From IMG/VR virus record IMGVR_UViG_3300037156_000055: a stretch of DNA of 20,000 nt; one strand, written 5' to 3'. Below are positions 1 through 20,000 of this stretch, piece by piece (the first letter of the stretch is position 1; each line of letters opens with the position of its first letter). The stretch comes from an uncultured virus (IMG/VR IMGVR_UViG_3300037156_000055) (Duplodnaviria; Heunggongvirae; Uroviricota; Caudoviricetes). The position numbers and the translations under genes are program-made. A model generated the notes under the pieces. It was not told where the DNA came from, searched no databases, and saw only the letters and a list, made by a program, of their open reading frames with translations.

Positions 1-68
1 TGTAGGCCCTACTTTGCGGGCCGATACCAAGGACGGTATGAAAGCACTAATCAGAGAGGCAATAGCTA

Positions 69-191
69 ATGCTAACTAAGACTGTTCAAGTGAAACGCTA
101 CAAGCTTACACGCTATCGGCACCTGTCTAATGAGACAGGTGCCTATGTTAGTTACTACCTGGAAGTTCCTTGGTATCCCGGTGTTCGTTAG
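69..191 (+). CDS. small hypothetical protein (40 aa, MLTKTVQVKRYKL...)
   Basis: Manually translated ORF, not in the track. TAATG stop/start overlap and GAGG upstream; fills the gap before 207. Confidence 0.5.
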   Translation: MLTKTVQVKRYKLTRYRHLSNETGAYVSYYLEVPWYPGVR

Positions 192-192
192 T

Positions 193-381
193 AAGGTTGT
201 GAACGTATGAATTACATTATTCTTGGCCTTTTTGATACACTAGAAGGGTGCAGTCTATACTGGTCTAATGACAATGGATGGGTAGACCGTGATTCCGCTA
301 CTGTGTTTTCTCAGTTAGAACGTGATACGTTCGACCTTCCCCTTGAAGCTATAGGTTGGATGAAAGGTTGTGAACGTATGA
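193..381 (+). repeat. 18-bp direct repeat AAGGTTGTGAACGTATGA (193-210 and 364-381) containing RBS-like AAGG plus ATG
   Basis: Exact match seen in sequence; the two ATGs (207, 378) are in the same frame. Confidence 0.9.
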
Positions 382-659
382 CTACTCTTGAGTTAGTGGA
401 GGCATACGAGTATGCTGAACGTCGGCAAACGGATCATTATTACTACTGCTCAGACCAAAGGGATGAAGTAGGGTGTGATACCTGCGCCCGTAATAGTGAC
501 GAGGTTTACGCGGCCCGGAAAGCTATGAATGCTTCACCGGCCGCTAAGGAACTATACAATAGTGAAGAACGCAGGGCATACCGTCGCGCCGATGCCCTAG
601 CTTCTTCTCCCTACCACATTCACGACAACGATGCTGCATATGAAAGTGAGAATAGCTAA
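207..659 (+). CDS. hypothetical phage protein (possible second start at 378)
   Basis: 150-aa ORF with RBS-like AAGG; TAATG coupling to the next gene. Confidence 0.7.
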   Translation: MNYIILGLFDTLEGCSLYWSNDNGWVDRDSATVFSQLERDTFDLPLEAIGWMKGCERMTTLELVEAYEYAERRQTDHYYYCSDQRDEVGCDTCARNSDEVYAARKAMNASPAAKELYNSEERRAYRRADALASSPYHIHDNDAAYESENS

Positions 660-1024
660 TGCAAATTTCTGTAGTCATTACTGTCACCGGGGAAATGCTC
701 GGTGCTGCTATGTGTTCCGCCGTTGAAGGTGGATCGACATACTGGTGCAGTGACATTCTCATACCGGAAGAAATTGCAGACAAGTATACCCATTGGTACT
801 ACGACGAGAAGTTTTGGGAAGAGGAAACCTGCGGCTTTGACGTAACGGATGCCGAAGAAGGTAAGATTATCACTGTTACTCGTACCGCTATTGCTAAGGG
901 CGTGAAAATCATGGCAGAGAAGTACCCGGATCATTTCAATGACATGGTTAAGATGGAAGGGGATGCTAATACCGGGGACGTGTTACTTCAATGCATGACG
1001 TTTGGGGAGGTTGTATACGGATGA
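659..1024 (+). CDS. hypothetical phage protein (acidic; C-terminal DAxxxDxxLQxxxFGEVVYG)
   Basis: 121-aa ORF coupled at both ends. The C-terminal motif resembles a recurrent uncharacterised phage family (from recall only). Confidence 0.8.
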   Translation: MQISVVITVTGEMLGAAMCSAVEGGSTYWCSDILIPEEIADKYTHWYYDEKFWEEETCGFDVTDAEEGKIITVTRTAIAKGVKIMAEKYPDHFNDMVKMEGDANTGDVLLQCMTFGEVVYG

Positions 1025-1257
1025 AAGTCTATACTGTAATTGAACTTATCGAAGCTTCATACTCACCTATTAGCCTACGTGTTTTTCGTGATAAATATAA
1101 AGCTCGCGAATTGTTTTATGCTTGCATGAAAGAGAATGATGCGCCCGAGGAAATTGGCGACCTTGCAGGTGCCAATGTTTGCTGCAGCACTATATTCTTC
1201 GCCTATACCGATGACTACTCAGTGTCACTTATCGAAAGTGAACTGGACGATGGCTAG
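1021..1257 (+). CDS. hypothetical protein
   Basis: ATGA overlap with the previous stop and GGAGG upstream support a start at 1021 rather than 991. Confidence 0.75.
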   Translation: MKVYTVIELIEASYSPISLRVFRDKYKARELFYACMKENDAPEEIGDLAGANVCCSTIFFAYTDDYSVSLIESELDDG

Positions 1258-1408
1258 GCGTTCGCAACATACACTTACACATGGGCCTTGGTGTCCGTTC
1301 TATGAAGGCCCGATGAACCTTGACTGGTGGCGGGCGTACTACACTAGTAGAGGACGCAGCGACATTACTAACTATAAACCAAAGGAGCAATTATCGTTAT
1401 GTCTATAA
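1250..1408 (+). CDS. small hypothetical protein (52 aa)
   Basis: ATG at 1250 overlaps the previous stop; 3' part of track ORF 1136..1408. Confidence 0.55.
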   Translation: MARRSQHTLTHGPWCPFYEGPMNLDWWRAYYTSRGRSDITNYKPKEQLSLCL

Positions 1409-1596
1409 AAGTCAACGGACACAAGACTGACGCTTGTATCCTTGCGTATGGTAATGTATCGGACGGCTTCGGTTTCATCGGGCCGTTCGCAACCCCTAAC
1501 GAAGCTATAGAATACGCGCAGGACTCTCGTCTAGATAAGGATGGATCATGGCATACGGTACCGCTAGATAAGCCGGTGTATGATGAAGCGAGTTGA
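1399..1596 (+). CDS. hypothetical protein
   Basis: 65-aa ORF with AAGGAG RBS. Confidence 0.75.
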   Translation: MSIKVNGHKTDACILAYGNVSDGFGFIGPFATPNEAIEYAQDSRLDKDGSWHTVPLDKPVYDEAS

Positions 1597-1672
1597 AGTT
1601 GCTATCTGTACTATACTTATCATAGCCGGATTCCTCATACTCGCTATATTTCTACCTACTGCGCCACAATGA
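1580..1672 (+). CDS. small membrane peptide (MMKRVEVAICTILIIAGFLILAIFLPTAPQ)
   Basis: Manual translation; one hydrophobic stretch; fills the gap between neighbouring genes. Confidence 0.5.
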   Translation: MMKRVEVAICTILIIAGFLILAIFLPTAPQ

Positions 1673-1684
1673 AAGGCCGAGAAC

Positions 1685-1939
1685 ATGGAAACGAGTAACC
1701 ACTACTACGCTGAAAGCGAAGGCATCTTATACGCTGATACTCCTTGGGGTCGCATCTGCGTAGGATTCAACGAGTCTGAGGCTATCGAAGGACAGTTAAT
1801 CACGCCTATCGTTAACGGGCCCGATCAACGCTTCTTATTTACAATCTATAATTGCGTCGGCAGCGAGGATGAGGAAGTTTTGATTAACGCAGCAGAGGAA
1901 GGCTATCAGCAGTACCTTGCAGAGAGGGCATTACTGTGA
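1685..1939 (+). CDS. hypothetical protein (acidic)
   Basis: 84-aa ORF, GAAAGG RBS, GTGA overlap with the next gene. Confidence 0.75.
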   Translation: METSNHYYAESEGILYADTPWGRICVGFNESEAIEGQLITPIVNGPDQRFLFTIYNCVGSEDEEVLINAAEEGYQQYLAERALL

Positions 1940-2163
1940 CGTTATACTGTAACGATTGCGGGGAAGGATTCATCCCGCCCGGCGATCCTGACCTGTACCA
2001 AATGACGAGTAGCTGCATCTGTCCTAGTTGTCTGCATGAAGCAGGCGACTGTATTCGTAGCTATAATGCTTGCGAGTTCTGCCGGGCTAAGCATAAGGAC
2101 CATGACGAGAAAGTATTCTACTGCTGGTTCTGCCAGCATAAGGAGGACTATGAAAGTAGCTAA
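1936..2163 (+). CDS. Cys/His-rich putative zinc-binding protein
   Basis: Four CxxC pairs in 75 aa; overlaps neighbours at both ends. Confidence 0.7.
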   Translation: MTLYCNDCGEGFIPPGDPDLYQMTSSCICPSCLHEAGDCIRSYNACEFCRAKHKDHDEKVFYCWFCQHKEDYESS

Positions 2164-3181
2164 AGACCCCGATGCATACGACGAAGAGACTGAGGGCTTC
2201 GGGGTTAAGTCTGAGCCCGTCATTACTGACGAGTTAGTAGCTGAAATTAAAGCGGCGCTAGACAATCCGAGTAACATACCCTATACTAACAAAGCTCCTC
2301 AGGAGCAGAAAGAAACCCCTATGGCTGAAAAAGTTAAGATCGACAACAGTAAGATTCGAGAACTGGACCCCCGCATCCTTAAGGTGCAACAGGGCTTCAA
2401 TGCCCGTGACTATTCCACTAAAAGTAATATCGCTCATGTTAATGACCTCGCTGCCTCTATCAAAGAGGTTGGGGTACTTGAGTCCTTGGTTATCCGTTAT
2501 GAGCCTAAGACGGGTGAGTATTTCGTAGTCGGCGGCGAATCACGCCTTCGTGCTACGTTGCAAGCTATCAAGGATGGCGCACCTATTAAGACGGTGCCGG
2601 TAACCTTCGAAAAGAAAGGTACTAACACCGAGGACCGCCTTGCAGAGCAGATGCTCCGCAACGAAGGCAAGCAATTCGAGATTCTGGAACAGGCACATAT
2701 CTTCCAACAGCTTGCGAAGTTCGGTTGGAAGGATCAAGAGATTGCTAAGAAAACCGGCAAGACGGGACCGTTCGTTGGTTCAGTCCTCAAGCTTGCAGCA
2801 GCACCAGCTAAACTCAAGAAGCTAATTAGCGACGGTCAAGTTAGTGCTACCCTTGCCATTGATATTCTTCGCGGGCAAGAGTTTGACTTCGAGAAAGCAT
2901 ATGCAGCCCTCTCCGATGCTATCGCTACGGCGGCGGCAACCGGCAAGAATAAAGCAACCGCAAAGCATGTTGATCCCAAAGCGAAGAAAGCTAAAGCTGA
3001 AACGGGCACACCTCTTCACTTCCAACGCACTATCGTTAAGACGTTCATCGACGTACTCGCAGAGATTGCAGCCGATACCTCGCTTACCCGTGGTATCCGC
3101 AGCAAGTGCAAAGACGTACTTGAGAACGCAGACGTAGACGCTAAGGAATGGCTCAAAGAGAACGAAGAGGGCGAAAGATGA
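2150..3181 (+). CDS. ParB-like protein (ParB/Srx N-terminal domain plus helix-turn-helix)
   Basis: GFNAR..., LAASIKEVGVLESLVI, VVGGESRLRA (GxxRxxA box), then HTH-like GWKDQEIAKKTGKTGPFVGSVLKL. Start placed at 2150 because of AGGAGG at 2141-2146; 2321 is an alternative. Confidence 0.85.
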   Translation: MKVAKDPDAYDEETEGFGVKSEPVITDELVAEIKAALDNPSNIPYTNKAPQEQKETPMAEKVKIDNSKIRELDPRILKVQQGFNARDYSTKSNIAHVNDLAASIKEVGVLESLVIRYEPKTGEYFVVGGESRLRATLQAIKDGAPIKTVPVTFEKKGTNTEDRLAEQMLRNEGKQFEILEQAHIFQQLAKFGWKDQEIAKKTGKTGPFVGSVLKLAAAPAKLKKLISDGQVSATLAIDILRGQEFDFEKAYAALSDAIATAAATGKNKATAKHVDPKAKKAKAETGTPLHFQRTIVKTFIDVLAEIAADTSLTRGIRSKCKDVLENADVDAKEWLKENEEGER

Positions 3182-3315
3182 ATAACCAACCGTCGATTGC
3201 AAGCGAGGTCTTTAAGGGCCTCTTCCTATTCTTCATCATGCTACCTGTTTGCCTATTCACCTTCATTGCCATACTCGGAGCTATATTCAACTGCCCCGCC
3301 TGCTATGGAGGATAA
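3178..3315 (+). CDS. small membrane protein (45 aa)
   Basis: ATGA overlap with the ParB-like stop; hydrophobic segment GLFLFFIMLPVCLFTFIAILGAIF. Confidence 0.6.
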   Translation: MNNQPSIASEVFKGLFLFFIMLPVCLFTFIAILGAIFNCPACYGG

Positions 3316-3403
3316 GTGATATCTTATTGCATCCGTTGTGGCGACGAAAAGAACTCGCCCCACCGGCACCCAATACTGCTGGCATTGCTTAAAGGGCAAA
3401 TAA
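3316..3403 (+). pseudogene. zinc-ribbon microprotein split across a +1 frame change
   Basis: GGAGG RBS and GTG start give MISYCIRCGDEKNSP; the +1 frame continues TGTQYCWHCLKGK*. Confidence 0.35.
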
Positions 3404-3404
3404 G

Positions 3405-3510
3405 GCCCTAGGACGAGTTCGTGCCCCTCCGGGGGTACAATTCCCTATCCCACTACCTAACGTCGCTCACAGAGGCCAGGAATGGCCTTTCTGGGCATCC
3501 TAGAGAGAAT
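3405..3510 (+). repeat. 106-bp dispersed element, copy A (inverted relative to copy B)
   Basis: Gapless alignment to the reverse complement of 8523-8628; 67/106 identical by manual count, including a 15-bp and an 11-bp exact block. Confidence 0.85.
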
Positions 3511-3514
3511 TGAA

Positions 3515-3829
3515 ATGAAGAACTTTGATTCATGGTTGACTCACGATCCTGCGTCTGATTTTGAACTGCCCGAATTTCCTTTCGGGACGGTTGCATATAT
3601 CACGCACGACGATTACCTGCCAGCGATGAAAACTGGAACAAAAGTTATCATTCTTCGTATCTCTGAAAACGATATGTATGACTATGAAATAGCACTGATA
3701 AATCTAGATGGGGATTGTGAAACAACTTTTGTTCGCTATGGCGACATAAACGTTCCTGATCCGCGTATCGACTACACCTGTTCAGGTTGTAGTAACTATC
3801 CATGTTGTTGTGAGGACTTCAATGAGTAA
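3515..3829 (+). CDS. hypothetical protein with C-terminal Cys cluster
   Basis: Track ORF 3482..3829; start moved to 3515 because 3482-3510 lies inside the repeat element. Confidence 0.7.
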   Translation: MKNFDSWLTHDPASDFELPEFPFGTVAYITHDDYLPAMKTGTKVIILRISENDMYDYEIALINLDGDCETTFVRYGDINVPDPRIDYTCSGCSNYPCCCEDFNE

Positions 3830-3855
3830 GGCAACCCAACGAAACGAGGAATGTA

Positions 3856-4110
3856 ATGAAAGTTAGTGTCACGTTTAATGTTAGTGATTACGAACGGTAT
3901 CAGCTTGCATACTATAATCACCGCCAAGAATTTAGTCGTTCCGATTGGAACGCTAACCCGCGCAAAGCAACACGCGCTGAAATTGTCGATGCTATTGAAA
4001 GTGCTTGGGACAACGAAGGCTTAGTTATTGGTGATGAGTGTCCTAATTTCAATGATGACGGAACGACCGACCCGTTAAGGAGTGGAGACAATGAGGAGGA
4101 TGGTGAATGA
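3856..4110 (+). CDS. hypothetical protein
   Basis: 84-aa ORF, GAGGA RBS. Confidence 0.75.
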   Translation: MKVSVTFNVSDYERYQLAYYNHRQEFSRSDWNANPRKATRAEIVDAIESAWDNEGLVIGDECPNFNDDGTTDPLRSGDNEEDGE

Positions 4111-4319
4111 GTAAGGCTGCATCTATATTTTTTGGGCTTGTTAGTTGGTTCTTGCAAGGCCGCAAAGTGCCGCGCTTGCACTATACTGAGACATTAGTGA
4201 ACCAGATCAATGCTGCGTGGTTCTCTGGCGAGAGCGGGCCACGAAGCACAGACTTCCCGCAATCACCATCTAAAGCTGCAATACGCAGGGTTCTTCTTCT
4301 AGCAGAAAGGTTACAATGA
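4107..4319 (+). CDS. hypothetical protein
   Basis: 70-aa ORF with ATGA overlaps at both ends. Confidence 0.65.
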   Translation: MSKAASIFFGLVSWFLQGRKVPRLHYTETLVNQINAAWFSGESGPRSTDFPQSPSKAAIRRVLLLAERLQ

Positions 4320-4465
4320 CTGACAAGCTCAATGAAGAATTGCGGGCAGACCTCAAGAAGCTCCCTGAAGTAGAACTAGAACATGACGCAGGTAACGTAC
4401 ACATAGACTTGGATATTAAACCTGCTACCGAGTCAATCCAAGTGAAAGCGACTATCAAGCTATGA
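4316..4465 (+). CDS. small hypothetical protein (49 aa, MTDKLNEELRADL...)
   Basis: Manual translation; GAAAGG RBS; ATGA overlaps at both ends. Confidence 0.65.
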   Translation: MTDKLNEELRADLKKLPEVELEHDAGNVHIDLDIKPATESIQVKATIKL

Positions 4466-5238
4466 ACTTTGAAGAATACCTCGACTTCCTAACGGAGTCG
4501 AATATGAGCATCCACACCATTAACGACTACCGCAGTACATACAAGCGGTTCTTTGCTCATGGTAGTATGAATGAAGGACACATTCGTTCATTCCTAATGA
4601 TTGCTAAGAGTGCAACTACTAAGCGCAAGTACATCGTTCAGTTGAAGAGTCTGTGCAACTTCTTCAACACCAAGATTGACTGGAAGAAAATCCCCTCACC
4701 CAAAGTTAGACAAGAAGCTCCTCTCACGCTTACAGAACAGCATGAACGTCGAATCTATGACTACATGGAATACCGGGATCACAAGAGTGCGAAGATGTTC
4801 TCGTTTCTCTTAGAGACTGGCCTGCGTATCTCTGAATTAGAAGGACTCGGCCCCGATCACTACAAGAAGGTAGAGACTGCGGCGGGCAAGTTCTACCACG
4901 CTCTAAAGATCGACACAAGTATGGATACCCATAGTATCAATGGCCGGTGGGTGCCATTGTCAGTCACCGCCCGGCACATCATCGAGGAATTCGGGCTACC
5001 ATTCAACATCGACCGACGCAGGTTCAACGATCTACTTATCTCAGCACGTACATCACTCAAGTTGCCTGACTACAAAATCCATTCACTACGCAAAACTTTT
5101 ATGTCTCGCTGCCTCAAACGCAAGATGGACGTAGTAACGATTGCCAACATAATGGGACATAAGCAAGTAAACACGATGTTGGTATATGCTGATAGAGAAC
5201 TCGAAACGGTCTGTGACGCCTTCAACGAGGCAGCATAA
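4462..5238 (+). CDS. tyrosine recombinase (XerC/D-like, no arm-binding domain)
   Basis: Catalytic motifs TGLRISEL (R), HSLR (HxxR), MGH (H) and TMLVY (Y); N-terminal core-binding helices (SIHTINDY); 258 aa. Confidence 0.92.
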   Translation: MNFEEYLDFLTESNMSIHTINDYRSTYKRFFAHGSMNEGHIRSFLMIAKSATTKRKYIVQLKSLCNFFNTKIDWKKIPSPKVRQEAPLTLTEQHERRIYDYMEYRDHKSAKMFSFLLETGLRISELEGLGPDHYKKVETAAGKFYHALKIDTSMDTHSINGRWVPLSVTARHIIEEFGLPFNIDRRRFNDLLISARTSLKLPDYKIHSLRKTFMSRCLKRKMDVVTIANIMGHKQVNTMLVYADRELETVCDAFNEAA

Positions 5239-5305
5239 AATAAATGTCATATAACAAATTAGGCCAACCTCAAAACGAGCATTGTTCCTTATGTGAGGTA
5301 GTAAA

Positions 5306-5596
5306 ATGAAGGCGTTGTCGTGCCCCGAGTGCCATAAGATATATGGCCCCTCCGTTACCGAGTGCCGCATGTGCAACTATTTCGCTGACGCACGCAAGCA
5401 GAAGCACGATGATGGATTCTTCACAATGAAACTTCACCGATCAGATGCGGAGGCCGTTCAGCGTGCGCTCTATCTCATGCGCGAGAAGCCGGTTTGGGAG
5501 CGAGCGTCGTCGGTCGTTGAGGGCTGGCTCGGGATAGAATCCACATTCGAGCGGATCATCCACGCGGCCAAATGCGCGTTCGAGGTTAAAGCGTGA
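5306..5596 (+). CDS. hypothetical protein with N-terminal zinc ribbon
   Basis: CPEC...CRMC; GAGGT RBS. Confidence 0.75.
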   Translation: MKALSCPECHKIYGPSVTECRMCNYFADARKQKHDDGFFTMKLHRSDAEAVQRALYLMREKPVWERASSVVEGWLGIESTFERIIHAAKCAFEVKA

Positions 5597-5649
5597 AAGA
5601 ACGATACGATTACAATGCCATACAGTTGGCATACTGAAAGGAAATAATC

Positions 5650-5889
5650 ATGGCGAGGATCAGCCTCTACTCTCAGTACTGCGCCGAACAGCGGCAACGT
5701 AAAATCACCAATGCCCAACGCGCAGGCAATGTCTTCTGGACCTTAGGAGCTATGCTTACAGGTCAGATCAAATCAGGACACGGTGACGGTGGCTTTGGTG
5801 GCCTTCATAACCCAATGAGCTACAGCACCTTCCTCTTCATATTCGTCATCGCTCCGATCCTGATTTTCATTACATTAGTATTGCACTAA
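5650..5889 (+). CDS. hypothetical membrane protein
   Basis: AAGGA RBS; C-terminal hydrophobic helix FLFIFVIAPILIFITLVL. Confidence 0.7.
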   Translation: MARISLYSQYCAEQRQRKITNAQRAGNVFWTLGAMLTGQIKSGHGDGGFGGLHNPMSYSTFLFIFVIAPILIFITLVLH

Positions 5890-5910
5890 GTGTTTGGAAG
5901 TCTTTACAAT
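5881..5910 (+). promoter_or_regulatory. sigma70-like promoter (TTGCAC-N18-TACAAT)
   Basis: -35 at 5881-5886 and -10 at 5905-5910; predicted TSS ~5916 coincides with the start of the structured region. Confidence 0.6.
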
Positions 5911-5915
5911 GAGTG

Positions 5916-6302
5916 GTTGAATGCAGACAGGGGAACTTAAGTAGATGAACTAACTTGCCAAAATGCCGGTAAAAGGAATTGCTGGCATTGCGAATGACCT
6001 CGTTATGAGGACGTTCTTCTTAGGCTATTCGCCTAGAGGTTGGTCTGCTTTGGTGGATTTTTCTGTAGATCAAGTATGTCTTTACAAATTACTGCACGTT
6101 CGGATATTTGACTTCCTTGCCGTCAATCGCAAACCGGGGGCAATCATTTATTGGGAGCCCATTGAACTTGATCCGCGTGAGGCGTGGATACCTGAGGACC
6201 CAATGGAAGTCGAACTCACGGAACTGCGAGTATTACGCCTCGCACGAATAGCATGAAGCAAAATGAGCCGCCCTTTAGCAGGCGGCTTTCATTTCTTTTT
6301 TT
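5916..6302 (+). ncRNA. unassigned ~385-nt structured ncRNA
   Basis: At least 10 helices found by eye, a 5'-3' closing stem, an upstream promoter and a downstream terminator (see findings). Confidence 0.65.
6261..6302 (+). terminator. Rho-independent terminator
   Basis: AAATGA-GCCGCC-loop-GGCGGC-TT-TCATTT hairpin followed by T7 at 6296-6302. Confidence 0.85.
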
Positions 6303-6320
6303 GAAAGTAAGTAACACATA

Positions 6321-6572
6321 ATGCGTCCACTTATACTAGGCGATGAAGATCGCGCCGACCTGCTATTTGCAGTCAGGCGCTATCAGGAATGGAATGATGA
6401 CGAGAACTTCGGTAAGATTGTAGACGAAGTTGAACGCATTGCTGAGAAACATGCGGCTGCACAACATAGGCAAACGTCAACGCATGGACTAGGTGCATGT
6501 ACGTGCGTTAAGTTCGGGGCCGCTGGAAATGGCCTTTGGGATTCTAGTGGTTGCGGAGTACACGGAGACTAA
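6321..6572 (+). CDS. hypothetical protein
   Basis: 83-aa ORF with C-terminal HxxxxCxC...CxxH; abuts the next gene. Confidence 0.7.
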   Translation: MRPLILGDEDRADLLFAVRRYQEWNDDENFGKIVDEVERIAEKHAAAQHRQTSTHGLGACTCVKFGAAGNGLWDSSGCGVHGD

Positions 6573-6962
6573 ATGGAGATAGGATCGAAACATTTACGCG
6601 GGTTTGACTATGCAAGGCTAGGATCACAACGATCAGACTTCCCTGCAACACGTAAATGTGTGGGGGCAGCTTATGTTGATGGCCCGCGAATTATTATTGC
6701 ATCCAACATGCTAAAGACGGCCCCAATAGCAAAGCGTTACGGCAGCATTTACGAACGCATCCATGCGGAGATGAATTGCCTCCAAGGGATCGATGATCCC
6801 TCTGGCGGCGAACTCTATGTATACCGAGAAACGGCTAATGGAAATACCGCTATGGCTCGCCCATGTGAATTCTGCATGAAGCTACTAATAGAACGTGGTT
6901 GTCGCCACGTATATTTCACTACCAACACAGGGTACGAATACCTTGACACACGGAGTCTCTAA
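6573..6962 (+). CDS. cytidine/deoxycytidylate deaminase-family Zn-binding protein
   Basis: VGAA, HAE and PCxxC (IHAEMNCL...ARPCEFC) signature motifs. Confidence 0.88.
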   Translation: MEIGSKHLRGFDYARLGSQRSDFPATRKCVGAAYVDGPRIIIASNMLKTAPIAKRYGSIYERIHAEMNCLQGIDDPSGGELYVYRETANGNTAMARPCEFCMKLLIERGCRHVYFTTNTGYEYLDTRSL

Positions 6963-7168
6963 TGTTTGAAGGTTTGTTTAGCGATGAGCAACTTGATAAG
7001 GTTCTCAAGGCAGTACACAACGAGATTGATCCAGTTCCGCTAGAAGATCACCGGCGCTACATCAAGCACCTATTCACGACGGCCGAACCAAACTCATATG
7101 AAGAAATGATGATGTCGGCCATACTTGAAAACTACAACAAAGCTTTGAAAGACGCAGGGATACAATGA
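6962..7168 (+). CDS. hypothetical protein
   Basis: 68-aa ORF, GGAG RBS, TAATG coupling. Confidence 0.7.
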   Translation: MFEGLFSDEQLDKVLKAVHNEIDPVPLEDHRRYIKHLFTTAEPNSYEEMMMSAILENYNKALKDAGIQ

Positions 7169-7257
7169 AGACTCTATCCGTAGCGACTAAGATTCGCTGC
7201 TACACATTCTCTCTAGTAAATCACAAACTTCATCTTACCTATGTGGAGAACAAATGA
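7165..7257 (+). CDS. small hypothetical protein (30 aa)
   Basis: ATGA overlaps at both ends; manual translation. Confidence 0.45.
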   Translation: MKTLSVATKIRCYTFSLVNHKLHLTYVENK

Positions 7258-7547
7258 CTCTGCAGCGATACACAATCAACCATGACGAAGAATACCCTGA
7301 TAACAACGGAGAACACGTTCGCTGGAAAGATTTTGAAGAACAACAAGAAGTCTTTGCGGCAGTAATCAACGTTATCAACCAATTCGCAAACGGGGAAGCG
7401 GCAGTAGACGTAGACGAAGAAGAACAATCCGAAGTGGCCCGTGTATTTCAGTTAGCTATTATAAACGTGCAACAAGCGCAAGATCGTCTAGCATCTAAAC
7501 GGATGCTAGAGAAAGTGATGGAGATTCGTGAGTCCAAAGATCGGTGA
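7254..7547 (+). CDS. hypothetical protein
   Basis: 97-aa ORF, GGAG RBS. Confidence 0.75.
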   Translation: MTLQRYTINHDEEYPDNNGEHVRWKDFEEQQEVFAAVINVINQFANGEAAVDVDEEEQSEVARVFQLAIINVQQAQDRLASKRMLEKVMEIRESKDR

Positions 7548-7653
7548 TTGCCCATGCGGGCATCACGCTAGTAATCACCAATGGCGCAGGGTAGGAGATA
7601 CAACGTATTGTCCATGTACCAAATGCAATTGCTCGAACTTTAAGAAAGTATAA
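7528..7653 (+). CDS. zinc-finger microprotein (MSPKIGDCPCGHHASNH...CPCTKCNC)
   Basis: Manual translation; GGAG plus GTG start; CxCGHxxxxH...CxxCxC pattern. Confidence 0.6.
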   Translation: MSPKIGDCPCGHHASNHQWRRVGDTTYCPCTKCNCSNFKKV

Positions 7654-7654
7654 A

Positions 7655-7810
7655 ATGAAACTGATTACAGGATTCCTAGTTGGTGGAAATCGCATTACAG
7701 CTAAAGTGTTGTGCCGCATATGCTTGTCACAACAGAATACACAGTGGGACTACATTGTTAAGAATAGCGAACATCGTCGTTGTTCTTGTTGCGGGAAACA
7801 GGTTATATAG
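7655..7810 (+). CDS. zinc-ribbon microprotein (51 aa)
   Basis: Manual translation; CRIC...CSCCG; starts 1 nt after the previous stop. Confidence 0.6.
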   Translation: MKLITGFLVGGNRITAKVLCRICLSQQNTQWDYIVKNSEHRRCSCCGKQVI

Positions 7811-7829
7811 CCAAAATCCCAAAAATACT

Positions 7830-7888
7830 TTCCCCGGGAGAAGGGGTTAGTCGATTACAGCCAATACACCAAACTTTTTCCTGGAGAA
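7830..7888. promoter_or_regulatory. two near-perfect copies of palindrome TTCTCCnGGAGAA (7830-7842, 7876-7888), candidate operator
   Basis: Each copy has one mismatch to the perfect palindrome; intergenic with A-tract flanks. Confidence 0.45.
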
Positions 7889-7893
7889 ATTTT

Positions 7894-8004
7894 ATGCCAT
7901 CAGATGATACAACCGTCAGTCTCCTATCAGGCGGCGGTGGTACTGCAGCCGGAGCATTAGAGTGCTGCTTGGAGGATACGTACAATGAATCAAAGCAGGT
8001 ATGA
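7894..8004 (+). CDS. small hypothetical protein (36 aa)
   Basis: GGAGA RBS before ATG 7894; 3' part of track ORF 7780..8004. Confidence 0.4.
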   Translation: MPSDDTTVSLLSGGGGTAAGALECCLEDTYNESKQV

Positions 8005-8212
8005 GCGACAAGCAGAAGCTTGCGCTTTACCTAACTACGGTCCACCCACTCATCTCTTTGTGATCCGATGGGATGATACCAATCCATCTAACCCGGTCAA
8101 CCAAGAACCGGGTCACATCGAACCAAGCTATCATCATGACGCCTATTGGGGTGAGGCGGGCTGTAACGAGCCCAGGTGCCCTAAGTACCGAGGACACAAT
8201 GAATCAAGCTAA
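7985..8212 (+). CDS. hypothetical protein
   Basis: 75-aa ORF, GGAGG RBS. Confidence 0.7.
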   Translation: MNQSRYERQAEACALPNYGPPTHLFVIRWDDTNPSNPVNQEPGHIEPSYHHDAYWGEAGCNEPRCPKYRGHNESS

Positions 8213-8411
8213 GCTAGACCCAGGTCATCCTGATAACTGCAAGACGAAGAATCACGTATGGTCTTCCGTCCCAGATGTACCCGGTAGCTATTACGTGTAC
8301 TGCCTGAGGTGTGAACTTGGCGGGGCTGTAGACATTGACGGCCCCAGGGAACCCTATAACCCCTGTGAGGACTTCCATATGGTCGGCGACTACCTCGTAG
8401 GACCTCGATAA
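8199..8411 (+). CDS. hypothetical protein, Cys/His motif (C...HVW...CLRC)
   Basis: GAGGA RBS before ATG 8199; 3' part of track ORF 8073..8411. Confidence 0.65.
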   Translation: MNQAKLDPGHPDNCKTKNHVWSSVPDVPGSYYVYCLRCELGGAVDIDGPREPYNPCEDFHMVGDYLVGPR

Positions 8412-8593
8412 TGACCCCTGACTGGGATAAGATCGTCAAAGAGGCTGACGAAGGCAGCATCCAGATGAGGAAGCTCCTCACAGCGGTGTTCGGGCCACCT
8501 AGTGAAACAGTGCAGGTAAAGTATGCCCTCTACGATGCCCAGAATGCTCCTTCTAAGCCTCCAGGAGCCACGATAGGTACCTCAGGGGTATAA
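8411..8593 (+). CDS. hypothetical protein (3' part overlaps repeat copy B)
   Basis: 60-aa ORF, AGGA RBS, TAATG coupling. Confidence 0.55.
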   Translation: MTPDWDKIVKEADEGSIQMRKLLTAVFGPPSETVQVKYALYDAQNAPSKPPGATIGTSGV

Positions 8594-8628
8594 TGTACCA
8601 TAAATGCTACCTTAACTCGTCCTAGGGC
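8523..8628 (-). repeat. 106-bp dispersed element, copy B
   Basis: Reverse complement aligns without gaps to 3405-3510. Confidence 0.85.
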
Positions 8629-8736
8629 TCTAAAGTAGCATATTTGATACGTTATATCGACTAGTGCCAGTATTCTATCGGAATAAGACTCCGATAACTC
8701 CGTGTCAGATAAACACCACAGTTTTCTGACATCCTT

Positions 8737-8775
8737 GCCGGGATAGCTCAGTTGGCAGAGTGCCTGCGGTGAATA
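8737..8775 (+). pseudogene. tRNA 5'-half (acceptor 5' strand plus D-arm) with no T-arm or 3' acceptor strand
   Basis: GCCGGGA-TA-GCTC-AGTTGGCA-GAGT-G matches tRNA positions 1-26; no TTCRA loop or TCCCGGC follows. Confidence 0.6.
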
Positions 8776-8807
8776 AACCCCTAATCTCCGCATATCATGC
8801 GGACAAT

Positions 8808-8834
8808 AAAAAAAGAGCCCTCTTTCGAGGGCTC
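8808..8834 (-). terminator. Rho-independent terminator for the - strand block
   Basis: Perfect 8-bp stem GAGCCCTC/GAGGGCTC, GAAA loop on the - strand, then T7 (A7 on + at 8808-8814). Confidence 0.85.
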
Positions 8835-8836
8835 CC

Positions 8837-8871
8837 TAAAGTATAATAACGATCAGGCATATTATACTTTA
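8837..8871. repeat. perfect 12-bp inverted repeat with 11-bp spacer; TATAAT in each arm
   Basis: TAAAGTATAATA-ACGATCAGGCA-TATTATACTTTA. Confidence 0.85.
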
Positions 8872-8876
8872 ACCAT

Positions 8877-8949
8877 GCCGATGTAGCTCAGTGGTACGAG
8901 CGTCTGTCTTGTAAACAGAGGGCCGTGAGTTCGATTCTCACCTTCGGCT
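8877..8949 (+). tRNA. tRNA-Thr (anticodon TGT), CCA not encoded
   Basis: Cloverleaf: acceptor GCCGATG/CTTCGGC (one T-T mismatch), D-arm GCTC/GAGC, anticodon arm TCTGT-CTTGTAA-ACAGA, T-arm GTGAG-TTCGATT-CTCAC. Confidence 0.93.
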
Positions 8950-8971
8950 TACTAATTTTCTACTTTATCCA

Positions 8972-9235
8972 CTACTTGTCTGCCCACTCCCATCCACCTA
9001 GGTGGTAGTCGGCAACCGTCTTGCCGTATTCATTCATCACATAGACATTACCGTATAAGATCGGTTCACTTGCCAGCGTGAAGTCTTGGTTCTGAAATTC
9101 TAGGGCGATGATGTCGCCTTTCTGTTGTCCATCAGTAGGTTGGCGGTCCCCGCCCCATTCACTACATGCGATAACAGTATTAGCTTGGAACACGACCTCT
9201 TGGCCGTGGATAGTTTTGTGTCGTATCGTAAACAT
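8972..9235 (-). CDS. hypothetical protein
   Basis: 87-aa ORF, last gene of the - strand block. Confidence 0.75.
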   Translation of the reverse strand: MFTIRHKTIHGQEVVFQANTVIACSEWGGDRQPTDGQQKGDIIALEFQNQDFTLASEPILYGNVYVMNEYGKTVADYHLGGWEWADK

Positions 9236-9267
9236 ATTTGCTTCTTCTTCTGTTAGTTGTTTAGTTG

Positions 9268-9720
9268 TTAATTGTTGTTGAAGTCTAGATCGAAGATATG
9301 CTCGATGGCATTCGTCAGGGCTAGGTAGATGCGGTACCTCTCGTATCCCGAACCTGATGCAATGATATCACCTTTGAGATACTTTGTAATGTGATCCGCT
9401 ACGGCTTCACGCTTTGCTTTGTGCTGTAGACCTTCGAGTACGCTTGGCTTATGCCACTCGTCTTCCTCTGAATGATACATAGGTTCACCCATAGATTCTT
9501 TGAGTGCCTCAATATCAATGTCGCGAACATCGTTGATGAAAAATTTCTTACCTTGATAGCCATGGTTGCGTTTATCAATCCGCATATCTGGATTGTCTAT
9601 CTTGTTACGCTGCGTCGTAAATTCTTCTGCGGCCACGATACATTGACTATCACTCAGCGGCCACCAAGCATTATGGACGGTACAAGTAGCCCGGCCGTAA
9701 TCAGCTACACACTTATCCAT
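9268..9720 (-). CDS. hypothetical protein
   Basis: 150-aa ORF overlapping the upstream stop. Confidence 0.7.
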   Translation of the reverse strand: MDKCVADYGRATCTVHNAWWPLSDSQCIVAAEEFTTQRNKIDNPDMRIDKRNHGYQGKKFFINDVRDIDIEALKESMGEPMYHSEEDEWHKPSVLEGLQHKAKREAVADHITKYLKGDIIASGSGYERYRIYLALTNAIEHIFDLDFNNN

Positions 9721-9913
9721 CTACAACTTCTACTTGAATCTTCGCAGCCATTGGTGAGAACCCAGGCTTCACTGGCTTGTTAGGTACATGAAAGCGTTTG
9801 GCTTTATCTTTGCTAACATGACTGTCGTGTGGGGCCCGAACCTTACCGCTCTTAGCGTGAGGTTCACTCTTAGCTTTCTTCTTGTTAGCTTGTTTGACTT
9901 TCTCAATTGCCAT
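9713..9913 (-). CDS. small basic Lys/His-rich protein
   Basis: 66-aa ORF, TAATG coupling. Confidence 0.65.
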   Translation of the reverse strand: MAIEKVKQANKKKAKSEPHAKSGKVRAPHDSHVSKDKAKRFHVPNKPVKPGFSPMAAKIQVEVVDG

Positions 9914-10374
9914 TAGTAGTACTCACAGTTCCCACAGTTATCTCCCCAATAGATATGTAGTTTCCATTTGCTGCGTAGGTTGTATAGGTGTTGACGTAGC
10001 CGCAGATGCCACGGCTTCTTCTTGCACGGTCCGATGTCAGGTAACGCATACATACGGCCAGCCGGGGCCGTAAATGAACCGTTGCCCACTACGTCATACA
10101 GTGCAGCGATAGCATCGCTATCAGGGTAAGGAGTACGAGGTTGCGCGGCTACAGATGCGCTAACCTCACGTAACAACTTTTTAGTTAACGCAGGACCACG
10201 ATTGAATGCTACTGGCTCTGTGTGATCCTTCAGCGGGATAGCTGCACCAGCTTCATCACTCCATACCAGGCATGTGGGACGAGGGTAGCCGTTGCATGAG
10301 TACGCATGTCCTGGTTCCATAACGCAATGTTTATTGTTAGGCCACGGCAGATCGCCGGGGGTAGCATAGTTCAT
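9913..10374 (-). CDS. hypothetical protein
   Basis: 153-aa ORF coupled at both ends. Confidence 0.7.
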   Translation of the reverse strand: MNYATPGDLPWPNNKHCVMEPGHAYSCNGYPRPTCLVWSDEAGAAIPLKDHTEPVAFNRGPALTKKLLREVSASVAAQPRTPYPDSDAIAALYDVVGNGSFTAPAGRMYALPDIGPCKKKPWHLRLRQHLYNLRSKWKLHIYWGDNCGNCEYY

Positions 10375-10586
10375 ACAGCCTTACTCTTCTTATTACAGGG
10401 CTTACACAGCCCGCGATAATGAATGGTCTTCTGTCGGCCAAACTCGATGTCGCAACCACAGCCGCTTCCATCGATATATTTCTTGCAGTCCTCGCAATGG
10501 AATACATAGCAAGGGAATACCTCTGGGCCTATAGCTGCTACCTTAACGATCTTGCGGCGCTTAACGATTTTCTTTTTAGGGGGCAT
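10371..10586 (-). CDS. basic zinc-binding hypothetical protein
   Basis: Lys/Arg-rich N-terminus; CEDC, CGC and CKPC motifs. Confidence 0.7.
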   Translation of the reverse strand: MPPKKKIVKRRKIVKVAAIGPEVFPCYVFHCEDCKKYIDGSGCGCDIEFGRQKTIHYRGLCKPCNKKSKAV

Positions 10587-11214
10587 GACTACCTAACTCA
10601 AACTTGCGTATCGTGTTAGCGGCAGACAGGTAACGCAGTACCTGCTGCCAGTTGTAGAATCGAATGCCGAGTACTTCTTTGTTATAGTCAGTGTCAAAGA
10701 TGAGTGCTTGCGTATTACTCTTACTACCGATAGCCTCAAGCTGCCGTGGCGAATCATCTAAGTGATAATGCAGGTCAAGACGATTGCAGTCTTCTTCTTT
10801 ATCATGAGAGAAGATAGCCTCTTGAATGTGCTGATAGATACCCTTCTTCTCAAGCCACGCAATGGTGTGCTTGTGAATCACTTCGGGCCGTGACGTTAGT
10901 ACATACAGATCGCAGAACTTACTAAGGTTATTGATGACGCCTAACGCGCCCTCATGTAGTTCGAGTTCCATGCATCGTTCGCGATTATGTAACACATGAT
11001 CGAAGCACGTATCACAGATAGCTGTCCAGTAGTCCCAACCGTCAGGCTTTGCATCATAAGAGAAGCCTTCGCGGGCAGTGTGACACACACCATCCTGAGA
11101 CTTAATATACGCAGCCCATGACTTTTGCGTATCTGCTATCACGCTGTCAATATCAAGACCGATTCGCAACCTGTTTATTCCATTTTTCAAGACTTCATCC
11201 TCTAGTCCGCTCAT
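10576..11214 (-). CDS. HAD-superfamily 5'(3')-deoxyribonucleotidase-like protein
   Basis: Motif I IGLDIDSVIAD, motif II LTSR, conserved K, motif IV LDDSP. Start moved to ATG at 11214. Confidence 0.85.
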   Translation of the reverse strand: MSGLEDEVLKNGINRLRIGLDIDSVIADTQKSWAAYIKSQDGVCHTAREGFSYDAKPDGWDYWTAICDTCFDHVLHNRERCMELELHEGALGVINNLSKFCDLYVLTSRPEVIHKHTIAWLEKKGIYQHIQEAIFSHDKEEDCNRLDLHYHLDDSPRQLEAIGSKSNTQALIFDTDYNKEVLGIRFYNWQQVLRYLSAANTIRKFELGSHAP

Positions 11215-11404
11215 ACAACCTCGGGAGTTGGACGGTGTTGAGAACACCGCACACATTACAGTAGTGCGGGATCGTAGATGTATCTGCTGCGTCCATGTGA
11301 TGTTCTTTGAAGAATTCTGTTCGTGCCGCCGTAGCGTCTAACGCATGGGCATTCCACAGATGCTGAACGAAGGCGTTAATCACGCCCTCGATTGTTGTTA
11401 CCAT
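11195..11404 (-). CDS. hypothetical protein
   Basis: GGAGG RBS and TAATG coupling support a start at 11404. Confidence 0.65.
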   Translation of the reverse strand: MVTTIEGVINAFVQHLWNAHALDATAARTEFFKEHHMDAADTSTIPHYCNVCGVLNTVQLPRLYERTRG

Positions 11405-11601
11405 TACCCCTCCGGCCACGGCTTAACGTGAGACAGACCTTTAATTTTTAGAAACTCGGTTGTCCGTTCGTTAATGCCGTAGCATTCAGTATCGCTGCCT
11501 ACAACGATTGACGGGCTGCAAGATGTTAACCACGCAGCAAATCCAATCACTGCTTCTACTGTTAGTTGATTCTGTTCTACTTTAGTTGCTCGCATTTTCA
11601 T
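11404..11601 (-). CDS. hypothetical protein
   Basis: 65-aa ORF in the operon. Confidence 0.65.
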   Translation of the reverse strand: MKMRATKVEQNQLTVEAVIGFAAWLTSCSPSIVVGSDTECYGINERTTEFLKIKGLSHVKPWPEG

Positions 11602-11986
11602 TTGCTTTTCTCTCAGCCCGTTGGGCGTTAGTGACGATCAGATGGTCTGCCCTGCATAACGTAGTGAGATTGTCGAGATGATTGAGGCAGCTATAGGATC
11701 GTTTTGTGCCGACCAACGGCACGATATGATTTACTTCAAGCTTTATGTTAGGGTGTGATTTCTTATTGGCCCCGCAAGTTTGACAAGTATACTTATCGCG
11801 CTTTCTAGCAGCGCGCCTAGCAGTGCTATAGTGATGGTTCTTAGCAATCGTTTGATAGTACAACTTAGAGCAACGGTCACTACACCAGATTGGCCTTCGC
11901 GGGCCACGTTCTTTTTGACACGCAGCCAAGCTACATAGTTCTGTTCCTGCTTCACGTCGCTTCGGGATAAGTACGCAGTCAATCAA
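11582..11986 (-). CDS. HNH endonuclease with N-terminal zinc finger
   Basis: RDKYTCQTCG...LEVNHIVP...NHLDNLTTLCRADH; N-terminal CSLAAC...WCSDRC. Confidence 0.88.
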   Translation of the reverse strand: MIDCVLIPKRREAGTELCSLAACQKERGPRRPIWCSDRCSKLYYQTIAKNHHYSTARRAARKRDKYTCQTCGANKKSHPNIKLEVNHIVPLVGTKRSYSCLNHLDNLTTLCRADHLIVTNAQRAERKANENASN

Positions 11987-12273
11987 AGCTCATCCACTGG
12001 AATCATTACGATGCTCGATGCAGCGTCAGGAAACGCGGCCTCGAAAGTAGCTATCAACTTAGAACCATGCGGCAGCGGAACAATTGGGTCCTTAGCTAGA
12101 TGCTTGTCGTATAACCCTGTCTCCATTTCCACAACGTAGAGGATGCCGGGATGTACCTCTACTGCCTTGTACTCTGTATCTCTACGAGGCAGCGGGATTA
12201 GTGTATCGCCATCCCACTCACTCGGATATGGAATCCAATCACCTTCAGCGGTCCAGGGCATTAAGAGCCTCAA
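11983..12273 (-). CDS. hypothetical protein
   Basis: 96-aa ORF in the operon. Confidence 0.65.
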   Translation of the reverse strand: MRLLMPWTAEGDWIPYPSEWDGDTLIPLPRRDTEYKAVEVHPGILYVVEMETGLYDKHLAKDPIVPLPHGSKLIATFEAAFPDAASSIVMIPVDEL

Positions 12274-12520
12274 CCGTTTGCTCTACCATCACCCAGATGC
12301 GATTGAAGTCTGCAACGTATTCTGCTGCGTCTTCGAAGTTATTGTCTTGGTTGTCGTAGTCCCGAAACCCAATGCGGGTACCAGGCAACTCAACACCATT
12401 ACATTCGACGCAGGCATATACTAGACCAACTTCATCTTCACCATACTTAGCTACTAACTGACGATTACGCATTTGCTCATGCGGATTATTTGGATCATAG
12501 ATAAACTTACTCTTGAACAT
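12245..12520 (-). CDS. hypothetical protein
   Basis: 91-aa ORF, GAGGT RBS. Confidence 0.75.
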   Translation of the reverse strand: MFKSKFIYDPNNPHEQMRNRQLVAKYGEDEVGLVYACVECNGVELPGTRIGFRDYDNQDNNFEDAAEYVADFNRIWVMVEQTVEALNALDR

Positions 12521-12617
12521 CTTCTACCTCAATTAGAATCGCGCCGCAGTACGGACAGTAGTTCCAACCGCTAGCGTTCGGCCATATACCGCAATCAGGA
12601 CATATAAGTTCTACCAT
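12507..12617 (-). CDS. zinc-ribbon microprotein (MVELICPDCG...YCPYCG..., 36 aa)
   Basis: Manual translation; two CPxCG knuckles; fills the gap and overlaps both neighbours. Confidence 0.7.
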   Translation of the reverse strand: MVELICPDCGIWPNASGWNYCPYCGAILIEVEDVQE

Positions 12618-13903
12618 GATTGCAGTACCTTATCTCCGAAGATCGCTTCACCGTTAGCAATCGGATGGCTAACGACTTTGAATACATCGTCGTTCAGAAT
12701 GTCTACTGTAGCTACGCCTTGCTGCCAGTTCATCCGTGTACCGTCACTTGGTACCTGTGAGCGTACTAACGGTTGGGGTTCTGCAATGTCATCGACATGC
12801 ATAAGTCCTGGTACGGAATGAATGCTATACGTTTCGATTCCGTCGATGTAGTGGACGGATCGTGACTCAACGCGGTAGTGGGGCGTGTGTCCGTGGATGA
12901 CGGATGCACGTAAGTCCTTCTTACCGGGAGGTTGGTGGGTGCATACGAGCTTCGGCGTGAGCCAGAACTGCCCGCTGGGATATGTTGCGCTGTAGTTTAT
13001 TCCAAGCTCTTGAAGTAGCAGTAGATTGGGTACAGATAAAACAGGCCAAGCACCAGGCACACTAGCAGCACGACGAAGACCGTAAGCGGCCAGAGCATTG
13101 CGAGCAATATACTCAGACATCCGACGTTCATGATTCCCCTCAATGTATTCTATCTGACAGTTAGGTCCAACAATGCTGCGTACCTGACAGAGCAGTTCAT
13201 ATGCGTATTCGATTGCAGGCTGCAGGGTTAGCTGAAACTCAGCCACCTGCAGATACTTACTAAGACTAGGTAAGTCCAAAAAGTCTCCAAGAATCACTAC
13301 CGTATCTGGCTTGTATATTTTGAGCATCTGTAGCATAACTGCGATAGCCCGTGTATCGTGGAATGGAGTTAGCTCCATCGTATTGATGTCGCGGTAGTAT
13401 CCGATCTGGGCATCCGGTATGATGAACACCCGCTTCGCAAAGACAGATTTGACCGGGCCTGCACCTGTGATATATTTGACATTCTTTGGTGCTGGCTGCT
13501 GGATGACCGGCCATGCTGGACCCTCTTCAAACTTCGGAGAGAATTGAATCTGCACACTACGCCGATCACGCTTCATCGGCATCTTAACGCCCTCTTTTTG
13601 GGCGTTCTTATACATGCTATCCCATGTGCCTTTGTCAGTCTTGACTGTGGCCTGCTTGATGTTGATCTGGCGCGGGTCAATGCCCCGTGCTTCCAACTCT
13701 TCCATCAAGAATGTAATGGCAGTTTCTTTATCTTTGTCGTTTACATACGTTGGATCAGTGATTAGTCGAATGCGTTTTTGGAACGTAGACGGCCCGCAAC
13801 CAACTTCACGGCTAGCTTTCTCTGCGTTCTTATCATGCTTTTCGTAGAGGTCTAAGACCTCGGAGTCGCTGTATTGGCTTAATGCTCGTTTTTCAACTGG
13901 CAT
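12611..13903 (-). CDS. calcineurin-like metallophosphoesterase with N-terminal HTH-like extension
   Basis: IPDAQ, LGDFLD, EGNHE, H, HGHTPH motifs; N-terminal NAEKASREVGCGPSTFQKRI resembles an HTH. Confidence 0.85.
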   Translation of the reverse strand: MPVEKRALSQYSDSEVLDLYEKHDKNAEKASREVGCGPSTFQKRIRLITDPTYVNDKDKETAITFLMEELEARGIDPRQINIKQATVKTDKGTWDSMYKNAQKEGVKMPMKRDRRSVQIQFSPKFEEGPAWPVIQQPAPKNVKYITGAGPVKSVFAKRVFIIPDAQIGYYRDINTMELTPFHDTRAIAVMLQMLKIYKPDTVVILGDFLDLPSLSKYLQVAEFQLTLQPAIEYAYELLCQVRSIVGPNCQIEYIEGNHERRMSEYIARNALAAYGLRRAASVPGAWPVLSVPNLLLLQELGINYSATYPSGQFWLTPKLVCTHQPPGKKDLRASVIHGHTPHYRVESRSVHYIDGIETYSIHSVPGLMHVDDIAEPQPLVRSQVPSDGTRMNWQQGVATVDILNDDVFKVVSHPIANGEAIFGDKVLQSW

Positions 13904-14303
13904 GTTTTTCCTTACGCTTTACCCTCGAACTCGTTTCTTCTAGGATTAGAAGATGTGCGTGGTCGAATAAAAGTTCAGTACGCTGGCGCTTTGCTAACTG
14001 ACTAACACTCATGTCCTCAATGATAGGACACAAGACTGCGGGGCAGCTAGGTGTGTGACGACGGCCAACAAAGATACTGTCTACACCAGACAGTTCATCA
14101 GTTACAAAGTCCAGGAAGCAGCACGTACACATACTCTTAATGAGGATCGTACTGAGTATTTCCAAATGAACTGGACCGAAATATTCTAATAGATGCTGAT
14201 TCTCTAGTATCAATGACGCTTGATCGTGAAGACCAAGCGCCTTGAATTCGGTAGTGTCGAACATGCTAGCTTTGAATATCACATGCTCAGCCATACTCGT
14301 CAT
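13893..14303 (-). CDS. hypothetical protein
   Basis: 136-aa ORF, ATGA coupling. Confidence 0.7.
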   Translation of the reverse strand: MTSMAEHVIFKASMFDTTEFKALGLHDQASLILENQHLLEYFGPVHLEILSTILIKSMCTCCFLDFVTDELSGVDSIFVGRRHTPSCPAVLCPIIEDMSVSQLAKRQRTELLFDHAHLLILEETSSRVKRKEKHAS

Positions 14304-14836
14304 CGTTGCGCGGGGATGAAATACTCCGGCCCGCTGAACTTGCGTGTGTGAGTATGAGTATCAAACTTATACGCAGGTTCTGTTACTGGTTCTTTGGGTG
14401 ACTCTAACCAATCACTCATCTTGTTGTAGCTGGCCTTGAGTCCGAACAGTACAGCTTGCTTTGTGCAGCCGTCCTGATTACCAATCTCTTCAAGTGTGTA
14501 CCCTTCGTTGTGGTACCGCATGAGGCGAGAGATAGCAGTCTCTGTTAGCTGCTCCATTGCTTTATGAATGTCGCAGATGATACTACTAAGGTCATCGATC
14601 TTGTATGCTGTATTCGTCCTGCGTGAAGCTCTAGGGATCATTGAGGCGAAGTCTTGTGCCGCCACAACCTTCTCTATAGATACGTGTGACCGTTGAGAGA
14701 CATTGATACTCATAGTCCCTGAGTCACGGGCTGATTCAATCTGAGGCCAGCACTCGAAGATTTTTTCGACTATCTCTGGCGAGTACGGATGATCTAATGC
14801 GCTTAGGATGTTGCACCTGTAAAGTCCACGACACAC
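14300..14836 (-). CDS. sigma-70 region-4-like HTH DNA-binding protein
   Basis: DIHKAMEQLT...EGYTLEEIGNQDGCTKQAV pattern; start codon uncertain. Confidence 0.7.
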   Translation of the reverse strand: MCRGLYRCNILSALDHPYSPEIVEKIFECWPQIESARDSGTMSINVSQRSHVSIEKVVAAQDFASMIPRASRRTNTAYKIDDLSSIICDIHKAMEQLTETAISRLMRYHNEGYTLEEIGNQDGCTKQAVLFGLKASYNKMSDWLESPKEPVTEPAYKFDTHTHTRKFSGPEYFIPAQR

Positions 14837-17811
14837 GTATCATTGGTGCAGCCCCGCTCTGGCGTAGCTTCTTCTGATAGGCCCGTTAGATTGAGTGGTA
14901 ATAGAGAAGCCATCGCACAGCGATACCACTTCTCGGTACATTCTTCGTATGGCATCTGTGGGTATGCACCAGCTTTCACCTTAGGTAGTAGGCTGATACC
15001 CTTTAATTGGTATTGGTAGTGGTTAAGGCAGGCTGCAATCTCGTCTGCTCCCACCAATCCTGGATCAAAAGTGACGGTACATGAAACTTGATTGTCGGCC
15101 CAGTATCGCTGGAGGAAAGCAGCCATGGCAAACTGTTCCCATATACTAACTTCAGAGACTGTTCTAATGCTGTCATTAAGAGCTACGTAGAACTCAACAA
15201 CGACCGAGGAAGAGTCCCCAACGCAATCCTCGACAATGTAATTAGCTGATCTAAATCGTTCAACATACGGGGAAGCATTACTGAGTCGAACGCGCCTAAT
15301 GTAGTACCGTGATTCGGGCCAGTGCATACCGGGAGTCGCCCCAGCAAGGAGCGACACTGTTCCAGACGGTTTAATACTTGTCGTCTTAACTGACATCGGC
15401 ACAGCGAACCATTCGCTGTACTTTCGGTCAACGTATTGGATGTAGTCGTATCCACTCTCGCACCATTCTTTTAGTGTGTGAAGCCCATGCTTTGCGACAA
15501 ACTGCTGGATGCCCGACATACTCGTACCGATGCGTCGGTTACGAAGTAGTACCTTATTCGTCTTAGGCCAGTGTGTCTTGCCAAGCGTGACTGTTTTAGC
15601 GTAAAGATAGGCGAACTTAAGGGTTCTCCGGTAATCAGTGAGGTCAGTACAGTTGCTTGGAAATGTTTCAACCAAGTTGCACAGTTCGAAGTGTTCCAGA
15701 GACTGTTCAGCACAATTGCTAACGTTGAGTCCTCCAGTCCAGTACGTGTGTTCCTCACTATTAACGGTGATGTCATAGACTTCCATATCTCCGAGATATT
15801 CAGTTTCGATAATCTGATATGTTTTCTTAGTATTACTACGCGCTAACGGCGATTTACCAGTCATAGCAATAGCCGTCTTCAATCGTTCTTTTTTGTAAAC
15901 TTGAATAAATCCGATGAGCTTAGCGAAACGCTCGCGATCAACAGTGATATTGATATCGTAGCTTTCTTTGCACGTATACACACCGTTACTGAATTCAACG
16001 TCCTTAGACTTGTTTGTCGTAAAGTACGAACGAATACCAAGGGCACTTAGAAGCAACTGAACTTGTTCACGCAGTTTGCGTGACACAAGTTTCAATGTGA
16101 CTCGATTGCCACACACGCTTCCGTTAGCTGAATATAAACCACGCAAGAAGCCAGCAGACGCAGCATCTCCCCGCATGTATCGATCTGGAATACGTCGTTC
16201 ATTAATATGACCGACTTCATCCCTTGTCAGGGTAGTGTTAACAAAGTGGGTTGTACCACTAGAAAATTCTCCGATTAGATGTTTGACTTCACTCCAAAAA
16301 TAGTCGCTATCATTCTCGCCAATGCAGAGATAGACAGATGACCGTTCATTATGAGTTCCATCACCGAGAACCAGACCATCTAAGATAGATTGAGGATGAA
16401 GCTCAAAGCTATCGATATATTCTCCAGGAAGAATATCTATTGACTCAGCTTGACATACTTCTACTTTCTGCCCTTCCGATATAATGCGGTGATTCTCTGT
16501 ACCATAGAAGGTGCCAGCGTTCGTAGTATAGCGGTATACCGGCTTAACGCCTGTACTCCACTTCTTAGTAACGCGAGTCCATCCTGATTCAGTCCAGATT
16601 AGTTGACCAGTCTTGATTTCTCCCATGGTAATGATTCCGCGTTCACCAAGTAATGGTGCGAACGCAGGCTGGCAAGGGTTAGCGCCTCTAACTCTTTTGT
16701 CTTTGTGGTTTGCGGGTTCTTCCATTCGACCATAGGCTTTTGCATTCTCCAACCACATATATCCAGGCTCACCATTACCGTGAGTCTTAGTTGCTACATG
16801 ACGATAGTCCATACCAATGTCTGCGAAGATGGAATTGTTACTTGTCCATCCATGTGCTGCACGATCTTTTTGTGGTCCCTCGAAGTGCCCCGGAGTGACT
16901 TCTGTTTCACCGTCAGTCATCCAAACACGTTCAGGTACCCAATAATAGTTCTTGAGGTTGATGTACTCTTCACTATCGTATGGCCCGAAGACGATTTCGG
17001 CGGTTCGTCGAACGTTCCCCGACACGACGCAGCAACCAATGAGGTTCATGATGTCTACGATGTCTGTCTCGGTTAGATATTGACCATCACGATTATCAAG
17101 TAGTTTCCGAATCTTGTCGTGCATTTCCATCAGTGGTTCGGGGCCACTTGACGTGCCGCCGAAGCCTTTGATCGGTAAGTCTTTCTCTCGGATAGATCGG
17201 TAGTCAAATATCCACTGGGCAGACCCAGTGAAGTACCCATCTAGAAGGCGGCGTAGGGACTCTACCCAGCCTTCGCGGTCGTCAGTGATGGTATAATACC
17301 CTAGCTGGTCACTCCGCCTCACCTGGAGCTTCCCAGCCCCCTTTACGTCGAAGCCTACACCGATGCCAACCATACTTGCATCCATGAGGAACGTGAATGG
17401 CTCAGTAGTCTCCTTGTCAATGAACTCAGTACTCACGAAGCCGCAATTGTTCAAGGCAGCATAGAGATGCCGTTCCTCAGTGAGAGGTGATCCCATAGCC
17501 CACATACCTCGCCCTGGTGGAAGGAATTTCATGTGGAACATGCGGTCATACATTTCTTTGGCGCTCTTCTGTGCCCGAGCATCAGACCAACCTAAGTCTT
17601 GTTCCTTGATATGACGCTCTTGCATCCGGTACGTACCTTCAACCACTCGGCGAACAGTCTCATACCAGACCTCGTTAGTACCATCCGTTTTAATTCGGGA
17701 GTAAGTGCGGAGATATACGAACTCTCCAAGTCCGTTGAATCCAAAGGGCGGGGTAATATTTTTGTACTTGGAAATGAAAGAGTCGGGTAACCTGAATGTT
17801 GCATCGATCAA
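14803..17811 (-). CDS. nrdJ: class II (adenosylcobalamin-dependent) ribonucleotide reductase, RTPR type, intein-containing
   Basis: RTYSR, FLPPGRG, NNCGF, GNVRRTAEI, NP-[intein]-CAEQ, ELCNL, IKPSGTVS, C-terminal CxxxxC; 682 aa after splicing. Confidence 0.93.
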   Translation of the reverse strand: MIDATFRLPDSFISKYKNITPPFGFNGLGEFVYLRTYSRIKTDGTNEVWYETVRRVVEGTYRMQERHIKEQDLGWSDARAQKSAKEMYDRMFHMKFLPPGRGMWAMGSPLTEERHLYAALNNCGFVSTEFIDKETTEPFTFLMDASMVGIGVGFDVKGAGKLQVRRSDQLGYYTITDDREGWVESLRRLLDGYFTGSAQWIFDYRSIREKDLPIKGFGGTSSGPEPLMEMHDKIRKLLDNRDGQYLTETDIVDIMNLIGCCVVSGNVRRTAEIVFGPYDSEEYINLKNYYWVPERVWMTDGETEVTPGHFEGPQKDRAAHGWTSNNSIFADIGMDYRHVATKTHGNGEPGYMWLENAKAYGRMEEPANHKDKRVRGANPCQPAFAPLLGERGIITMGEIKTGQLIWTESGWTRVTKKWSTGVKPVYRYTTNAGTFYGTENHRIISEGQKVEVCQAESIDILPGEYIDSFELHPQSILDGLVLGDGTHNERSSVYLCIGENDSDYFWSEVKHLIGEFSSGTTHFVNTTLTRDEVGHINERRIPDRYMRGDAASAGFLRGLYSANGSVCGNRVTLKLVSRKLREQVQLLLSALGIRSYFTTNKSKDVEFSNGVYTCKESYDINITVDRERFAKLIGFIQVYKKERLKTAIAMTGKSPLARSNTKKTYQIIETEYLGDMEVYDITVNSEEHTYWTGGLNVSNCAEQSLEHFELCNLVETFPSNCTDLTDYRRTLKFAYLYAKTVTLGKTHWPKTNKVLLRNRRIGTSMSGIQQFVAKHGLHTLKEWCESGYDYIQYVDRKYSEWFAVPMSVKTTSIKPSGTVSLLAGATPGMHWPESRYYIRRVRLSNASPYVERFRSANYIVEDCVGDSSSVVVEFYVALNDSIRTVSEVSIWEQFAMAAFLQRYWADNQVSCTVTFDPGLVGADEIAACLNHYQYQLKGISLLPKVKAGAYPQMPYEECTEKWYRCAMASLLPLNLTGLSEEATPERGCTNDTCVVDFTGATS
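15715..16674 (-). mobile_element. intein (320 aa) with LAGLIDADG-type homing endonuclease domain
   Basis: Starts at Cys (GANP|CQPA), block B TENH, motifs LDGLVLGDG and FLRGLYSANG, block F VYDITV, ends VSN|C. Confidence 0.93.
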
Positions 17812-17815
17812 TTTG

Positions 17816-18592
17816 TCACTCTTGGTTTAGAATTTGTAGTACGATATTGTCCAGGTGCCGATTCATCATGTGTTCTTCGTGCGAATTCTCTAGGTAGTGG
17901 TGGGCGGCTAAGGCATCCGTTTCAAGCTCTGAAGCATGAGCATCGCCGGGATCAATAGTAATGCTGTCACGAATACCAACACGTACAACACACTCACTAT
18001 CACCAGTTGTGAGTTTAACGATATTGAATCCAATGTTCGCCAGTGCTTCCGCTTCATTGCGGAAACGCATGTCGTCAACCGTGATAACATATGTGCCATC
18101 ATTTCGTGCTTTCTCTACGGCTGCGATTGTTTGATTGATCCAGTAGTTCTCATCTGTGGCCCGACGATAGTTCGTGCCCCACCATTGCAGTAGTGGACGT
18201 AACTGCGCCTTATTCTTATTGATCCATTCAACTTTCTCGTTGTCAGTCGGAAGGATCAACTTGGGGCTGATGTGCATGTGTAATGCTTGAGCAGCGGCGA
18301 TCCATGTAGCATCAATGTTATTGGGATCGCCAAACCATGTAGCGGGTAGCATTTCGCTACCGCCAAGATAGTTGTAGACCTCTATTTTCAGCGGCCGGGC
18401 GAAGGGAAGATTAACCCCGCCATACTTCTTATTGATATACGCAGCGGCAGATGTCTTACCTGATCCTAGCTTTCCAGTGAAAGCAATTAAGAGAGGACGC
18501 TCATGTGATGGCTTGTGATGCTTACGAAGAGGGTTGCCGTACCCTGCGTAGTTACTATGTGGCCCGGATCGATCATAGATTTGTGTAGTCAT
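17816..18592 (-). CDS. deoxynucleoside monophosphate kinase
   Basis: P-loop GKLGSGKT, FARPLK, RPLLQWWGT, DDMRFRNE, HASE. Confidence 0.9.
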   Translation of the reverse strand: MTTQIYDRSGPHSNYAGYGNPLRKHHKPSHERPLLIAFTGKLGSGKTSAAAYINKKYGGVNLPFARPLKIEVYNYLGGSEMLPATWFGDPNNIDATWIAAAQALHMHISPKLILPTDNEKVEWINKNKAQLRPLLQWWGTNYRRATDENYWINQTIAAVEKARNDGTYVITVDDMRFRNEAEALANIGFNIVKLTTGDSECVVRVGIRDSITIDPGDAHASELETDALAAHHYLENSHEEHMMNRHLDNIVLQILNQE

Positions 18593-19404
18593 AGGCTATA
18601 CTCGTTTGGTACGAAGTGGCGAAACTGTATCCAGCCGCTATCGAAGTTCTTATATTCATTGGGCTCGCTGTCTCGTACAGCTTGAGCTACATGCTCGAAA
18701 GGTGAAGCATGTGGGGGACGCGCCTCATAGAGTTTTTTGAATAGTGCCAAGTCAGCTTCAGGGTTTCGCTGTCCATCGTGAGATAGATAGGACACCCTAG
18801 CGCAACGCGCAACGGACAGTTGAAGCAGTAATGGAATCGGGTGATCGGCAATGTCTTCTTCCTCAACGTAAGGCATATGCCAATTGCCTTCAGTAAGTTC
18901 ATTCGGCTTTGAAGCTTTGTACGCAGCCAACATCATGTTAGCTATAGTCTGCATCTCGGGTTGTGCATCTGGATGACAACGCTGAGCGAAGAAGTTCTTC
19001 CACCGTGTACCAGAGATGATTACCGTATGCCACATAAACGGTTCTAAAAGCCGGTTAGATAGTTGCTTATGAACTCCAAGCTCTGCTAATGTCTCAGCAC
19101 CACGAACAGCATCCCATCGCGCCTCAAGCCATACGCGCTTAGCTGTATCGTAGTCATCGATAGCTTCACCGGCTTGCATACCTGGACGGTTTCCGCCGAA
19201 GGATGCAGGGATAAACGGATCATCCTTAACCCGTTGAATCATTTTCTTGACTGGTATCGCACGGGACGAAGCAGAGTTTCTGCTATAGTCCCTGTGAGTA
19301 TTTAGTTCGGCCAAGATAATGCGAGGCAGGCACAATTCAAAAGTAGTAAGACGTGATCCTGATGGCGATAGTGAATCGCAGATGATTTCTGCAGAGAACG
19401 CCAT
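18589..19404 (-). CDS. thyX: FAD-dependent thymidylate synthase (phage ThyX/Thy1 type)
   Basis: ELNTHRDYSRNSASSRAIP, HKQxxNRLLEPF, AQPEM, SVARCARVSY, HASPFEH. Confidence 0.9.
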   Translation of the reverse strand: MAFSAEIICDSLSPSGSRLTTFELCLPRIILAELNTHRDYSRNSASSRAIPVKKMIQRVKDDPFIPASFGGNRPGMQAGEAIDDYDTAKRVWLEARWDAVRGAETLAELGVHKQLSNRLLEPFMWHTVIISGTRWKNFFAQRCHPDAQPEMQTIANMMLAAYKASKPNELTEGNWHMPYVEEEDIADHPIPLLLQLSVARCARVSYLSHDGQRNPEADLALFKKLYEARPPHASPFEHVAQAVRDSEPNEYKNFDSGWIQFRHFVPNEYSL

Positions 19405-19644
19405 CTAAAGTGGTACCGGCATAGTGCCTTCATCTTTTTTCGGCCAGCACTTACTACACTTCGTTAGAAGATGCCAGAAAGACATATGAGAGTCGAACGT
19501 TTCTGTCTCTTTGTATTCCGCTGCACCGTAATGTTCTTTATTTGTGCTGCTGCTTTTCAAGGCCGCACATAGAGGAGTAGCGTGAAGCGCGTGAACGTTA
19601 GTGCGTCCATAGCGTTGCGGGCAAACTACTGCGTATCCAATCAT
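19405..19644 (-). CDS. hypothetical protein
   Basis: 79-aa ORF coupled at both ends. Confidence 0.65.
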   Translation of the reverse strand: MIGYAVVCPQRYGRTNVHALHATPLCAALKSSSTNKEHYGAAEYKETETFDSHMSFWHLLTKCSKCWPKKDEGTMPVPL

Positions 19645-20000
19645 GCTACACGATTGATACTAGCTTCGTGAGAGAATCCGCCCTTGTATCTGGCCTGCAA
19701 TTTTTCAATGTTCTTCTTCATGATGTCGTTAAGGTTGAACTTGGCCGCAGATGCGAACCGTGCCACATACCATTGCACATCACCGAGTTCTTCGTGAAGC
19801 TTATCGGGGTTGTACTTATGCTTGTGGAATACAGCCTTTTTCATGAGGTCTGCTACCTCGCCCGCTTCACCAGCGAGGCCGAGTGCAGCCATAATCATTG
19901 AGGCACGATTTTCTGCATGTTCAAGGTCTTCATTAGTCATACGTTCGAACGGCATCTGTAAACCTAGAAACGATGTAAGGTCAAGCAGGCTTGACGAACT
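19641..20000 (-). CDS. MazG-like nucleotide pyrophosphohydrolase (possibly 5'-truncated by the window edge)
   Basis: LGLAGEAGEVADLMKK...EELGDVQWY...NIEKLQARY; the frame stays open from ATG 19955 to the window end. Confidence 0.88.
   Translation of the reverse strand, partial: SSSSLLDLTSFLGLQMPFERMTNEDLEHAENRASMIMAALGLAGEAGEVADLMKKAVFHKHKYNPDKLHEELGDVQWYVARFASAAKFNLNDIMKKNIEKLQARYKGGFSHEASINRVA

Follow-up and report, generated by a model that had tools for sequence, protein, structure and literature searches.

A small conserved phage gene and a predicted 5′ leader fold that buries its ribosome-binding site

Described translational locks and the phage unit

The closest described counterpart of the leader reported here is the 5′ UTR of the MS2 (Levivirus) maturation gene, in which, according to the available excerpts of PMC4615214 (the system is also discussed in PMC6733600), an upstream strand pairs with the Shine-Dalgarno (SD) sequence across three arms and a transient hairpin leaves a short window for translation. 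For the hok and aapA3 mRNAs, the passages of PMC9841398 and PMC6733600 that deal with them describe a short ORF that has its own promoter, is preceded by a locked leader and is followed by a terminator.

We analyzed 20,000 nucleotides of DNA from an uncultured virus (IMG/VR IMGVR_UViG_3300037156_000055), referred to as the window, which is part of a phage genome recorded in peat metagenome runs (6 rows, 3 studies), with no RNA run among those listed. Among the 40 ORFs scanned, the phage genes identified are ParB-like, integrase, dCMP-deaminase-like, class II ribonucleotide reductase, ThyX and MazG genes, and the window also encodes a tRNA-Thr. On its + strand, a unit at 5917-6302 would form a short mRNA made up of a promoter, a 136-nt leader, a 67-codon gene and a terminator.

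The unit shares with the MS2 maturation gene, as the excerpts of PMC4615214 portray it, a leader of similar size, a distant upstream strand that is here predicted to pair with the SD and close three arms, a candidate early structure of another form in which the inhibitory strand could be kept occupied, and the expectation of a small output. It differs in being a DNA phage transcript in which Rfam detected no sequence similarity to the MS2 leader, and in that the predicted lock also covers the start codon and seven codons. With the hok and aapA3 type I toxin mRNAs, as far as the same passages describe them, the unit has in common a short monocistronic message and, as predicted here, an SD that is masked by default and alternative folds as the RNA is made; its lock, however, lies within the 5′ 160 nt whereas theirs forms between the 5′ end and the 3′ end, no antisense RNA was found in the unit, and its product is not a hydrophobic peptide. 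The large phage and bacterial ncRNAs of Rfam 15 (tmRNA, RNase P, introns and riboswitches among them) resemble it in length, multi-helix look and terminator, but none of them matches it at the gathering threshold.

An initial annotation, made from the letters alone, had called a new phage ncRNA at this position. That call proved false, and two modest novelties take its place: a small, unannotated family of proteins whose fold is predicted to be Tudor/SH3-like, and a 160-nt leader predicted to bury the ribosome-binding site (RBS) of its own message. The leader is uncatalogued and probably translation-locking, of a kind already known from the MS2 maturation gene. The annotation's view that the + strand structure is undescribed by Rfam was borne out, as no family reached its gathering score in the unit; over the whole window the single match at that score was a tRNA elsewhere, and at the E-value level the 5914-6302 unit gave weak sub-threshold matches only. 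The literature searched held nothing on this leader or protein; motif lists in paper supplements could hold it.

DNA searches and tblastn found no real homologous DNA of the gene or leader in annotated phages and plasmids, and scans of the collection for either one (14 loci: L001-L012, L021 and L022) yielded no credible match. The family profile matched 0/8 records carrying a related ribonucleotide reductase, a result that shows little. The leader fold is a prediction from one sequence. In contigs from 4 DNA runs, which cover 4400-7600 patchily, no letter differed, so that they offered no natural variation.

The 67-aa gene and its product

A search with the 97-aa ORF that begins at ATG 5963 returned 2 proteins, the ORF itself and P0002, the latter 64% identical over residues 31-97. 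When a profile of these two was run against 1.84 billion representatives, six sequences were retrieved at E <= 0.001, namely the query itself, four further homologues, and P0007, which was dropped as a repetitive low-complexity match. A second profile search returned only the six sequences that had built the profile, and the family is therefore small. The five metagenomic homologues (P0002-P0006), known as gene calls only and encoded on contigs of 1.1-7.3 kb, are 65-102 aa long and 38-66% identical to the window protein. All five have Met opposite GTG 6053, 4/5 end in the same terminal Ala, and the alignment contains an invariant or nearly invariant core, RxxDFxxVNxxPGA...E...VEL.

We simulated neutral divergence of the window DNA to the matching amino-acid identity (4000 simulations) and compared mean BLOSUM scores. 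Substitutions were more conservative than neutral drift in 4/5 homologues, with 17, 6, 6 and 13 of the 4000 simulations reaching the observed value, and were not significantly so in P0005 (295/4000); the test is biased toward the protein reading, because a protein search, by which the homologues were found, preferentially picks up open frames and conservative changes. The ORF has a weak codon-usage signal, at 0.023 per codon versus 0.075-0.161 for five small neighbours, and two other neighbours score much as it does (0.021 and 0.028). The dismissal of the ORF as spurious fits only the first 30 codons (5963-6052), which sit within the structured leader and do look spurious; the last 67 (codons 31-97) are conserved as protein across the five homologues. 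We discarded ATG 5963 as the start of a 97-aa protein, since it has no SD-like sequence and the extension it would add is not conserved. By computation, the frame from GTG 6053 can be shown to be, on comparison of protein sequences, a real gene of a small conserved protein family. It runs from GTG 6053, or from TTG 6050, to 6256 and encodes a 67-aa protein of an unnamed family, and 4 nt separate its stop codon from the terminator, the arrangement of an ordinary gene.

The annotation had further proposed that the whole span folds as one stand-alone ncRNA of ~385 nt. Two thirds of that span is conserved coding sequence with ordinary folding, and the 5917-6302 unit is more likely the mRNA for a small phage protein, without stand-alone ncRNA status. 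All the sequence strings quoted for the proposed helices are present where they had been placed, and the helices can be drawn and are mutually compatible, but the set differs from the equilibrium fold, at -106.1 versus an MFE of -127.0 kcal/mol, i.e., ~21 kcal/mol above it. Pair probability exceeded 0.9 only for the helices 5962/5989, 5998/6010 and 6021/6035 and for the terminator; it was 0.38 for the stem proposed to close the 5′ and 3′ ends (5916-5924/6251-6259) and 0.00 at equilibrium for the helices 5929/6020, 5939/5956 and 6040/6073, and the hairpin 5939-5956 was unable to fold alone. As a whole, 5914-6302 folds better than its dinucleotide shuffles (z -2.90 on the + strand, -2.47 on the - strand), but this excess is confined to 5914-6075, and 6076-6260 is ordinary (z -0.70). 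Against synonymous recodings, the 3′ half gave z -0.84 and -1.41, with 109/500 and 43/500 recodings as good.

From the homologous proteins only, we also determined whether some choice of codons would allow the proposed helices within the ORF to pair. Pairing was impossible in 43/175 pair-by-homologue cells, against a background of 20-28%, and in just 8 cells were both sides forced to change yet pairable. The helix 6107-6116/6205-6214 was mostly possible (6/50 cells impossible). The ncRNA reading fails because codons 31-97 are conserved in the five homologues and the 3′ helices are at background. Conservation of the protein is one part of the outcome that the annotation had itself named as refuting its call.

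None of the 6 members had a match in Pfam. In PHROGs the window protein had no match, and P0005 and P0006 had one each (E 0.0027 and 0.25); the best PDB sequence for the window protein was no better than E 0.9, and the best value from the ESM Atlas, 0.77, is a lead at most. AlphaFold2, run on the 6-row alignment, gave a four-strand barrel with SH3/Tudor-like strand order (pLDDT 77). In a fold search against 48,161 chains, the CarD N-domain came out best, with Z 6.7 and 6.2 and an rmsd of 2.0-2.1 A across 56 residues, which lies below the mark of Z 8 and is tied with other Tudor folds; the rows that follow are the BAHCC1 Tudor domain, DUF1653 and CdnL. Foldseek against PDB and BFVD found nothing at E <= 0.001. 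The top rows of the fold search are Tudor/SH3 folds, and the fold class is therefore Tudor/SH3-like, the 67-aa protein being predicted to be a stand-alone barrel of this kind.

CarD and CdnL (PDB 9e7v_M, 4l5g_A and 2lqk) are the closest structural matches, at 5-9% identity and within 1 Z unit of unrelated Tudor domains, and the modelled CarD link is a lead only, as the match may reflect just a common barrel. The window protein ends at 67 aa and lacks the C-terminal helical domain with its Trp wedge; among 8000 candidates, none was a longer family form, which is weak evidence. According to the available part of bioRxiv 10.64898/2026.02.09.704077, the N-terminal Tudor domain of CarD binds the RNA polymerase beta protrusion. 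Our best guess at the job of the protein, which is still an unlikely one, is that it binds a host protein or nucleic-acid surface, such as the beta protrusion bound by the CarD N-domain. Such a surface-binding role would explain a tight dosing of the protein, and if it bound RNA polymerase as CarD does, it would represent a new route of host takeover.

The structured leader and the predicted burial of the initiation site

The leader at 5917-6073 comprises about 136 untranslated nucleotides and the first 7 codons, and is predicted to fold into a rod that closes a multiloop of three hairpins. Its fold was far better than that of shuffled sequences: for 5914-6075, z was -4.95 on the + strand, with 0/200 shuffles as good, and -2.44 on the - strand. 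In a grid of 245 coding-strand windows anchored on 5914 (mean z -0.64) this stretch ranks 1st, barely ahead of the tRNA/terminator region, and windows shifted to six offsets from 5894 to 5944 gave z -3.0 to -5.2, the signal fading outside. The MFE structure is also the centroid, and 11/58 of its pairs are G-U.

In the 5914-6075 fold, the outer 5′ strands (5917-5927) pair with codons 4-7 at 6062-6067 and 6070-6073 (p 0.81 and 0.99). The strand at 5935-5951, hereafter the anti-RBS strand, pairs with the end of the SD (6038-6041), the spacer (6043-6050) and the start codon (6052-6054) with p 0.93, 0.98 and 0.96, and it remains paired in the full-length ensemble. Between them lie hairpin 1 (5962-5989; 11 bp with an AAGGAA loop, p 0.96), hairpin 2 (5992-6016; 5+4 bp, p 0.99-1.00) and hairpin 3 (6018-6037; core p 0.99), the base of which includes the first SD bases (p 0.53). 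The SD-like AGAGGT at 6035-6040, which we take to be the SD from its consensus, precedes TTG 6050 by 9 nt and GTG 6053 by 12 nt.

Opening the RBS would cost 23.5 kcal/mol for TTG 6050 and 22.0 kcal/mol for GTG 6053, ranks 1 and 3 of 37 starts with a median of 9.0; one other start, at 3482, is equally buried (23.0 kcal/mol). Without the first 38 nt, the cost falls from 22.0 to 13.5 kcal/mol. In full-length and read-through transcripts the lock is kept, with opening energies of 15-18.5 kcal/mol, and an RNA thermometer is not favoured, as 15 kcal/mol would still be needed at 55 C. By computation, then, the predicted fold can be shown to bury the initiation site of the gene, including SD, spacer, start codon and first codons.

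We therefore propose, with a probability of roughly 55%, that the modelled leader fold acts as a translational lock, limiting the 67-aa protein to small amounts. The 5′ leader strands would pair over the SD, spacer, start codon and first codons, closing the three hairpins, and little protein would be made. More tentatively, ribosomes might load chiefly during synthesis, before the lock closes, while the anti-RBS strand is perhaps held in an alternative helix, in the manner of the MS2 maturation leader with its delayed folding. The candidate for this transient state is the helix 5929-5936/6013-6020 of the initial annotation, which encloses the anti-RBS strand and, in a nested fold, excludes the lock. 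It was the MFE structure at 1/10 lengths of the growing transcript, that with its 3′ end at 6037, where the SD emerges; it was missing for ends 6017 and 6042 and from 6051 on, and the lock was established by 6051. Compared with the lock, this state is less favourable by 5-12 kcal/mol; a heuristic estimate puts the barrier at 9-12 kcal/mol, and with the alternative helix in place opening the RBS still costs 10-15 kcal/mol, so that initiation would be easier, not free. We would give such a kinetic window perhaps half the weight that we give the lock itself; if true, it would be a compact example, from a DNA phage, of control by delayed RNA folding.

The intrinsic terminator-like hairpin and U-tract at 6261-6302 is a real terminator-like site (p 0.92), as the initial annotation had it. 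The promoter-like TTGCAC-N18-TACAAT at 5881-5910, which overlaps the end of ORF 5650-5889, did not fare as well, since it matches at 8/12 positions, is missing from the site-scan list and is no commoner than chance (6 sites of this quality in the window versus 6.1 in shuffles). Transcription would start at about 5917, a position for which the sole support is the folded domain beginning there.

Alternative readings and neighbouring features

The same observations can be read without translational control, the unit being an ordinary small phage gene with a 5′ region that folds by chance or only protects the 5′ end. We consider this unlikely, since no window is more extreme than the leader (z near -5), which is equalled only by the tRNA/terminator region, and its fold is strand-asymmetric and G-U-rich, with long-range arms that hit the SD and the start codon. 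What speaks for an ordinary gene is that 8/245 windows reach z <= -3.2, three of them within large genes, that no DNA homologues were found, and that likeness to the leader in the upstream extension of P0005 was no evidence of conservation (174/300 shuffles and 129/284 tiles scored as well). In addition, the promoter is putative, and transcripts of the genes upstream might read through, since no terminator is listed between 5889 and 5917. The 160-nt domain might instead reach beyond a kinetic lock and be a sensing or independently acting RNA, for example a protein- or ligand-binding leader, a target of autoregulation by the Tudor product or of host CsrA, or a dual-function transcript. Three stable hairpins exceed the needs of a lock, two mutually exclusive folds exist, and the unpaired AAGGAA loop of hairpin 1 and an unpaired GGA that the start codon overlaps presumably resemble CsrA sites. 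We find this reading rather unlikely, as there is no Rfam match (RsmX scores 11.6 bits against a cut-off of 56), no internal terminator is listed that would release a separate RNA, and the enrichment in GGA is not significant, with 4 versus 2.1 in the leader (P 0.16) and 10 versus 5.7 overall (P 0.06), 23/386 tiles carrying as many. A CsrB/RsmX/Y/Z sponge was rejected on the same overall count, of which only 3/10 are mostly unpaired.

A type I toxin-antitoxin-like module, in which a toxic 67-aa protein is encoded by an mRNA that has to be processed to become active and the active form is counteracted by an antisense RNA, would account for the order of promoter, locked leader, short ORF and terminator, which fits hok and aapA3 as portrayed in the passages of PMC9841398 and PMC6733600, and the phage carries an integrase-family gene. 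It is nonetheless very unlikely, because the product is modelled as a soluble beta barrel without a membrane helix, unlike a short hydrophobic peptide, a good antisense -10 box is missing from the unit, the closest one being at 6422, 3′ truncation leaves the RBS closed in the model (13.6-17.6 kcal/mol at 8 end points), and no convincing trans partner appeared among 1303 window tiles. Hardly tenable, finally, is the original model of a single 385-nt ncRNA, under which the ORF is spurious and the "homologous proteins" stem from frames wrongly called on a conserved RNA. It can appeal to the whole-region z of -2.9, to the weak codon signal, to the status of the homologues as gene calls and to the 6107-6116/6205-6214 helix, which most homologues could form; but this helix joins conserved FDF and EVE codons that are complementary by the code, the 3′ half is no better folded than shuffles or recodings, the number of impossible cells equals the background, and the homologues share start, stop and conservative substitutions. 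Within the preferred reading, of a locked mRNA for a small protein, one extension would join both of its parts: the protein would be a free-standing mimic of the RNA-polymerase-binding CarD domain that displaces CarD, Mfd or UvrD from the host polymerase, dosed by an MS2-like kinetic leader in a brief burst of translation per transcript. This is improbable; if true, it would be a delayed-folding switch in a DNA phage that controls a new kind of inhibitor of host transcription.

Several other features were noted in the window. Directly upstream of the unit, the last 24 codons of ORF 5650-5889 (5815-5889, + strand), entered at an internal ATG, encode a peptide that is strongly hydrophobic and contains a VIAPI motif, which we take to be that of Fst-type toxins; the peptide has no Pfam match, and the end of its frame overlaps the -35 box of the promoter-like site at 5881-5910. 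A short tyrosine-recombinase gene at 4462-5238 (+ strand, 258 aa) lies among small early-type genes, close to the ParB-like gene, and may encode a resolvase instead of an integrase. A 57-nt inverted pair (3454-3510/8523-8579), 74% complementary and 5 kb apart, flanks a block with the integrase and the 5917-6302 unit. The window 3322-3483 is well folded (z -3.2) and the start at 3482 strongly buried. Well-folding windows also occur inside coding regions on the - strand at 13447-13689 and 11341-11502 (z -4.0, -3.0 and -3.75), and an exact 18-nt direct repeat (193-210/364-381, spacing 171 nt) covers with its first copy the start of ORF 207-659.

Another non-coding stretch that folds, at 8600-8812 on the + strand (z -2.86; windows z -4.2 and -3.4), lies downstream of a TATAAT at 8589-8594 and directly upstream of the tRNA-Thr, and has no Rfam match. 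Within it, 8737-8770 looks like the 5′ half of a tRNA (acceptor strand and D-arm), being 71% like the 5′ end of tRNA-Thr over 34 nt; a matching 3′ half was not found on the same strand of the window, and the stretch is possibly a tRNA-like ncRNA or a decayed tRNA. Lastly, the class II ribonucleotide reductase at 14803-17811 (- strand) is split by a LAGLIDADG-bearing insert at aa about 382-700, which is probably an intein.
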